A DNA stretch of 64,000 bases from the NCBI GenBank assembly GCA_965223425.1, contig OZ245003.1, forward strand, positions 2,304,001 to 2,368,000. The letters run 5' to 3'. The notes beneath the pieces are model-generated. The model had not been told where the DNA came from. It saw nothing but the letters and a program-made list of their open reading frames with translations, and did no database searches. Numbering within the stretch: the first letter of the stretch is position 1; each line of letters opens with the position of its first letter. The translations under genes and the position numbers were made by a program. Positions 1 through 64,000 of this stretch are shown piece by piece. Source of the DNA: Nitrosopumilus sp. (GTDB lineage Archaea; Thermoproteota; Nitrososphaeria; Nitrososphaerales; Nitrosopumilaceae).

Positions 1-16
1 GACACGTATCATTAAA

Positions 17-440
17 TTAATCAACAGTCTCGCCTTCTTTTGATTTGCATTTATTTTTTGCATAAACCTTGCATTTAGGAATGACTAGTTTGGAACGCTT
101 TGCTTTTATTATTTCCTCACAAGAACCATTCACTTCCAATATACCAATACCTAAATTTTTAAAGATGGCTCTGTCTATATTTGGAATTGTTTTATGCCAT
201 AAAGCGACATAAGAATAATCAGATACATACAGATTAGTGTAAGCTTGTTGGAGAGCCTTTTTCCAATTACTGATTTTCACTTCAATTGAAATCATTTTTT
301 GATTTTTTAAAGTAACCATTGTCTATTCTTTTTCTACTTGTATTCCATTTTCCTATTGGAACTTCATAATAGAACATCTTTTTTGCAAAAGGGCCGGTAT
401 TCTCAATTTGATGATACAAATCTTTTTCTTTTAGATTCAC
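17..440 (-). pseudogene. PD-(D/E)xK nuclease-like protein, single frameshift near 320
   Basis: GTG at 440 gives VNLKEKDLY...YEVPIG...RKRID; one extra A shifts into ORF 17..319 (MV...IEVKISNWKKALQQA...YSYVAL...GIGILEV). E...D...ExK spacing is typical of the fold. May be a sequencing error. Confidence 0.6.
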
Positions 441-1093
441 GGTAATCCTCCTTTAAGTTCAGCAATCTGTGCCTTAAATGAAGCGTTAATGGAAATAAAT
501 TTTCTTACAAAAATACCTAGGAATATTACCAATATTGTTAAAATAATTGAATCTAAAATTATTGCCTGAAATATACTAGACCTTATGCGTAATCGATCAA
601 ACTAATATTGCTAGATGATTTTTACCTTAGTAAACCAATTTGATTTTGAATTCTTAGTCGATTACGCATAAGGTCTACTTATTCCAAATGTATTGTAAAT
701 AGAATTTATAAAAATTTCATTTATTGTAATGAATGTTATAATCACGAGTACTATACTCACAGTTATTTTGAGTGACAAGTCCAACATTAGCAAAATACTT
801 CCCTTCATCTCATTGACTTTGTTGAATTGGAATAATTTTGTTCGATATTCAGATAATTTCATTACGACTTCAGGAGTATTGAAAAATTCATTGGGCTTAT
901 ATTTTCCTCTTTTACCGCCAAGAATTTCTCCTAAAATAGGATCTAGAGTATATTTTCTGACATGTTCATATGTACTTGCAACATCTGTATCAAGTTTGTC
1001 TTGTTTACTATCTACCATTTTAAACAATACAATTGCAGCCCCTGCAAATATTGGAAGTAACGCTAGAAAAAAACCTGTTTCACTTGAAATCAT
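437..1093 (-). pseudogene. Membrane protein (184 aa when restored) interrupted by a 99-bp MITE
   Basis: Removing 578..676 plus one ACT joins ...NTFGIS to IFQAIILDSIILTILVIFLGIF...KGGLP*; the stop overlaps the GTG of the next gene (GTGA). Confidence 0.75.
578..676. mobile_element. 99-bp MITE, IS5-family (DDE_Tnp_4 type) ends
   Basis: Perfect 19-bp TIR AGACCTTATGCGTAATCGA, 3-bp ACT duplication; TIR resembles the AGACTTTATGC ends at 3727, 4230, 49410 and 52470. Confidence 0.9.
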
Positions 1094-1542
1094 TATGATT
1101 CTAATACTCTACCCAATATTTCTGATTTTACAGTAAAATCTGGATATGTTGTGTACACATACTTAAGAAGATCATTCAATTTTTCTTTACCGTATGTTTC
1201 TTTGATGCTTGATATGCGTTTTCTCATATCCTCACTAACTCTCTCAAATGTTTTCTTTTCAAGGAATCGTATTCCTTTGTGGGTAATTTCATATTTTTTC
1301 CCAGCTTTTTCTTCTATCATGCCAACAGATTTCAAAAAATCTAATTCATCATAAATTTCCATTGATAAAGGACCGAATCGGTCTGGCCCAAAATCAAACT
1401 TTACTGTTGTGGTATTTGATTTATCTAAAACCTCTTTTTGCGTTAGAAACACTAATTTTTCAAATCTAGTTATACCAGTAATTGGATATTTATTATCGCC
1501 ATTAAGTAATAGAAGAATTAAATCTGATTTTTTCAAAGCCAT
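1093..1542 (-). CDS. Panacea/SocA/YwgA-like (DUF4065-related) winged-helix antitoxin-type protein
   Basis: ITGITRFEKLVFL...FGPDRFGPLS...YEITHKG...LLKYVYTTYP motif set. Confidence 0.65.
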   Translation of the reverse strand: MALKKSDLILLLLNGDNKYPITGITRFEKLVFLTQKEVLDKSNTTTVKFDFGPDRFGPLSMEIYDELDFLKSVGMIEEKAGKKYEITHKGIRFLEKKTFERVSEDMRKRISSIKETYGKEKLNDLLKYVYTTYPDFTVKSEILGRVLES

Positions 1543-1580
1543 TATTGATCGATCTGTTATATGTTATCTTTTATAGATTA

Positions 1581-1671
1581 TGAAGTTATCGTGTGTTGGG
1601 TATGAGCTATGAGTTTCTCTGAATTGAAAATTTTCTCTTAACACATGTTAACACATGATAACTTCAGAGCC
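1581..1671. mobile_element. ~90-bp MITE-like element, copy 1
   Basis: 17-bp TIR TGAAGTTATC(G/A)TGTGTT; closely similar inverted copy at 30592..30688. Confidence 0.7.
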
Positions 1672-1778
1672 TGTGGGATCCCAAAAGTAGTATACCCCCC
1701 CCCCTACGATCTGACATCATATTCCTCACCTGTCTGCTCGTCAATAACAATGTCGGCGTGTCTGGATGCTCCAGGCTT

Positions 1779-2993
1779 TAGTGTGTTGCATAACTCGGCC
1801 TGACCACATCCCGTTCGTCCCAGGATCCATGCACCTGCTCCCCTACATTGCTGCTGCCACCCACCGGTTGTACATGGCAACCCTCATCCTTACCTCTCTT
1901 ACCATGCTCTCCCATTTGCGTGAGAGCAGATGCTCTCCGAACATACGCTTGAATGCGGAGATGATTATCTCTATTCTCCACCTTTTGCCGTACCCTACAG
2001 TCGACTTCCAGTATCTTCTGTTCTCCTTTTTCTGTTCCGCTGTCCGTCCCTTGACGTGCATGTCTGCGCTGCCTCCCAGCTGCTCTTTCACGGCCCGGTT
2101 CCACGCCTTGCCGTCATCGCCCCTGCCGCTCTCAGTAAAGCACGGTTTGAGGGGCACAAGCGGCTCGATGCCCTTCCTCCTGCACGCATTCATGTTTTTC
2201 TTGGAGGCGTACGCGCCGTCGGCAAGCAGGCTGGCACTTGGCACTTCTTCTTCTTCTTCTTCCCTGCCGCCTGCCGAACCGGCAAGCGGAGAGACTCCGT
2301 CTGCAAGCATGTTTGGCCTCTTTCTCGCATCGTCCTTCCCGGCCTTGGCAAACGGTTCGGCTGCTGCCTGATCCAGCAGATCCCGCAGTACCGGCGAGTC
2401 GCCGGTTCTGTCGTATGTGACTACGGCAGCCAGTATCATGCCGGTGTCCGCATCTGCCGGCAGGTGCATCTTGACATACCCCCTGCGCACCACCACCTTC
2501 CACTTGTCGCGTATCCATTCTCCGCGGTTCCACTGTCTGAGTCCGGTGGCATCGGCCACCAGGGTTACGTGCCGGGATGTATCATGAACGTATATGGCGT
2601 TGCCGTGAATGCTAATGTCAAATTTCTCCATTCTTCTGCACATGTGGTATAGTGCGGCGAGTCGTGCCCCTCAAGCATCTTGTCTGCCATCCCGGACAGC
2701 TGCCTGAATGGAACGCCGAGGGCGGTTCTCAGTGCGGCTGTCATATGATCATGGTGTCTGCATACTGGAACTGGGCCCCCTCCTTCTTGCCGCAGTTGGC
2801 CTGCCCTACCTCGCAGCTCCAGTCAGGGTTGTACTGCACCACCAGCTCTGCACCACGCCGTACGTACTTTGCATTATCGGTCAACACTTGGAGCATGCTG
2901 TCATGATCTAAAGCTTTTTCGGTCAGAAACATGTGTGTTTGTTGGTCAGCTTAAACTGCGTTGTAGATTTTAGGCGTGTTATGCAACAAGCTA
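1779..2993 (-). mobile_element. IS5-family element type A, frameshifted transposase
   Basis: TIR TAG-TGTTGCATAAC at both ends; DDE motifs VADATG, LADGAY, RWRIEIIISAFK; ORF split (2932-2741, 2643-1843); second copy at 23162. Confidence 0.88.
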
Positions 2994-3305
2994 CCCAGCT
3001 GGACTGCGCGCACCAGCCAGTTGTGCACGGTCGTGTACGGCCTGTTGACTGCCCTGGCTATCCCGTGCACGGACACTCCATCCTTTCTCAGCACGTATGC
3101 CATGAGCCTGCCCCGTACCTTGGGGTTCTTCTCGCTTTTGTGGCACTTGAGCAGGTATGCCCTGCTGGTGCACGGCAAGAAGCGGCTCCCTGCCGATATC
3201 ATTGGATCTTTTGTATTCATGCCATGCGTGGGCCGTACTACGATCTAGATCCTTTGGTCGGTAATTGTTGGCATTTTAGTTGATTATGAGTCACGCATAC
3301 TACGT
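2994..3305 (-). pseudogene. IS630 transposase N-terminal fragment truncated by IS5
   Basis: EKNPKVRGRLMAY...YTTVHNWL homologous to 31506..32057. Confidence 0.75.
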
Positions 3306-3307
3306 CC

Positions 3308-3667
3308 GTGTCAAGCAGCGCACCAGAATCATTTGGCCTTGGCAATACCACCGTGATGTGGACTGCCACTGACTCTGCTGGCAACTCTGCATCGTATCCG
3401 CAGATAGTGACAGTGTGCGACACAACCCCGCCGGTCATGCCGGCCATTGACAGCATCAGGATGGAGTTCAGCATATATGTAGAGCGCATCGTCACGTACG
3501 TAGTGCCGACAGCCTTGGATACGGTGGATGCAGACGTTGAGGTTTTATGCGTGCCAGCATCAGGATCCGTCTTTCCCTATGGAGCCAGTCCGGTGGAATG
3601 CACGGCCACAGACGACAGTGGCAACTCTGACACCACGAGGTTTTACGTGTTCGTGAGTGGCAATTAG
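3308..3667 (+). pseudogene. C-terminal HYR-domain fragment of a surface protein
   Basis: FGLGNTTVMWTATDSAGN...DTTPP and SGSVFPYG...CTATDDSGN HYR repeats; 5' end cut by IS630. Confidence 0.75.
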
Positions 3668-3726
3668 GCATCTGCACACTGCTAATATCCTCTAACGTGT
3701 CGGGTGTTCTGTATTTGCCCAACAAT

Positions 3727-4230
3727 AGACTTTATGCACAATTGAATCGTCAAAAATTTTTCCGAAAGACTTGGATCCACTTTGATCGCCACAACAGGTA
3801 ATGGAATCTCCAGAACAGACGATACACAGGCTGCAAAGGGAGCTCAAGCAAAAGGACTCGAAGAAAAGGATCAGCGCCAAGAGGATAAAGGTGGAGCACG
3901 CCACCGCCATCAGAAGAATAAAGCAGTGGGGAATAATGACAGACATGTACGACGGCACGGTAAAGGAGTTTCACGAGGAGCTGGTTGTGTGTACCGGCCT
4001 TGCGAACTTTCACCTGCTGTGGGATGCAAAGAAAAAGCGGCCGTCACTTGATTATTGACGGTATGATACTGAGTGCATGATGCACCGCAAGAGTGCGCAC
4101 TGATTTCTAATTTCTGCGAATTTACAATGATCTTTTGCATCAAAATTAAATAATTTCCTGGACTGGCTTTGTGTGTCTTGGTAGTGTGTGCTGCAGAAAA
4201 AATTTGACGGGTCAATTATGCATAAAGTCT
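3727..4230 (+). mobile_element. Internally deleted IS5-family (DDE_Tnp_4) element
   Basis: TIR AGACTTTATGCA.AATTGA both ends; left part matches 52470ff, right part matches 49035..49410. Confidence 0.88.
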
Positions 4231-4281
4231 ATTACACAGAACTTATGATCGATAGCATTTTATCTTAGGCCATTTTCATAA

Positions 4282-5292
4282 TTGATAATGACTTTAACAA
4301 AGACAATAATTCCATTGTTAATAGCAATACTATTGGTTCCTGCAGGAATTGGTAGTGTATCTGCACAGACTGTACCTGGCCAAGAAGACGAAACTGGCAA
4401 TGTTGGCCCTGTAGGAAATACAGAGGCTGATGCATATCTAGATCTCCTAAAACAACAGGATTTCTACCTAAACATGACATCAGACCAACAAGCAGCATAT
4501 GAGCAGGCTATTGATGATTATAGGGCAAATCAAGATGCATATGAAAGAAAAATACAGCAAATACTAGATGAGGCAAGTAATCTAACACTGGAGCTACAAC
4601 AAGCAGAAGAGCAAGGAGATCTTGAGCGTATTGCTCAGATTAATATGGCCAAAACTGCAATACTTGAGACATTAGAATTTTACGGCGTAGTTACAAATGA
4701 AAAACTAGACGAGAATCCAAGCTTTTGGGCTCAACGTGCAAAGGCAGCTTCTGAGCTTGCAAACAACTCACATACCACTAATGTAGCCTGTGGAGAGTTA
4801 ACCGGAGATCTAACTTGTGGTGGAGAGGATGCCATGTATAAAATGCTTGCAGATGAAAATATTATTTCAATACATACAGATGATGTAAGCCTAGAAAAGC
4901 AGGCAAGAATATGGTATCCTGTAGCCAATATTTTTGGTTTTGTTGTCAATCTCAGTGTCGCTAGTTATTCTTATGGTCCTGGTACGGTATCGACAGAAAT
5001 TGAAGACATACCTTATGCGGACAAGGTAAAGTTTTGGTCCGAAATATGTCTGACAGATGATGTCGAACATAATAAGGTAAAATACACACATGAATCTACT
5101 GAGAGACTATACACGGTATTTGGTAACATGTATCGCGATAATGACTATGGTGGCAATGGTGAAGTATTTGGCACATCTTGGCTACCTCAGTGTACAAATA
5201 TAACTCACAGTACAAGCAATAATGCACTAGATCGGGCAACGCTTTCAACTGAACTTGGCTCTACAATAACTGTTACAGGCACACATGCCTAA
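4282..5292 (+). CDS. Secreted hypothetical protein
   Basis: Signal peptide (IIPLLIAILLVPAGIGSVSA), helical N-half, beta-rich C-half; oligo-T tract after stop. Confidence 0.75.
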   Translation: MIMTLTKTIIPLLIAILLVPAGIGSVSAQTVPGQEDETGNVGPVGNTEADAYLDLLKQQDFYLNMTSDQQAAYEQAIDDYRANQDAYERKIQQILDEASNLTLELQQAEEQGDLERIAQINMAKTAILETLEFYGVVTNEKLDENPSFWAQRAKAASELANNSHTTNVACGELTGDLTCGGEDAMYKMLADENIISIHTDDVSLEKQARIWYPVANIFGFVVNLSVASYSYGPGTVSTEIEDIPYADKVKFWSEICLTDDVEHNKVKYTHESTERLYTVFGNMYRDNDYGGNGEVFGTSWLPQCTNITHSTSNNALDRATLSTELGSTITVTGTHA

Positions 5293-5580
5293 CACTCCTT
5301 TTTCTTTTATCAAATATGTGCAAATAAAAAATAAAACCAAACATCAATAATTTCTAACTAATAGTTCTACACTGTTACGTTTTGTTCTGCCATCTTGTTA
5401 TTGCGTATCTTTTCTGCCTCGTCATCAAGGCTTTGCTGCTTTACCCTCTAGATGGATATGTTTCAAAGAATGGCAACATAAGTCATCCTAGCTTTAATGC
5501 TTGAGCAATACCAAATGTTGAATGGAGAACCCATGCAACAAATTAGCCCTTTTTATTACTGATATCTACAATCAATAGTA

Positions 5581-5757
5581 ATGTACATGAATAAAAATTT
5601 CATCATAATGCCTGTGATTTTTGCATTAGGTCTATCGATATCCCTCATCATCGAGTATACTTACGACGCAAACCTTCAAACACCATTTGATATCAAAACT
5701 CAAGACGACTTGACTGAAATCGTGGATGAACTTACATCTGAAATGATTGAATCCTAA
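5581..5757 (+). CDS. Small membrane-anchored protein (58 aa)
   Basis: Hand translation MYMNKNFIIMPVIFALGLSISLII...EMIES*; below ORF-track cutoff. Confidence 0.4.
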   Translation: MYMNKNFIIMPVIFALGLSISLIIEYTYDANLQTPFDIKTQDDLTEIVDELTSEMIES

Positions 5758-5773
5758 ATATTTCTAAGTTTGA

Positions 5774-7008
5774 GGTGCTGTCCAAATTTTTCCCGGAAAT
5801 TTCCAGAAAAGCTTATAGATCATGACGAAATCCTGCTGCAAGGCTTTTGGATCACGGGCTTGGCACCACGTCAATGTCAAAACGACGAAAGAAGGGCAGG
5901 AAAAACGGACAGCATGACGCCCACGTCCGAAGGTACAGGATCCAGATGTGCCGGAACTATTCAGCATACGAGAAGAAGCGGAGGAGGGGCGAGGGCAACA
6001 AGATAGTGACGAGGATCAAAAAACTCAAAGAAATGATCCCCGCCGTCTTGGAGGGCGCCTCCAAGGACGAGACATCGGCACTATTGTGCGTGCTGGACAT
6101 GGTGTTCCGTAACCACTCGTACAGGGTTCACGTCACGTACATGGAACTGCACCCGGGTACGGTAAACGCCTACGGCCTAAAAAGGATTCCATCAAAATCG
6201 TCACTGCACAACATGGCAAAAGCGCTGTCAGGGAGGATCGAGCAGCTCGCAGGACTGCTTCTGGCACAGGCAGGAGACGACGCGCGCGGCACCGTCATAG
6301 GCGACTCGTCTGGGTTCTCCATCATGAATTACGTGGACTGGGAGGACGCCAAGAAAGGACTCGTCTCAAGGCGCGAGTTTGACAAGCTGCACGTGCTGGT
6401 GGCCCCGCACGGCATGATATCTGCGTGCGAGGTGACGTACGGCAGAAAGCACGACTCGCCGGTGTTCTGCGACATGTACGGGAGGATCCCCCGCACGGCG
6501 ACACCGGCGGCCACGTCCTGCTGGATGCGGCATACCTCTCAAGGAAGAACTGCCGTATCATTGCAGACAGCGGAAGGGAGCCGGTCATATGTCCCAAGAA
6601 GAACTCTGTTCCCAGGGGGTTTAACCCCATGGGAAAAATGCTTCGCTGGCACAGGGACGACCCGTGCGGGTTTGCAAAGGCCTACGGCCAGCGCAGCCTG
6701 GTGGAGAACACGTTTTCTGTCATGAAGGAGAGGTTCGGCGCAGTCGCCCGTGCAAGGACGGCATCCATGAGAAGGCTGCAGCTTGTCCTAAAGTGCATCT
6801 GCTACAACCTGGTCGCATAAGACTGCCGTAATGCGGAGAGGGCTTTCCCAGCGTAAGCTGTACTCCTGCTTGCCATTCTTTGGGACAAGGCAGTACCTGA
6901 TGACGGTGTCACCGGTATTCTTCTGGCATGGGCAGCACCGCCGTCTTGCCTGTTTTTGCGCAAAAATCACGAAACATGTGATCGAAATCAGTCAATTTGG
7001 ACAGCACC
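5774..7008 (+). mobile_element. IS5-family element type C, transposase frameshifted near 6495
   Basis: Perfect 15-bp TIR GGTGCTGTCCAAATT, GA on both flanks; motifs IGDSSG, LLDAAY, RSLVENTFSVMK. Confidence 0.88.
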
Positions 7009-7062
7009 GACGGAATCCAAAAATGTAAATAATTTAAAGAGTAGATCAGATGACTAAGCAAT

Positions 7063-7797
7063 ATGGGGGTTTTTGGTTTTTTAAAAATTGAAGATAAATG
7101 GCTCCTTTCAATGATAGATTCAGTACCATATATTGAGGGAATAGCCAGATTACAAAAATTTGCAATTTTGTCTTTTCATGATGTTCTCAAAAATGAAGAA
7201 TTTTTTGATGATTGGAGAGCAGATGATTTTGGCGGGTCTAGTCCGCAGTTGGCACAAAGCTTTACAAAATTAGAAAGGCGTGGTTTTATTCAAGCCATCA
7301 AAGTAATTACAGATAATGGGTATCCTGTAAATCGATACAAATTAACTGAAAAAGGAAAAGAGATGATAAGAGATTTTGTAGAAAAGCACTCATCAGAACT
7401 TGAGAAAATTAAATCCATCACTTCTAATTATTTTCAAAAACCATTAGAGATTCTTTTAAATGATGTACATCAAAAACATCCAGATCTGGCCATTAATAGC
7501 AAGATAAGAGCTGATGTGAATAAAATTACTACAGAAAATGACTCGTATCTAAATTCTCAATATGAAATTCCATTTTCTGAAGAGCTTGGAGAGATTCCAA
7601 GATCTATCGCATCTTCACAACAACATGTATTTGGAGATGAAGATTTTAGAGAGAGGTTAGCTAAATCTATCGGATTAGATAAAATGCCTGATTTGGATCC
7701 TCAATCTTTTGATCGCATTAAAGGAATACTATCTGAAAAAATTAACACAGAAGATTTTGACTCCGAAGAATTAGTCAAGGAAGTTAGGGGCTGTTGA
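7063..7797 (+). CDS. Panacea/YwgA-like protein with C-terminal extension
   Basis: IEGIARLQKFAIL...WRADDFGGSS...YKLTEKG...VHQKHP. Confidence 0.6.
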   Translation: MGVFGFLKIEDKWLLSMIDSVPYIEGIARLQKFAILSFHDVLKNEEFFDDWRADDFGGSSPQLAQSFTKLERRGFIQAIKVITDNGYPVNRYKLTEKGKEMIRDFVEKHSSELEKIKSITSNYFQKPLEILLNDVHQKHPDLAINSKIRADVNKITTENDSYLNSQYEIPFSEELGEIPRSIASSQQHVFGDEDFRERLAKSIGLDKMPDLDPQSFDRIKGILSEKINTEDFDSEELVKEVRGC

Positions 7798-7884
7798 AAA
7801 AAGCTAACGTAGATTATGCATAAGATCTACTTATCATTCCAGTGATTTTGTCATATTAAAACACAGAATTGAATTAGTATTTTT

Positions 7885-8641
7885 TTACTTGAACAAATCA
7901 AGCAATTCTTCCAAGGGCTCCATTCTTGAATTGCCTTCCTCTAATGCGCTCTTTTGTCCATCACAAATTTCTAAAAATTCTTGAGTCAGTGCTTTGTTTA
8001 GGGCCAGTTCGTGTGAAATGGTATAGTAGTTTATCGCCACTGGGAGTCAAATGATTGGTTAAATTAGCAATATCATAGCAGTCTTTCCACATTTTAGAGA
8101 GAAAGTATGAACTATCATGGGCTACCTGTAACTGCCTACTTCTAGATATGCAACCTATGATTTTTAGTGCAATTAAGAATTCTAATGACGGTACGTTGAT
8201 TGAAGCATCATTCCCAATTGGCTGTGCTTGCTGATCTTCATAAACCCAATTCCAATCTACAGTTACACTCATGTTGACTGAGTCTTCTCGTGGAGTTTCA
8301 GCAGAAATTAAATCAAAGTATATTATGTCGCCATTATTGTCTATTGGTTTGCCATAATGCAGTTCACCAAAAATTGGATCACCTATTTTATATTCTCTAA
8401 AACCATTTCCAGGAAAATATGTCTTTATCATCATGTCTTCAATCCAATTATCTGTTGGAAAAACTAAATCAACATCGCGTGATCCGAATCCATCATTATG
8501 ATAAGACCAAACTGCCCATCCGCCTATCACTGCAGGCCAATTGCCACCCTGATTAATGTTATACCATTTTGCAAATTTTTGTAATTCTATTTGACTTTTA
8601 CTTGTTAGTTCAGGTATGTATCGATCTTTTTCTAATGCCAT
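7885..8641 (-). CDS. Nucleotidyltransferase (AbiEii-like type IV toxin); probable late frameshift
   Basis: VIGGWAV...SRDVDL, VPSLEFLIALK, KDCYDI motifs. Track ORF ends 7961; removing one base near 8002 gives a helical tail ending 7885. Confidence 0.7.
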
Positions 8642-9411
8642 AACTGCTTCACCAGCGGTTCGGCAGCATAAGCTTTATCACTGCAATACAGATCTATCAG
8701 CGTTCTAAGTTTTGTGGTTATTTTTAGACCGTCTTTTTCAATAACATTGTCTTCTCTAAGTGGTAGAAACGGATACATATTAACACGTACAGTTCCTGTT
8801 GTTTCTTTTTTTTGCATCTTGTTCCAAAAGTTTTCATCTACGTAAACATTAATTGCAGGATCACGTACATATTCCGTGTAATGTTCCAGTGCCGTCGTTA
8901 GACAAAAAACGCCGCCTTCCTTTTTAAAGTATTCAATGACTTGGCTTCTGTCTGTTCCCCAGTTTCTAGATACTCGATGCGTTTCCATATTTCTAAAAGT
9001 GCTATAAAATTTGATTAATGCCACCGGAGAGATTACCCTATAGACGTTTAGTCTCTGTTTTCTGTTTTTTATTTTCTCAACAAATTTTAGTGCAACTAGC
9101 CAGTTTACAAATCCGCTAACCCTTGCCCCATGCGGTATATCCAGTTCTCGTGCCATGGGGCGTTGTTTGAAGTCTCCGTGCTCTAGCATATAGTACAGTT
9201 GAGGATATGCAACAGTTGAATGGAATGTTACCATGGTTTTAGTCAGTAGTGATCCTATTTTAATCATTTGATCACAAATTAGAGATCTCATAAGATCTTG
9301 ATTGATTGATTGTTGTAGATATACAGGATCACAAAAAAATAAGTGTAGAAGGTAGGAAAAAGATAAGAAATTAAACCCGATTAGGTTGAAAATGATCAAT
9401 ATGACGTGCAT
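8632..9411 (-). CDS. AbiEi-like antitoxin / wHTH regulator (true start probably near 9266 or 9233)
   Basis: N-terminal wHTH, then TTAL...VYVD...GLKITTKLRTLIDL; overlaps the NTase gene. Confidence 0.65.
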   Translation of the reverse strand: MHVILIIFNLIGFNFLSFSYLLHLFFCDPVYLQQSINQDLMRSLICDQMIKIGSLLTKTMVTFHSTVAYPQLYYMLEHGDFKQRPMARELDIPHGARVSGFVNWLVALKFVEKIKNRKQRLNVYRVISPVALIKFYSTFRNMETHRVSRNWGTDRSQVIEYFKKEGGVFCLTTALEHYTEYVRDPAINVYVDENFWNKMQKKETTGTVRVNMYPFLPLREDNVIEKDGLKITTKLRTLIDLYCSDKAYAAEPLVKQLWH

Positions 9412-9447
9412 AAAATTAAAAAATATGTTTTACGCAAATAATGGATC

Positions 9448-10239
9448 ATGGAACGAGATCGTTGTAAGGAAAAAGTAAGAACACTTTTTTTTAATTACTA
9501 CAATCGGGCAAATCTAACCCCGTTACATACGTCCATGATACAAAGAAAATTAGAGGACAGATATCCCCCGTGGAAGATAAGCGATACCCTCCAAAAAATG
9601 GAAAAAGAGCAAATTCTGAGGAGTATGGAAATTAAAACAAAGTACACAGGAAAAATTCGATTCTATTTTCCCGCAAAAATTGTGAGAAATTACGACGATG
9701 AAGAAAAAATAATGCTAAAAATAAAAAGAACTGCCAGTCATATTAGCAGATATTCCAGTCCAAAGATTACTGACATATTGGGAAGACATCTGCATGCTCT
9801 AGTAAAAAACGAACTCAGGGTTCAGGGGTTCAGAATCATTGATGAGGGAAGAGTAAATTCCCATAACGGCAGGCATTGGACTGAAACCAAACATAGTTTG
9901 GATCTGTTAGCCGTACATGAAAAAAAGCAACTGGCGGTGGGCGTAGAAGCTAAAAACGAACTGGACATAATGGACAGATCGGAGTTGAGAATAAAATTAA
10001 AACTATGTAAAGCATTACAGATAACTCCCATATTTGCATGTAGGTGGTTAGAGCCATACAGACAGGAAATAATGAATGGTGAGGGATTCCTTTGGCAATT
10101 TAAAACTCAGATGTTTCCCATAGGTTTTGAATCATTTGTTAAAGAAATAAAACAAAAGTTTGGATTTCCAGTCAAGGTTGCAACTGAGATTCCATGCAAG
10201 GCAGTTAAAGAATTTGAAAGTTGGGTTGAAACAAAATAA
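9448..10239 (+). CDS. wHTH + PD-(D/E)xK restriction-endonuclease-like protein
   Basis: LDLLA...VGVEAKN motif; divergent from the AbiE-like pair. Confidence 0.65.
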   Translation: MERDRCKEKVRTLFFNYYNRANLTPLHTSMIQRKLEDRYPPWKISDTLQKMEKEQILRSMEIKTKYTGKIRFYFPAKIVRNYDDEEKIMLKIKRTASHISRYSSPKITDILGRHLHALVKNELRVQGFRIIDEGRVNSHNGRHWTETKHSLDLLAVHEKKQLAVGVEAKNELDIMDRSELRIKLKLCKALQITPIFACRWLEPYRQEIMNGEGFLWQFKTQMFPIGFESFVKEIKQKFGFPVKVATEIPCKAVKEFESWVETK

Positions 10240-10284
10240 CGTATTCAAAACGCAAGGCTGCAGATCGAAAAATATGGGCAGAGT

Positions 10285-10518
10285 TTAGGAAAAATTAGTT
10301 TTTTCAATGCCTAGTTTTTCTTGCAGGCGGTTTATTTTCTTGGCATGCTGCTCCATCCTTGCGTTATCCTGGTTATCTTTAGCCTGGTTATACTTGTCCC
10401 AGGTTTTTTTTAGTTCGGACCAATCCCCACCTACGATGTAGCTAGTTTTTTCATTTTTTTTCTGAATGAATTTGAACATAATCTTTATCGCAAATTGATT
10501 TTTTCTGTCAAATGTCAA
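10285..10518 (-). CDS. Small hypothetical protein
   Basis: Helical ORF, AT-rich coding-like composition. Confidence 0.5.
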   Translation of the reverse strand: MTFDRKNQFAIKIMFKFIQKKNEKTSYIVGGDWSELKKTWDKYNQAKDNQDNARMEQHAKKINRLQEKLGIEKTNFS

Positions 10519-10554
10519 AGATTGTAAAGAGAATTGTCAATAATCAGTATTTAC

Positions 10555-10905
10555 ACAAGGCATGTCTGCCAAGATATTACAGCGCATCCACATAAACAAG
10601 ACAAACATTGAGAAGATCCACAAATGGCAAAGACAGGCAAAAAGGAAGATTTTACTCCTGGAAATGCAGGGTTTTGTCACAGTAATACCGGACGAATCGA
10701 TTTTCACATATGATCCGGTAACTGGCAAAAAATACTTGACGCCGCACACGATGACCTTCTTGTGCTTCCTGTTGTACTGCGTGACGACAAGTTCTCCCCT
10801 AAGCGACTAGGATGCAGACGGCCGCAAGTTCTTTCGTACATGCGTGGGCAGGTTTGACAGGTATGCGGAAATGGTGCCCATTGACAATACGCTATCACTT
10901 GACGC
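10555..10905 (+). pseudogene. Degraded IS630 transposase remnant
   Basis: SAKILQRIHIN...DESIF homologous to 20651..21670; broken frame. Confidence 0.75.
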
Positions 10906-11271
10906 CATAATTTGACATCATGCTAGGCTGTAGAAAAATGCATTTGTTGACATGCACAAAAATCGGACAGGTTCTTTGCATGTCCTTTGTCTTCTGCGTG
11001 TCATGATTCAAAAATTAAAATCAATCAGCTAAATCAAATCTCATTTAATTAAACTGGAATTAAATCACTTGCATGAGACATGTATCCCAATAAAATTCAA
11101 CTTGGATCAAATTTTATTAATTTTAAGGAAGATTCAGAAAGGTAACCCATGGCAATACATTCTAAAAAGAATACTTTGGGAGAAGAGCAACTTTGAGGGA
11201 ATGACAGCTCATAAATGATTCACATAACAGTCAGAGAAACAATCCTAGAATGAAAACCTTAGAATAGCTGA

Positions 11272-11559
11272 TTAGATTTTCTCTAAAAGCTCTTTCTTTT
11301 TTTCTTCAAATTCTTCATTTGTAATCATTCCATCATCTCTTAATTTAGATAGTTTTTTTATCGTGTTTATTGGATCCTCTAGTAACGTAAAATCCATATG
11401 TCCATTTCCCTTACACTTGATGAAGAATGTTTTTGGTTTAATGTTTCCAACTTTTTTTGTTTTGTTGTATTCTTTTGCAAATACGTTTGTATCATAAGTT
11501 AATGTCTTGTCTTCACGTGTTGCACCAATATTGAATTTAGCAGATATTGGAGAATCCAT
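11272..11559 (-). CDS. SHOCT-domain protein
   Basis: C-terminal IKKLSKLRDDGMITNEEFEEKKKELL. Confidence 0.75.
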   Translation of the reverse strand: MDSPISAKFNIGATREDKTLTYDTNVFAKEYNKTKKVGNIKPKTFFIKCKGNGHMDFTLLEDPINTIKKLSKLRDDGMITNEEFEEKKKELLEKI

Positions 11560-11856
11560 CTACAGTATTTCCTTTAGTACAAGTTCATCAGAAGTATTCT
11601 TCCAAATCAAATATTTTGAATCCTCAAATGAAAACACATATTGCTTGTTTGTAACCATTTTATTCATATTTACATCAAATCCTGAATTTGTAAATTCTAT
11701 AATCCCTACAACATTATCACACATCACATCACCAGCATTTTTAAAATATTCAAAATGTTTACTTCCAACATCAAATCCTTTTTTAAAACTCGATAGAAAA
11801 GTAGTTTGTGCTATGGCTTGAATTAGTTCATGCGACCGAGCAACATTTAGACTCAA
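11560..11856 (-). CDS. Hypothetical protein
   Basis: ORF in a tight three-gene operon. Confidence 0.6.
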   Translation of the reverse strand: MSLNVARSHELIQAIAQTTFLSSFKKGFDVGSKHFEYFKNAGDVMCDNVVGIIEFTNSGFDVNMNKMVTNKQYVFSFEDSKYLIWKNTSDELVLKEIL

Positions 11857-12215
11857 TTTTTACCATCCATTATTTTATGAAGATTAGTAGACATGTCTTT
11901 AATTAGTTTACGTAGATCATCTGCTTCTTTTTGTTTGTCCTCTAATGTTGGCTTGTATTTTGATTCAAACTCTACTAGAGTAGCAAATATTTTCATTAAT
12001 GTTGGAATTTCTTTATCTGAAAATTCTTTTATGAATGCATCAAATCCGCCTATATCTCCAAGATTTACATCTGCAAGCGATTCAAATTCTTTTTCGTATT
12101 TTTTTGACAAATTCAACATGTTTTCTATATATTCATCCATGTCATCAAAAACTCGCATCAAAAGTTTTAAAAAATCAATTATGCCGATATTTTTATCCAT
12201 AGCTTTTATGTCCAC
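11853..12215 (-). CDS. Hypothetical helical protein
   Basis: ORF, 4-bp overlap with next gene. Confidence 0.6.
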   Translation of the reverse strand: MDIKAMDKNIGIIDFLKLLMRVFDDMDEYIENMLNLSKKYEKEFESLADVNLGDIGGFDAFIKEFSDKEIPTLMKIFATLVEFESKYKPTLEDKQKEADDLRKLIKDMSTNLHKIMDGKN

Positions 12216-12429
12216 ATTTAATTATCAACCAAATAGGTTATTATGTGTTCAAACAAATTATACAGTGATGCCTTGATGTACGGCCCCTTTACCACGTGGC
12301 TTGTTGGTGCAAAAAATTGGATCAGATGGCTAGTTATACAACACAGTAATCATCAGAACTGTAAAGTTATTGGGGCATAATTCTTCCTGTCAAGTGTCGG
12401 GGTGAGATTAACAAAATTATTTATTCTAA

Positions 12430-12798
12430 TTGAAAGATAACGTTTTCGTGAAAGACATTGAATTCAAACTAAACGCAACTGACATTCATCCAAACTCAGA
12501 GATAAGGGGAACAATTACTGTCTCCTATCCAGGAAGATATGACGGGGTTGTGATAAACACCCAGATTTTGGACTCCAACGAGCATGTAGTCTACAAATCA
12601 TACAATGGAAAGAGCATATCACAGAATGTTTCAAGGCTGTTTATCAGCAAGGACGTAATGCCTGAAAACAAGGCAGAATTTACGGCATTGATCGAATTTG
12701 AGCCAGAGCAAGAACATGAGATTAAATTTAGGGCATCAATTATTGAGCAGCACAAAGAAATTGAAAGTCAGATAATTTTTGCAAAATATTCCATCTAG
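12430..12798 (+). CDS. Hypothetical beta-sandwich protein, likely conserved thaumarchaeal
   Basis: Clean ORF convergent with the complex III operon. Confidence 0.7.
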   Translation: MKDNVFVKDIEFKLNATDIHPNSEIRGTITVSYPGRYDGVVINTQILDSNEHVVYKSYNGKSISQNVSRLFISKDVMPENKAEFTALIEFEPEQEHEIKFRASIIEQHKEIESQIIFAKYSI

Positions 12799-13256
12799 AA
12801 TCTGCTCTTCTCAACTGTGATCGAGCCGGTCATCCATGGATGTGGTAGGCAGTGATAATGAACTTCCTGGGGTTCGGTAAACAGAAATTCATAGGCATCG
12901 CCTGGTTTAAGAACGCCTTCAGAGCCAAAGTCACCGCTGTAACTGTCAGAATGCCTATGATCAGGGGTTACAGTATGGGCAGTATCATCATTGTTTTGCC
13001 AGATTACTTTGTTGTCGATGTTCAGTAGTATAGTCGGAGAATTTGGAACATAGTTGTCATTTCCTTCAATCAGCGCACCTGGAACAATTTCGATGATTAG
13101 TTCTTTTTCAGGATGCAAGATGTGTTCGGACACAGACGGTTTTGCCAATGATTCAGGAAGGTAAAACGAAGTGTAAAATACCACTACAGCAGACATGCCA
13201 ATTATCAATGCAATAAGCCCTATACCGTATGCATGGCTTGATGTGGGTGCGCTCAT
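12795..13256 (-). CDS. Membrane-anchored plastocyanin-like cupredoxin of complex III
   Basis: N-terminal TM helix; HTVT and YHCLPHPWM type-1 copper ligands. Confidence 0.92.
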   Translation of the reverse strand: MSAPTSSHAYGIGLIALIIGMSAVVVFYTSFYLPESLAKPSVSEHILHPEKELIIEIVPGALIEGNDNYVPNSPTILLNIDNKVIWQNNDDTAHTVTPDHRHSDSYSGDFGSEGVLKPGDAYEFLFTEPQEVHYHCLPHPWMTGSITVEKSRF

Positions 13257-14872
13257 TTGCTTGCCCTCTTGATATCATCTGCACCAATGTTTGGATTGTT
13301 GTTGTTATTGTCGTTGCCGTTGTTGTTTGCGCCAACTCCCAAATCTGCCTTAGTTTTTGGAGCGGGAATTTCCTGAGCCAGTTCTTTTGGCTTTTCTTTT
13401 GGTGCGGCATCCCCTTCCGGAAGCTTACTTGGTTCAGCAGATGCGGCTACAGGTTGGGCCAGCTTTGGTTTTTCTTCGTGTACGGGAACAGGTGGTGGTG
13501 GCGGGGCATTCTTTTGCTCACTCATGGCATATCTGTAGATATGGAAGAATGCTGCAAATACCAGCAAGATCAGCCCAACAAAGAACAGTGAGATGTTCTT
13601 CATTCCAGTCAGGGCTGCGTTATATGCTGCAATGTTTAGGAATACCTGGAATGCCAGCAGGGCAATCAGCAGCCAGTTAATCCATTTTTCAGAAAGCTTG
13701 ATTGTTGCAACTTGATTTGGGCCCGTACTTTTTGCAAGTTTTGACTTTCTTTCAGCCTCATTTGCAAGTTTTATCATCATGTAGGTAAATCCAAACCCTA
13801 GCGGAACCATCAAGATCATTGTAGAATAGAAGAATATTGGATCAATTACCAGGCGCTCTACTAGTGAAATGGAGGTGTCAGGCGAGATGTAGAATCCCCA
13901 ATATGTAGTGACCATAATTTGTGCAAGGCTTGTAATGCCAAACGCTGTGATTATTGGTCTGTCTCTCCATGAGAACTTTTTGTACCTGTCAATGAACGGA
14001 ACCAGCACAATTGAGATGATGAATATCAAGGGCCACATCAGCCCAGTTACAAACTTGTCATACTGTGTCCTCATGAATGCGTAAATTCCTGTAAGATACC
14101 ATTCAGGAACCGTTACGCCCGGCGGCACTGTCGGTTCAAACTTGAATCCCATATCAACTGGGAACACGCCGCCGGTGATGAGAATGGCACCTGAGATGGC
14201 CATAACCATAGGGACGTCAAATACCAGGAATCTTGGAAAGTGAACTGCCATCAGTCCTAGCATTACTACTGGCAACAAGAACACGTGTTGCGCATAGAAT
14301 CTTAATACAAAGTCTGAAAATCCGCTACCCAGCGCCGCATCGCGGATTGTCGGTCCGACCACCGGAATTGACGTGGTCAGAGACGCGGCGATGCTAATTG
14401 CAAGCTCTGCCCTTTCGCTGAATATGACATCATATCCTGTAAATGCCTCAAGGATTGTGACGACGCCCAAAATTACTCCCGTCATCCACAAGACTTCGTT
14501 TCTAATTTTGTATCTTCCGCTAAAGTACTGGTAGTACATGTGAAGAACAGCCAGAAGCACCATTGCGTTGGAACCATGGTAGTGAATGTTTCTTATGTGA
14601 AAGCCAAATGGGACTTCATCATTGATGAATTGAACACTGTCCCATGCCCTGTCCAATATTGGCTGATAGTAAAACATGAGAAGAGCTCCTGAAACTCCGA
14701 GAATGATAAATACAACAAATGTAAGCATTCCTAAGAATCCAAACGGACTTACAAATCTGGCAGGGAATGAAAACTTGATGGCAGTAAATATTGTCCTGTC
14801 TATTCCATCCCAAAGCCAGTAAAAGAATGCAACCAGTCCGGTTCTTCGTTCAAGCGAAACGGCCATATCCAA
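13253..14872 (-). CDS. petB: Cytochrome b/b6 subunit of complex III
   Basis: RNIHYHG, VLHM, FTGY, QH...VH haem ligands; PEWY motif. Confidence 0.95.
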   Translation of the reverse strand: MDMAVSLERRTGLVAFFYWLWDGIDRTIFTAIKFSFPARFVSPFGFLGMLTFVVFIILGVSGALLMFYYQPILDRAWDSVQFINDEVPFGFHIRNIHYHGSNAMVLLAVLHMYYQYFSGRYKIRNEVLWMTGVILGVVTILEAFTGYDVIFSERAELAISIAASLTTSIPVVGPTIRDAALGSGFSDFVLRFYAQHVFLLPVVMLGLMAVHFPRFLVFDVPMVMAISGAILITGGVFPVDMGFKFEPTVPPGVTVPEWYLTGIYAFMRTQYDKFVTGLMWPLIFIISIVLVPFIDRYKKFSWRDRPIITAFGITSLAQIMVTTYWGFYISPDTSISLVERLVIDPIFFYSTMILMVPLGFGFTYMMIKLANEAERKSKLAKSTGPNQVATIKLSEKWINWLLIALLAFQVFLNIAAYNAALTGMKNISLFFVGLILLVFAAFFHIYRYAMSEQKNAPPPPPVPVHEEKPKLAQPVAASAEPSKLPEGDAAPKEKPKELAQEIPAPKTKADLGVGANNNGNDNNNNNPNIGADDIKRASK

Positions 14873-15455
14873 TTACTCCATTTTCATTTACGTCAAATTT
14901 TGGCGGCATGATAAATACAAATCCTTCTGAATCAATGTCCAAAGTTAGTTTAGGCAGTGTGTTTGATGGTGCAGCCTGTACTGATGCGGGTCCAATAAAG
15001 GCCGTTCCGGTTAATGGATCATACATGGTGCCATGACACGGGCATTCGCCCCTCTTTCTTCCATCATCTGGCCAATACTTCCACAAGCACCAAAGGTGGA
15101 GGCAGATCATGCTGTAAGCGCGAATTGATGACGCGTCACTTTTTGCACCGCCTAACTCTTCAGGCAACCTAATGAACTGCCATTTACGAAATGCCTCTGC
15201 GTCAAGTGCAGCATCGCCAGTAGCAGGATATGTGATTACTTCGGCGTGGTTAACTGGAAACGTGTTCATATTGGCCTGAGTGCCCTTAGGCAAAATTACC
15301 GGAACTCTTTCAAGGGATGCCTGATTTGGGTTTGGCATAAAATTACCAAATGGGACAAATGGAGCAAATGCTAATCCTGTGCCTGCGGCTCCTATCAACT
15401 TTAGAAAGTCCCTTCTGGATAACCCGCCAGACTTTTTTGTCCCAAGCTCTGACAT
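14850..15455 (-). CDS. Rieske 2Fe-2S subunit with Tat signal
   Basis: SRRDFLK Tat motif; CLHLWC and CPCHG boxes. Confidence 0.95.
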   Translation of the reverse strand: MSELGTKKSGGLSRRDFLKLIGAAGTGLAFAPFVPFGNFMPNPNQASLERVPVILPKGTQANMNTFPVNHAEVITYPATGDAALDAEAFRKWQFIRLPEELGGAKSDASSIRAYSMICLHLWCLWKYWPDDGRKRGECPCHGTMYDPLTGTAFIGPASVQAAPSNTLPKLTLDIDSEGFVFIMPPKFDVNENGVIGYGRFA

Positions 15456-15480
15456 TCAAGCTGACGTACTCGCCAAATTG

Positions 15481-15488
15481 CTTATAAA
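15481..15488 (-). promoter_or_regulatory. TATA box of the complex III operon
   Basis: TTTATAAG 26-33 nt upstream of the ATG at 15455 (leaderless spacing). Confidence 0.55.
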
Positions 15489-15515
15489 CCTTGTTCAATT
15501 ATCAGCTAAGTCAAT

Positions 15516-16707
15516 TGTACGAAAAGTCAGTCCGCCTAGGATCAGAAGCAATGGATGATGATGATTATTTCAGACCGTACCGATCCAGAAAAGCTATGGC
15601 AAAAAGACTGACAGAAAAATCCCGACAGCAATAATCAGACAGCGCAAAAAGGGAATCGTCTCCTCCGCCCAGACAGCCGAGGATCTTGGCATCACGGCAA
15701 GGCACGTAAGAAGACTGGGCCCGGTTCCAGGAAATCGGAACAACACGCGTGAAGATGGGCAGGCTGCACAATCCAGTCGCAGCCGCCCAGATACGCCTTG
15801 TAACTGATGCACACCGGGACGACCCCGTGGGAGTCCTGCGCACTGCAAGGAGACTGAGGAACAATCATGGTACAAGCTACCGCGCAGTATACCGCATAAT
15901 GAAAAAGAACGGCATGGTAGCATCATCATCATCGGCTACAAAGTCAAAGAAGAGAAAGTACGTCAGCTTTGAGCGAAAATACTCTAACGCAATGTAGCAT
16001 GTGGACTGACACGAAATGAAAGATCTCTCTCTCCCTTGTTTATCACTTATGGGTTGATGCGGGCAAAGACTGGCACGAAATGAAAGATCTCCCTCCTTCC
16101 CTGCTTCCAAGGACTGCATCTGGTCACGTATCTTGATGATGCCTCAAGATGCATTACGGGTGCAGCGTTGCTGTTTGAGCATGCCGCTTCTGAGAATGCC
16201 GTAATGACACTCAGGCTTGCAATCAAGAGGTTTGGTGCGCCTGCATCCGTACTGTCTGATAACGGCTCGTGCTTTGTAGGACAAAACGGCAGAAAAAAGG
16301 CAGAAAAAAGGAACGTGGAGGCCCAACCCTCTTTGAGGAGGAACTGCTTGCAGGCGACATCATCCTGATAAACTCCAGGCCGTATCATCCCCAGACCAAC
16401 GGCAAGCTGGAGCGCCTTCACCGCAGCATAGAGGAGGAGATATGGCACTATGAGAGCCTGAGAAAATATGTCGACTATTACAACGAGAGAAGGCTGCACT
16501 TTTCGTTGGACATTGAAAACTGTGAGACGCCGCTCATGGCATTTAGAAACAAAAAGGCAATTGGGGCAGTCAGGAAAGATGACACAAAATGGATGGAGAG
16601 AGATGCTTGAGTATTACAACAAATCTCTTCAAATAGATTCAACAGGAAAGGTGGCCCAAAATGGATGTAGAGAGATGCCGATGACTAGCGAACCGACTTT
16701 CAGTATA
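15516..16707 (+). mobile_element. Decayed IS481-family element
   Basis: Imperfect TIR starting TGTAC-GAAAAGTC; rve motifs YLDDASR, LSDNGSCF, PQTNGKLER; in-frame stops and two internal duplications. Confidence 0.85.
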
Positions 16708-16805
16708 TTACAAAATCAATCTCTAAAGAAAACACCATGAATGTCTCTACTATTGATTATCTGTTCATTTTTATCAACAATAACTTTACCACAAACCCAA
16801 CATAC

Positions 16806-17063
16806 CTATTGGTTGATCTTACCACTACGAAAATCATCAGTCTGTTTGAGGAATTGATCTTTGTACTGTTCATCCATTTCAATCAGAGTGAACTTACTAT
16901 CTGATTGTAAGATCTCTTTTTTTTGCCAATAATCTTCAATTTTACCTTTAACATCATCAACTGAAAAGATATTACTGTACAAAATGCATCTTTGCAATCC
17001 ACCATTATAACCATAAATATTATCTGAAGATGTTTTGCATTTTGGGCAATAGCTACCATAGAT
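16806..17063 (-). pseudogene. 3' fragment of a hypothetical gene cut by ISH3
   Basis: ORF 5' end runs into the IS terminal repeat. Confidence 0.45.
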
Positions 17064-18368
17064 CAGTAGTTGGGATTGTACCGTTCCAAAACAGCCCACA
17101 AATCACCCGGTAGGCGGTGGTGGCCACCTGACATACACACATGCTGCAAACACGCGGATCATCCTGTTTAAAACACCGGCAAGTGTCACATGATATCTTT
17201 GTCTGCACACCGTGCGACGCAGGCCTATCCAGATGTTGTTTATCACCAGTGACAAGACAAACAAAAGCATCCGTACGGAGGGGTTCCTGCTGGCAGTGCG
17301 CGCGCGTACGCTCTTTGCAGACCTGTACCCCGTTTCAATTCCCCAACGTTTTTTGTACTGCTCTGGGATGTACTTGACAACGTCCCTTTCATTCTCGCAT
17401 GGCAGCGACGTTGCAAATGCGCGATACCTGTCAAACATGGTGCCGTCTTTTTTCCTGGCGTCATCCCTGATCAGAACCAGGTTGAACGTGAACTTTTCGG
17501 AGCCTGATTTTATGGTGTACCTGGAGACATCACCGCGCTTTCCTTGGGCGTGCTGTACAATGGCGCGCTTGATGCCGGCATTCTTTTTTGCCGGCATGAT
17601 AAAATGCCTGTGAAGCGATCTGACAGTCCGCATCACGTCTGTTGCGTAAAACTCCCTGTCAAGAAGGTAAAGATTGATTCCAAGGTGCAGCTTGGAGCAC
17701 TTTTTGATGGTTTTACGCACGAATTCGCCGTTGGATGTACCCCGGGTGACCGGACTGAAGCACAGGTTGGCCTCCTTGCCGCCCTGCACTATCTTGGATG
17801 TCATGTATGACTCAAACCTGTACGTTCCTGACTCGTATTTTGACTGTATGAGGTGCCTGAGGTCGGGGTTTTTGTCATGGTGCGGAATCTTGTGCTTGTC
17901 TATTGCAGCCACTGCCGTTTCGTTGCTGATGCGTCGCCTCATGCTGCGGCATGCCGTGTTGACCGTATCATGCATCATCTGGTCGCAGAAGCGGTTCATC
18001 TTGTCCTGCTTTATGATGCGCAGCTTTTTGAGCAGCCAGCTGCCCGACGGCATGCGGATGCCGGGAGAGCCGAGATCTCGCGCGCCGTTGGCGTATCCGT
18101 TGGAGCTGGCCATGACCAGTAGCATGTGCGCTGCATCCCTGAGGCAGTACAGCGTGTTGTGTCTTGTGCCAAAGGCAAGGTTCAGGTGTTGCAGTGCGGA
18201 CTGGAAGATTTTAAATCCCCTGATGTCTTGGTTCTGTTGGTGTGTTTGCCCATCTTTTTCGTACATGTTAAGGTGGGTGAGCATGCCTTGTATTTGGATC
18301 TGGTTGATCGTGTTTTGTTCTTAAAATGATCAGTTTGGGCTATCCAAAATGTACAATCCCAACTACTG
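17064..18368 (-). mobile_element. ISH3-family element type 1, intact transposase 17103..18284
   Basis: 18-bp TIR CAGTAGTTGGGATTGTAC; AAID, LLDREFY, YKKRWGIETGYR; flanks do not match. Confidence 0.9.
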
Positions 18369-18390
18369 ACGGTATATGTACTAAGACATT

Positions 18391-19491
18391 AGATGAGTTG
18401 CGCAATTACAATCAAAACCCCATCTTTCACTCGATAGTTTTTGATTTTATGGAATCACAACAAGCTTTTGCTTCCACCGTATCTTGAAATTAACAATTCT
18501 GCAAACTCTCACTAATAGTGTCATAACGACACAATCTGTTCCTAAATGTATCTGCACTAATTCTGAATTTTTTGATTTGTGCAATGACATGCTCCCTATC
18601 CTGATTCTAATTTTAGCTTGAGATTTGTTCCACTCTTTCTGAGAATCAGTTAATTTTTTTCTTGTATGGCAAAATGCTGGTCTGTTTTGGAAGGTCCTTT
18701 TCAATCCCCAAATATCCAAGGTCATAAAAGTTTAGCAGCTCTTCAGAATGTCGGATGTTTTGATTTGTAAATTTTGTAATCGTGACGACGTCCAGGTGAG
18801 TGTGCAGGTTTGTGAATTATGACTCTCAAGATTTATCGTAATCTGGTTTTGTACTGTGTGGTCTTTCTTTCTGCCTGAATAGTGTGTTTTACGTTTGCGT
18901 TTGTTTTTTGGTCTCAGTATTGGTTGCTCTGTACCATCTGTGATTGCAATTAATTCTGGGAAGAACTCTTGGAGTTACTGTATGCTGCTGATCTGTTTTG
19001 AATCTGCATACTTTTTGGCGGGAATTGGGATTGACTGTTTTGCTGCCGGCTCCAAATATCTGATATCTCGCATCACATTTGATTTGTTCAAATCAAATAT
19101 CATTCCCAACATATCGTGTGTTGTGTACATTCTGTAGTACATTAACAGCATCAGAACTCTGTCTTTGATTGATAGATCAAACTTGTGTCCTGCACCAATG
19201 TCTCTTTTTCTTTTCTTTTCTTTTCTTTTCTTTTCTTTTCTTTTCTTTTCTTTTCTGATAGACGTTTTGCTTCTGTAGTTTTGTAATTTTTTTGTATTTC
19301 TTTTGTATTTCTTTTGATAAGGAATCAAATTGTGGAACAGTCAGTCCCGTTATTGACAGGAATTGTTTTGGTCTTTTTGCTAGTTTCGTGTGATTGAACA
19401 TGAATTGAAAATGGTTATTTCTTAGCTTTGGATCTTGTTGTTAGGAAATATTGAGATTATACTCAAACTGAATCAATTGCGCAACTCATCT
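18391..19491 (-). mobile_element. Decayed AT-rich IS5-family (DDE_Tnp_4) element
   Basis: 17-bp TIR AGATGAGTTGCGCAATT, ATT duplication; HTH_Tnp_4-like segment and ITDGTEQPI motif; multiple frameshifts. Confidence 0.88.
19206..19255. repeat. (TTTTC)10 microsatellite inside the transposase
   Basis: Counted directly. Confidence 0.95.
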
Positions 19492-19504
19492 ATTATATTG
19501 AACA

Positions 19505-19924
19505 TTGAATAGCCGAATATTTAGTATGAAATGGACTCATCGTAGGACTGTTGTTGTAGCCTACATCGCAATAGCAGTATTAGTAGTGACCAGACCAGAC
19601 TTTGAATATTGGCCTTGGTTACCACTTCTGGGCGTGGGTGGCGGTTCCATAATCTCCCTTAACATCATCGTGGTACGACGGCAACACAATCAGTCAGAAA
19701 GTGCAAAGATCGCTGCAAAGAAGGAAGAGCTCAAACTCCGAAAAATGGAAGACGACTACATGAACAAACCAATGCGCGATAACGGAAAACTCCTACTCAA
19801 GCTTTTGGTTGGTGTTGTTGCTCTTTTTGTGGTTTTTGCATTGGTTCGAGCTATATGGGAAGGGCCTGAATCAGCACAAGGCATAGTTGACTGGATTGAG
19901 CTACTACGATGTCAGTGTAGTTAG
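19505..19924 (+). CDS. Membrane protein, about 3 TM helices
   Basis: Hydrophobic segments. Confidence 0.6.
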   Translation: MNSRIFSMKWTHRRTVVVAYIAIAVLVVTRPDFEYWPWLPLLGVGGGSIISLNIIVVRRQHNQSESAKIAAKKEELKLRKMEDDYMNKPMRDNGKLLLKLLVGVVALFVVFALVRAIWEGPESAQGIVDWIELLRCQCS

Positions 19925-20350
19925 TACGTGGTTAGTACCAAATTGCCATGTTTACACAACTAACAGAGGCAACCAAAAAAGAGCATGAAATGTAAATTGA
20001 TCCGCTCCTATCACCGTACCCTGACTCCATGTAGCATATGGACAAGAAGAAGCTCTATGACAGGATATGTTTCCTGTACTATGAGGACTACACATCAAGG
20101 TTTGTCATGACGCAAGTAAAGTTTCTATTCTCCTAAGATCCACATTTTCGATCAGTAGTGGATTGTTAATCGAGGTCACTTTGGAACAGCAGTGTCCGTA
20201 ATTGTAGTTATAACAAAGTCGCGCAGGATACCTTTGAGCTAACCGCCAGGTATCAGAATTCAGGAGGCTGGGTCATCATAGATGAACAGAACCCGCAATA
20301 GAGAACCGATCAAGGATTAGTTTAAATCATAGAAGAGAAAGCAGGCTTTT

Positions 20351-21854
20351 GTGGCGGTTCATATTTTCCTGAGTTTTGTAGAGGAGAATCTTAATCTTGT
20401 AAACATGTTCCGAGCTCAGGCAAAAAACAGTAAGATAGATTTAGAATTTGCAGACTATTCCATCAAAGAACCAATCGATAGTGAAAATGCCCCATACATA
20501 AAACGGCAGATAAAAGAGAAGATCAGACAGAGTTCCATCATAATATGTTTAATTGGAGATTCAACCCATGATATAGTCTCGAGCAAAAGTTCTTGAGATC
20601 AAATATGTTAGACAGAAATACATTTTGATCACGCCGCACCACGCATTGCAATGCCCACAGTAAAATCCGAAGACCTGAAGAAAGCGTACAAGAGGGAGAA
20701 GAACCCTCGTGTCAAGATCAGAATGGCGGCCGTAAACATGGTGTGCATGAACAATGAAAGCATTCAACATGTGGCAGACTCGCTCATGCAGTGCCCCAAC
20801 TGGGTGTCCTTCTGGGTGGAACGTTTCAAGGAGGAGAAGGGCGGCATAGACGCCCTCCGGGATCTTCCAAAGACAGGCAGGCCGCCAAAGGTTCGGTTGG
20901 ACAAGATTGCAAGGGTTGTATCAGATGCAAACAGCAGCGGCATTATTACGCCAAAAAGACTCAAAAGCGACATACAAAAAAGATTCAAAGTAAAATACCA
21001 CATAACCAGCATCAGAAAGATAATGCACAAGCTTGGAATGTCTGCCAAGACGGCTCAGCGCATCCACATCAGCAGGGCAGAAATTGACAAAATCAAAAGG
21101 TGGCAACACAATGCAAAAAGGCGGATTTCACGCCTGGAATTGAAGGGTTTTACAACTGTCGTTTTTGACGAATCGATATTCATCGACGATCCTGCAAGTG
21201 GCGCAAAGTACTGGTCACCAAAAGGGGAGCCAATCACAACGACATACAAGGGACGGCACGGCAGGGTGGTGGCATACGGCTCCATTGCGACAGACGGCAG
21301 GCAGTTCTTTAGGACATATGACAGGTTTGACAAGGAGACGGTTCTGCAATACATCAAGGAGATGACAAGTCATTTTGGCAAGGTGACAATCATCATGGAC
21401 AACGCGCCGCAGCACAAGGCAAGGATTGTAAAAGAGTTTCTTGCAGGCAACCCCGATGTCAGGACAATATGGCTTCCGACTGCAACGCCTGAGCTCAGTG
21501 TAGTTGAGGAGTACTGGCATCAGGCAAAACGGGACGTGTCGGTATCTGAATATTACGCTACGGTTGTGCACATGCGCCATGCAATGTCAGAATATTTCAG
21601 GACAGCCCGTCCCAAGCTTGATGCGATGAAGTTTATCTGTAGAAGGTCGCTCACTCTCAAAAACTTTTGATTGACACTATAGCTCTTGGGTGGAATGGGA
21701 ATTAGAAACCGGTCACGATCTGGACAAATGCCTCATAGGAGTAAGACTGCATTCTGACAATGATGATATCGAACCACAACCATTAATTGATCATTCTGCT
21801 GATATAGTTGACTGGAATATTGACGACATTATCACTGCAATCGAAAATTGCTAA
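20351..21854 (+). pseudogene. TIR-domain protein (ThsB/MTH538-like, 131 aa when restored) interrupted by IS630
   Basis: HIFLSF...DYS...IKEKIRQSSIIICLIGDSTHD|SSWVEWELET...IGVRL...WNIDDI; joins in frame at the TA duplication; TTTAAAT box about 30 nt upstream. Confidence 0.9.
20574..21679 (+). mobile_element. IS630-family element, intact transposase 20651..21670
   Basis: TIR TAGT.TC..CAAAAGTT, TA duplication; FDES, MDNAPQH, PELSVVE. Confidence 0.93.
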
Positions 21855-21863
21855 TGTTTACTC

Positions 21864-22286
21864 ATGAACGAACAAGATTTTTCTGATTTCGTAAAAAATA
21901 GATATGAGGATCAATTGCAGTGGTATGACCAAAAGTCTATCACCTGCAAACGCAACCATGATGTTTTACAAACAATCATAATTTTTTGTTCTTCACTCAC
22001 ACCAGTTTTGATACTGATATTAGAACCAGACTGGAAGATATTGGCAGTGTTCACATCAATGATTGTTGCAATATCCACAGGTTTAATTGCAACATTTAAG
22101 ATTCGTGAAAAGTGGATAAACTATAGAATAACAGCAGAATCTATGCGCAAAGAATATTCACATTACAAGACTGATACTGAGAAATATTCTGTTGCACAAG
22201 ACAAACAAAAACTATTTGTTGAGAGTATAGAATTTTTGCTTGCTGGTGAAGTTACAAACTGGCAGAATATACAGAAAAAGAAATAA
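21864..22286 (+). CDS. SLATT (DUF4231-like) two-TM effector
   Basis: RYEDQLQWYDQKS, two TM helices, WINYRITAESMRKE. Confidence 0.85.
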   Translation: MNEQDFSDFVKNRYEDQLQWYDQKSITCKRNHDVLQTIIIFCSSLTPVLILILEPDWKILAVFTSMIVAISTGLIATFKIREKWINYRITAESMRKEYSHYKTDTEKYSVAQDKQKLFVESIEFLLAGEVTNWQNIQKKK

Positions 22287-22309
22287 CATAGATCGTACCA
22301 AATACAAGT

Positions 22310-22519
22310 ATGTCTTCAAAAATACAAAAATATGTAAAGAAACCCATCCCAATCGAGGCAGTGCAGCTAGAAAAAGTCAAGACAATAAAAACATTGGAAG
22401 GGACAATGAAAGGTAAAAAGGGAGATTATCTGGTAACTGGTATTCGTGGTGAAAAGTACATCGTCAAACGAGATATTTTTGAGGAAATGTATGTTTTATT
22501 TCAGACGAAGGAAACCTAA
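22310..22519 (+). CDS. Small PGDYG-like protein
   Basis: KKPIPIEAVQ...TLEG.M....GDYLVTGIRGEKY....DIF...Y. Confidence 0.75.
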   Translation: MSSKIQKYVKKPIPIEAVQLEKVKTIKTLEGTMKGKKGDYLVTGIRGEKYIVKRDIFEEMYVLFQTKET

Positions 22520-22817
22520 CAGCTGTTATTATTGGTATCATTGGTATTGTCATAGGATCCTTATTTCTCAAATCGTAAAAGAGTGTAAAGTTTAATACGT
22601 CCGTTCTGACGTACATTAGTCAAACAGTTTACATTGTTCCAAACTCGGGATATTTAACCGGACTGTTCAATTCGGGACATGGAAATTTAGAACTCATATG
22701 GCTGTTCAATTTGGAACTTAACTGGTTAAAACACTGTATAATAAAAGAATTCAAAAGATAATTACATGGTTCAAAATTCGGGTTTTCAACATATGTTAAA
22801 TTCTAGTAATGGAGCGG

Positions 22818-23117
22818 TCAATCAATGTAATAAGATATTTCAAATTTTCTGTCTCCGAGCGGCTCAAGATTTAGTTTGTGTGGGTGTTCTTTTTCCCAAC
22901 GATTCAGTCCTAGTTCTATAATCCACCTAGTGATTTGCTTTCCTCTCAACTCAGGACATGTTTTCCAAAAAGAATCGGTCAAAGTAATTGGAACGAAAGA
23001 TGTTTTTTCTCCAAGTTTTACAGACACTACTTTCCATGAGGGATGAAATTTTCTCATGTCTGTTTTATCTACATACAATCTGTAGCTTGAGCCCACTCTT
23101 TGAGTCGTTAGAACCAA
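22818..23117 (-). CDS. Hypothetical protein
   Basis: ORF with SFWKTCPELR motif; 5' end abuts IS5. Confidence 0.55.
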   Translation of the reverse strand: MVLTTQRVGSSYRLYVDKTDMRKFHPSWKVVSVKLGEKTSFVPITLTDSFWKTCPELRGKQITRWIIELGLNRWEKEHPHKLNLEPLGDRKFEISYYID

Positions 23118-23161
23118 TAAGAAAGTTAATTTGGAATTCTATTTAGACCTTGACGTAACTA

Positions 23162-24384
23162 TAGATTGTTGCATAACACGCCTAAAATCTACCACGCAGT
23201 TTAAACTGACCAACAAATACACATGTTTCTGACCGAAAAAGCTTTAGATCATGACGGCATGCTCAAAGTGTTGACCGATAATGCAAAGTACGTCCGGCGT
23301 GGTGCAGAGCTGGTAGTGCAGTACAATCCCGACTGGAGCTGCGAGGTAGGGCAGGCCAACTGCGGCAAGGAGGAGGGGGGCACCGTTCCAGTATGCAGAC
23401 ACCATGATCATATGACAGCCGCACTGAGAACCGCCCTCGGCGTTCCATTCAGGCAGCTGTCCGGGATGGCAGATAAGATGCTTGAGGGACACGACTCGCC
23501 GCACTATACCACGCTGTGCAGAAGAATGGAGAAATTTGACATTAGCATTCACGGCAACGCCATATACGTTCATGATACATCCCGGCACGTAACCCCGGTG
23601 GCCGATGCCACCGGACTCTGACAGTGGAACCGCGGAGAACGGATACGCGACAAGTGGAAGGCGGTGGTGGTGACGCGCAAGGGATATGTCAAGATGCACC
23701 TGCCGGCAGATGCGGACACCGGCATGATACTTGCTGCAGTAGTCACAGACGACAGAACCGGCGACTCGCCGGTACTGCAGGATCTGCTGGATCAGGCAGT
23801 GGCAGAGCCGCTTGCCAAGGCCTGGAAGGACGATGCGAGAAAGAGGCCAAACATGCTTGCAGACGGAGTCTCTCCGCTTGCCGGTTCGGCAGGCGGCAAG
23901 GAGGAGGAAGAAAAGGATGCACCGGGCGCCAGCCTGCTTGCAGACGGCGCATATGCATCCAAGAAAAACATGAATGCGTGCAGGAAGAAGGGCATCAAGC
24001 CGCTTGTGCCCCTCAAACCGTGCCTTGCTGAGAGCGGCAGGGGCGATGACGGCAAGGAGTGGAACCTGGCCGTGAAAGAGCAGCTGGGAGGCAGCGCAGG
24101 CATGCACGTCAAGGGACTGACAGTGGAACAGAAAAAGGAGAACAGAAGATGCTGGAAGTCTACTGTAGGGTACGGCAAAAGGTGGAGAATAGGGGCAATC
24201 ATCTCCGCATTCAAGCGGATGTTCGGAGAGCATCTGCTCTCACGCAAGTGGGAGAGCATGGTAAGAGAGGCAAGGGTGAGGATTGCCATGTACAACCGGT
24301 GGGTGGCAGCAGCAATGTAGGGGAGCAGGTGCATGGATCCTGGGATGAACGGGATGTGGTCAGGCCGAGTTATGCAACACACTA
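23162..24384 (+). mobile_element. IS5-family element type A, copy 2, frameshifted
   Basis: Same TIRs and transposase as 1779..2993, opposite orientation; TA on both flanks. Confidence 0.88.
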
Positions 24385-25284
24385 TAGGATGGAACTTGGA
24401 AGTGTTAAACCGTTTGGAGTGCGCCGCAAGGCGAAATATTCAGGTGGTGGCAGCTTGATGTGAATTTGGCGACAACCCCTACTCATGGTGTGCCTTGACT
24501 TTACATTCAGGGACATGGAGAATCTTGCAGCTCTGCTGAGGATGCCGTGGAACGAACCCCTGCCGGATCACAGCACCATTGCCAAGTTCATGCAAAAGAT
24601 TCCTGCTGCGTGGCTTGAGGACACGGTTGCCGTCACGGCAGCATCGTGCCTTGCAGGATTTGACGTCTCTGATCTTGCGCCGGCATCAGACAGCAGCGGC
24701 GTTGCCACTGACAGGTATGAAAGAGTGCAAAAAAAGGCCAAAAACAGGCACAAACCGGAGGCAAAGCGTCAAAAGAAGTATCTGAAATGGCACGTGGCCT
24801 CGGTACTGGGCCTGCAGGTCATACTCTCCTGCCGCATCACATCCAACAGGATGGCAGACACTGCAGTTTTGCCTCGCTGCTAAGGAAGATCAAAAAGACA
24901 GGCATTGCCTTTGCAGGCAGGTTCAACGCAGACAGGGGGTATGATTCTGATAGGAACTGCAGGCTTGTCTTTGGTGCCGGCATGACCCCGAACATAAAGC
25001 AGAGGGGCAATGCCGTGAACAGGACAAAAAAGTTCAGGAAAAAGGCCGCAGGGCTGTTTGACGGGGAGATCTACAAAAAACGAGGCATGATAGAGGGAAT
25101 ATTTGGAGCAGAGGAGACAGAGGGCCACAGGTTGCTGTGCAGGTTCAGAAAGACATCCACAAGAAGGCGGTTTGGACTGTGCAAGGCCATAGGATGGAAC
25201 TTGGAAGTGTTAAACCGTTTGGAGTGCGCCGCAAGGCGAAATATTCAGGTGGTGGCAGCTTGATGTGAATTTGGCGACAACCCC
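24385..25284 (+). mobile_element. IS5-family type B: right-end fragment (24385..24479) followed by a 5'-truncated, frameshifted copy
   Basis: End motif GATGTGAATTTGGCGACAACCCC twice; PDHSTI, DSSG, NADRGYD, RGMIEGIF. Confidence 0.82.
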
Positions 25285-25287
25285 GGG

Positions 25288-25939
25288 ACTTCCTACAGAT
25301 AAACTTCATTGCATCAAGCTTGGGACGAGCTGTCCTGAAATATTCTGACATTGCATGGCGCATGTGCACAACCGTAGCGTAATATTCAGATACCAGCACG
25401 CCCCGTTTTGCCTGATGCCAGTACTCCTCTGTAACGCTGAGCTCGGGAGTTGCAGTCGGAAGCCATATGACCTTGACGTTCTTGTTTCCCTTTAGGAATT
25501 TGCTTACAATTATTCCCTTGTGCTGCGGCGCGTTGTCCATTATTATGGCCACCTTTCCAAAATGCCTTGCCAATTCCTTCAAGTATTGCAGTACGGTCTC
25601 CTTGTCGAATTTGTCGTACGTCCGGAAGAACTGCCTGCCGTCAATCCCGATGGAGCCATACGCCACAACCCTGCCGTGCCGTCCCTTGTACGTCGTTATG
25701 ATCGGCTGGCCCTCAGGCGACCAGTACTTTGCGCCGGATGTCGGGTCGTCGATGAAGATGGCCTCGTCAAATACCACGACGGCAAAACCCAGTTTTTTCA
25801 GGCGTGAAATCTGCCTTTTTGCGCTGCGCTGCCATTTTTTGATCTCGTCGATCTCTGCCCTGTTGATGTGGATTCGCCGTACCGTCTTGGCAGTCAGGCC
25901 GAGTTTGCGCATTATCTTTCTGACGTTTGTGATGTGATA
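25288..25939 (-). pseudogene. IS630 transposase C-terminal half, truncated on both sides by other ISs
   Basis: High similarity to 20651..21670. Confidence 0.85.
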
Positions 25940-26546
25940 TAGTGTCAAGCAAAAGTTCTTGAATGATCAAATTTGCCAAGCAGGAACATATTTTGATCCC
26001 CGCAACCTAGTTGAGGCATGCCTCCAACATTAACATCGGAAGATCTCAGGAAGACGTACAAAAACGAGAAGGATCTCAGAATAAGAAGCAGGATACTGGC
26101 AGTAAACATGGTGTGCGTGCAGGGTGCAAGCGTCCACAGATTACCGCCGACTTTCTGCTGCAGAGCGCAGGATGGGTATCTTATTGGGTAGATCGCTTTG
26201 AGAAGGGCGGAATAGATGCCCTTCGGGATCTTCCCAGAACAGGCAGACCGCCCAAGATTGAACAAAAAAAGATCAACAAGATAATATCGTCCCGTCCGGG
26301 CAACAGAACCACACCCAAGATGCTCCGCAACGACATACGAAAGAAGCATCATATCACATACCACATTACGTCTGTCCGAAGAATATTGAAAAGGATGAAC
26401 ATGTCTGTCAAGAGGACACAGACGGTTCATGCAAACAGGGCAAGCACAAAAAAGATCCGCAGCTGGCAAAAACGCATAAAAAACAAGATTCCACGCCTGA
26501 ATCGGGAGGGGTTTGTAACTGTGATACAGGACGAGGCCATCTACGT

Positions 26547-27915
26547 CAGTAGTTCCCAGATGTAGATTTACCGCAACCGCAACTGGCATCGGTTCTACTT
26601 GCCTCGATCATTGACAAACAACTCGTTTCTGCTTGTAATGTACACGATAAACAACGCCATGGTGAGTTTTTTTCCCGCAGAAGACGCTCTTCCGTGCCTC
26701 TTTCCCGCATCAAGGCAGAACCTGGCAATCCTCCACAGGTTGTACAGCAGCAGCGGCAGGTAAAACATCAGCAGCCTCACAGACAGGGAGTTGCTGCATG
26801 TCCTGCCCATGATCTCCTTTATGACGCGAAACCCCGTCTCGATGCCCCATCTCTTGCGGTACTGCTCCGGTATGATGCCTGTCATGGCTCTGGCGCTCCT
26901 GATGGGAATGTTTGTTGCAAACGCAATGTATTGCTCCTCCCCCTCCTCTTCCCCCTCCCCCTTTTTCTTCTTCTTCCTGTCTCTTTTGACAATTACAAGG
27001 TTGTAGGTCACAGTTACGCCGTCTTTGTTGGTCATTGACTGCTGCGATACCTGGCTTGCCTTTCCGTCCTTGTACATCTTGACTATCCTCTTGATCTTGG
27101 AGTTCATGATGACAGGCATAATGTAGCGGCACCCGCCCTTTCCTGCCTCTGTCATGCAGTCAACGTTGTAAAAGGCGCGGTCGTACAGGAACACAGTCTT
27201 TGAGTGTGCGCCCCCTCTGAGGATTTTCGTGCGTGTTTTGGCTATAAAATCGGCCAGTTTTTCCTTTGCCGGTAGTAGCTTCGATTCCAGGACAATCTGC
27301 GAGGAGTCCCTGCCGACTCCGTGCACTGCGACATACGAGAGAAACGTGGATGTTCCTGCCCTTGGACGCGACTTTCTTGTATGCTCCTGCAGCTGCTCCC
27401 CATGGTATGGTATGTCCGTAACGTCTATTGCAATGGCGTCGATGTCCTGCAGCATTCCTGCACGGCAGGCGTGCCGCACCGTGCGTGCCAGCGTCCTTGC
27501 ACACCAGGCCTGCACGTCTGCCGGTTCGACGCCACGGACTGCAGACATGACCAGGTCTGCATCAGGCGTACGTGCACCCGTGTCTTGAAGCCTGTTGTGC
27601 CGCACGAGGGATTCTACAAACGTGTTTCTCTCAGACGCCTTGATTAGCACGTCCAGTATGTCATTGCATCCGTATACGGCGTTGTGCCTCTCAGACATTG
27701 GCATGCCAAGCTTTTGAAACGACGAGCGCAAGATTTTAAACCGGTTTGATGTTATATTGTACTGGCGTGCGATCAGTTCGTCATGTAATTCGACTTTCAT
27801 GACATATTGCACGCCGTAGCCTAATCTGGATCTTTGCATTGCAGTTATGCGGTAACGCACCGGCATCTGGGCATAAACCTACATCTGGGCACAAATCTAC
27901 ATCTGGGAACTACTG
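26547..27915 (-). mobile_element. ISH3-family element type 2, intact transposase 26595..27866
   Basis: TIR CAGTAGTTCCCAGATGTAGATTT, ACGT duplication; three CATCTGGG subterminal repeats; YRKRWGIETGFR. Confidence 0.92.
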
Positions 27916-27949
27916 ACGTGCACGAGAATGCGGCAGGCCGAAAGTACTG

Positions 27950-29091
27950 TAGTTAGCACATTAAATAATTGAACATTTTCACAGGCAGGATCTCCTTTCT
28001 GGCAAACAGCTTGCGTACTGACTGCTCCATCTCATCTAGCGTGCCAAACACTTTTGCAGACAGTACCCGTTTTATCACCCTCCACTGCATCTCAATGGGA
28101 TTAAGCTCCGGCGTGTACGGCAGCAGGTACTCCAGAACTATCTCGCCGTTGTATCTTTCCAGAAACTCCTTTACCTTTTTGGATTTGTGATATGACGCAT
28201 TGTCTACAAACAGCAGCACCTTGCCGAATCTTTTGTGAACCCGTTCCAAAAAGTTGCAAAAGCTGTCGCTGTTTGACTTTTCATAAAACATAAAGTAAAA
28301 TGCGTTTGCCGCCAAAGCTCCAAAGATGTATCTTCTTTCGCGTGACAAAACAGAGGGGGATGTGGCGCGCTTGCCGCGCCTTCTCCACCCGTAGCCGGGC
28401 CTGTTTGATGCCTTTTGAATCGAGGATGCATCGCCGGCCAGTACGGTGTATCCCTGCGCCGACTTTTCTGCAACGAGTTTTTTTGCCCGCTCCTGAAACT
28501 CTTTTTGCTTTCTTTTTGAGGCTGATCTTGGGTTTTTTGGACGCGCCTTGCTCCACGAAAAGCCCATCTCCCTGACCAGCTGCAGCGCGCCTGTCTTGCT
28601 GTACTGCACGCCGAACTTTTTCTTGATGTGCAGCCTTACCAGGTTGGAATCCCACAGGCTGCTCTCAAAGCCGCATGATTCTGGCCCCGCATCCAGGTCT
28701 GCTGCAAGCTGTCTTGCCTGCGGCCCGCCTATCAGGTGCTTTCGTCCCCTGCCGCTGCGCTCGAACCTTGCGCGTATTCCCTCGTCCTGTGCGCGGTTGA
28801 GCCATGCAGATATGGTGGACTTGGGCCTTCCCAGCATCCTTCCAATCCTGTCTAGCGGCACGCCGTCCTTGCGCTGCATGTACGCAAGCAGCCTGTCGCG
28901 CCTTCTGGGATCGGTCTCTTTTTTGTATGCCCTTTTGAGGTCTGCAACGCTGGTGTTTGGCAGAAATTTTGCCCCCCTTGCAACCTGTCTCTTTTTTTGT
29001 TTGTACATGCAGTGTGTGCGATATGGCCGGTCTTGGATCTTTTGGCCAAAAATAATTGTCAAAATGGTTCAGGTTTTTTATGTACTTACTA
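27950..29091 (-). mobile_element. IS630-family element, intact transposase ORF (27953..29062)
   Basis: TIR TAGT.AG.ACAT.AAA; GDASS, VDNASYH, PELNPIE; TG duplication. Confidence 0.9.
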
Positions 29092-29778
29092 TGGTCTCCC
29101 AAGGGAGAGCCGGTGACGGTTCCGTATCGTACAAGACGCAAAAGAATAATCGCCTCAGGTGCAATATCGGCTGATGGCCGCAGGTTCTTTAGAACGTATG
29201 AGCAAAGGTTTGCCAAGGAACACTTTCTGTCGTATCTCAAGGAGCTGCAACATAACTTTGGCAGGGTGCACGTTATCATGGACTCTTCGTCTGTGCATAC
29301 TGCAAAAATAATACAAGAGCATGTCCGGAAAAGCAAGGACATCCGGGTCACGTATCTTCCCGCCGCGACGCCGGAGCTAAGCGCCATGGAGGAGTACTGG
29401 CACCAGTCAAAGCACGATGTACTGGTGTCTGAATATTATGCAACAGTTGGGGCGATGAGACAGACGCTTTCAGAGTATCTGAGGACGCATTGCACAAAGC
29501 TTGACGTGATCAAGTACGTCAAGAGAGATCCAAAAACCTTCAAGAACTTATAGTTCAAACTATAGACAACAGAAATCATGGGGTCGTACCCTCATTGATC
29601 TGTTTGCATTTTGTAGCCGGTTTGGCCTGAATTAGAGCAGACTTCGCTTAGCTGCATAGTTAGTTATATTGATATATCGTGATATTTGGTATTTGGTATT
29701 GAGTCGTTGTTGTGAAGAACCGGATGATAAAATCTGGACATTATATCTTGATTGTGCTGATCAGGTAGTGCGTGTATT

Positions 29779-30408
29779 GTGATGATGATTCCTGTATTGA
29801 TGATGACAGTAATAGCGTTGGTGTCATTACCTGCATTACAGACATCAGCAGTGCTTGATGGTGAAGATATCAAAATCAATTCATTCCATATACCGAAATG
29901 GGTCAAACATACAGCATTGATGTACGGTCAGGATTCCATAACCCAGAGTGATTTTCTTAATATGATTCAGTTCCTAGTAGCAGAACAGATAATCAAAATG
30001 CCAAACAACCACAATAACCCATCTCAAAACGATAACAGGATTGATGATTTGGTTGAAAGGCAGGATAAAATCATCACGGTATTAACAATCATGAATGACG
30101 TTAATCTAAACAATATCTCATTAAGCAATCAGCGAAATACGATTGATGATGAATGGACTGAATTCATTACCATGTACAACAAAAGAATCAGTGAGTTAAA
30201 CATTGAGATTGACTTGAACAATAAGAGAGGGGTAAATGAACAAGTGTTAGACCTGATAAATGCTGAAATAATAGAACTGGGTGCAGAATTGGACAAAAGA
30301 TATCAGAAATATGTTAAAGAGATTAATGAGTTAGAGTCACAGTATTACTACTGCATTACCTGTGGTGATATTCTTGCCAGTCTTGTTGAGGATAACAAAC
30401 AAGGGTGA
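29779..30408 (+). CDS. Secreted protein with thaumarchaeal IPxWVK motif and coiled coil
   Basis: Signal peptide; IPKWVK...ITQSDFLNMIQFLV..QII. Confidence 0.7.
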   Translation: MMMIPVLMMTVIALVSLPALQTSAVLDGEDIKINSFHIPKWVKHTALMYGQDSITQSDFLNMIQFLVAEQIIKMPNNHNNPSQNDNRIDDLVERQDKIITVLTIMNDVNLNNISLSNQRNTIDDEWTEFITMYNKRISELNIEIDLNNKRGVNEQVLDLINAEIIELGAELDKRYQKYVKEINELESQYYYCITCGDILASLVEDNKQG

Positions 30409-30591
30409 TAATGTAAATGGCCAAAGATGTTAGAACTGAAAAGCCTATAAGAGGATTGTGGATTTGCCTCAAAAAAGGCATGGAAAAAGTCACATGAATC
30501 TAAAGAAGAATACGACTAGATTATTCAGTGACAATTCAGAGAAGATCGGTATTTTGTGCCATGTCCCCACAAGTTAGCAGAACCTTCTAAA

Positions 30592-30688
30592 GGGCTCTGT
30601 GTGAAGTTGTCGTGGGTTAACATGTGTTAAGAGAAAATTTTCAATTCAGAGAAAACTCATATTTCATACCCAACACACGACAACTTCA
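30592..30688. mobile_element. ~90-bp MITE-like element, copy 2
   Basis: Reverse-complement match to 1581..1671. Confidence 0.7.
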
Positions 30689-30987
30689 ACCTTCTTTCTT
30701 CAAGGACGCTGTATAATGAACGAAAACACAACCTGTACGCAAGAAAGCTTGGGAAGATAGGAAATCAATAACAAGACAAGCTGGAGGAGGAGAAGGAGGA
30801 GTAAGCAGAGCACGTAACGCCAGAAGTTTACATAGATGTTTGATAACCTTATCCTCTCTTGGTTTTGACATGAGGTTGCTGCAAGTCATGATCCCGGACC
30901 TGCTGATCAAAAAATGCAGTCAGGTGGTGTAAGCGATTTGATGGTGCACTAACACACCACAATGGATTTCTCAGGGAGAACCATCTA

Positions 30988-32127
30988 ACGTAGTGACTAG
31001 GATAAATAACCGCTCATCCTTGTTATCCTGACCTCACGTCTATACAGCATTGTCCATATGGATTCCTTCATCACCTTTGTGCTTTCATACATCACGTTTG
31101 CAGTGGCCCTTCTTAACAGCCTCCACTGCCCCTCCGTGGTATTCAGCTCCGGGGTGTACACGGGCAAGCAAGCAGGGACTATGTCGCCGCCATACGAGTC
31201 GACAAAATCATTGACCGTCTCTGACTTGTGGTACGATGCGTTATCAAGAAAGGCGATGATCTTGCCGTGCTTGAGATGCAGGTGTCCGAGCATGTCCACA
31301 AAGCCGTAGCTGTCGGCCTTGGCATAGAACCTGCAGTCAAAGCCGCCGTCGTACAGCGCCCCAAACGAGTAGAACCTTTTGCGCGACAGGCTGACTGGAG
31401 TGGTGACGGGCCTGCCCCTGGGGTACCACCCGTTCTTGGTATTCCACCCAATGATAAAGGAGGCCTCGTCAACTGTAACCACCGTATGGTCTGGATGGCT
31501 CCGGATTATCTCCCCTGCTTTTTTTTTAAACTTTTTTTTCTCTGATTCTGAGGCTGACTTGGGTGCTTTGGACGCGGCTTTCTGCACGAAAAGCCCATCC
31601 TGTGCAGTATGTCATATATGCTGACAGTGGCATACTGCACGCCGAACTTTTTTCTGATGTGTACGGCCAGCAGCGGTGCCGTCCACACTCCGGACTCAAA
31701 GCCGCAACTGCGCGGGCCTGCCAGCAGGTCTGCGCGCAGCTGTTCTATCTGTTCCGGATCGAGCTTGTTTGGCGCGCCTTCATTTTTGATGTCGTATCTG
31801 CCGTCGGTGCCAAGCTGTGCGGCGCGCACAAGCCAGCCCCGTACTGTGGAATATGACCTGTTGAGGGCCATGCATATCCGGCGTATGGACATGCCCTCCT
31901 TGCGCATGGCATATGCCAGCAGTCTTGCTGCGGCCCTGGGATCTGTCTCCTTTTTTTGCATGCTGCGCAGGCGCACACTGGAGACTCCGGACAGGAATCT
32001 TTTGTCTGCCGGTATTACTATGGAATCGTTGTATTTCATGCGGATTCTGCCATACACTGGGATCTGGATCTTGTGGTTGAATAATGTTGTCTGTTTTGTG
32101 AGCGATTGTTAATCCAATTCACTACGT
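30988..32127 (-). mobile_element. IS630-family element, transposase in two frames (32057..31506, 31587..30997)
   Basis: ACGTAGTGA/TCACTACGT ends; VDEAS, LDNASYH, PELN; frameshift near RPKHP|KSAS. Confidence 0.87.
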
Positions 32128-32143
32128 AAACGTCCGTTCCCCA

Positions 32144-35100
32144 TTATTTGTCCTGCTTTTGTCTCATGATGAACATGACAGCAATTCCGATCGCAACACC
32201 GGCTGCTACTCCAAGGGCAATACCGGAATTAAATGACAAATCAGAATCACCAGGGTTGTTTCTTTGAGCAAAGTCCGGCAGGGGTTCTGTTTGGGCAACA
32301 GTATCATTACTGTCGTTGAGAGGAGGAAGAGGGGAAGTGGAAGGGGGAAGAGAAGAAGGATCCGCTACTCCAAATGTGGTTTCTGCCTGTGCGTCCTGAG
32401 ACGAAATATTGGTAAATTTAGCTGCAAGCGTGACAGGTTCTGTCGTGGAATTTCCTCCAAACAGCGTTGAATGTGTCAAAAGTGTATAAGTTCCAGTTTG
32501 ATTAATCGGAACATAAAGAACAGTGGAGGTGTCATCCTTGTTTTTTACGGGAAAGAACCCGCCGCCCTGGCTAAAACCAGAAACGCCCAGCCAGTCAAGT
32601 GAGGCCCATCCTAGAAAATGGCCAAACACTCCGGAGGGAACATTTGTCTGGACAATCCGTCCGGAGGGATCCATTACAAAGACAGACAGGTTGGTATCAT
32701 CAGTCAGCCATGAAAGCTCGATTGCCGCTGAATTAACTGATTCGTCTTGGATGTCAAAGTAATACTGCCGCCAGTCTCCTGCCATGTATCTGTTAACCAT
32801 ATCAAACGCTCCCTTGGTGTATCCGTTGCCATACAGAACATCGTCGCCCTGTCTTCCTTCAATAACTACGGCAGAGTCATTTTGATCAACCAGATGCTTG
32901 ATTACAAAGGATACAGGCGCGTTTACAGAGTGCCGCTCTCCCTCAAAACTTAGAAATCCCTGATAAGCCCCTGTCTGCAGATCAGATGGTGCAACCAAAG
33001 TTACATCAACTGTGGCAGAAGCCTTTGGAGGCACGGTAATTTGCTGTGACTCAACCCACAGGGCAGGCCAATTCTCCTTTTGATAGTATCTTGCAGACAG
33101 CGTGTAATCCATCGAGGTGGAGTTCATTTTTGTATCGCCTGTCCAGTAGGAATATCTTGTCGGAACGGGATACACCCCAACCAGCGGAACCCCTTCAAAC
33201 TTTTCGTTGGGATCAGTGACCCTAAGCTCCTGAACGGTTCCCCACGAACCGGCCCTGTTTACCATGGACAGCTCATCGCTTGTAACTTCCGTGTCGTTGT
33301 TGCTATCAAGCCAGTCATAAAGATACAGGGAAGAGATTCTGAGATCACCGGCATACATATCTGAGGTTTCATTCATGAACGTGTCAAACGGAAAATTTAC
33401 GCTTAACACCATTAACGAAGAGTCATCAGGAATTGGATCTTTGTCGTCAAAAAATTCGTCCAAAGTGGAGGGCTGCCTTACATCTGCAAGCCTGACATAG
33501 TTGGGAATGTAGGATCCAGACTTGTTAAGCGCGGAATCCTGCTGACGTACGGCAGTTGCGCCATCAAACTCGGTCTTTGCAATTAAAGACAGCTTTTTTG
33601 GCATTACGTCAACTGTCAGCTCGTTCTCAGAGGGATTGACTACGGTAAAGGTCGCAGGGCTTCTCTCCCCAGGCAACAGCTGTCCTGCAAACCAGCTAGT
33701 CATCGGAATGGATCTTGATGGCAGCCCAAACCGTTCAAATCCAATCGCAGTCAAATTGAGAGAGTCCATCGCAGGATCCAGAATTTTCTTAATGTTGTGG
33801 TATGATGCGTCATTATATACAATAAACGAGCCGTTTTTTCCAGCAACATAGTCCAAAGCAGAGGAGACGTCAACCAGTCCCGACCCCTGGGTGAACGGGT
33901 CATTTTCCAGGTCAGCGGCAGTAGACATTAGGATGTTTTTGACTGTGAACGGATCGGCGTCTTGGGACTGTCTTTTCATTACCTCAATCAGAACTGCCGC
34001 ACCCCCAGATACGATAGGCGCTGCCATGCTGGTTCCTCCAAACAGGGAAAAGGACTCGTCCTTGGAGTCTTTTTGGGTTTTTATGACGTTTGAAGGGGTA
34101 AACCCGTATGCGCCAACGCCCATCAGGTCAGGCTTGGGATCGCCAACAGGGCCCGGGCCCCTGCTGGAAAAGTCAACTACGTGGTTGTAATGGGACGTCG
34201 TATTTCCAAATCTTGGCTGCTCCTTGAATGGCCCGTAACCTACAAAGACATTATTGGTAGTTGCGCCAACTGAGATTCCGTACGGCGAAACGCTAGGCAG
34301 TCCCACCGTACCGTAACCATGTCCGGAATTTCCGGCACTGGAAACCATTGTCACCCCGGGATAGTCATCATCCAAAGAATGAGGCGTCACCAGCACGCCG
34401 AGAATCAAAGAGAGGACATCCATGCCAGGGGACGCGTTAAAAGTTGGAAATGCAGAGACGCCCCAGCTGTTTGAGATTATGTCAACTCTGGGATTTCCCG
34501 TAAACTTCCAATCATGCCCTGCATTATCAAATCCGGCAGACCACAGCCATCCATACACCGTATCGCCAAACCACAGCGCCTTTACCGGAACAATCTTTGC
34601 ATCCGGAGCTACGCCGGTAATGGTGTATTTTTCAGTGTTGTTGTAGATGTCATAAGTCTCATGCCCCCGCGAGGCAATGGATGCGGCACTAGCTGTGCCA
34701 TGCCCCGCAAAATCCGTCATCAGTCCAAAAAACTCACCGTCGGGATCCAAGGCGGGAAGCAGTGTCCCGTTGACTGCCCGTATCGAGTCGTGAATTTCTG
34801 CGGTCTTGTTTTGCATCACCCCGTAAACGTCCAGGACTTGGGCGCCAAACGTTCCTGCGCTATAGTCATTTTTTCCGTCGCCGTTTGAGTCATAGACAAG
34901 AAATTCGTTTCCGCTTCCCAGCACAATCGGCTTTTCGTCGGTAAAATCAAAGTCATAGCTTGGCTTTTCATCCGGCTCCAGATCAAACCTGGTATAGTCT
35001 TCCCATGAGGTACTCAGATCCGGGATTATTGTGTCATAAACCCCGGGCATGAAAGAGTCAACGACTAGCACGGGCACAACCTGGATTCGTGCCAGGGGCC

Positions 35101-36049
35101 CCTGTACTGCGCCCTGGTATATCACGCCAAGATGATACACCCCGCTTTTTGATTTGATGTAGTTTCTGTTATCGTCACCGATTTTCATATCATTGGCCAG
35201 GGTTCCGTTAAAAATTACTGAAGAGCCAAGCTGCGGAAAAAAAGAGTTATAGATTGGAATCTGGGTTCCATTCCCATCTTGGGACACGTCAAGAAAAACC
35301 CCGTCCTTTGATACGTAAGCTGAGGAGGTCATGTGGGGCGGTATGGGCCTGCTGTGATTTCGGATAACCTCATTCTCATCGATGAGCGCAAAGAAGGTTG
35401 CGTTTGTAAAGACAATTCCCTGGCCGTCAGGATCAAGCATTATGGGATGGTTCTTCTCGTCCCTGGCAAGAGAGTGCCGTATGTCTAGATTAGAAAAATC
35501 AACCCCGGTATCCACAACTGCAATTGTTGTTCCGTTTCCAGTGGCATTGTAGTTTTGTCGGGCAATGTCTGAGCGCGATATTTGGGCAATCCTGGACGCG
35601 TCGCTTGGAGGCTTGTCGCTTGGGGATTCGTCGTCAGCACCGTCAGAATGAAAGTCCAGCTGCAAGTCTTCGATCACATTATAACCTTGAGAGGCCAGAT
35701 TTGACGCGTTGCTCTCTGAAAGTATTGCCACATGGAAGAATCCGCTGCCGGAATTAACTCCATGCAGGGAGTTGTTTCTTAAGGAGCCAGAATTCCCAGG
35801 GGCCGTTCCAAAGATCAGATATCGCTTGAAGCTGTTTTCAGTAAAAAAATCAGAGTCAACCTTGATGATGTCTGAACTAAACTCAATTTGCCGTGTTGGC
35901 ATCTGTCCTTCTGGAATCACGTCTTCGGGAAGTAACGCAAAAGAATTTGTCAGTACGATTGAAAAAAGTACGACAGAAAAGAAAATCGCCACCTTGGGCA
36001 TCAATGGTTTTTCTTTTACAGCATTATTATAACTATCTTCTTCGTGCAA
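32144..36049 (-). CDS. Large membrane-anchored subtilisin-family (S8) protease
   Basis: VVDTG, HGT, GTSMAAP triad; AGN oxyanion motif; signal peptide and C-terminal TM. Confidence 0.93.
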   Translation of the reverse strand: MHEEDSYNNAVKEKPLMPKVAIFFSVVLFSIVLTNSFALLPEDVIPEGQMPTRQIEFSSDIIKVDSDFFTENSFKRYLIFGTAPGNSGSLRNNSLHGVNSGSGFFHVAILSESNASNLASQGYNVIEDLQLDFHSDGADDESPSDKPPSDASRIAQISRSDIARQNYNATGNGTTIAVVDTGVDFSNLDIRHSLARDEKNHPIMLDPDGQGIVFTNATFFALIDENEVIRNHSRPIPPHMTSSAYVSKDGVFLDVSQDGNGTQIPIYNSFFPQLGSSVIFNGTLANDMKIGDDNRNYIKSKSGVYHLGVIYQGAVQGPLARIQVVPVLVVDSFMPGVYDTIIPDLSTSWEDYTRFDLEPDEKPSYDFDFTDEKPIVLGSGNEFLVYDSNGDGKNDYSAGTFGAQVLDVYGVMQNKTAEIHDSIRAVNGTLLPALDPDGEFFGLMTDFAGHGTASAASIASRGHETYDIYNNTEKYTITGVAPDAKIVPVKALWFGDTVYGWLWSAGFDNAGHDWKFTGNPRVDIISNSWGVSAFPTFNASPGMDVLSLILGVLVTPHSLDDDYPGVTMVSSAGNSGHGYGTVGLPSVSPYGISVGATTNNVFVGYGPFKEQPRFGNTTSHYNHVVDFSSRGPGPVGDPKPDLMGVGAYGFTPSNVIKTQKDSKDESFSLFGGTSMAAPIVSGGAAVLIEVMKRQSQDADPFTVKNILMSTAADLENDPFTQGSGLVDVSSALDYVAGKNGSFIVYNDASYHNIKKILDPAMDSLNLTAIGFERFGLPSRSIPMTSWFAGQLLPGERSPATFTVVNPSENELTVDVMPKKLSLIAKTEFDGATAVRQQDSALNKSGSYIPNYVRLADVRQPSTLDEFFDDKDPIPDDSSLMVLSVNFPFDTFMNETSDMYAGDLRISSLYLYDWLDSNNDTEVTSDELSMVNRAGSWGTVQELRVTDPNEKFEGVPLVGVYPVPTRYSYWTGDTKMNSTSMDYTLSARYYQKENWPALWVESQQITVPPKASATVDVTLVAPSDLQTGAYQGFLSFEGERHSVNAPVSFVIKHLVDQNDSAVVIEGRQGDDVLYGNGYTKGAFDMVNRYMAGDWRQYYFDIQDESVNSAAIELSWLTDDTNLSVFVMDPSGRIVQTNVPSGVFGHFLGWASLDWLGVSGFSQGGGFFPVKNKDDTSTVLYVPINQTGTYTLLTHSTLFGGNSTTEPVTLAAKFTNISSQDAQAETTFGVADPSSLPPSTSPLPPLNDSNDTVAQTEPLPDFAQRNNPGDSDLSFNSGIALGVAAGVAIGIAVMFIMRQKQDK

Positions 36050-37016
36050 GAATTGTAATTTGCAGGGCTACAATGAGCCCAATTGACGCAATAATTGGCA
36101 GCATCAACGCGTTAAGCTGGGACGATGCCTCGCTGATGAATTTTACAGAACTGGAAATGGTTCCAATGTTTTCATCAATTTGGACACTGGCGCGTTCCAG
36201 GGTATCGTCGAACCCCTCAATTTCTGATTTTAGAGTGTCAAGCTCGCGTGAGGTCTCATCCAAAATTGAGTTGAGCTTGATTATTTCTTTGTTGATTCCG
36301 CCGAGATTCTGGCTCAGTACGTGGGTTGCGGCAAATCCTTTTGATATGACCCCCTCATTGAACACGGATATTTGAAAAACATGTGTTCCCTGCTGCTTTG
36401 GGGTAAAGTCAAGATAGTAGACCCCGGGATACAGCGTCTTAAACGAGTTTCTTATGGACAGGGACAGCCCGTCAGGCAGGTGAATCAAGGAATTTCCAAG
36501 CAGTTCTGAAGGGTTGTTTCCAATGTTTAATCCATCGCGGGTGGTTTGAACAAATACCCGAAATGACTGGTTTATTGCCCCAGTCTCTGGCGCAAATACA
36601 ACAGTGTCAATTCGTCGCTCTACTGCAACGGAGACCAGATCCGTTGTTGATGAAAATTTGATGTCTATTTTCTCAGATATTCCGTTTTGCTCAGTGCTTA
36701 GCACCTCGACAACATAGGTTCCGTAAGGCGTGGATGACGAGGGCTGGGGCCAAAGTAATAATTGATGGTTAAAAGACCCGTCGGGTTCAGTTTGTACCTG
36801 TTCAAATTTTGTAATCGACTCGTCTGGTGCAAACAGTCGCAATATCAGGCTCTCGCCGGGCAGGCCGGTTCCGTAAACTTGCAAGGCGTGATCCGGGGAA
36901 TACACCTTGCTGTTTGTAGAAGCCGCCAACCCTTCTGAAAAAGAACTTTGGGTTGGAAGCAAAAGGAACAGGAACAGGAACAGGAATGGAATGGAAAATA
37001 AAATGGCTGATTTCAT
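36033..37016 (-). CDS. Membrane-anchored surface protein with C-terminal coiled coil
   Basis: Signal peptide, beta-rich domains, coiled coil and C-terminal TM; directly downstream of the S-layer gene. Confidence 0.75.
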   Translation of the reverse strand: MKSAILFSIPFLFLFLFLLLPTQSSFSEGLAASTNSKVYSPDHALQVYGTGLPGESLILRLFAPDESITKFEQVQTEPDGSFNHQLLLWPQPSSSTPYGTYVVEVLSTEQNGISEKIDIKFSSTTDLVSVAVERRIDTVVFAPETGAINQSFRVFVQTTRDGLNIGNNPSELLGNSLIHLPDGLSLSIRNSFKTLYPGVYYLDFTPKQQGTHVFQISVFNEGVISKGFAATHVLSQNLGGINKEIIKLNSILDETSRELDTLKSEIEGFDDTLERASVQIDENIGTISSSVKFISEASSQLNALMLPIIASIGLIVALQITILARRR

Positions 37017-37089
37017 TTTAATTAACTGTCATTGTCCTACTAGATATTACTTCTGGAAAAATTGTCTATAACTTTCGTTAAGAATGATT

Positions 37090-37112
37090 CAAAAAAAGAA
37101 AAAAGGGAAAAT
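37090..37112 (-). terminator. Oligo-T terminator after the S-layer gene
   Basis: TTTTCCCTTTTTTCTTTTTTT on the minus strand about 12 nt after the stop. Confidence 0.55.
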
Positions 37113-37123
37113 TTGAACTAGTT

Positions 37124-40100
37124 CTAACTTACGTTGACAGTTGTACTAACTGGTGGCGATAGAGCCGTTGGATTATCAACAGACTCCCAGACAAATGCGG
37201 TTGTTGTGTAACTTCCTGAATTTGCTGGAATCCATGATAATGCCGGGCTGAATGATTGACCAGGATCTAATGTACCTGTAATCCATGCCAGTGATACTGT
37301 AACACCGTTACCATCCTGAACCTGTACCAAGTATGCAAACTGTTGCTTTTTATCCTGACCACTTGCCAAGTCAGCACTGATTTGTACCTGTTGATCAACG
37401 GAAACAGAATCTAAGCTGTTGCCGAATGCGTCAACTGTTCTCAAGTTAGTAGTTAATACTCTCTCGAGAGGTGGTACAACAGTACCGATTAGTGAAGTGG
37501 CAGTAATATCAAGTTCATCTCCAGTTGTGTATGGCTTGGGTAGTGTATTGTCCTCATATTCTGCAGTGACTGTGTCACCTTCTGCGACTCTGAGTCTGTG
37601 GCCGGATGATTCGTCAGTAATTGTGAAGAACACAGTACCTTCGAAAATTCCGGTTGCCTCATTAGTCTCAGTTACAGTAAGGTCAATACCTCCGGCATCA
37701 GAGTCAGAAAACACATTGACATGGAAGTTGTCAACTGCTTCTGGATCCAAGTTCATGTCTGGATCAATTACTCTTATAACACCTGTTCCGCTAGCTGGAT
37801 AGCTTGCTTCAAGCCACTGGACTTCACCAATGTTCCATCTGATAAGTGATGAACCAATTACAGTTTCACCATCTGAGAATTCAAAGGACACTGTAAGTCC
37901 ATCATCGTCATCAGATTCTAGGAATCCGCCTGTTGGACCTGATCCAGTTGTTCGTGGATTGGTATCCTCTGTACTATCACCGTCTGCATCGTGTGCAAAT
38001 CCAGTAAGGATAACCTCACCAGTAAAGATGCCTGTGTCAGTACCAGTTTCGACTAGCTTGTAGTTGTCAAGATCAAATCCTCTGGTTGAAACCTTTATTG
38101 GGTCATTCTCAGATTCTCCGATTTCGTCAACTAAATCACTGTCAAAGTTGTGGTCTGGTGCGACAATGGTAATGTAGACTTTATCAGTCCATGTGTAAAC
38201 TTTTTGGTCAAGTTCTATAGTTGCACCGAAGTTTGAAGTATAGACTGTCAAGTTGATATCTTCATCTTCATCACCTACATAGTTGGCGCCACTTGGACCC
38301 CAATCAGTGTATTCTAAGCCAATCTCCTCACCTCGATCTAAATCTTCATTGGCTATAGCATCAGGAATTTCAATCACTACCTGGAAGATACCAGTAGAAT
38401 CGCCTGTCTCTCTAAGAGCAGATGGTTCTGGGTCAAATGCGAGATGATGCTTATCATCACCACCACCTATGGAACCCATGGTCATGGTTGCTGCATCTGA
38501 ATCCCACTCAATCAAGTCAAGAGAATATGTCTCAGCACCATCATTGTCAAGATCGAAGTCTGGCTCAATGAGAGTCAAGATCATGTCGGATCCAATTAGG
38601 TACACAGATTTGTCGGATTGTAAGACACCGTTTCTAAGGTCAAATGTAGCTGAATCAGTTACAGTATTTGGAGAACCTGAGGCATCAGTAGGATCAGCAT
38701 ATTCCACAGTGAGAATATCTCCCTGTAAGATACAGTGTTGTGAATTGCTCCCCTCAATATGAGATACTGCTTTGGTATTGCTTTCTGGACATGTAGGCGA
38801 TTCAGGACCGTCGGTGTACGCTATAGGAATGTCAATCTCAAAGATTCCAGCAGTTGGTTCAATTTCTACGATTGGACCGAACTCTTTGGTAATTTTTTTG
38901 TTAGGATTTTCAGGATCTGGTTTTTGAATAGCTTCACCTATAGTTATCCGGGTCAGTTCATCTTCAACGTATTGCTGAATTGCATCACTGTCTGAACCGG
39001 CTGTTCCAAGTAGAACAGTATCGCCACCTCTAGTAACCATAACCTTTACTGGGCCATGGATATCTGATTCGGCAATTTTGTCCTGACCACTCCCAGATAC
39101 ATCATAGTCCGGATCATTGACTCTGATGTGAATCATGAGTTGACCGTTATCTAGATGTTCTCCTTCACCTGCTGTATCATGTACTGCAAAGAAAGAACCA
39201 TCATTTTCATCGTCTGTGAAGTTACCTGGCATACCAAATGGTACTGGATAGACAGTTCTGTCAAGAGATATAGAACCAGTATTGGCTCTAATTCCTGCAC
39301 TGTCTCCAACTTCAATCTCTTCACCTGAAGAATCTCTAAAGTCTTGATAGTTTACTTCTATGTCAAGACCGGTTACAGTAACAGCTATGTCATCTGGAGT
39401 ACAGTATTCTTCTGGAACTTGGAAATTAGTGGTAAAGACGCCTGTGTCTACACCGGTTTCTTGCAAACTGCCAATGGCAGAGCCAAAGCCTTCATTGTGG
39501 ATAGGAGAACATCGCTCCCATGGCTTGTCATCAAAGGTAACATCCAAGAGTAAGGATCTGTCAGATCCTATAGTATCACCTGTAACAGTATAGATGTCTT
39601 TTACGTCACTATCAGTATTAAGGTCTCTATCCTCTAATGTGATTGTGACAGTATCAGCTACCTTGTAATTATCACTGTCAAATGATACGACACCGGAATA
39701 TGTTGGAGCATTAATTTTGTCAGATGTCTGAGTCTTTACACCTTGACCATCACGATCAAGATAAATCATCTCAACTCCGTCCTCGTCAGTCAAATCCTCA
39801 TGTACAATAATATCCAACTCATCACTAATGGTTGCAAGTCCATCGTATGTATCATGCTCGTAGATATTGATTTGATTTAGCATGATATATTCAACTGTTC
39901 CGCTATATACACCAGTGTTTACATCAGTTTCTTCTGCTTCAAATCTGTAGATTGCGTCATTGTATCTTGTACCATCATTTGATTGTCCAAATGTGAAAAT
40001 ATCCAATAAGATATTGAACGTTTCACCACCACCGCTTAAACCTGTATCAATCTCGATAGTGAGATTGCCAGTAAAGTTAGCAGTTGAACTATCTGCGGTA

Positions 40101-42220
40101 TATAGATCCAGACCTTGATCTGAATTTGACAATGTCATGCTACCATCTCCTCCTGTTAGTCTGATCTCAGTAGCGCTCAAAGATCTAACATCATAATTGA
40201 TAAGTTGAAAAACACCATTAGTGTTTACCAAATCATCAAGGATACTAGAATCAATGTTAGTTGAGATTGTTACTGTAGGATTAGCAGTAAGTGTAATACC
40301 ACTAGTATCAATACTCAATATATTATCAAACGCTCCTACAGTAGAAGCGATCATAACATTACCGCTACCTCCAAGAACATTTAGCCTGTCATTTAGAACA
40401 TCAACTCTTTGTTGTGCATCCATTTCTGCAGTTTGTGCAACAGCTAAGGCATCAAGTGTCTTTTGCTGCGTAGCATTGTAGACTAACAAACTAAGTGCAG
40501 TGTTAATTTCCGCTAATCGTTCTTCAGCATTACGTTTAGCATTAATAGCTGCACCTACCTCACCTGGTTCACCAGAACGGTCTAGAGTCATTTGGGCCGC
40601 GTCTCTGTCAGCAATCTGATTTGTCATATTTGCAATCAAAGCAGCAGCTCCAACCTCTGCGTATACAGTATCTGCTGCTGTCTTGTTGCCATTAACAAAG
40701 CCTTGTGCCAGAGTTAATGCGGCATTAGCATCATTCAAATCACTTTGGAGTTCGGTAGTATCAGTAGTGCCTTGTATCATTACTTGTGTTGTACCTTCAA
40801 GTGTTTGTGGATTTCCAATTGAAATACTTGGAATTGATTCAAATGCACTGGATGCAACACTAAAGTCGTCATCAAGTAGGGAGTTTTTGTTCTCATCAGG
40901 ATCAAGTATGTTGACAGTCAGTGATTCGCCTGAACCCCAGTCTGCGTCAATACTTGATAGATCCATAGTTACGCTACCTGCTAAGAATGAGACTAGTCTG
41001 TTGATTGTTGTATCGTTATAGTCTATTTCAAAGTCAAGATCACGCAAGTCTGTCTCACTAGTCGTTGTCAGTGAAGACACATCACCATTGTCAGTATTTG
41101 AAAAGATACCAGAGTTTGGTTCTGTTTCTTGTACTGTGACAAGAGGTGAAGTTACAAGATCCGTTGAATACGGTGAAAGTTCTCTACGGTCTTGATAACC
41201 GTTATCCTCAACCATCAAGATTTCTTCCTCGATGTCGTCAGAGTTTGGACTTAGATCAATGAAAAGAAAACCATTATCACCGTAGAATGCGTTATTCAAT
41301 TCTGTTTTGTAATCTTTCAATTGGTTGGTGTTATCGATTGTAATAGATCCACTTTCATCAAACAAGTAATAGTATGCTGCATTGCTACCATCAGTATTAA
41401 ATGTCCAAGTATCTTCATCAGTTGGATCAATGTTTAATTGATTATCACTGATTGTTAAGTGGACATCAGCACCGTGTGGATAGCTTTCTCTATCCAAAGA
41501 GAAATCTGCAAAGTCGTCCATAGATTCGTCATAAATCACAGTGATTTTCTGGTTACTTCCACCTGAATGATAGATGACATCAATTGTAGCGTCATCTGTA
41601 AAGTCATTCCATGTTTGGATAAATGGCCAAACATTTATGTTGTTTAAACCATTGTTACCAAAAGTAGTACCAGGAAAGTCAAGATTACCATTACGATTAC
41701 TATTTGCTTCTTTTGCATTTCTTAGTACGTTTAATGTTTCCACAGCATTAGGTGTTTCACAGTTACTTCCAGACACATAGACTATAGTACCAACATCAAA
41801 ATCTTCGCCAATAAGACGATTAGCTTGTACATCGGTACATTCTGTACCAAAATCTAAACCAATATTGTTAAGAGTAGTAGCATTGTTACCATTATCAACT
41901 GCTTTTACATTGTCAGTATGCGCAACATATGCATACCAATAACCATCAGTTGCCTGAACCATTCTAAGATCATTGCCGTCAAAAGTTACATCAGGTTCTG
42001 CCTCATCTTCATCAGTTTCTGATAAATTGGGATCCCTTACAATAACTTCAACGACCATTGGTCCGCCAAATGTGGTAGTTGATACATACAGATTTGCTGT
42101 CTCTTTAGATTCAGCGCTAACATCAGGCATGATACCAGGGATTGCAAACGTCATTCCGCCTGCAACCATGATAGTCATTAATGTTAAACTAGTTATTTTT
42201 CGTTGTATTTCGTTATTCAT
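37124..42220 (-). CDS. slaA: S-layer protein (Nitrosopumilus SlaA type)
   Basis: MNNEIQRKITSLTLMTIM start, repeated ETG.DTGIF.G Ig-like motifs, acidic composition, C-terminal AFVWES..NPTALSPP; start placed at 42220 by family N-terminus and TATA spacing. Confidence 0.9.
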   Translation of the reverse strand: MNNEIQRKITSLTLMTIMVAGGMTFAIPGIMPDVSAESKETANLYVSTTTFGGPMVVEVIVRDPNLSETDEDEAEPDVTFDGNDLRMVQATDGYWYAYVAHTDNVKAVDNGNNATTLNNIGLDFGTECTDVQANRLIGEDFDVGTIVYVSGSNCETPNAVETLNVLRNAKEANSNRNGNLDFPGTTFGNNGLNNINVWPFIQTWNDFTDDATIDVIYHSGGSNQKITVIYDESMDDFADFSLDRESYPHGADVHLTISDNQLNIDPTDEDTWTFNTDGSNAAYYYLFDESGSITIDNTNQLKDYKTELNNAFYGDNGFLFIDLSPNSDDIEEEILMVEDNGYQDRRELSPYSTDLVTSPLVTVQETEPNSGIFSNTDNGDVSSLTTTSETDLRDLDFEIDYNDTTINRLVSFLAGSVTMDLSSIDADWGSGESLTVNILDPDENKNSLLDDDFSVASSAFESIPSISIGNPQTLEGTTQVMIQGTTDTTELQSDLNDANAALTLAQGFVNGNKTAADTVYAEVGAAALIANMTNQIADRDAAQMTLDRSGEPGEVGAAINAKRNAEERLAEINTALSLLVYNATQQKTLDALAVAQTAEMDAQQRVDVLNDRLNVLGGSGNVMIASTVGAFDNILSIDTSGITLTANPTVTISTNIDSSILDDLVNTNGVFQLINYDVRSLSATEIRLTGGDGSMTLSNSDQGLDLYTADSSTANFTGNLTIEIDTGLSGGGETFNILLDIFTFGQSNDGTRYNDAIYRFEAEETDVNTGVYSGTVEYIMLNQINIYEHDTYDGLATISDELDIIVHEDLTDEDGVEMIYLDRDGQGVKTQTSDKINAPTYSGVVSFDSDNYKVADTVTITLEDRDLNTDSDVKDIYTVTGDTIGSDRSLLLDVTFDDKPWERCSPIHNEGFGSAIGSLQETGVDTGVFTTNFQVPEEYCTPDDIAVTVTGLDIEVNYQDFRDSSGEEIEVGDSAGIRANTGSISLDRTVYPVPFGMPGNFTDDENDGSFFAVHDTAGEGEHLDNGQLMIHIRVNDPDYDVSGSGQDKIAESDIHGPVKVMVTRGGDTVLLGTAGSDSDAIQQYVEDELTRITIGEAIQKPDPENPNKKITKEFGPIVEIEPTAGIFEIDIPIAYTDGPESPTCPESNTKAVSHIEGSNSQHCILQGDILTVEYADPTDASGSPNTVTDSATFDLRNGVLQSDKSVYLIGSDMILTLIEPDFDLDNDGAETYSLDLIEWDSDAATMTMGSIGGGDDKHHLAFDPEPSALRETGDSTGIFQVVIEIPDAIANEDLDRGEEIGLEYTDWGPSGANYVGDEDEDINLTVYTSNFGATIELDQKVYTWTDKVYITIVAPDHNFDSDLVDEIGESENDPIKVSTRGFDLDNYKLVETGTDTGIFTGEVILTGFAHDADGDSTEDTNPRTTGSGPTGGFLESDDDDGLTVSFEFSDGETVIGSSLIRWNIGEVQWLEASYPASGTGVIRVIDPDMNLDPEAVDNFHVNVFSDSDAGGIDLTVTETNEATGIFEGTVFFTITDESSGHRLRVAEGDTVTAEYEDNTLPKPYTTGDELDITATSLIGTVVPPLERVLTTNLRTVDAFGNSLDSVSVDQQVQISADLASGQDKKQQFAYLVQVQDGNGVTVSLAWITGTLDPGQSFSPALSWIPANSGSYTTTAFVWESVDNPTALSPPVSTTVNVS

Positions 42221-42247
42221 GTTATTGAGTTTTTTCTTCATAGTTAG

Positions 42248-42275
42248 TATTTAAAACTAATGGACAAATTGTCCA
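42248..42275 (-). promoter_or_regulatory. slaA TATA box plus upstream 15-bp palindrome
   Basis: TTTTAAATA at 42256-42248; TGGACAA-A-TTGTCCA at 42261-42275. Confidence 0.55.
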
Positions 42276-42424
42276 CAATTATAGAATTTTTTGATTAAAT
42301 TTCCAAATTTAATGAAATTATTTGAAGTTTGCGTTATAAAAATTACACTTTATTCCATAAACTGCAGTATGATCGTTAAATTTTTTATATTTTGCCTGTA
42401 ATTCATGAAATTTTTACAGCCTGT

Positions 42425-43759
42425 TTATGCCTTGGTCTCATTGCCCAGCAGGCCTTTGTACAGTGCTACGGCATCAGCCTCGTCTTTTGGCCCCACAACA
42501 ACTGCAGAGCCCCTTTTCATAAAACTGACAGAGAGATCATTTGTCCTCATGGACAATCCCAAGTCGCCTTGGTTCTCCACTGTAAAGCCTTTTTGTTTTG
42601 CAGCTGCAGTGATGCCCTCAACATCAAGATCAAGTGTCTGGGTCGGGGTAATGGAAAAGGTTCTCCTTCCGCGGTTTCGTCCGCACAGCTCCTCTAGAAT
42701 CAGCTCCTCTTTTTGTACGGCCTCTTCAGGTTTTCCTGTTCCGCAGACTGGACACTCGTCGGCTCTGAACGTTTTAGTACTGTTAAAGTCCAGACTTTCC
42801 AAATCAATATGCAAAATTCTTTCAGACAAGCTTGGTTTTTTTCCAGTGACAATCTTTACAGCTTCTGCAACTTCGATTCCTCCAACCAGTGAAAGTATCG
42901 GCGGATGAACCCCCTCAATGCTGCATGTCGGCATTGTGTCCCCGTCCAGTTCCGGAAACATGCAATAGTAGCACGCAGACTCTTTTGGCAGAACCGTGAA
43001 GGCCTGTCCTGAGACTCCGACTGCAGCTCCTGTTACAAAAGGAATTCCAAGATCCACACAAGCTTTGTTTAGCGCATACCTGGCATCAACGCTGTCAAGT
43101 GCGTCAATGACGACATCGCATCCGCTGACTACTTCTGGTGCAGTGTAGTCATTTACAGATACGGCCAACGCCTCGATTTTACAGTCAGGATTTAGTTTCT
43201 GTAATTTTTTTGCAGCCACTTCCACCTTTACCTGGCCGACATCATCCTCATCAAACATGGTTTGCCTGTGCAGGTTGGACAGCTCTATTACATCCCTGTC
43301 TACAATGCGTAATGTGCCGACACCCATTGCAGCTAACCGCGATGTGATCGGATTGCCAAGACCGCCGGTTCCCACAACACAGACCTTGGAGTTTTTCAGC
43401 TTTAGCTGTCCCTGATAGCCAATCTCTTCAAGCATCACTTGCCTGGAGAACCTGTCCAGCTCCTTTGGAGACAGCTCCCCAGAGCCGCCGGCCACTGCAG
43501 GCAGGATGTAGATCTCATCACCGTCCTTTAGGGCAGTCTGCATGCCGTCAGAAAACTTGGCATTTTTTCCGTTGATGTAAATGTTAATCAGCGAGCGCGG
43601 CTTGCCGTTGCCCTCCAGAACCCTGCGCCTGAAATCATCGCCCATTACCTCAGACATTATCACAAATGCGTCATGAAGGGAGTCAGCTGAGATGTCCGTT
43701 CTCTTTTCGCCGCCTCCCTGGTTTAGTACCGAGGGAACGGTAAATACAATGTCTGCCAT
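42425..43759 (-). CDS. MoaD/ThiS - MoeB/ThiF (E1-like adenylyltransferase) fusion
   Basis: ILPAVAGG ubiquitin-like end, then RFSRQ, GTGGLG, SNLHRQ, two CxxC. Confidence 0.92.
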   Translation of the reverse strand: MADIVFTVPSVLNQGGGEKRTDISADSLHDAFVIMSEVMGDDFRRRVLEGNGKPRSLINIYINGKNAKFSDGMQTALKDGDEIYILPAVAGGSGELSPKELDRFSRQVMLEEIGYQGQLKLKNSKVCVVGTGGLGNPITSRLAAMGVGTLRIVDRDVIELSNLHRQTMFDEDDVGQVKVEVAAKKLQKLNPDCKIEALAVSVNDYTAPEVVSGCDVVIDALDSVDARYALNKACVDLGIPFVTGAAVGVSGQAFTVLPKESACYYCMFPELDGDTMPTCSIEGVHPPILSLVGGIEVAEAVKIVTGKKPSLSERILHIDLESLDFNSTKTFRADECPVCGTGKPEEAVQKEELILEELCGRNRGRRTFSITPTQTLDLDVEGITAAAKQKGFTVENQGDLGLSMRTNDLSVSFMKRGSAVVVGPKDEADAVALYKGLLGNETKA

Positions 43760-43760
43760 A

Positions 43761-44975
43761 CTATTGGACTACCGCCGATATTTCACTTACGTCTGCCTTC
43801 ATCACGTCGGGTTTGGGCAGAACCTCCATGACTGATTCGGTGGCCTTCAAACCGTTTCCGGTGACGTAGCACACTACAGAGTCATCCTTGTCAATCTTGC
43901 CTTGCTTGACCATCTTTTGCAGCACTGCAACAGAGACACCGCCGGCAGGTTCTGTAAATATTCCCTCAGTTCTTGCAAGCAGCAAAATTGCATCAAGGAT
44001 CTCCTTGTTGCTTGACTCTTCGGCAAACCCGTTGTATTGCTGCAAACGTTTTAGAACGTACCTCCCGTCACCGGGATCGCCAATGGCCAGACTCTTTGCC
44101 ACAGTGTCAGGATGCTCTACAGGGACTACGTCTTTGCTGTTTTTCTTAAACGCATCAACGATTGGCGCGCATCCGCGGGGCTGCGCTGCGATCATGCGCA
44201 TGCCAGAAACATCGCCAAGCAGTGAAACATGCTGCAGCTCCTCAAAGCCCTTGCAGACTGCATTAAGCATTGCCCCGCTCCCTACCGGAACTATCAGCTG
44301 ATCAGGCACTTGCCAGCCAAGCTGTTCTGCAACCTCGTAGGCCAGGGTTTTTGAGCCTTCCACATAATGGGAGCGCATGTTAATGTTTACAATTCCAATT
44401 CCCTTGCTGTCGCCGATTTGTGCGGCGACTCTGTTTGCATCATCATATGTCCCATCCACTGCAATGTAGTTTGCGCCATATGACAGCGCTTGTGTGATCT
44501 TTGCCATCTCAATGTTGCTTGGCGCAAACACATGACATGGAAATCCCCCCTTGGCAGCATGTGCTGCAGTGGCAGATGCCAGGTTTCCAGTAGACGCGCA
44601 TCCCACTGCAGACAGCCCAAACTCTTTTGCTTTTGATATTGCAACCCCCGCAGGCCTGTCCTTGAATGAAAAGGTCGGGTTTACAGAGTCATTTTTGATG
44701 TAGAGGTTTTTTAGTCCCAGTTTCTCCCCCAGATTATCGGCCCTGATCAGCGGAGTCATTCCAGCACCGATGCTAACAATGTTTGACTTGCTCTCTATTG
44801 GGAGCAGCTCAAAATATCGCCAATAGTTGTGCCCACGGCCAGAAAACGTATCCTTTGAGACCGGCGGAAAGTCATACCCCACGTCAAGCGGGCCAAAACA
44901 GTCATCGCAGACATACTTGAAGGCAGAATCATACTGCCTCTTGCATTCTCTGCACTGTAGGTATGTTCTAGCCAA
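43761..44975 (-). CDS. thrC: Threonine synthase
   Basis: NPTFSFKDR PLP lysine, CASTGN, VPVGSG, TEPAG, TGNGLK. Confidence 0.88.
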   Translation of the reverse strand: MARTYLQCRECKRQYDSAFKYVCDDCFGPLDVGYDFPPVSKDTFSGRGHNYWRYFELLPIESKSNIVSIGAGMTPLIRADNLGEKLGLKNLYIKNDSVNPTFSFKDRPAGVAISKAKEFGLSAVGCASTGNLASATAAHAAKGGFPCHVFAPSNIEMAKITQALSYGANYIAVDGTYDDANRVAAQIGDSKGIGIVNINMRSHYVEGSKTLAYEVAEQLGWQVPDQLIVPVGSGAMLNAVCKGFEELQHVSLLGDVSGMRMIAAQPRGCAPIVDAFKKNSKDVVPVEHPDTVAKSLAIGDPGDGRYVLKRLQQYNGFAEESSNKEILDAILLLARTEGIFTEPAGGVSVAVLQKMVKQGKIDKDDSVVCYVTGNGLKATESVMEVLPKPDVMKADVSEISAVVQ

Positions 44976-45249
44976 GACTAGCTTCTCCTGTTAAATTGTA
45001 CATAAAAAATCCTAATATCAAGTTAAGTATTGCTTAATTTTAATGCTTAGAAAATTTAATAAAAAAAGCCGTCCGCAGGCGGGAAAAATCCATGCAAAAA
45101 AGGAAACTTTGAGAAAAATCCAAAAAAATCGAGTTTTAATGGATTTTTCATTGATTGGGAGGGTGTGGTACAACACTGACGAATCTCAAAAATTGTGCAA
45201 AAGTGCTAGTCTCCGTCGTACTTGCCTTTGAGCGTTTCTTTCAGGCATT

Positions 45250-45399
45250 CGTGAGGGGTATCAGAGTTCTATACCAAAGCCAATTATTGATGCTCTAGGG
45301 GAATCAAAATCTATCAAATTTACAACAAGTGGAAATTCAATTAAAATACTTTCTGGAGATAGTTCAAAAGCTGTTCAGAAATTTACCAAACATTCTTAA
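45250..45399 (+). pseudogene. 5'-truncated AbrB/SpoVT-like small DNA-binding protein
   Basis: Hand translation GYQSSIPKPIIDALGESKSIKF; no start codon found. Confidence 0.4.
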
Positions 45400-45557
45400 A
45401 TACTATTTTTGTCATCAAAAAAACATGACTGCAGCAGTGGATTCCCAGCAATCAAAAACTAGAGACATTAGCATCACCCTTGAAAAAATTCAAAACTTTG
45501 ATGCAAAAATAGCATTTGAGAATTGGAAAAAACTAGGCACCGATAAAAAATAAATTT

Positions 45558-48205
45558 TTACCTTTTTCTTATCTTCTTTTGTTTTTTTCTTGATGTTTTT
45601 TTAATTTTTGATTTTTTTGCATTAGTTTTTTTAGATAATGGTAAACAATATCGAATAAAATGTTTATCAGATTCTATCATCAAATACTTTGAAAGCCATT
45701 TTCTCATGATGCCCCATTCTTTTGGAAATGAATTTTCTTCTACAACATGCAAACCTATTTCTTTTGCTAGTGAATGTTGAATTACGAATCCATGTGTAGG
45801 TAATGAAAAGATCATTGAGTCAATAATTTTCTCTTTTTCATTTTCTTTGTATCCTGCTTTGTAACTATTCGGATTTGTGGAGTTGTGGGGGATTTATTTT
45901 GACAGACAAATCACGCCCCGTTATATAGTGACAGTTCAAAATCGGCAAAAACGCCGCTCAGCCCCATACATGTGTGCGCGATGTTGCGGCGTTTTAGGCA
46001 CAGACACACTTTACTGCCGCAGCTTTGTCCGGACAAGCCATGGGAATCCCGTCGGTTCTGCGGCCGTCAAGGCATTCCAGGATAAAACTGTACGGGTTTG
46101 CACCGCGCATCCTGCATGTGGCGTATATGCTTGCCAGCGTCTCTGTGATGTACATGCCCTTCTCGGATCTGCTGCCGTAGCTGACCTTGCGCATGGTGGC
46201 AAACATCCTCAGGGCCCTCTCGCTTTTGTTGTTGTGGTATTCCACGCCGTGCTCTAGAAACGTCAGCAGCTGATCCCCCTCCCTTTTGAGCCTTTTTGCG
46301 TACCTCCGGCAGTCCGCATCGTCGTATGACTGCCGTGCCAGCGCGTCTATCCTGTCCTGCAGCCTTTGTGTGACGTCTGCTGGAACCGCATTACTGTCGT
46401 ACTTTTCCCGTGCGTCTATGGCATCCTTGAGTATGCCGTGCAGTCTCTTGAAGAATGTGGCAAACTCGTTACTGCAGCTCTCCTCCAGGGTCTTGTACAT
46501 GTCCCTGAAATAGTGCAGCAGGCACTTTTGGTGTAGCAGGCCTACTCCACTCCATGCCAGATACGAGTCCGATATTACAATTCCGTCAAACTCACCTGCC
46601 AGTGCCTCTGCCACCTGCTTGCTGCGCGTCGATGATATGTGGTATATCACGCCGTGCGTGGAGACTAGAACCCATACCCAGTAATGCAGTCCGTTGAGAA
46701 ACCATCCGGTCTCGTCCCCGTATATGGCGCGAGCCCTGTGAATCATCCCTGCAAGCAGTCCGTCGTAGACGGGCCTCATCTGGCATGCCGCCTTTTCGCA
46801 CATGGAGACCAGCGTTGAACCCGGGATTTGTATCCCGTATATCATGTCAAATAGGTCAGTTATCCTTTCAAACGGTATGCCCATGCAACGCATCAGCACT
46901 ACCTGGGAGATTATCGTGATTCCATACTGAGAGCCGGACAGGGTGCCGGGTATGCGTGCGGAGTGTGACGTTTTACAGTTCCTGCAGTAGCGGCGCGCCA
47001 CGCTCCATCTGATGCGGCGCGCCCTGCCGTCCTGTATGTCTGTTATGTCACGGTCGTAATCGGTACTGCTGTCTGCAAGTCTGAGACCGCATCCGGGACA
47101 ATATGAAATGTCTGCGTCCCTGTGATCTGTGACTGGGATGTCAGTCTTCTGTTCCCTGCCGCGCATCCCGGTATTTTTGTCGCTTTTTGGCCGCGGATAT
47201 TCCTTGAATTTTCTCACATTGTAGCTTCTTGCCTTCCTGGCCGGCTTTTGGGTTGCGGATCCTGTCCTTAGCTGCCTGTTCTCTTCTTCCAGCTGCCTGA
47301 TTGTGTCATTTTGCTGCTTGATTGTATCATTTTGCTGCTTGACTTTTTCTTCCAACGACTTTCTCTCTCTTCTCTCCTGATCAAACACTGATTTGAAATG
47401 CTTAAAGAGATAGTTTGTGTCTTGGTTGTCCCAGTCTACGCGGGTAGGATCAAACTCCGCCGGCATCACATGTGTGTTCTAGCCGTGATCTTTATCTCTT
47501 TCGGCACCCCAAAATTCACTCCAGAAATCCGAATTGTTACCCTGCTTTACCTAGAATAGTATCAGTATATGCTATTCCTTCCTCTTGTATTCCAGAAAAT
47601 TCTTCAAACATAACTGGATCTATTGATTCTGCCATATGTTGCATTGTATAGGGGGATTCTTTAACTGATTTTTTTGAAAAATAGTTATCCAGTCTTGCTT
47701 TAGCCCTAAAATAAGAATTCACTGAAATTATATGTCCATCTTCAAATGATACTTGTACATCTAATGGACTAAGTTGACTCATCATTCCCATGACTATACG
47801 ATTTCCAGTCATTGCGATCAATGTACCTCCACTAGCAGCAATATGAGGTACAAAAACAGTAATGTCATCAAATGCATCTCTTACAGCTTTAGCCGTTTTG
47901 AATGCAGATGCTAAACTACCTCCGGGAGAATTTACTAACAGGTATAGTTTTCTAGTAGGGAGTTTTTTTGTTCTTTTACAAACTTCTGTAATTGCTTGTT
48001 CAATACTAAATTCATCTACTACATTAATTGTTGAATATCCTCTGGTACTAGGAGAATATCTCCTTGGAACATATGACCCAATAAATGCTAATAATGTAAC
48101 ATTGTTATCTTTGGCAAATTTAATAATTTCATCATCTGCTTCTTCCTCCACTTCAATTAGACTGCCTAATTCCTTTGGAATAGGCTCATTTCGTCCATCC
48201 AACAA
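45558..48205 (-). pseudogene. ClpP/crotonase-like SDH-family serine protease (319 aa when restored) interrupted by IS66
   Basis: NSPGG, AASGGTLIA, LSPLDVQ; joins in frame (GKAG|YKENEKEKII...THGFVI) at the 8-bp duplication. Confidence 0.88.
45861..47540 (-). mobile_element. IS66-family element with a single TnpC ORF (45994..47469)
   Basis: GTAAC..TTCGGATTT TIR, 8-bp duplication CCTGCTTT; coiled coil, Zn finger, GDETGW, SDSY, NNKSERALR. Confidence 0.94.
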
Positions 48206-48249
48206 GTATAATTTCTGTGCCTAAAGAATACTTAAGCATTTCAAATTAG

Positions 48250-49410
48250 GGGAGGTGATCCACGGCATACTGCATAACAGCGCAAAGCTTGCAGGGATTA
48301 CCTCATATGACCTTGACCAGTTTGACTACATCTACAATGACTTTGTGGCAGAGTCAAAGAAGCACCACGGCGAGGGCGGCGGCGGCGGCGGCGGCGGCGC
48401 GCCGCTCTTTTCAGAGGACGGGACGCCGGATCCCGGAAACCGCTGCCTGCCTGGCCGCAGGTCCGTCCTGCTGCTTGCGCTGTTCCGCAAGAGGTCAAAC
48501 GTGACGCAGGACGCCCTGGGAGTGCTGTTTGATGCGGATCAGTCCACCGTGTGCAGGTACCTCCGGTTCGCAGATTCCGTGCTGGCAGGGATCCTGCCGA
48601 CTGCAGAGAAGATGACCCGTCTGGTAAAAAAGGCCGAGACATCAGAGCAGCTAGAGCAGCTAATGCCGGACAGAACCATCATAATTGACGGCACCGAGGT
48701 GCCAAGGCAGCGTCCGCAGGACAGGGATAAAAGAAAAAACACGTACTCTGGCAAAAAGAAGCGCTTTACGATTAACACCACCATAACAACAAACAGGGCA
48801 GGCCTGATACTTGCAGCAGGCAGGTCCTTTGAGGGCGGGACGCACGACCTTACCATGATAAGAGAGGATCCGACAGACTGGCAGGTGGTCTAAATCCATG
48901 TACAAAAGGGACACTCCGGAAAAGGACAGGATACGGGTACTTGCAGACAAGGGATACCAGGGATGCCAATCACTACACGGGAATGGCACTTGAGATGCCG
49001 GAAAAAAAGAGGCCGCGGACGGAGCTGACACAGCGGCAAAAGGACTCCAACAAAAGGATCAGCGCCAAGAGGGTAAAGGCGGGGCACGCCATCGGAAGAA
49101 TAAAGCAGTGGGCAGGGATGACAGACCCGTATGACGGCACGGTAGAGGAGTTTTGCGAGGAACTGGCTGTGTGTACCGGCCTTGCAAACTTTCAACTGCT
49201 GTGGGATGCAAAGAAAAAGCGGCCGTCACTTGGTTATTGACGGCACAGCACAGGGTGCATGATGCACCGCAAGAGTGCGCACGGATTTCTAATTTCTGCG
49301 AATTTACACGGCCTTTTGTGTCAAAATTAAATAATTTCCTGGACTGGCTTTGCGTGTCTTGGTGATGTATGCTGCAGAAAAAATTTGGCAGGTCAATTAC
49401 GCATAAAGTC
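48250..49410 (+). mobile_element. 5'-truncated IS5-family (DDE_Tnp_4) element, frameshifted
   Basis: IIDGTE, YSGKKK, HD, LADKGY; right TIR ends at 49410; (GGC)8 at 48375. Confidence 0.86.
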
Positions 49411-49615
49411 TACTGTAAAGAAGTGATGTTTTCTATACCAAAAACGCTTGCTCAGGATATACTTTTGAGTTTGGCGCCGTGGAAATAATATCACTAGAAA
49501 AGGAACACATCATTGTCAAATCATAGCTCGATGTTTCCCGAAGAATTGTTGGCTTTGAGTAGGGTAAAATTCGAGCTACATCTTTCTTAAATATTTCAAA
49601 ATCAAAATCTAGATC

Positions 49616-49933
49616 ATGAGTAAAATGAAAGCCATAAGTAAAGCAAATCTGTGGGAATTGTTTATAATTCCGTTGCTCTTGATAATCGTAGTGATAATTA
49701 TGAGTCAAATGGAAGAACATAAAACATTACAAGTGGTAATTGTCGCTCTTGTGATATTATATTTTTCATCAATAGGAGCTTATCCGATTAATGGTGAAAG
49801 ACACACGCCTGAAACACACCGTCGTTTTAACTTGCATAATTTTCCTAAAACACTACAAATGTTTTATGGTTGTACTACCAGTCCATGCGTGCATGAAATT
49901 GAAGCAAAATGGAATTCAAATCTCCGACTATGA
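49616..49933 (+). CDS. Small two-TM membrane protein, possibly decayed
   Basis: Two hydrophobic segments. Confidence 0.45.
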   Translation: MSKMKAISKANLWELFIIPLLLIIVVIIMSQMEEHKTLQVVIVALVILYFSSIGAYPINGERHTPETHRRFNLHNFPKTLQMFYGCTTSPCVHEIEAKWNSNLRL

Positions 49934-50591
49934 ACTTGATCTGCTTGCAATGTAGAGAAGAGAAAGCAAGAAAAAACCCGTAAATAATCTTAGAAGAGTA
50001 TTACTCAAATATTGGAACTTGCAAGAACCTAGACCGCATATTTATATCTCCAAAGACTAGTTATCAAACATGATATATTTATCAAAACCGATCATAAAGG
50101 CTTATGGTAGAAGGATAATTGGGTATCATATCCGGGAAGACGGTACTTATCAAGAAATCATTCAGCCATACCATAATAGAACTATCCGATAGATGTCGAT
50201 TCCGTTCCTGATGAACAGATACTTGATTTAACCAGAGCTTTCATGATCGGGAAATCCCATAAGATCCACATTTTCGACCACCAGTAGGTTCCATGCAGAT
50301 CACCCTTTAAGCACCAGTATATTAGAAGGCATTTACAGATGGTACAACGTGGACCGGTTCAGGTCACCATTTAAACGGCGGACTTGTCTGAATCGGGAGG
50401 AAGATCCATAAAGCATACTTTCAAACAACAACTAGGCTAGATCACCACAATTGAACAAAGTCAGATACGGAAAATATTTTGTATAACGTCTGTTAATTGA
50501 CTTGTCATGGGTTAGTTATTTATGATTGCTCAAATAAAATGATTAAGAAAACTGACTTGTAGGTCGTGATCAAAACTTGGCTTTTTTGAAA

Positions 50592-51854
50592 TTACCAGAA
50601 TCGCCACCATGGCTTTTGTACTGGTTTTTCAATAATGGTGCACACTCCATCAATTAGCTTGGTTCCGGTTCCGCAAAGTCCAAACTTTTTTTCAGGTTCT
50701 GCTTCTTTGGGTTCTGTCTTTTCAGCTTTGGGCTCTTGTTTTGTTGGTTCCTCCATTCCTACTGCCTGGTAAATTGAGTCATACTCTGGGTAGCTGCCAT
50801 CAAACCATTTCTTGTAGCCTGCCTCCCTGGCGTACCTGTCAACGTAGCTCTGCGGATCTCTTGTTTTGTCTACAAACGGCGCAGGAACCGCTAACGGTTC
50901 CTCCAAACCTACTGCCTGGTAAATTGAATCATACCCGGGATAGCTGCCATCAAACCATTTCTTGTAGCCTGCCTCCCTGGTGTACCTGTCAACGTAGCTC
51001 TGCGGATCTCTTGTTTTGTCTACAAACGGCGCAGGAATCTGCAGTTCTTTGGGTTCTGCAACTGGCGGCTCTGGTTCATGTTGTGCGGGTTCTTGCTGTG
51101 CGGGTTCCTGTTGCGGCTCTGGTTTGACATATGCCGGTTGTACAGTGATGACAACGTTCTCCCTATCTTCTTGAGCTCCTTTGGTTGCAATAACATCAAA
51201 ACTGTACAGCACATCTTGAATATTTCCTTGCGATTTTGCTACAGTCCAGACAAACTTTCCTGAATCTGGATCAATTGCGGCCCCTGCAGGTGCTGCACCA
51301 TTCAGACGAAATGCTGTACCCTCAATTGTGTTGTCCGTAAGACCGGCTGTAAATGAAACTGTTTTTCCCACTTTAACTGTCTTGTCTGAAATTGCTTTTA
51401 GCGCAAGTACAAAGTCGTCTAAAACCGATATTTTACCGTTGTCGTATTGTATTTTTATCGTTATTCCGTTATCCATTTTTTGTGTATTTGTAAATGCAGT
51501 TGCATTGTAAATTCCCTCTCCTACAAAGAAGCTTGAAACCGGTCTTGGAGTTACTGAAAACAGTCCTTTTTCCGGTGTAGGATCTGATAGCATCCCTTTG
51601 AAATTGCCTGAAGGGTTTTTGATAACTACATAAACTGCTTCTTTTCCATCTTGGGTTCCGATAAACGCCAAGGATTCATTATCTGTATAGAGGATCCTTC
51701 CAAGTTCCAGTGATGTGACATCTGCAAACGCCGGATTTGCTACAAGTATGAATAATGAAAACACTGCAAACAATCCAAACCCTGTGCGCACAGTAATGGT
51801 TTTGACTTCAAGTCTTTTTAAAAAACGCGTATAATTTCTTCTGTTTTCTTGCAA
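50592..51854 (-). CDS. Secreted protein with Ig/cadherin-like domain, PQ-rich linker and two 50-aa repeats
   Basis: Signal peptide; PAGAAIDPDSGKFVWT; PAPFVD...YQAVG twice; CGTGTKLIDGVC tail. Confidence 0.8.
   Translation of the reverse strand: MQENRRNYTRFLKRLEVKTITVRTGFGLFAVFSLFILVANPAFADVTSLELGRILYTDNESLAFIGTQDGKEAVYVVIKNPSGNFKGMLSDPTPEKGLFSVTPRPVSSFFVGEGIYNATAFTNTQKMDNGITIKIQYDNGKISVLDDFVLALKAISDKTVKVGKTVSFTAGLTDNTIEGTAFRLNGAAPAGAAIDPDSGKFVWTVAKSQGNIQDVLYSFDVIATKGAQEDRENVVITVQPAYVKPEPQQEPAQQEPAQHEPEPPVAEPKELQIPAPFVDKTRDPQSYVDRYTREAGYKKWFDGSYPGYDSIYQAVGLEEPLAVPAPFVDKTRDPQSYVDRYAREAGYKKWFDGSYPEYDSIYQAVGMEEPTKQEPKAEKTEPKEAEPEKKFGLCGTGTKLIDGVCTIIEKPVQKPWWRFW
50748..51037. repeat. 150-bp tandem duplication in coding sequence
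   Basis: TACAAACGGCGCAGGAA at 50871 and 51021. Confidence 0.9.
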
Positions 51855-51994
51855 AGAAATCTTTACAAATCAAGCAAAAATTTCATAAAAGCGCCTGTGA
51901 TGCATTGAAAGACAGCTCCAGATCAGGCCTCAATAATCTATAGGTTGACGGCTACAACAAGTGGAAGACCGTCATACAAAATGCCTCGTTGAAC

Positions 51995-52380
51995 GGGGTT
52001 GTCGCCAAATTCACATCAAGCTGCCACCACCTGAATATTTCGCCTTGCGGCGCACACTAGACGGTTTAACACCTCAAGGTTCCATCCTATCGCCTTGCAC
52101 AGTCCAAACCGCCTTCTTGTGGATGTCTTTCTGAACCTGCACAGCAACCGGTGGCCCTCTGTCTCCTCGGCTCCAAATATCCCCTTTATCATGCCCCACG
52201 TTTTTTGTAGACATCTGCATCAAACATTCCTGCGGCCCTTTTACGAAATGGCTTTGAGCTGCTTATGGTTTGTTTCTCTGCTTTATGTTTGGAGTCATAC
52301 CGGCATCAAAACAAGCCTAAAGTTCTCATCAGAGTCATATCCCTTGTCTGCGTTGATGCTGCCAGAAAATGCAATGCCTG
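51995..52380 (-). mobile_element. IS5 type B right-end remnant
   Basis: Reverse complement of about 24900..25284. Confidence 0.82.
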
Positions 52381-52469
52381 ATGGATTTATGTCAAAATAT
52401 CATCGTGTGAAATATAATCCAGAATTCTACGATGTCAAAGAAGTTACAAATATTATTTTGAAGCACAGT

Positions 52470-52645
52470 AGACTTTATGCATAATTGAATCATAAAAATT
52501 TTTCCGAAAGATTTAGATCCATTTTGATCGCCGCAACAGGTAATGGAGTCTCCAGAACAGATGATACGCAGGTTGCAAAGGGAGCTCAAGCAAAAGGACA
52601 CAGCAATCAAGCAGAACAACAGAGCAATCAAGCAAAAGGACAATT
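52470..52645 (+). mobile_element. IS5 (DDE_Tnp_4) left end with transposase start
   Basis: Matches 3727..3858; MESPEQMIRRLQRELKQKD. Confidence 0.82.
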
Positions 52646-52721
52646 GAGCTTTTTCTCGTAGCTGTGGGTCAAGATTACAAAAGCGCAATTTCGGAAAAAA
52701 GAATGGAAATTTCTTTTGTGA

Positions 52722-53933
52722 TCATCTAATCAGTCTTGTAATTCTCCCAAAATTTTCTTTACCAAACTCTTTTTCTTGTACATGTTTGATAACTGAATTT
52801 TCCTCTATATGGGTACGGTATTCCAAGGCCTCCAAGGCTTGCTTTTCGACATTAAAAGCGCGTCGCAGACGTTTTAATTTCGCTTCATTATAATCAGGAC
52901 TAGTAAGATCAGATAGTTTGATTACATGATCTTGAGTGTCCTTAAAAATTACTTCTAGTCTTGTTGCGTCATTCTTGTAGTAACCATAATCCTTTCGATT
53001 AAATAATCTAAATGGATGAATGTATTTTGTTTTCATTCGTTCGGCTTCTAGTTTTTTCTGTTCAGTTTTTTTGTTAATTTTTTCGATTGTCTCCGGAGGC
53101 ATATTTTCTCGCTTGTGATTTGTGCCATAGCTATCAAAGCCACTAACAAATGTCAATATGTCCTTAGCTGGCGCTATATCGGTTGTAGGTTGTGCTTTTG
53201 GCATTGGAACATTAAAAGCGTGCAGATAGGTTTCGTCTCGGTATTCTTTTTTTATTACACTAGTTAGTCTTCTGACCTCATTTACAAGAAGATATGCATC
53301 CATAGGATATTTTCCATCAAAATCAATTGAAAACAAATTCACGCCGTTCTCAAAATAAAACTGATTGATCTCTCTTAATTCACTTGTAGCTACCATAGGG
53401 ATATTGCCCATTATTTCTTGTTTTTTTCCATACGATTTTAGAAATCCAAAGAATTTTTTTAGAAATTTTAGATATTCTGTTCCAGATATGTTGGGTATCA
53501 TGGGTGGTATTATGACTTCGCTTGCAGGATGAGTAACTATGTTACACAGATACTCAATCTCAGTATCTGTGGGCAAGCTATTTGGTTTGTTGGTTTTTTT
53601 GTCTTTATTTTCATAGGTAAAATATAAGAGATTTAGCTCATCTTTGATTTTTGGCATTGTGAAAATATATCGAAGTTTTTTCCCCCATTCATTTAATTTA
53701 TCAACATCACTGTCGATATCTTCAATTTTTTGTTTTGTCAACTCATGGTATATTTCGTTCATACCTCGCACTTTGGCGTTTTGAATGAGCCTGGATTCAG
53801 AAGCTGTGTCCTGTCTCAAGTGAAAGGCTCTGATAGGTGTTTGAATGCTTGCAGAGTTGGTACTTAGTGATAGTTTTCTCATCATAGAGTAGTTTTCATC
53901 TTCTGCTTCAACCTTTACTTTTACATGGGACAT
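52722..53933 (-). CDS. Hypothetical protein, probable TGT-like TIM barrel
   Basis: N-terminal R.LSL.T....IQTP and late YLHAFN...GFDSYG echo TGT strands; no Zn-binding Cys cluster. Confidence 0.5.
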   Translation of the reverse strand: MSHVKVKVEAEDENYSMMRKLSLSTNSASIQTPIRAFHLRQDTASESRLIQNAKVRGMNEIYHELTKQKIEDIDSDVDKLNEWGKKLRYIFTMPKIKDELNLLYFTYENKDKKTNKPNSLPTDTEIEYLCNIVTHPASEVIIPPMIPNISGTEYLKFLKKFFGFLKSYGKKQEIMGNIPMVATSELREINQFYFENGVNLFSIDFDGKYPMDAYLLVNEVRRLTSVIKKEYRDETYLHAFNVPMPKAQPTTDIAPAKDILTFVSGFDSYGTNHKRENMPPETIEKINKKTEQKKLEAERMKTKYIHPFRLFNRKDYGYYKNDATRLEVIFKDTQDHVIKLSDLTSPDYNEAKLKRLRRAFNVEKQALEALEYRTHIEENSVIKHVQEKEFGKENFGRITRLIR

Positions 53934-53983
53934 ACGCTATCCTTTTAGAGAATGGTTATTATCTTTTAGGTAGGTGATTTGAT

Positions 53984-54643
53984 TTGAAGAGATATTATGA
54001 ATTAGATGGTGATGACGGATTCCCACCAGAAGAAAAATACTTGTATTTACTGCTATATGCTCCCGGATATACACAAAAATTTAACGAACCAATCAAAGGA
54101 AATACATGGTTACAAAAACAAATGCATGCATTATCTAAAGCAGTACCTAAATTAAATTTTGAATTTGATGAATACAATTTTGGTGCGTTTAGTCCATCTT
54201 TAGAAACAGTGCAGATTCAAAATGAAGTCTCAGATTTTATTTATCAACCATATGGTGATGGACCACTTGAGCTGACTTCTAGGGGTTTGCGTATTGCAAA
54301 AAAACTCTGGAATGAATCTAAACCAGAAGAACGGGAACTTATTTCTGAATTAAAAAATTTCCTTAATGAAATGAAATATTGGGAAATTATTGCGTTCTCA
54401 TATTCGACTTTTCCAGAAACTACACTTGGATCAGAAATTAAACCAGAATTTAAAAAAACTCGCTTAACTTCTGCAATTAATCTTTTCAAAAGACAAAAAA
54501 TTTCACTTAAAAAAGCTGTATCCATAGCCGGAATTTCTGTTGAATCTTTTGAAAAAGAATTAATAAAGAAACAGATTCATCCGTATGAATTAAACGAAGA
54601 TAAATATAACAAATCACTGAAACTAATTGAAAATATTACTTGA
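53984..54643 (+). CDS. Panacea/YwgA-like protein fused to a UPF0175-like HTH
   Basis: IKGNTWLQKQM...FDEYNFGAFS...LTSRG; tail AINLF...ISLKKAVSIAGIS...F...L. Confidence 0.7.
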   Translation: MKRYYELDGDDGFPPEEKYLYLLLYAPGYTQKFNEPIKGNTWLQKQMHALSKAVPKLNFEFDEYNFGAFSPSLETVQIQNEVSDFIYQPYGDGPLELTSRGLRIAKKLWNESKPEERELISELKNFLNEMKYWEIIAFSYSTFPETTLGSEIKPEFKKTRLTSAINLFKRQKISLKKAVSIAGISVESFEKELIKKQIHPYELNEDKYNKSLKLIENIT

Positions 54644-55142
54644 TACCAGTTTTCTGAGACATTTAGAACAGGTGAATCTACTTCAACTTCTTTCCACTTT
54701 TTCGGAAAATCTAGGATGGGAATTTGTGATGCCCGAAATAGTTCACAATGAGCTTAGAGCTAGAGATGTTCCACAGGAAATTGAGAGTTTTTTAGAAAGT
54801 GGCACAGTAAATCTAGATTCCTGTAATCAAATTCAATTTTTATCAGTAAAATATAGGTTGTTAGGTTTAGATGATGGGGAATTAGAAGCAATATGCATAG
54901 TAGATAAATGTGAAGATCGAACTTTCAAAAATTATCTAATTTTGACTGATGATATTCCAGCTCAGAATGGTTCGGGAAAATTAGGAATGAATTCATTAGA
55001 TGTCCTAATGTTTCTCTTTGTATCTAATGAAAGAGGATTCCTGTCAAAAAATATAGCTGAGAATGCCTTAGAAACACTTGAAAGTTCAGGATACAACATA
55101 GATGGTGCAGTCAAAGTGGATTATTTACAACGTTTACAATAA
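54627..55142 (+). CDS. PIN-domain (VapC-like) ribonuclease
   Basis: LLDTSFL, VHNEL, LDDGELEAI, LTDD acidic tetrad. Confidence 0.85.
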   Translation: MKILLDTSFLRHLEQVNLLQLLSTFSENLGWEFVMPEIVHNELRARDVPQEIESFLESGTVNLDSCNQIQFLSVKYRLLGLDDGELEAICIVDKCEDRTFKNYLILTDDIPAQNGSGKLGMNSLDVLMFLFVSNERGFLSKNIAENALETLESSGYNIDGAVKVDYLQRLQ

Positions 55143-55153
55143 GGTAATGCAGG

Positions 55154-56377
55154 GTAACTGATCGCGTTTTTGAAGTTGCCTAGAAATCCTACCGACATCA
55201 AAGATCCAACTCGTCATCAGGGAATTCCATCCGTCATGTGATGGTGTCCTGATTCAAAACCATGGAAAAACCCGACGATCCTGCAGATGTGTGCTGCTTG
55301 TTTCTGATGCTCTTCCCTTTCAGGCACAGCTTGCCACAGCGTTAGGTGGTGTCGCCGCCTCCGCCGCTACTGTAGGCATCGGAATGTCATCTGTCTTGCC
55401 GTCAAGGTAATCCTTGATGAACTCATACGGATTGACGCCCCGCATATCGCAGGTGGCACACACCGTCATCAGCATCTCCGTCGCCTGCATTCCGCCCTCA
55501 GACCTGCTGCCGTAGTTGACCTTGCGCATGGTGGCAAACATACGAGGCAGCCTCTCGCTTGTGTTGTTGTGGTACTCTACATACTGCTCAAGGCACGTCA
55601 GCAGGTTATTCCCCTCCCTTTGCAGCCTCTTTGCGTACCTGATGCAGTCCAGATCCTCGTAGGCTCCCCGTGCCAGTGCGTCTATTCTGAGCTGCAGTTC
55701 CCGTACCGTATCTGCGGGCACCTCCCTGTCGCCGTCGCGCCCTGTATTCCACGCCGTTATGGCGCCCTTTAGGATGTCGTGCAGCTCTGTAAAGAACGAC
55801 GTGAACTCACTGCCCGTGTTGTGATTATGGGTTCGGTACATGTCCCTGAAATAATGCAGCAGGCACTTTTGGCGCTTGGTGCCAATGTCGTTCCATCCCC
55901 CGTATGAATCCGATATTATGGTTCCCACAAAATCTGCCAGCAGTGCCGTGGCCACCAGCTTGCTGCGCGACGGCGAAATGTGATACAATACGGAATCCGA
56001 GGAGGCCACAACCCACACCCGGTAGCGCAGGCCGTTGAGGAACCATCCCGTCTCGTCCCCGTAGACGGCATATGCGGCGTTGATTCTGCCCAGTATGCCG
56101 TCGTACAGGGGCATCATGTACGATGTGGCAGTATTGCAGATGTGGATTAGCGCGGATCTCGCAATCGGCATCCTGTATATCATGCCCAGAATCTTTTCTA
56201 TCTTCTCAAAGGACACCCCGATGTACCGCAACACCAGGATCTGCGACACCGGCCCGTTGCCGTACCGCTGGCCATCAAGCACTCCCGGTATGGAGGCAGA
56301 GTGCTGCCTGTGGCACCTTTTGCAGTAGCGGCGCATGATGGTCCACTGCGTGCTGCAGAGCTGGCCGCCTGCCACAT
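55154..56377 (-). mobile_element. 5'-truncated IS66-family element
   Basis: GTAAC end at 55154; TnpC similar to 45994..47469; cut by an ISH3 end. Confidence 0.87.
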
Positions 56378-56770
56378 CAGTAGTTCCCAGATGTAGATTT
56401 ACCGCAACCGCAACTGACATCGGCTCTACTTGCCTCGATCATTGACAAACAGCTCGTTCCTGCCTGTAATGTACACGATAAACAACTCCATGGTAAGTTT
56501 TTTCCCGCAGAAGACACTCCTCCATACATCTTTCCTGCATCAAGGCAGAACCTGGCGATCCTCCACAGGTTGTACAGCAGCAGCGGCAGATAAAACATCA
56601 GCAGCCTCACAGCCAGGGAGTTGCTGCATGTCCTGCCCATGATTTCCTTTATGACGCGAAACCCCGTCTCGATGCCCCATCTTGCGGTACTGCTTCGGTA
56701 TGATGTCTGTCATGGCTCTGTGGCACTCCTGATGGGAATGTTTGTTGCAAACGCAATGTATTGCTCCTTT
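56378..56770 (-). mobile_element. ISH3 type 2 end remnant
   Basis: Similar to 26547..26940. Confidence 0.85.
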
Positions 56771-56877
56771 GCCTCACCATTAATTCGTGTACATTCGAGG
56801 CAAAAGCATGTATGTTAAAACCATGTGATTATACGTGAATTTTTGGGTCTATCTATATAATTCCTGTACGTGTCCAG

Positions 56878-57975
56878 TCATTCTTCTGAATCCAACGACT
56901 CTATGATTTCATCCAGATCGTTCTTGATTGCAGATTCCATATCCTTGACGGTGTCTTTGATCTCTTTGGCTGATGTCTCAATGCTCGTGCATTGTGTTTT
57001 TACGGATCTCATGTCTTTCATCTTGTTTTGAATCGCTCTTGTTTTTTCTACGACAAAGGAAGGATCCAGTTTCTTTTCCTTGGCCGATTCTATTCGAAGT
57101 CTTGCCCTTGCCCATTTGTATGCAATGTGGATTATTTCTCCATCGATAAAGGAATCTCCGTTGCCATCTTCAACCGCACAAACAAGGTGACCATCATCAT
57201 ATTCGTTAAACCAGCCAATGCTCTCTGGAAGTGACTCTTTATTTTTTGCCACAAATATTCCGTACTCCGCCTCCCTGTTTTCCATGGCTTCATCTAACTC
57301 TTTTTGTATTTCACGGCGCGAGATTGTTCCCTTGTTTTTCATTTCAAAGACCATCTTCTTTTTAATGCCACCCAGTTCTATGACGAAATCCCCTTTCTTG
57401 CTTCTTGGGAGTTTTCCATAGTCATTGCCTGTTTGCTCTAACATGTCTGAATGAATGTCTGCGATCCAGTTCAGTTTTTTTGCGCACTGCTCCTCAAAAT
57501 CTATCCCTTTTCTAGTGCCTTTTTCAACAACCGCATCCACTACCGCATTAATTCCGAGCTTTTCCCTAATTGCAAAAAGATTCCCCTCAAGCTCTGAGCG
57601 CAGTGAGTGTAGCGGGCTTCCGTCTCTGTTTGGATCAAACAACTCTTTGATTAGTTTTCCATCTTCGCCGAATTGTTCTTTTAGAATTCCAGAGAATTGA
57701 CCGTCTTTGCTAAAAACCGAATCCAGACCCTGCTTCATCTTTTCGTTAAGATTGTCAAATGCTTTTTCTACATAGTTGACATTGCCTGTGACTCCAATCG
57801 ACCTTATTGCGACTATCCCAGTCTTTAACGCATTTTCCAGTTTTTGATTCAAGTCGTCTGATTCGTTCAAATCTTCAAAATATGAGACAATGTCATAATC
57901 CTGTGTGACAAAATCCTTGACTATGACCTGATTTCCTTCTGTGACGATTTTTCTGTTCTGCTCAACGGATGTCAT
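56878..57975 (-). CDS. Coiled-coil PD-(D/E)xK nuclease-like protein (DUF2130/RmuC-like)
   Basis: KGIDFEE...GDFVI...VFEMKN...AMENREAEYGIFV; start taken at MTSVEQ. Confidence 0.65.
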   Translation of the reverse strand: MTSVEQNRKIVTEGNQVIVKDFVTQDYDIVSYFEDLNESDDLNQKLENALKTGIVAIRSIGVTGNVNYVEKAFDNLNEKMKQGLDSVFSKDGQFSGILKEQFGEDGKLIKELFDPNRDGSPLHSLRSELEGNLFAIREKLGINAVVDAVVEKGTRKGIDFEEQCAKKLNWIADIHSDMLEQTGNDYGKLPRSKKGDFVIELGGIKKKMVFEMKNKGTISRREIQKELDEAMENREAEYGIFVAKNKESLPESIGWFNEYDDGHLVCAVEDGNGDSFIDGEIIHIAYKWARARLRIESAKEKKLDPSFVVEKTRAIQNKMKDMRSVKTQCTSIETSAKEIKDTVKDMESAIKNDLDEIIESLDSEE

Positions 57976-58052
57976 TTGGGCTCCGATACTTGGCAACTCT
58001 ATAAAAAGTAACAGCTCGCGTTTTTGAAGCGATTTGAGGCAGTGCATAGTCT

Positions 58053-58686
58053 GGTTCTGTTGCGTTAGCGGGTGTTAGCTAGAAATTTTAAAACTGTGTG
58101 AGTTTAGCTGGTTATCAAATGGTAGAGATAGTTGTTGGCTCAAGCTAATTTCATAATTTTTTTATTGAGATGGTTTTAAAATATTTTTGTGGAAGAGATA
58201 ATCAAAATTCCAAATATTAATTTGAATTGGAGTGAATGGTACAAATGGAATGATCTGAAACTTGATGCAAGAGTTAACACATACAATCGAATACATGTTC
58301 CAAACAAACAATCAGGTGTTTATGAGGCAAAATATGAAGATGTATCTGAAAGACTAACCATTGGTAGAGCATCTAATTTATGTTCTAGAATAAAACAAGG
58401 ATTAGTCAAAGGTAACATACCACATAGTGCAGGGGAACGTATGAGATCTGATATTGATGATTTTTCCAAAGTTGTTGTGAGATGGGCAATAACTGATCGA
58501 CCACCAATGATTGAAAAAGAGTTACATAAAAAACATAGGCAGAAATATGGAAAATTACCAAAATATGTTCTGAGAACTTAAAAAATAACCTTCGCCTATC
58601 TTAACACCTTGTTCAATTAGCTCAAAACCCTTGATACCTTATCAGTGTAAAAATTTCTAGATAACACCCGCTAACGCAACAGAACC
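58053..58686. mobile_element. Transposase-less inverted-repeat cassette
   Basis: ~44-bp TIR GGTTCTGTTGCGTTAGCGGGTGTTA(G/T)CTAGAAATTTT...ACTG with 3 mismatches. Confidence 0.75.
58189..58581 (+). CDS. GIY-YIG-like nuclease
   Basis: GVY...TIGRASNLCSRI...E...LPKY. Confidence 0.65.
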   Translation: MEEIIKIPNINLNWSEWYKWNDLKLDARVNTYNRIHVPNKQSGVYEAKYEDVSERLTIGRASNLCSRIKQGLVKGNIPHSAGERMRSDIDDFSKVVVRWAITDRPPMIEKELHKKHRQKYGKLPKYVLRT

Positions 58687-58692
58687 ATCGAC

Positions 58693-58873
58693 TAGTGTGT
58701 TGCATAACTCGGCCTGACCACATCCCGTCCATCCCAGGATCCATGCACCTGCTCCCCTACATTGTTGCTGCCACCCACCGGTTGTACATCAGTAGTTCCC
58801 AGATGTAGATTTACCGCAACCGCAACTGGCATCGGTTCTACTTGCTTCGATCATTGACAAACAACTCGTTTCT
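58693..58873. mobile_element. Stacked end fragments: IS5 type A (58693..58789) and ISH3 type 2 (58790..58873)
   Basis: Matches to 1779ff and 26547ff. Confidence 0.85.
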
Positions 58874-58905
58874 GAACACATGATAACCACCTTGTCGTAG
58901 TTACT

Positions 58906-59027
58906 GTGATGGATCGACCCCTGCACATGTATGGGCTTTGCGCCCTTGTTTCTGAATGGGGCAATCCGAGCTGCTGTGTAATTGGGCCTTGCGCCCTGAT
59001 AGGTGTATGCAGCTTCCGATCCACCAC
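58906..59027 (+). ncRNA. Putative IS110 bridge/seek RNA
   Basis: Hand folding: outer stem enclosing two internal loops, each capped by a GGGC-(T/C)TTGC-GCCC hairpin; directly upstream of an IS110 recombinase. Confidence 0.6.
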
Positions 59028-59057
59028 AACATATCCAAAAGGAGGTGATAAAAAAGG

Positions 59058-59322
59058 ATGAATGCAAACATTGGAATAGACATTGGAAAGAAAAAATGTG
59101 ACGTATGCGTAGTGGACGGGAATGGAAAGGTCCTGGAGACAGGGCAGCATGCCAACACAACACACGAGGCAGGCAAATTTGCACAAAAGATGGCGCACAA
59201 ATACGCCGGCAAGGCAAGAAAATGCAGGGCAGCATGCGAGACTACTGCCAACATGTGGCTCAAGACCTTTGATGCCTTTGAGCAGGCAGGCATGGAAATC
59301 AAGCTGGCCAACACGTACAAAC
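59058..59322 (+). pseudogene. IS110-family recombinase, N-terminal DEDD RuvC fragment
   Basis: IGIDIGK..CDVCVVD.NG, ACETT..W, LAN; GGAGGTGA RBS; cut by an IS5 right end. Confidence 0.87.
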
Positions 59323-59477
59323 TAGTGCATGAGGCACTGCAAGTGCGCACGGGTTTGAATTTCTGCGAATTTACAATGATCTTTTGCATCAAAATTAAAT
59401 AATTTCTTGGACTGGCTTTGTGTGTCTTGGCAGTGTGTGCTGCAGAAAAAATTTGACGGGTCAATTATGCATAGTCT
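59323..59477 (+). mobile_element. IS5 (DDE_Tnp_4) right end
   Basis: Matches 4072..4230. Confidence 0.85.
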
Positions 59478-59514
59478 AGTATTGTAGGTGTCTAGGCGAT
59501 CTAGTCCTTGTATC

Positions 59515-60045
59515 TCATATGGATTCTGGCAGCGTGACCTTTAGTTTTATCCACTTTTTGCGCGCATTTTTGATGCTGTCAGTAGAAAAATTTTCCTTTA
59601 TTGCGTGCACCTTGTCTAACAAATCGGCATCTTTAATGTCTGGGCTGTTTCTTTTTACAAAGTCAATGGTTGCTGCAAGCTCTAGTTCTTCTTTGTTCCA
59701 ATTAGACAGATTCGTCACAAGATTTCGTGTTTTTTTTACCTTGGCAGGATCACATACGTCTTTTTCAAATTTTTCTATAAGATTGATTCCTTTGTCAGTA
59801 AGGCTGAAAGTATGTGGGGTATTGCTGCTTTGCTCAACTAGTCCAACAGATTCTGCCGTCTTTGCGGTGTCTGCAAGCGCAAAGGAGAATGGCCCGTAAT
59901 AATGGAGTTGATAACCGTTAATATCCCAGTCCAAGTACTGGCAGAAATACGCTATCTTTTGCAGTTTGGTTCTTCCGGCAATCTGATGATTCTTGCCGCC
60001 GTCTATGATCAAACAAAGTAACCCAACATCATCAATTATTGCCAT
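59515..60045 (-). CDS. YwgA/Panacea-like protein
   Basis: IAGRTKLQKIAYF...YQLHYYGPFS...LTDKG...LELAATI. Confidence 0.75.
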   Translation of the reverse strand: MAIIDDVGLLCLIIDGGKNHQIAGRTKLQKIAYFCQYLDWDINGYQLHYYGPFSFALADTAKTAESVGLVEQSSNTPHTFSLTDKGINLIEKFEKDVCDPAKVKKTRNLVTNLSNWNKEELELAATIDFVKRNSPDIKDADLLDKVHAIKENFSTDSIKNARKKWIKLKVTLPESI

Positions 60046-60072
60046 GTTATACCCACAAACAATGCCACATTA

Positions 60073-61425
60073 TTAGTATTTAGTTAGTTGGTCAAGCATA
60101 TTGCTAACCTTTGGTGAAATCTGCTCCGGATAAAAAATCCTGATCGAACTTTTGTCATCCTTGCTGATGGCCTCAACCAGCGGAGAAATCCGAGATATTT
60201 CCTCAAGCTTCTTATGCTCTGTGATTACCATGATGTGACTAATTGCAGTTTGCTCATCGTCTTGTTCTGTAGCCGTATACGGTTCATAGCCAGGTGTTTT
60301 CTCGGCATCTTGAATGAAATAATAGTCAAAATCTAGCCCTTTCTTCTTGAATTCCTTTTTGATATCCTTCATAGAATCTAATCCCAGTTGGATCATATCA
60401 TTCTGATTAATCCGGTGTACCTTTAGCAGCTGCCTATTAATCAGACGTGCAGACATGTCCTTTAGAATTCTATCTGAAGACTTGGTCCATCCATGAATCG
60501 CAGAATAGCACATATAATCATCCAGAGAAAGCATCATGCCTGGAGTGGCCTTTTTTGTAATGTCGACTATTTTGTTGTGTTTTTTGGACAGTTCTGATGC
60601 TCGCTTGAATATCTTGACTAGAATGTTTTCCATGCAACGGATGGTTTTGTGATAATATACTCCCTTGTACATGTGATATCTTCCTAGAAGGTAATCCTCA
60701 ACGGCTTCTATTCCTTTTTGAGAAACGACCACTGTTCCTTTCAGTGATTCTTTGGGTGTTTTCTTGTTCCATATTGACAGCGTGTTTGCAATTCTATAGA
60801 TATCGATTTTTCCATATGGAACGCCTGTAAACAGTGCGTCCCTCATGAGATAGTCAAGCCGGTCAGCGTCTAGCTGGCTGCTTATTAGCTGCGATACAAA
60901 CAGCAGATCTCCGGAGACCGCATGCTTTAAGATATCGCAGATGAGCTGGGACGAGATTCTATTCTCATTCAGTATTTTTTTAATCTCGGTTTTGCGAATG
61001 ATATCCTGTGTCATATCTTCATGGTTGAATTTTCCCTTATTGAGGAACTTTTCTGATGCATGTGAGAAGGGACCGTGTCCGATATCGTGAAGCAGGGCAG
61101 CAACTGCACCAACAGGTCTGAGTCTTGTGATTCTGTCCTTGCTCAGGGTTGATCTTTTGGCAACTGAATCAAACAGTACAAGAAAAACATGCATTACGCC
61201 TATGCTGTGCGCAAATCTGGAATGTGTTGCATTTGGATAAACAGTTGATGCAAGACCAAGCTGATGTAGCCGCCTCAGTCTCTGGAAGTGCGGAGTATCA
61301 ATTAATTGCTGTATTACTGGATATTCTGATATGTCGATAAAGTTGTGAATCGGATCCATTATTTGGATGATTTTATCGTTTGGATGCCGTTGTGGTACTT
61401 TGTCTAGCACTTGTAAATTCATCAA
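60073..61425 (-). CDS. HD-domain dNTP triphosphohydrolase (SAMHD1/YwfO-like)
   Basis: DPIH, FQRLRRLHQLG, HSRFAHSIG, LLHDIGHGPFSH, DADRLDYLMRD, MY..VYYH. Confidence 0.9.
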   Translation of the reverse strand: MMNLQVLDKVPQRHPNDKIIQIMDPIHNFIDISEYPVIQQLIDTPHFQRLRRLHQLGLASTVYPNATHSRFAHSIGVMHVFLVLFDSVAKRSTLSKDRITRLRPVGAVAALLHDIGHGPFSHASEKFLNKGKFNHEDMTQDIIRKTEIKKILNENRISSQLICDILKHAVSGDLLFVSQLISSQLDADRLDYLMRDALFTGVPYGKIDIYRIANTLSIWNKKTPKESLKGTVVVSQKGIEAVEDYLLGRYHMYKGVYYHKTIRCMENILVKIFKRASELSKKHNKIVDITKKATPGMMLSLDDYMCYSAIHGWTKSSDRILKDMSARLINRQLLKVHRINQNDMIQLGLDSMKDIKKEFKKKGLDFDYYFIQDAEKTPGYEPYTATEQDDEQTAISHIMVITEHKKLEEISRISPLVEAISKDDKSSIRIFYPEQISPKVSNMLDQLTKY

Positions 61426-61606
61426 TGTACTGTTGTATGGTTATGGTTAAAAATGATCTGTAATATCTGTAATGTATAATTATTTTGAATGCTTGATAAT
61501 TACTTGTCAAATTATAGGAACGTTGGAAACATTATAAAATAAAATAAAATAAAAGTTTTGAAAGTGCCCCAATAACTCTCTGCCGTCATTTATATACATT
61601 ACAGAT

Positions 61607-61816
61607 TTGCTAAATGACGTACCGCTGATGAAAGGAGACGAATGCGCAGTTCCCTGTTTTGGCAGACATTTGTCTTTTCTGGTTACAGAGACGATACCTG
61701 CAGGAAATGTAATTGTAAAAAATGACTATACCTCTTGCATGTTTACAAAAGATGTGTCCTCATCAATGATTCATCACTTGACATGCAAATTCGAAACGTC
61801 ATACAGGATCTTTTGA
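61607..61816 (+). pseudogene. CDC48 domain-2-like fragment
   Basis: VPLMKGD..AVPCFG..LSFLVTETIP. Confidence 0.45.
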
Positions 61817-61899
61817 AGATAAAAAAAACCCCGACAGACGATGTAGTTTGTTGCATAGCTTGGATCCTAGGCACGAAATTTACCCAACTTTTGACTGGA

Positions 61900-62184
61900 T
61901 TAGGCATGTTATGCAACAAACTACGGTACTGGGCCTGCAGGTCATACTCTCCTGCCGCATCACATCCAACAGGATGGCAGACACTGCCGTTTTGCCTCAC
62001 TGCTAAAGAAGATCAAAAAGACAGGCATTGCCTTTGCAGACAGGTTCAATGCAGACAGGGGGTATGGCGGTTTGGACTGCAAGACAATAGGATGGAGCCT
62101 TGAGGTGTTAAACCGTCTAGAGTGTGCCGCAAGGCGAAATATTCAGGTGGTGGCAGCTTAGATGTGAATTTGGCAACAACCCCC
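61900..62184. mobile_element. IS5 type A end fused to an internally deleted IS5 type B right end
   Basis: TGTTATGCAACAAACTA, then matches to 24801ff and 25168..25284. Confidence 0.8.
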
Positions 62185-62422
62185 GATCGGTACAGCCTGA
62201 AATAATCATCTATTGTCCTTTTGATCCTAGGCGGACTGACTTTTCGTACAACAGACGACTTAGCTGAACGGTCGATAAAATTTATAAAGATATTTAGCTA
62301 AAGATGATTGGATATATGTCCAGTCTGTCTGTATTTCTTGTGGTTTGATCCATCACAACAAAGACAGTAAAAAATGAAGCCTTGTACTGCGAGAGGTCAC
62401 AAGGTGGATTTTTAATTTTTGT

Positions 62423-62779
62423 TTAATCGTTATTATTGTGATAATCCATAATTACAATAACATCTTCTTCTTTAATGTATGAACTAGAATTATCACCTTT
62501 GATCCAGCGGAATTTTAAACCATAGGAAAGTATTCCATCAGCATGATTATTTTTTATGTATGACGAGATTCGACCTTGTATATCTGAGGCTACGCTATGT
62601 CTTGCAGAGCGCTTACTTGACTTTTCAAACAAAGATGCAATTAAACTGCTCCAGATGGCAATCTTGTCAGGATGAGTGAAGAAATAAAATAGTAATGATG
62701 ATAAAGTTACTATTGGAAGCGACCACCAAAAATCAATAAAATTTTGGAACACATATTGGAAAATAATATCTTTTGTCAT
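62423..62779 (-). CDS. Membrane protein, probably 3'-truncated
   Basis: N-terminal TM; abrupt end. Confidence 0.5.
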   Translation of the reverse strand: MTKDIIFQYVFQNFIDFWWSLPIVTLSSLLFYFFTHPDKIAIWSSLIASLFEKSSKRSARHSVASDIQGRISSYIKNNHADGILSYGLKFRWIKGDNSSSYIKEEDVIVIMDYHNNND

Positions 62780-62796
62780 GCTACACTGATCTACGG

Positions 62797-63075
62797 TTAT
62801 TGAATATTTTTAACTATTTGATCATAACAAGACATTTTGTTGCAAGCAAACACAAATTTTTCATTGACTAGTTTCATACTTCCAACATTTGTTGATGATA
62901 TCTCATTTAGGCATACATGGCACTTTATATTGCCTCTGCGAAAATCTTGTAACTGATCATATTTTTTTAGCAGATTATCCAAATCTGCAATATGGACTGC
63001 CTTGATTTCTTTGCTTTGGGTAGACATCATGACACAATTGTATATTTTTGACATAAATAACTTGTTCGGATTCAT
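62797..63075 (-). CDS. Small protein with Cys motifs
   Basis: CHVC...C...C. Confidence 0.6.
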   Translation of the reverse strand: MNPNKLFMSKIYNCVMMSTQSKEIKAVHIADLDNLLKKYDQLQDFRRGNIKCHVCLNEISSTNVGSMKLVNEKFVFACNKMSCYDQIVKNIQ

Positions 63076-63306
63076 TGGATTGTTTTGTCAAATTTGTGAT
63101 TGCTAGGATTGAAATATCACCATGATCCTCATAAACGCAGATTTTCGTCTGATGGCCATTCGTATAAAGTCAACTATGGATGATCTCATTAACTAGATAT
63201 TGGTTTTACAAACAACATTCCAGTTAATGTGATTATGTAGGCCATAAGGAGAATCAAAAAATAGAAACAGTTGAAGATGTGTTATTTTGATAAAAACTGA
63301 CATGTG

Positions 63307-63531
63307 TTATGAATTATCTGTTTTTTTATAATGTTGCTTTACTTGATAGTCAATATCATGGAAATAAACTCGAATCTTTTGTTTTTCCAAATTTTTTAAT
63401 TCCTTACTGTGTGCATCAATATTTCTAAAATGAGCTAGTTCAAATAATTTTACTGCTATTGCGGATTTATCTTCTCCAAAAACCTCTTTAAAATACGGAT
63501 AATTTTTCTTATCTGTAACGATCCATTGCAA
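63307..63531 (-). pseudogene. Swt1-like HEPN domain C-terminal fragment
   Basis: RNIDAH (Rx4H) after N..YFKEVF. Confidence 0.5.
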
Positions 63532-63721
63532 ATGGATAAAACCTGTTGACTGTATGTCAGATCACAAAGTGAACAGCTAATATTTTCAACCAATTAACGG
63601 ATCACAGTTAACATGTTTCAAATATTCAAAATTCTATCCATATTTATCGGATTACAAAGTTAACACGTGAAAAAATTTGGAGAAAATTTGCATATCACGA
63701 GTTACCAACATTTTGGACAGA

Positions 63722-64000
63722 TTACATAAATTTACCAGTACCGGTTGCAGGGCCGTCATCCCCAATAAAGTTATGAAAACAGGACCGCTTTCCCATATGA
63801 CAGGCAGGACCAGAAGGCTCGACAAGATAAATTATCGCATCTGAGTCACAGTCAACCAGGATATCCTTAATCTTTTGGATGTTGCCTGATTCCTCGCCCT
63901 TCATCCAAAGCTTGTTTCTTGAACGGCTCCAGAACCAGGAGTTGCCAGTCTTTTTTGCAAGCTCAAGTGACTCTCTGTTAGCATAAGCCAGGGTTAAAAC
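63722..64000 (-). CDS. hisI: Phosphoribosyl-AMP cyclohydrolase (5' end outside window)
   Basis: [18 protein letters not shown]...DCDSD...GPACH.G..SCF. Confidence 0.95.

What the first reader, a model, noticed from the sequence alone, without database searches (positions are those of the whole stretch)
58874..59322. Bridge-RNA-like structure upstream of an archaeal IS110 recombinase
Seen by hand folding: outer stem GTGATGGATCG (58906-16) with CGATCCACCAC (59017-27). Loop 1 has stem CCCC/GGGG (58918-21/58958-61), unpaired TGCACATGTAT and TTGTTTCTGAAT, and cap GGGC-TTTGC-GCCC. Loop 2 has stem AGCTGC/GCAGCT (58969-74/59009-14), unpaired TGTGTAATT and TGATAGGTGTAT, and cap GGGC-CTTGC-GCCC. The 9-mer GTTTCTGAA in loop 1 also occurs at the element's left junction (58868-76). 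Established: IS110 elements such as IS621 encode an RNA with separate target- and donor-binding internal loops. Inference: this is a compact thaumarchaeal bridge RNA with two near-duplicate hairpin caps. The junction match may be a guide or chance, and the recombinase here is truncated.
Basis: partly seen in the sequence, partly recalled or inferred. Interest (0 to 1): 0.72.

Follow-up and report, generated by a model that had tools for sequence, protein, structure and literature searches.

The report
Archaeal bridge RNA gene, dead copy
This is the broken left end of a jumping gene in an ammonia-oxidising archaeon that still carries its small guide ("bridge") RNA gene, whose loops spell out the insertion site and the element's own ends; the mechanism is already known from bacteria.

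Summary

Window 58873-59324 is a truncated copy ("W") of a 1.4-kb IS110-superfamily insertion sequence. The genome holds 8 copies and only one is intact. A covariance model of the RNA finds it upstream of recombinase homologues in 20 of 151 genomes of the class.

The fold is supported by compensatory changes: 20 of 29 pairs, 88.5% of cells paired, against 34-50% in slid controls.

Loop 1 is the target-binding loop:
- Positions 4-7 of its 3' strand equal the four bases left of the element in 39-43 of 44 independent insertions.
- Its 5' strand is complementary to the six bases right of the element.

Loop 2 reads the element's own right and left ends. So the junction 9-mer is a guide match, not chance.

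The guide order, the 12-bp subterminal inverted repeats and the 7-bp/3-bp terminal extensions are IS1111-like. The RNA position upstream of the gene is IS110-like.

W itself is dead: 88 recombinase residues and no right end. No RNA data exist.

This scan found the same family before in other genomes (e1-5476693, e1-5476750). It is a new member of a known kind.

The parts
58786..58872 (+). Left 87 nt of a copy of a ~1.38-kb DDE (ISH3-like) insertion sequence, the host element into which W inserted. Its last bases, CGTTTC, are the left target.
   Evidence: The repeat starts at 58783-58789 and ends at 58874 in 41 matches. 40 uninterrupted copies read ...CAACTCGTTTC-TG-CTTGTAATGTACACG. The intact copy at window 26543-27920 has an ORF at 26595-27866(-) with PF01609 E=2e-11 and NF033541 ISH3, 134.9 bits, below the cut-off of 225.
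58873..58874 (+). Shared dinucleotide TG (the putative core). It is present in the target, at both junctions, and in the 3' strand of both loops.
   Evidence: The host repeat matches through 58874, and the IS copies match from 58873. TG stands at positions 8-9 of both 12-nt 3' strands.
58873..59324 (+). Truncated IS copy 'W': left end, RNA gene and the first 88 codons of the recombinase. The right 950 bp, including the right end, are missing.
   Evidence: 76-77% identical to six other copies and 89% to c129. The intact copy c2063 is about 1405 bp.
58873..58891 (+). Left terminal extension TGAACAC (7 bp) followed by the subterminal inverted repeat ATGATAACCACC (12 bp).
   Evidence: In the intact relatives the right end reads GGTGGTTAACAT-AGG-(TG). 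The inverted repeat matches at 11 of 12 positions, and its sequence changes in step at both ends in other subfamilies.
58906..59027 (+). Bridge RNA core, 122 nt: an outer stem enclosing two hairpins, each with an internal loop.
   Evidence: Model R1 scores 141.4 bits here, the best of all hits. RNAalifold on a plain MAFFT alignment predicts both hairpins.
58922..58932 (+). Loop 1, 5' strand (TGCACATGTAT): the right-target guide. [quoted passage not shown] Positions 9-10 lie opposite the core.
   Evidence: Antiparallel complement diagonal with excess 54, 44, 48, 19, 31 and 30% in 42 elements. Own mean 3.88 of 6 against 1.61 crosswise, and 0 of 10000 permutations as high. W against the empty host site gives 4 of 6.
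58946..58957 (+). Loop 1, 3' strand (TTGTTTCTGAAT): left-target guide (positions 3-7), then core TG (8-9), then AA (10-11), which equals the first two bases of the element after the core (handshake-like).
   Evidence: Positions 4-7 equal flank positions -4 to -1 in 41, 39, 41 and 43 of 44 non-redundant insertions. Position 3 matches in 22 of 44. 0 of 10000 permutations were as high. AA faces AA in 35 of 44.
58975..58983 (+). Loop 2, 5' strand (TGTGTAATT): the guide for the element's left end. Positions 6 to 1 are complementary to bases +1 to +6 after the core (AACACA).
   Evidence: Mean 4.8 of 6 against 3.38 crosswise in 25 distinct donor/loop combinations. 0 of 10000 permutations were as high.
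58997..59008 (+). Loop 2, 3' strand (TGATAGGTGTAT): the guide for the element's right end. ATAGG-TG equals the last 5 bases of the right end plus the core.
   Evidence: 5 of 5 in 23 of 25 distinct combinations, changing in step (ATAGG, ATAGA, ATGGA, ACAGG, ACAGA, ATGGG). 0 of 10000 permutations were as high.
58933..58945 (+). Cap hairpin 1 (GGGC-TTTGC-GCCC).
   Evidence: Three of its 4 pairs show compensatory changes. Caps 1 and 2 of one element differ by 1.74 nt on average, against 4.28 between elements.
58984..58996 (+). Cap hairpin 2 (GGGC-CTTGC-GCCC).
   Evidence: Three of its 4 pairs show compensatory changes.
59058..59324 (+). N-terminal 88 codons of the DEDD recombinase. The first Asp (IGIDIG) and the Glu (AACETT) are present. 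The DxxD motif, the coiled coil and the Ser-bearing domain are lost. GGAGGTGA lies 9 nt upstream of the ATG.
   Evidence: PF01548 E=1e-10, residues 5-88 on profile positions 1-80 of 155. The intact c2063 protein has PF01548 + PF02371 and NF033542, 212.6 bits.
59325..59478 (+). A 154-nt repeat (the end of another mobile element) that abuts the break in W.
   Evidence: 16 matches start at 59325 and 5 at 59329. Ends fall at 59473-59484.

Best explanation
Window 58873-59324 is the 5' remnant of an RNA-guided insertion sequence of the IS110 superfamily in an ammonia-oxidising archaeon. Bases 58906-59027 encode its bridge (seek) RNA: an 11-bp closing stem around two hairpins, each with a fixed-size internal loop.

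What the comparisons show:
- Loop 1 reads the target. Its 5' strand pairs with the top strand to the right of the crossover. Its 3' strand has the sequence of the top strand to the left, so it would pair with the bottom strand. That strand continues through the shared TG into the first two bases of the element.
- Loop 2 reads the donor in the same way. Its 3' strand equals the right end plus TG. Its 5' strand is complementary to the left end.

What is inferred from experiments on IS621 and ISEc11:
- The element excises as a circle that joins right end, TG and left end.
- Recombinase dimers hold one loop each.
- The RNA bridges the circle junction and the target, and strands are exchanged at TG.

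W's target loop is programmed for a site inside a 40-copy ISH3-like IS. Its sister lineages are programmed for the terminal 16 bp of other IS elements.

The W copy cannot move by itself. It keeps 88 of about 364 recombinase residues and has no right end.
For: Copies and ends. The genome has 8 copies and 3 short left-end fragments, all starting at the same base. One copy, c2063, is intact with a 364-aa PF01548 + PF02371 protein that scores 212.6 bits on NF033542 'IS110 family RNA-guided transposase'.

Structure.
- Plain MAFFT alignment of 17 sequences: 83.3% of cells paired, against 32-51% when slid. 13 of 29 pairs changed on both sides. 0 of 500 shuffles were as high. RNAalifold independently predicts both hairpins.
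- Model-fitted alignment of 22 sequences: 88.5% paired, 20 of 29 pairs compensatory.
- Loop sizes are 11/12/9/12 nt in 60 of 62 full-length hits.

Guides.
- Left target: 39-43 of 44 matches at four positions.
- Right target: own 3.88 of 6 against 1.61 crosswise.
- Donor: 23 of 25 combinations with 5 of 5.
- No permutation in 10000 reached any of these values.

Reprogramming. Among six copies that are 98-99% identical, 5 of 23 loop-1 columns vary, against 5 of 137 elsewhere. Copies in one other genome share a backbone but carry four different loop-1 pairs, each matching its own flanks.

Empty sites in this genome fit the guides.

Literature. The two-loop, two-strand logic is that of IS621 (PMC11208160, passages). 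The top-strand-first order and the 7/3-bp extensions are those of IS1111-family elements (PMC11187229, passages).
Against: - No transcript evidence. No RNA run holds the region, so expression, the RNA's ends and binding to the recombinase are all inferred.
- W alone does not fold better than shuffles (z = -0.35).
- No Rfam family matches.
- The model-fitted alignments lean towards the structure.
- The outer stem is only 64% paired on the plain alignment and 78% on the fitted one.
- Guide matches are imperfect in some copies. Among the 44 counted insertions, c1871 and c276 match only 2 of 7 left-target positions. Eight of 42 elements match 2 or fewer of 6 right-target positions, some of them only after a 1-nt shift.
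- L056/L058 have a loop-2 strand that mismatches their own right end.
- The left-end position was set by a rule in 55 elements. It was set by eye in 3 (L045, L059, L060), and for L059/L060 with the loop match in view.
- Related elements are not independent. Redundancy was reduced only by flank similarity.
Confidence: 0.9

Rival explanations
1. The W copy is not a mere relic. Its intact RNA gene is still transcribed, and its RNA is used in trans by the recombinase of an intact relative (c2063). This would send c2063-type circles to the ISH3-like site that W's target loop specifies.
For: W has the best model score of all hits (141.4 bits) and the best-paired outer stem. The 3' strand of its donor loop is identical to that of c2063, and its 5' strand keeps the pairing bases TGTGT. 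40 matching empty sites exist.
Against: Only 1 of 41 copies of the site is occupied, by W itself. W is only 76-77% identical to the c2063 lineage, so cross-recognition by that recombinase is untested. W has lost the right end, which is where the family's conserved TATA-like box lies. There are no RNA data.
Confidence: 0.12
2. The structure is only a 5' leader of the recombinase mRNA that controls translation or stability. On this reading, the similarity of its loops to the flanks is a by-product of insertion-site preference set by the protein.
For: The RNA lies directly upstream of GGAGGTGA and the ATG with no T-run between them, so it is probably part of the mRNA leader. W alone folds no better than chance.
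Against: A protein-set preference would not make four different loop strands change in step with four different DNA segments, copy by copy, within one genome and on an otherwise near-identical backbone. The homologous system has been shown experimentally to be RNA-guided (PMC11208160, PMC11187229; passages read).
Confidence: 0.04
3. The hairpins and the 9-mer repeat are coincidental.
For: A 9-mer occurring twice in 64 kb is unremarkable: 32 of 100 shuffles do as well. The MFE z-score is -0.35.
Against: The same architecture recurs with compensatory changes in 20 of 151 genomes of the class. The loop-flank match recurs in 39-43 of 44 independent insertions.
Confidence: 0.01

Closest known systems
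IS621 bridge RNA (IS110 group; Durrant et al. 2024, PMC11208160; Hiraizumi et al. 2024, PMC11208158; passages read)
   Same: - A DEDD + Ser recombinase.
- The RNA is encoded in the left non-coding end, upstream of the gene.
- The first internal loop reads the target and the second reads the donor.
- Each loop uses one strand for each DNA strand, and the core is included in the guides.
- A 2-nt handshake-like extension lies on the 3' strand of the target loop.
- Guide lengths agree: about 8 nt on the 5' strand and about 6-7 nt on the 3' strand.
   Different: - The sides are swapped. Here the 5' strand of each loop pairs with the top strand to the RIGHT of the core, and the 3' strand pairs with the bottom strand to the LEFT. 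In IS621 it is 5' strand = left/bottom and 3' strand = right/top. The geometries coincide only if the DNA is turned round.
- The subterminal inverted repeats are 12 bp, against 2-3 bp.
- The core is TG, not CT.
- The RNA is more compact (122 nt) and closed by an outer stem.
- No handshake signal was seen in the donor loop.
IS1111-family elements with seekRNA (ISEc11, ISPa11, ISKpn4; Siddiquee et al. 2024, PMC11187229; passages read)
   Same: - Subterminal inverted repeats of 11-13 bp.
- Terminal extensions of 7 bp (left) and 3 bp (right).
- No target duplication beyond the shared bases.
- The top-strand-complementary segment lies 5' of the bottom-strand one.
- Natural reprogramming between relatives.
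   Different: In those elements the RNA lies downstream of the recombinase gene, in a long right end. Here it lies upstream, in the left end. Whether the recombinase branches with IS1111 proteins was not tested.
ISMtsp17, and ISHvo10/ISAcp5 (exceptions named in PMC11187229; passage read)
   Same: These are IS1111 relatives whose long non-coding region lies upstream (ISMtsp17) or on both sides (ISHvo10, ISAcp5). This is the same mixed layout.
   Different: In the passages I read, their RNAs and guides are not described. I did not see their sequences. The supplements are closed and may bear on this.
IS4321/IS5075 (IS1111 family; known to me only from the title of Partridge and Hall 2003 in the reference lists seen)
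   Same: [quoted passage not shown] The c2063 lineage likewise targets tAG(C/T)T-TG-TTGCATAAC at the very end of other IS elements. There are 23 empty sites in this genome.
   Different: They are bacterial and target Tn21-family repeats. W itself targets an internal site of an IS, not its terminus.

Membership tests
IS110-superfamily bridge/seek RNA element | DEDD (RuvC-like) + Ser (Transposase_20) recombinase encoded next to the RNA | tested here: met
   The intact relative c2063 has PF01548 (2e-28) + PF02371 (5.8e-18) and NF033542 at 212.6 bits, above the cut-off of 140. D11, E62, the DxxD motif (KTDKID) and QSG are visible in its sequence. W keeps only PF01548 profile positions 1-80 of 155.
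IS110-superfamily bridge/seek RNA element | Conserved structured RNA with two internal loops in a non-coding end | tested here: met
   20 of 29 pairs are compensatory and 88.5% of cells are paired, against 34-50% when slid. The plain alignment gives 83.3%. RNAalifold predicts both hairpins.
IS110-superfamily bridge/seek RNA element | One loop's two strands covary with the two flanks of the insertion site | tested here: met
   Left: 39-43 of 44. Right: 3.88 of 6 against 1.61. 0 of 10000 permutations were as high.
IS110-superfamily bridge/seek RNA element | The other loop's two strands match the element's own right and left ends | tested here: met
   23 of 25 combinations give 5 of 5 for the right end. 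The left end averages 4.8 of 6. Right ends were located with a generic end motif, not with each element's own loop.
IS110-superfamily bridge/seek RNA element | The RNA is transcribed and bound by the recombinase; a circular intermediate forms | not testable with these tools
   No RNA run is listed. The contigs laid show no junction. No right-end/left-end junction was found in the assembly or the loci.
IS110 group proper (IS621 type) | The 5' strand of each loop pairs with the bottom strand on the left, and the 3' strand pairs with the top strand on the right | tested here: not met
   The order is reversed in both loops (against the PMC11208160 passage).
IS110 group proper (IS621 type) | Long left end carrying the RNA; only 2-3-bp subterminal repeats | tested here: inconclusive
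   The RNA is in the left end (met). The subterminal repeats are 12 bp (not met).
IS1111 group | Subterminal inverted repeats of 11-13 bp with 7-bp left and 3-bp right extensions | tested here: met
   TGAACAC + ATGATAACCACC on the left; GGTGGTTAACAT + AGG on the right. The inverted repeats change in step in other subfamilies.
IS1111 group | The top-strand-complementary guide lies 5' of the bottom-strand one | tested here: met
   against the PMC11187229 passages.
IS1111 group | Guide RNA lies downstream of the recombinase gene, in a long right end | tested here: not met
   All 65 full-length R1 hits in the own genome and the fetched loci lie upstream of the gene. None lies in a right end.
IS1111 group | Recombinase related over its full length to that of IS1111 | not tested
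   tblastn against plasmids gave 22-27% identity to all named bacterial members alike, including ISEc11 at 26.4%. No tree was built.

The most novel reading that the evidence does not exclude
In this archaeal family the complete guide RNA, and with it recombinase expression, may be made only from the excised circle.
- A TATA-like A/T box sits at a fixed -89 to -71 from the right end in 13 of 18 subfamily representatives.
- About 25 nt downstream lies a box (-61 to -39) that is complementary to the 3' strand of the RNA's closing stem. Its sequence differs between subfamilies. It appeared in 13 of 20 examined. Seven of 16 were better than 95% of composition-matched shuffles, with mean z = -1.75.

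On this reading a transcript would start in the right end, cross the circle junction, and be clamped shut by the pairing of right-end sequence with the far side of the bridge RNA. The subterminal repeats would form a hairpin over the junction. In the trial folds, 9 of 12 MFE structures had at least 11 pairs between the right end and the RNA segment. This would be an archaeal counterpart of the bacterial junction promoter, with an added RNA-level check that the ends have been joined.
Probability: 0.25. Interest if true: 0.6.

Novelty: new member of a known kind. Interest (0 to 1): 0.42.

Why it matters
It shows that RNA-guided (bridge/seek RNA) transposition operates in ammonia-oxidising archaea, with a compact 122-nt RNA.

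It provides a natural reprogramming series. Dozens of independent insertions, on near-identical backbones, carry different target loops that match different sites. From these the guide code can be read directly: 4-5 + 2 (+2) nt on one strand and 6 (+2) nt on the other.

The family combines IS1111-type ends and guide polarity with the IS110-type RNA position. This bears on how the RNA gene moved between the ends during the evolution of the two groups.

For annotation, it explains why these IS sit inside other IS. It also supplies a covariance model for a family that Rfam 15 does not find.

The copy in the window itself has no functional consequence.

Tried and rejected
- Single-sequence folding of 58860-59060 gave z = -0.35. 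It is uninformative, not evidence against the structure.
- Rfam 15 at E <= 10 over 58000-60000 gave only two chance-level hits elsewhere (MIR444, snoJ26) and nothing on the element.
- Expression: no RNA holder is listed among 12 runs.
- I laid Logan contigs of 4 runs on the intact copy. They are contigs only. No joint skips the element and there is no circle junction. Loose ends at the right junction show uninterrupted sites ending ...CACTAGCT/...GGTAGCT before TG, which fits the target but adds little.
- Exact right-end/left-end junction strings were not found in the genome or in any fetched locus.
- Handshake in the donor loop: positions 10-11 of its 3' strand against the first two right-target bases gave 0.26/0.21 observed, 0.18/0.22 crosswise. 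No signal.
- I first thought the flank 4-mers and loop 4-mers were 'shuffled' between copies by some DNA-level process. I rejected this once empty sites showed three natural target variants, AGCT, AGTT and ATCT.
- I considered that the RNA might be on the other strand. I rejected this because the antisense reading gives neither the IS621 nor the IS1111 arrangement, and the model hits only the sense strand.
- Classifying the recombinase by tblastn against plasmids: all named bacterial relatives are equally distant at 22-27%. Inconclusive, so no tree was built.
- Model R1 on the nearest plasmid homologue (a Halorubrum megaplasmid IS110, 34.7% identity) with filters off: best E = 0.26, so no match.
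- The other IS110-family lineages of this genome (26 PF01548 matches) are not hit by R1. Their RNAs were not studied.
- Own-versus-cross duplex energies for the right-end box are confounded by shared G+C. The composition-matched control is only moderately positive: 7 of 16 at p <= 0.05, and coding-window controls do as well in 49 of 240. I therefore keep that idea as a hypothesis.
- Supplements of the papers are closed. Lists of predicted bridge RNAs there could already include this family.
Full report
WHAT IS THERE

The 114-codon frame at 59058-59402 matches the IS110 DEDD domain only over its first half: PF01548, E=1e-10, profile positions 1-80 of 155. On its own the 201-nt region does not fold better than shuffled sequence (z = -0.35). 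No Rfam 15 family matches it. A 9-mer seen twice in 64 kb is not remarkable either. Everything that follows therefore rests on comparison.

COPIES AND ENDS

The window lies in a 2.64-Mb genome that encodes archaeal AmoA (PF12942, E=3.9e-118). That genome holds seven further copies of the element and three short left-end fragments. All of them begin to match at window base 58873.

- Only one copy (c2063) is intact. It is about 1405 bp, with a 364-aa protein carrying PF01548 + PF02371. It scores 212.6 bits on NCBIfam NF033542 'IS110 family RNA-guided transposase'.
- Four of the six copies of that lineage carry insertions of about 1.1-1.4 kb. One is truncated and fused to another frame.
- W and its 89%-identical sister c129 are both truncated.
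- The ends read TGAACAC-ATGATAACCACC... on the left and ...GGTGGTTAACAT-AGG on the right. This is a 12-bp subterminal inverted repeat with 7-bp and 3-bp extensions.
- A TG is shared by the target and both junctions.

THE SEQUENCE AROUND W

To the left, W sits 87 nt inside a copy of a ~1.38-kb DDE (ISH3-like) IS. Forty other copies of that IS are uninterrupted and read ...CGTTTC-TG-CTTGTAATG.... To the right, W breaks off at about 59324 against a 154-nt repeat. Both the rest of W and the rest of the host IS are gone.

STRUCTURE

Recombinase homologues occur in 34 of 200 other genomes of the family. The upstream regions of 17 diverse members were aligned with MAFFT.

- RNAalifold predicted the two hairpins with internal loops without any prompting.
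13 of 29 pairs changed on both sides, and 0 of 500 shuffles were as high.
- A covariance model (R1) finds all 8 own copies, 22 hits in 31 sources and 35 hits in 40 further loci. All are upstream of the gene on the sense strand.
- In the class it hits 20 of 151 genomes, G000 included, across four families. One of those genomes, G077, is unpublished.
- On the model-fitted alignment, 20 of 29 pairs are compensatory and 88.5% of cells are paired. That alignment leans towards the structure.
- The outer stem is the weakest helix: 64% paired on the plain alignment and 78% on the fitted one.
- Loop sizes are fixed at 11, 12, 9 and 12 nt in 60 of 62 full-length hits.
This suits two equivalent protein-binding modules.

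GUIDES

I took 58 elements. Five low-scoring or cut hits were dropped first: L028, L033, L037, L041, L048. Collapsing by similarity of the left flank left 44.

- Left target. Positions 4, 5, 6 and 7 of the loop-1 3' strand equal the four bases left of the element in 41, 39, 41 and 43 of 44. Position 3 matches in 22. The mean is 4.59 of 7, against 1.74 crosswise, and 0 of 10000 permutations were as high.
- Handshake-like extension. That strand then carries TG and AA. AA equals the first two bases of the element in 35 of 44. GA faces GA in 2 of the 6 elements whose left end starts with GA. This is the pattern of an IS621 handshake guide (PMC11208158, passages).
- Right target. A position-by-position matrix on 42 elements with both flanks shows one antiparallel complementary diagonal. 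(49 elements had a right end. L068 was dropped because a partial IS copy follows it. Redundant elements were collapsed.) Loop-1 5'-strand positions 8 to 3 pair with the six bases right of the core. Own matches average 3.88 of 6, against 1.61 crosswise, and 0 of 10000 permutations were as high. Some elements fit only with a 1-nt shift.
- W against its empty host site scores 6 of 7 on the left and 4 of 6 on the right.
- Donor. The loop-2 3' strand equals the last five bases of the right end plus TG in 23 of 25 distinct combinations, changing in step. Its 5' strand is complementary to bases +1 to +6 of the left end, averaging 4.8 of 6. For both, 0 of 10000 permutations were as high.
- Exceptions are L056/L058 (loop 2 mismatches their own end) and L059/L060 (left end 6 nt shorter).

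So loop 1 is the target-binding loop and loop 2 the donor-binding loop, as in IS621.

NATURAL REPROGRAMMING

- Among six copies that are 98-99% identical, 5 of 23 loop-1 columns vary, against 5 of 137 elsewhere.
- One other genome carries four different loop-1 pairs on one backbone, each fitting its own flanks.
- The c2063 lineage is aimed at tAG(C/T)T-TG-TTGCATAAC, the terminal bases of other IS elements (23 empty sites). It is also aimed at ATCT-TG-CGCACAAAGG (3 empty sites).
- W has been re-aimed at an internal site of the ISH3-like IS.
- Two copies with paralogous flanks and the same internal insertion (c2135, c850) carry different loop-1 versions. The loops can therefore change after insertion, probably by exchange between copies.

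COMPARISON WITH WHAT IS KNOWN

In IS621 the 5' strand of each loop pairs with the bottom strand on the left (8-9 nt). The 3' strand pairs with the top strand on the right (4-7 nt) (PMC11208160, passages). Here the lengths agree but the sides are swapped. The two arrangements coincide only if the DNA is turned round.

Siddiquee et al. (PMC11187229, passages) report exactly this reversed order for IS1111-family seekRNAs. They define that family by 11-13-bp subterminal repeats with 7-bp and 3-bp extensions, and both features are met here. That family, however, carries its RNA downstream of the gene, whereas here it is upstream.

The same paper names a few exceptions with upstream non-coding regions: ISMtsp17, and ISHvo10 and ISAcp5, which have long non-coding regions on both sides. 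The mixed layout is therefore not unheard of. I saw no description of their RNAs, and the supplements are closed.

A full-text search for IS110 together with thaumarchae* returned 7 papers. Judged from the listing and abstracts, none is about these RNAs. Vaysset et al. (10.1101/2024.06.21.599552, passages) count 662 archaeal IS110 recombinases but do not treat their RNAs.

This scan has already reported the same family in other genomes, with the same reading (e1-5476693 and e1-5476750). My analysis was done before I saw those notes and agrees with them.

AN EXTRA OBSERVATION, UNPROVEN

In the right ends of the relatives, an A/T-rich TATA-like box sits at -89 to -71 from the end in 13 of 18 subfamily representatives. 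This includes G+C-rich ones where such runs are rare.

About 25 nt downstream lies a box at -61 to -39 that is complementary to the 3' strand of the RNA's closing stem and the adjoining linker. Its sequence differs between subfamilies. It was seen in 13 of 20 examined.

- Own pairs are more stable than cross pairs (-21.0 against -16.7 kcal/mol; own tail ranked in the top three in 9 of 15). That comparison is confounded by G+C.
- Against composition-matched shuffles the mean z is -1.75, with 7 of 16 at p <= 0.05. Coding-region windows do as well in 49 of 240.
- In trial folds of right end + left end + RNA, joined only inside the script, 9 of 12 MFE structures had at least 11 pairs between the right end and the RNA segment.

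This suggests a promoter in the right end whose transcript becomes a complete, clamped bridge RNA and recombinase mRNA only after circle formation. There are no RNA data to test it. The orientation of the box is also inferred only from its fixed spacing.

VERDICT

The finding is real and correctly interpreted. It is a bridge/seek RNA gene of an archaeal IS110-superfamily element with IS1111-type ends and polarity and an IS110-type RNA position. It is preserved here in a dead copy. The mechanism is known, so the novelty is that of a new family member with a clear natural guide code. Expression and activity remain untested.

Noticed in passing
Right ends of relatives, e.g. L021 about 2598-2724 (c2063); A TATA-like A/T box lies at a fixed -89 to -71 from the right end (13 of 18 subfamily representatives). 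About 25 nt downstream, a box is complementary to the 3' closing strand of the bridge RNA (13 of 20). This may be a right-end promoter whose transcript crosses the circle junction.
   Followed up: partly
G000:C1:1968686-1969491 (copy c1969; locus L004/L011): The recombinase frame of this copy runs on for 584 codons. About 200 IS110 residues are fused in frame to an unrelated C-terminal part. An earlier first-reader note (e1-6370165) calls that part a tyrosine recombinase. I did not test this.
   Followed up: no
window 26543-27920, and about 40 more copies in the genome (also window 56388-56462 and 58786-58874): A ~1.38-kb DDE insertion sequence (423-aa ORF, PF01609; best NCBIfam hit ISH3, below its cut-off) is present in about 41 copies. 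W is the only IS110-type insertion at its CGTTTC-TG-CTTGTA site.
   Followed up: partly
window 59325-59478: A 154-nt repeat with about 16-21 copies in the genome abuts the break in W. It reads GGGTCAATTATG over 59457-59468, about 10 nt before its end.
   Followed up: no
G000:C1 copies c2135 (2135837, -) and c850 (850534, +): These two copies have paralogous flanks and the same internal ~1.1-kb insertion, yet carry different target-loop versions (TGTATGCATAT/..AGCT.. against TGTGTACGTAT/..ATCT..). This suggests that loops are exchanged between copies after insertion.
   Followed up: partly
L059, L060 (G006): The left end is 6 nt shorter than in the sister copy L027. The junction lies at the next TG inside the element, and the flank still matches the target loop. 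This looks like an off-register recombination event.
   Followed up: no
L056, L058 (G041): The donor-loop 3' strand reads ATGGG-CG, while their own right end reads ATAGG-TG. These may be decaying copies, or guides for a different donor.
   Followed up: no
window 58053-58686: A 130-aa ORF (58189-58581) lies just left of the host IS fragment. It has no Pfam match at E <= 0.01. I did not test this.
   Followed up: no
window 59515-61425 (- strand): Next to the IS debris lie an HD + HD_assoc_2 protein (450 aa; PF01966 1.1e-7, PF19276 6e-13) and a 176-aa ORF with a weak DUF6031 match.
   Followed up: no
G000 contig C2 (123 kb): The second contig has 46.9% G+C, against 41.2% for the chromosome. Earlier notes of the scan ascribe it to a sponge-symbiont bacterium. 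It may not belong to the archaeon.
   Followed up: no
G000 genome: The genome has 26 PF01548 matches in all. Besides this family there are at least three other IS110-type lineages (frames of 364, 309 and 386 aa). Model R1 does not hit their upstream regions.
   Followed up: no
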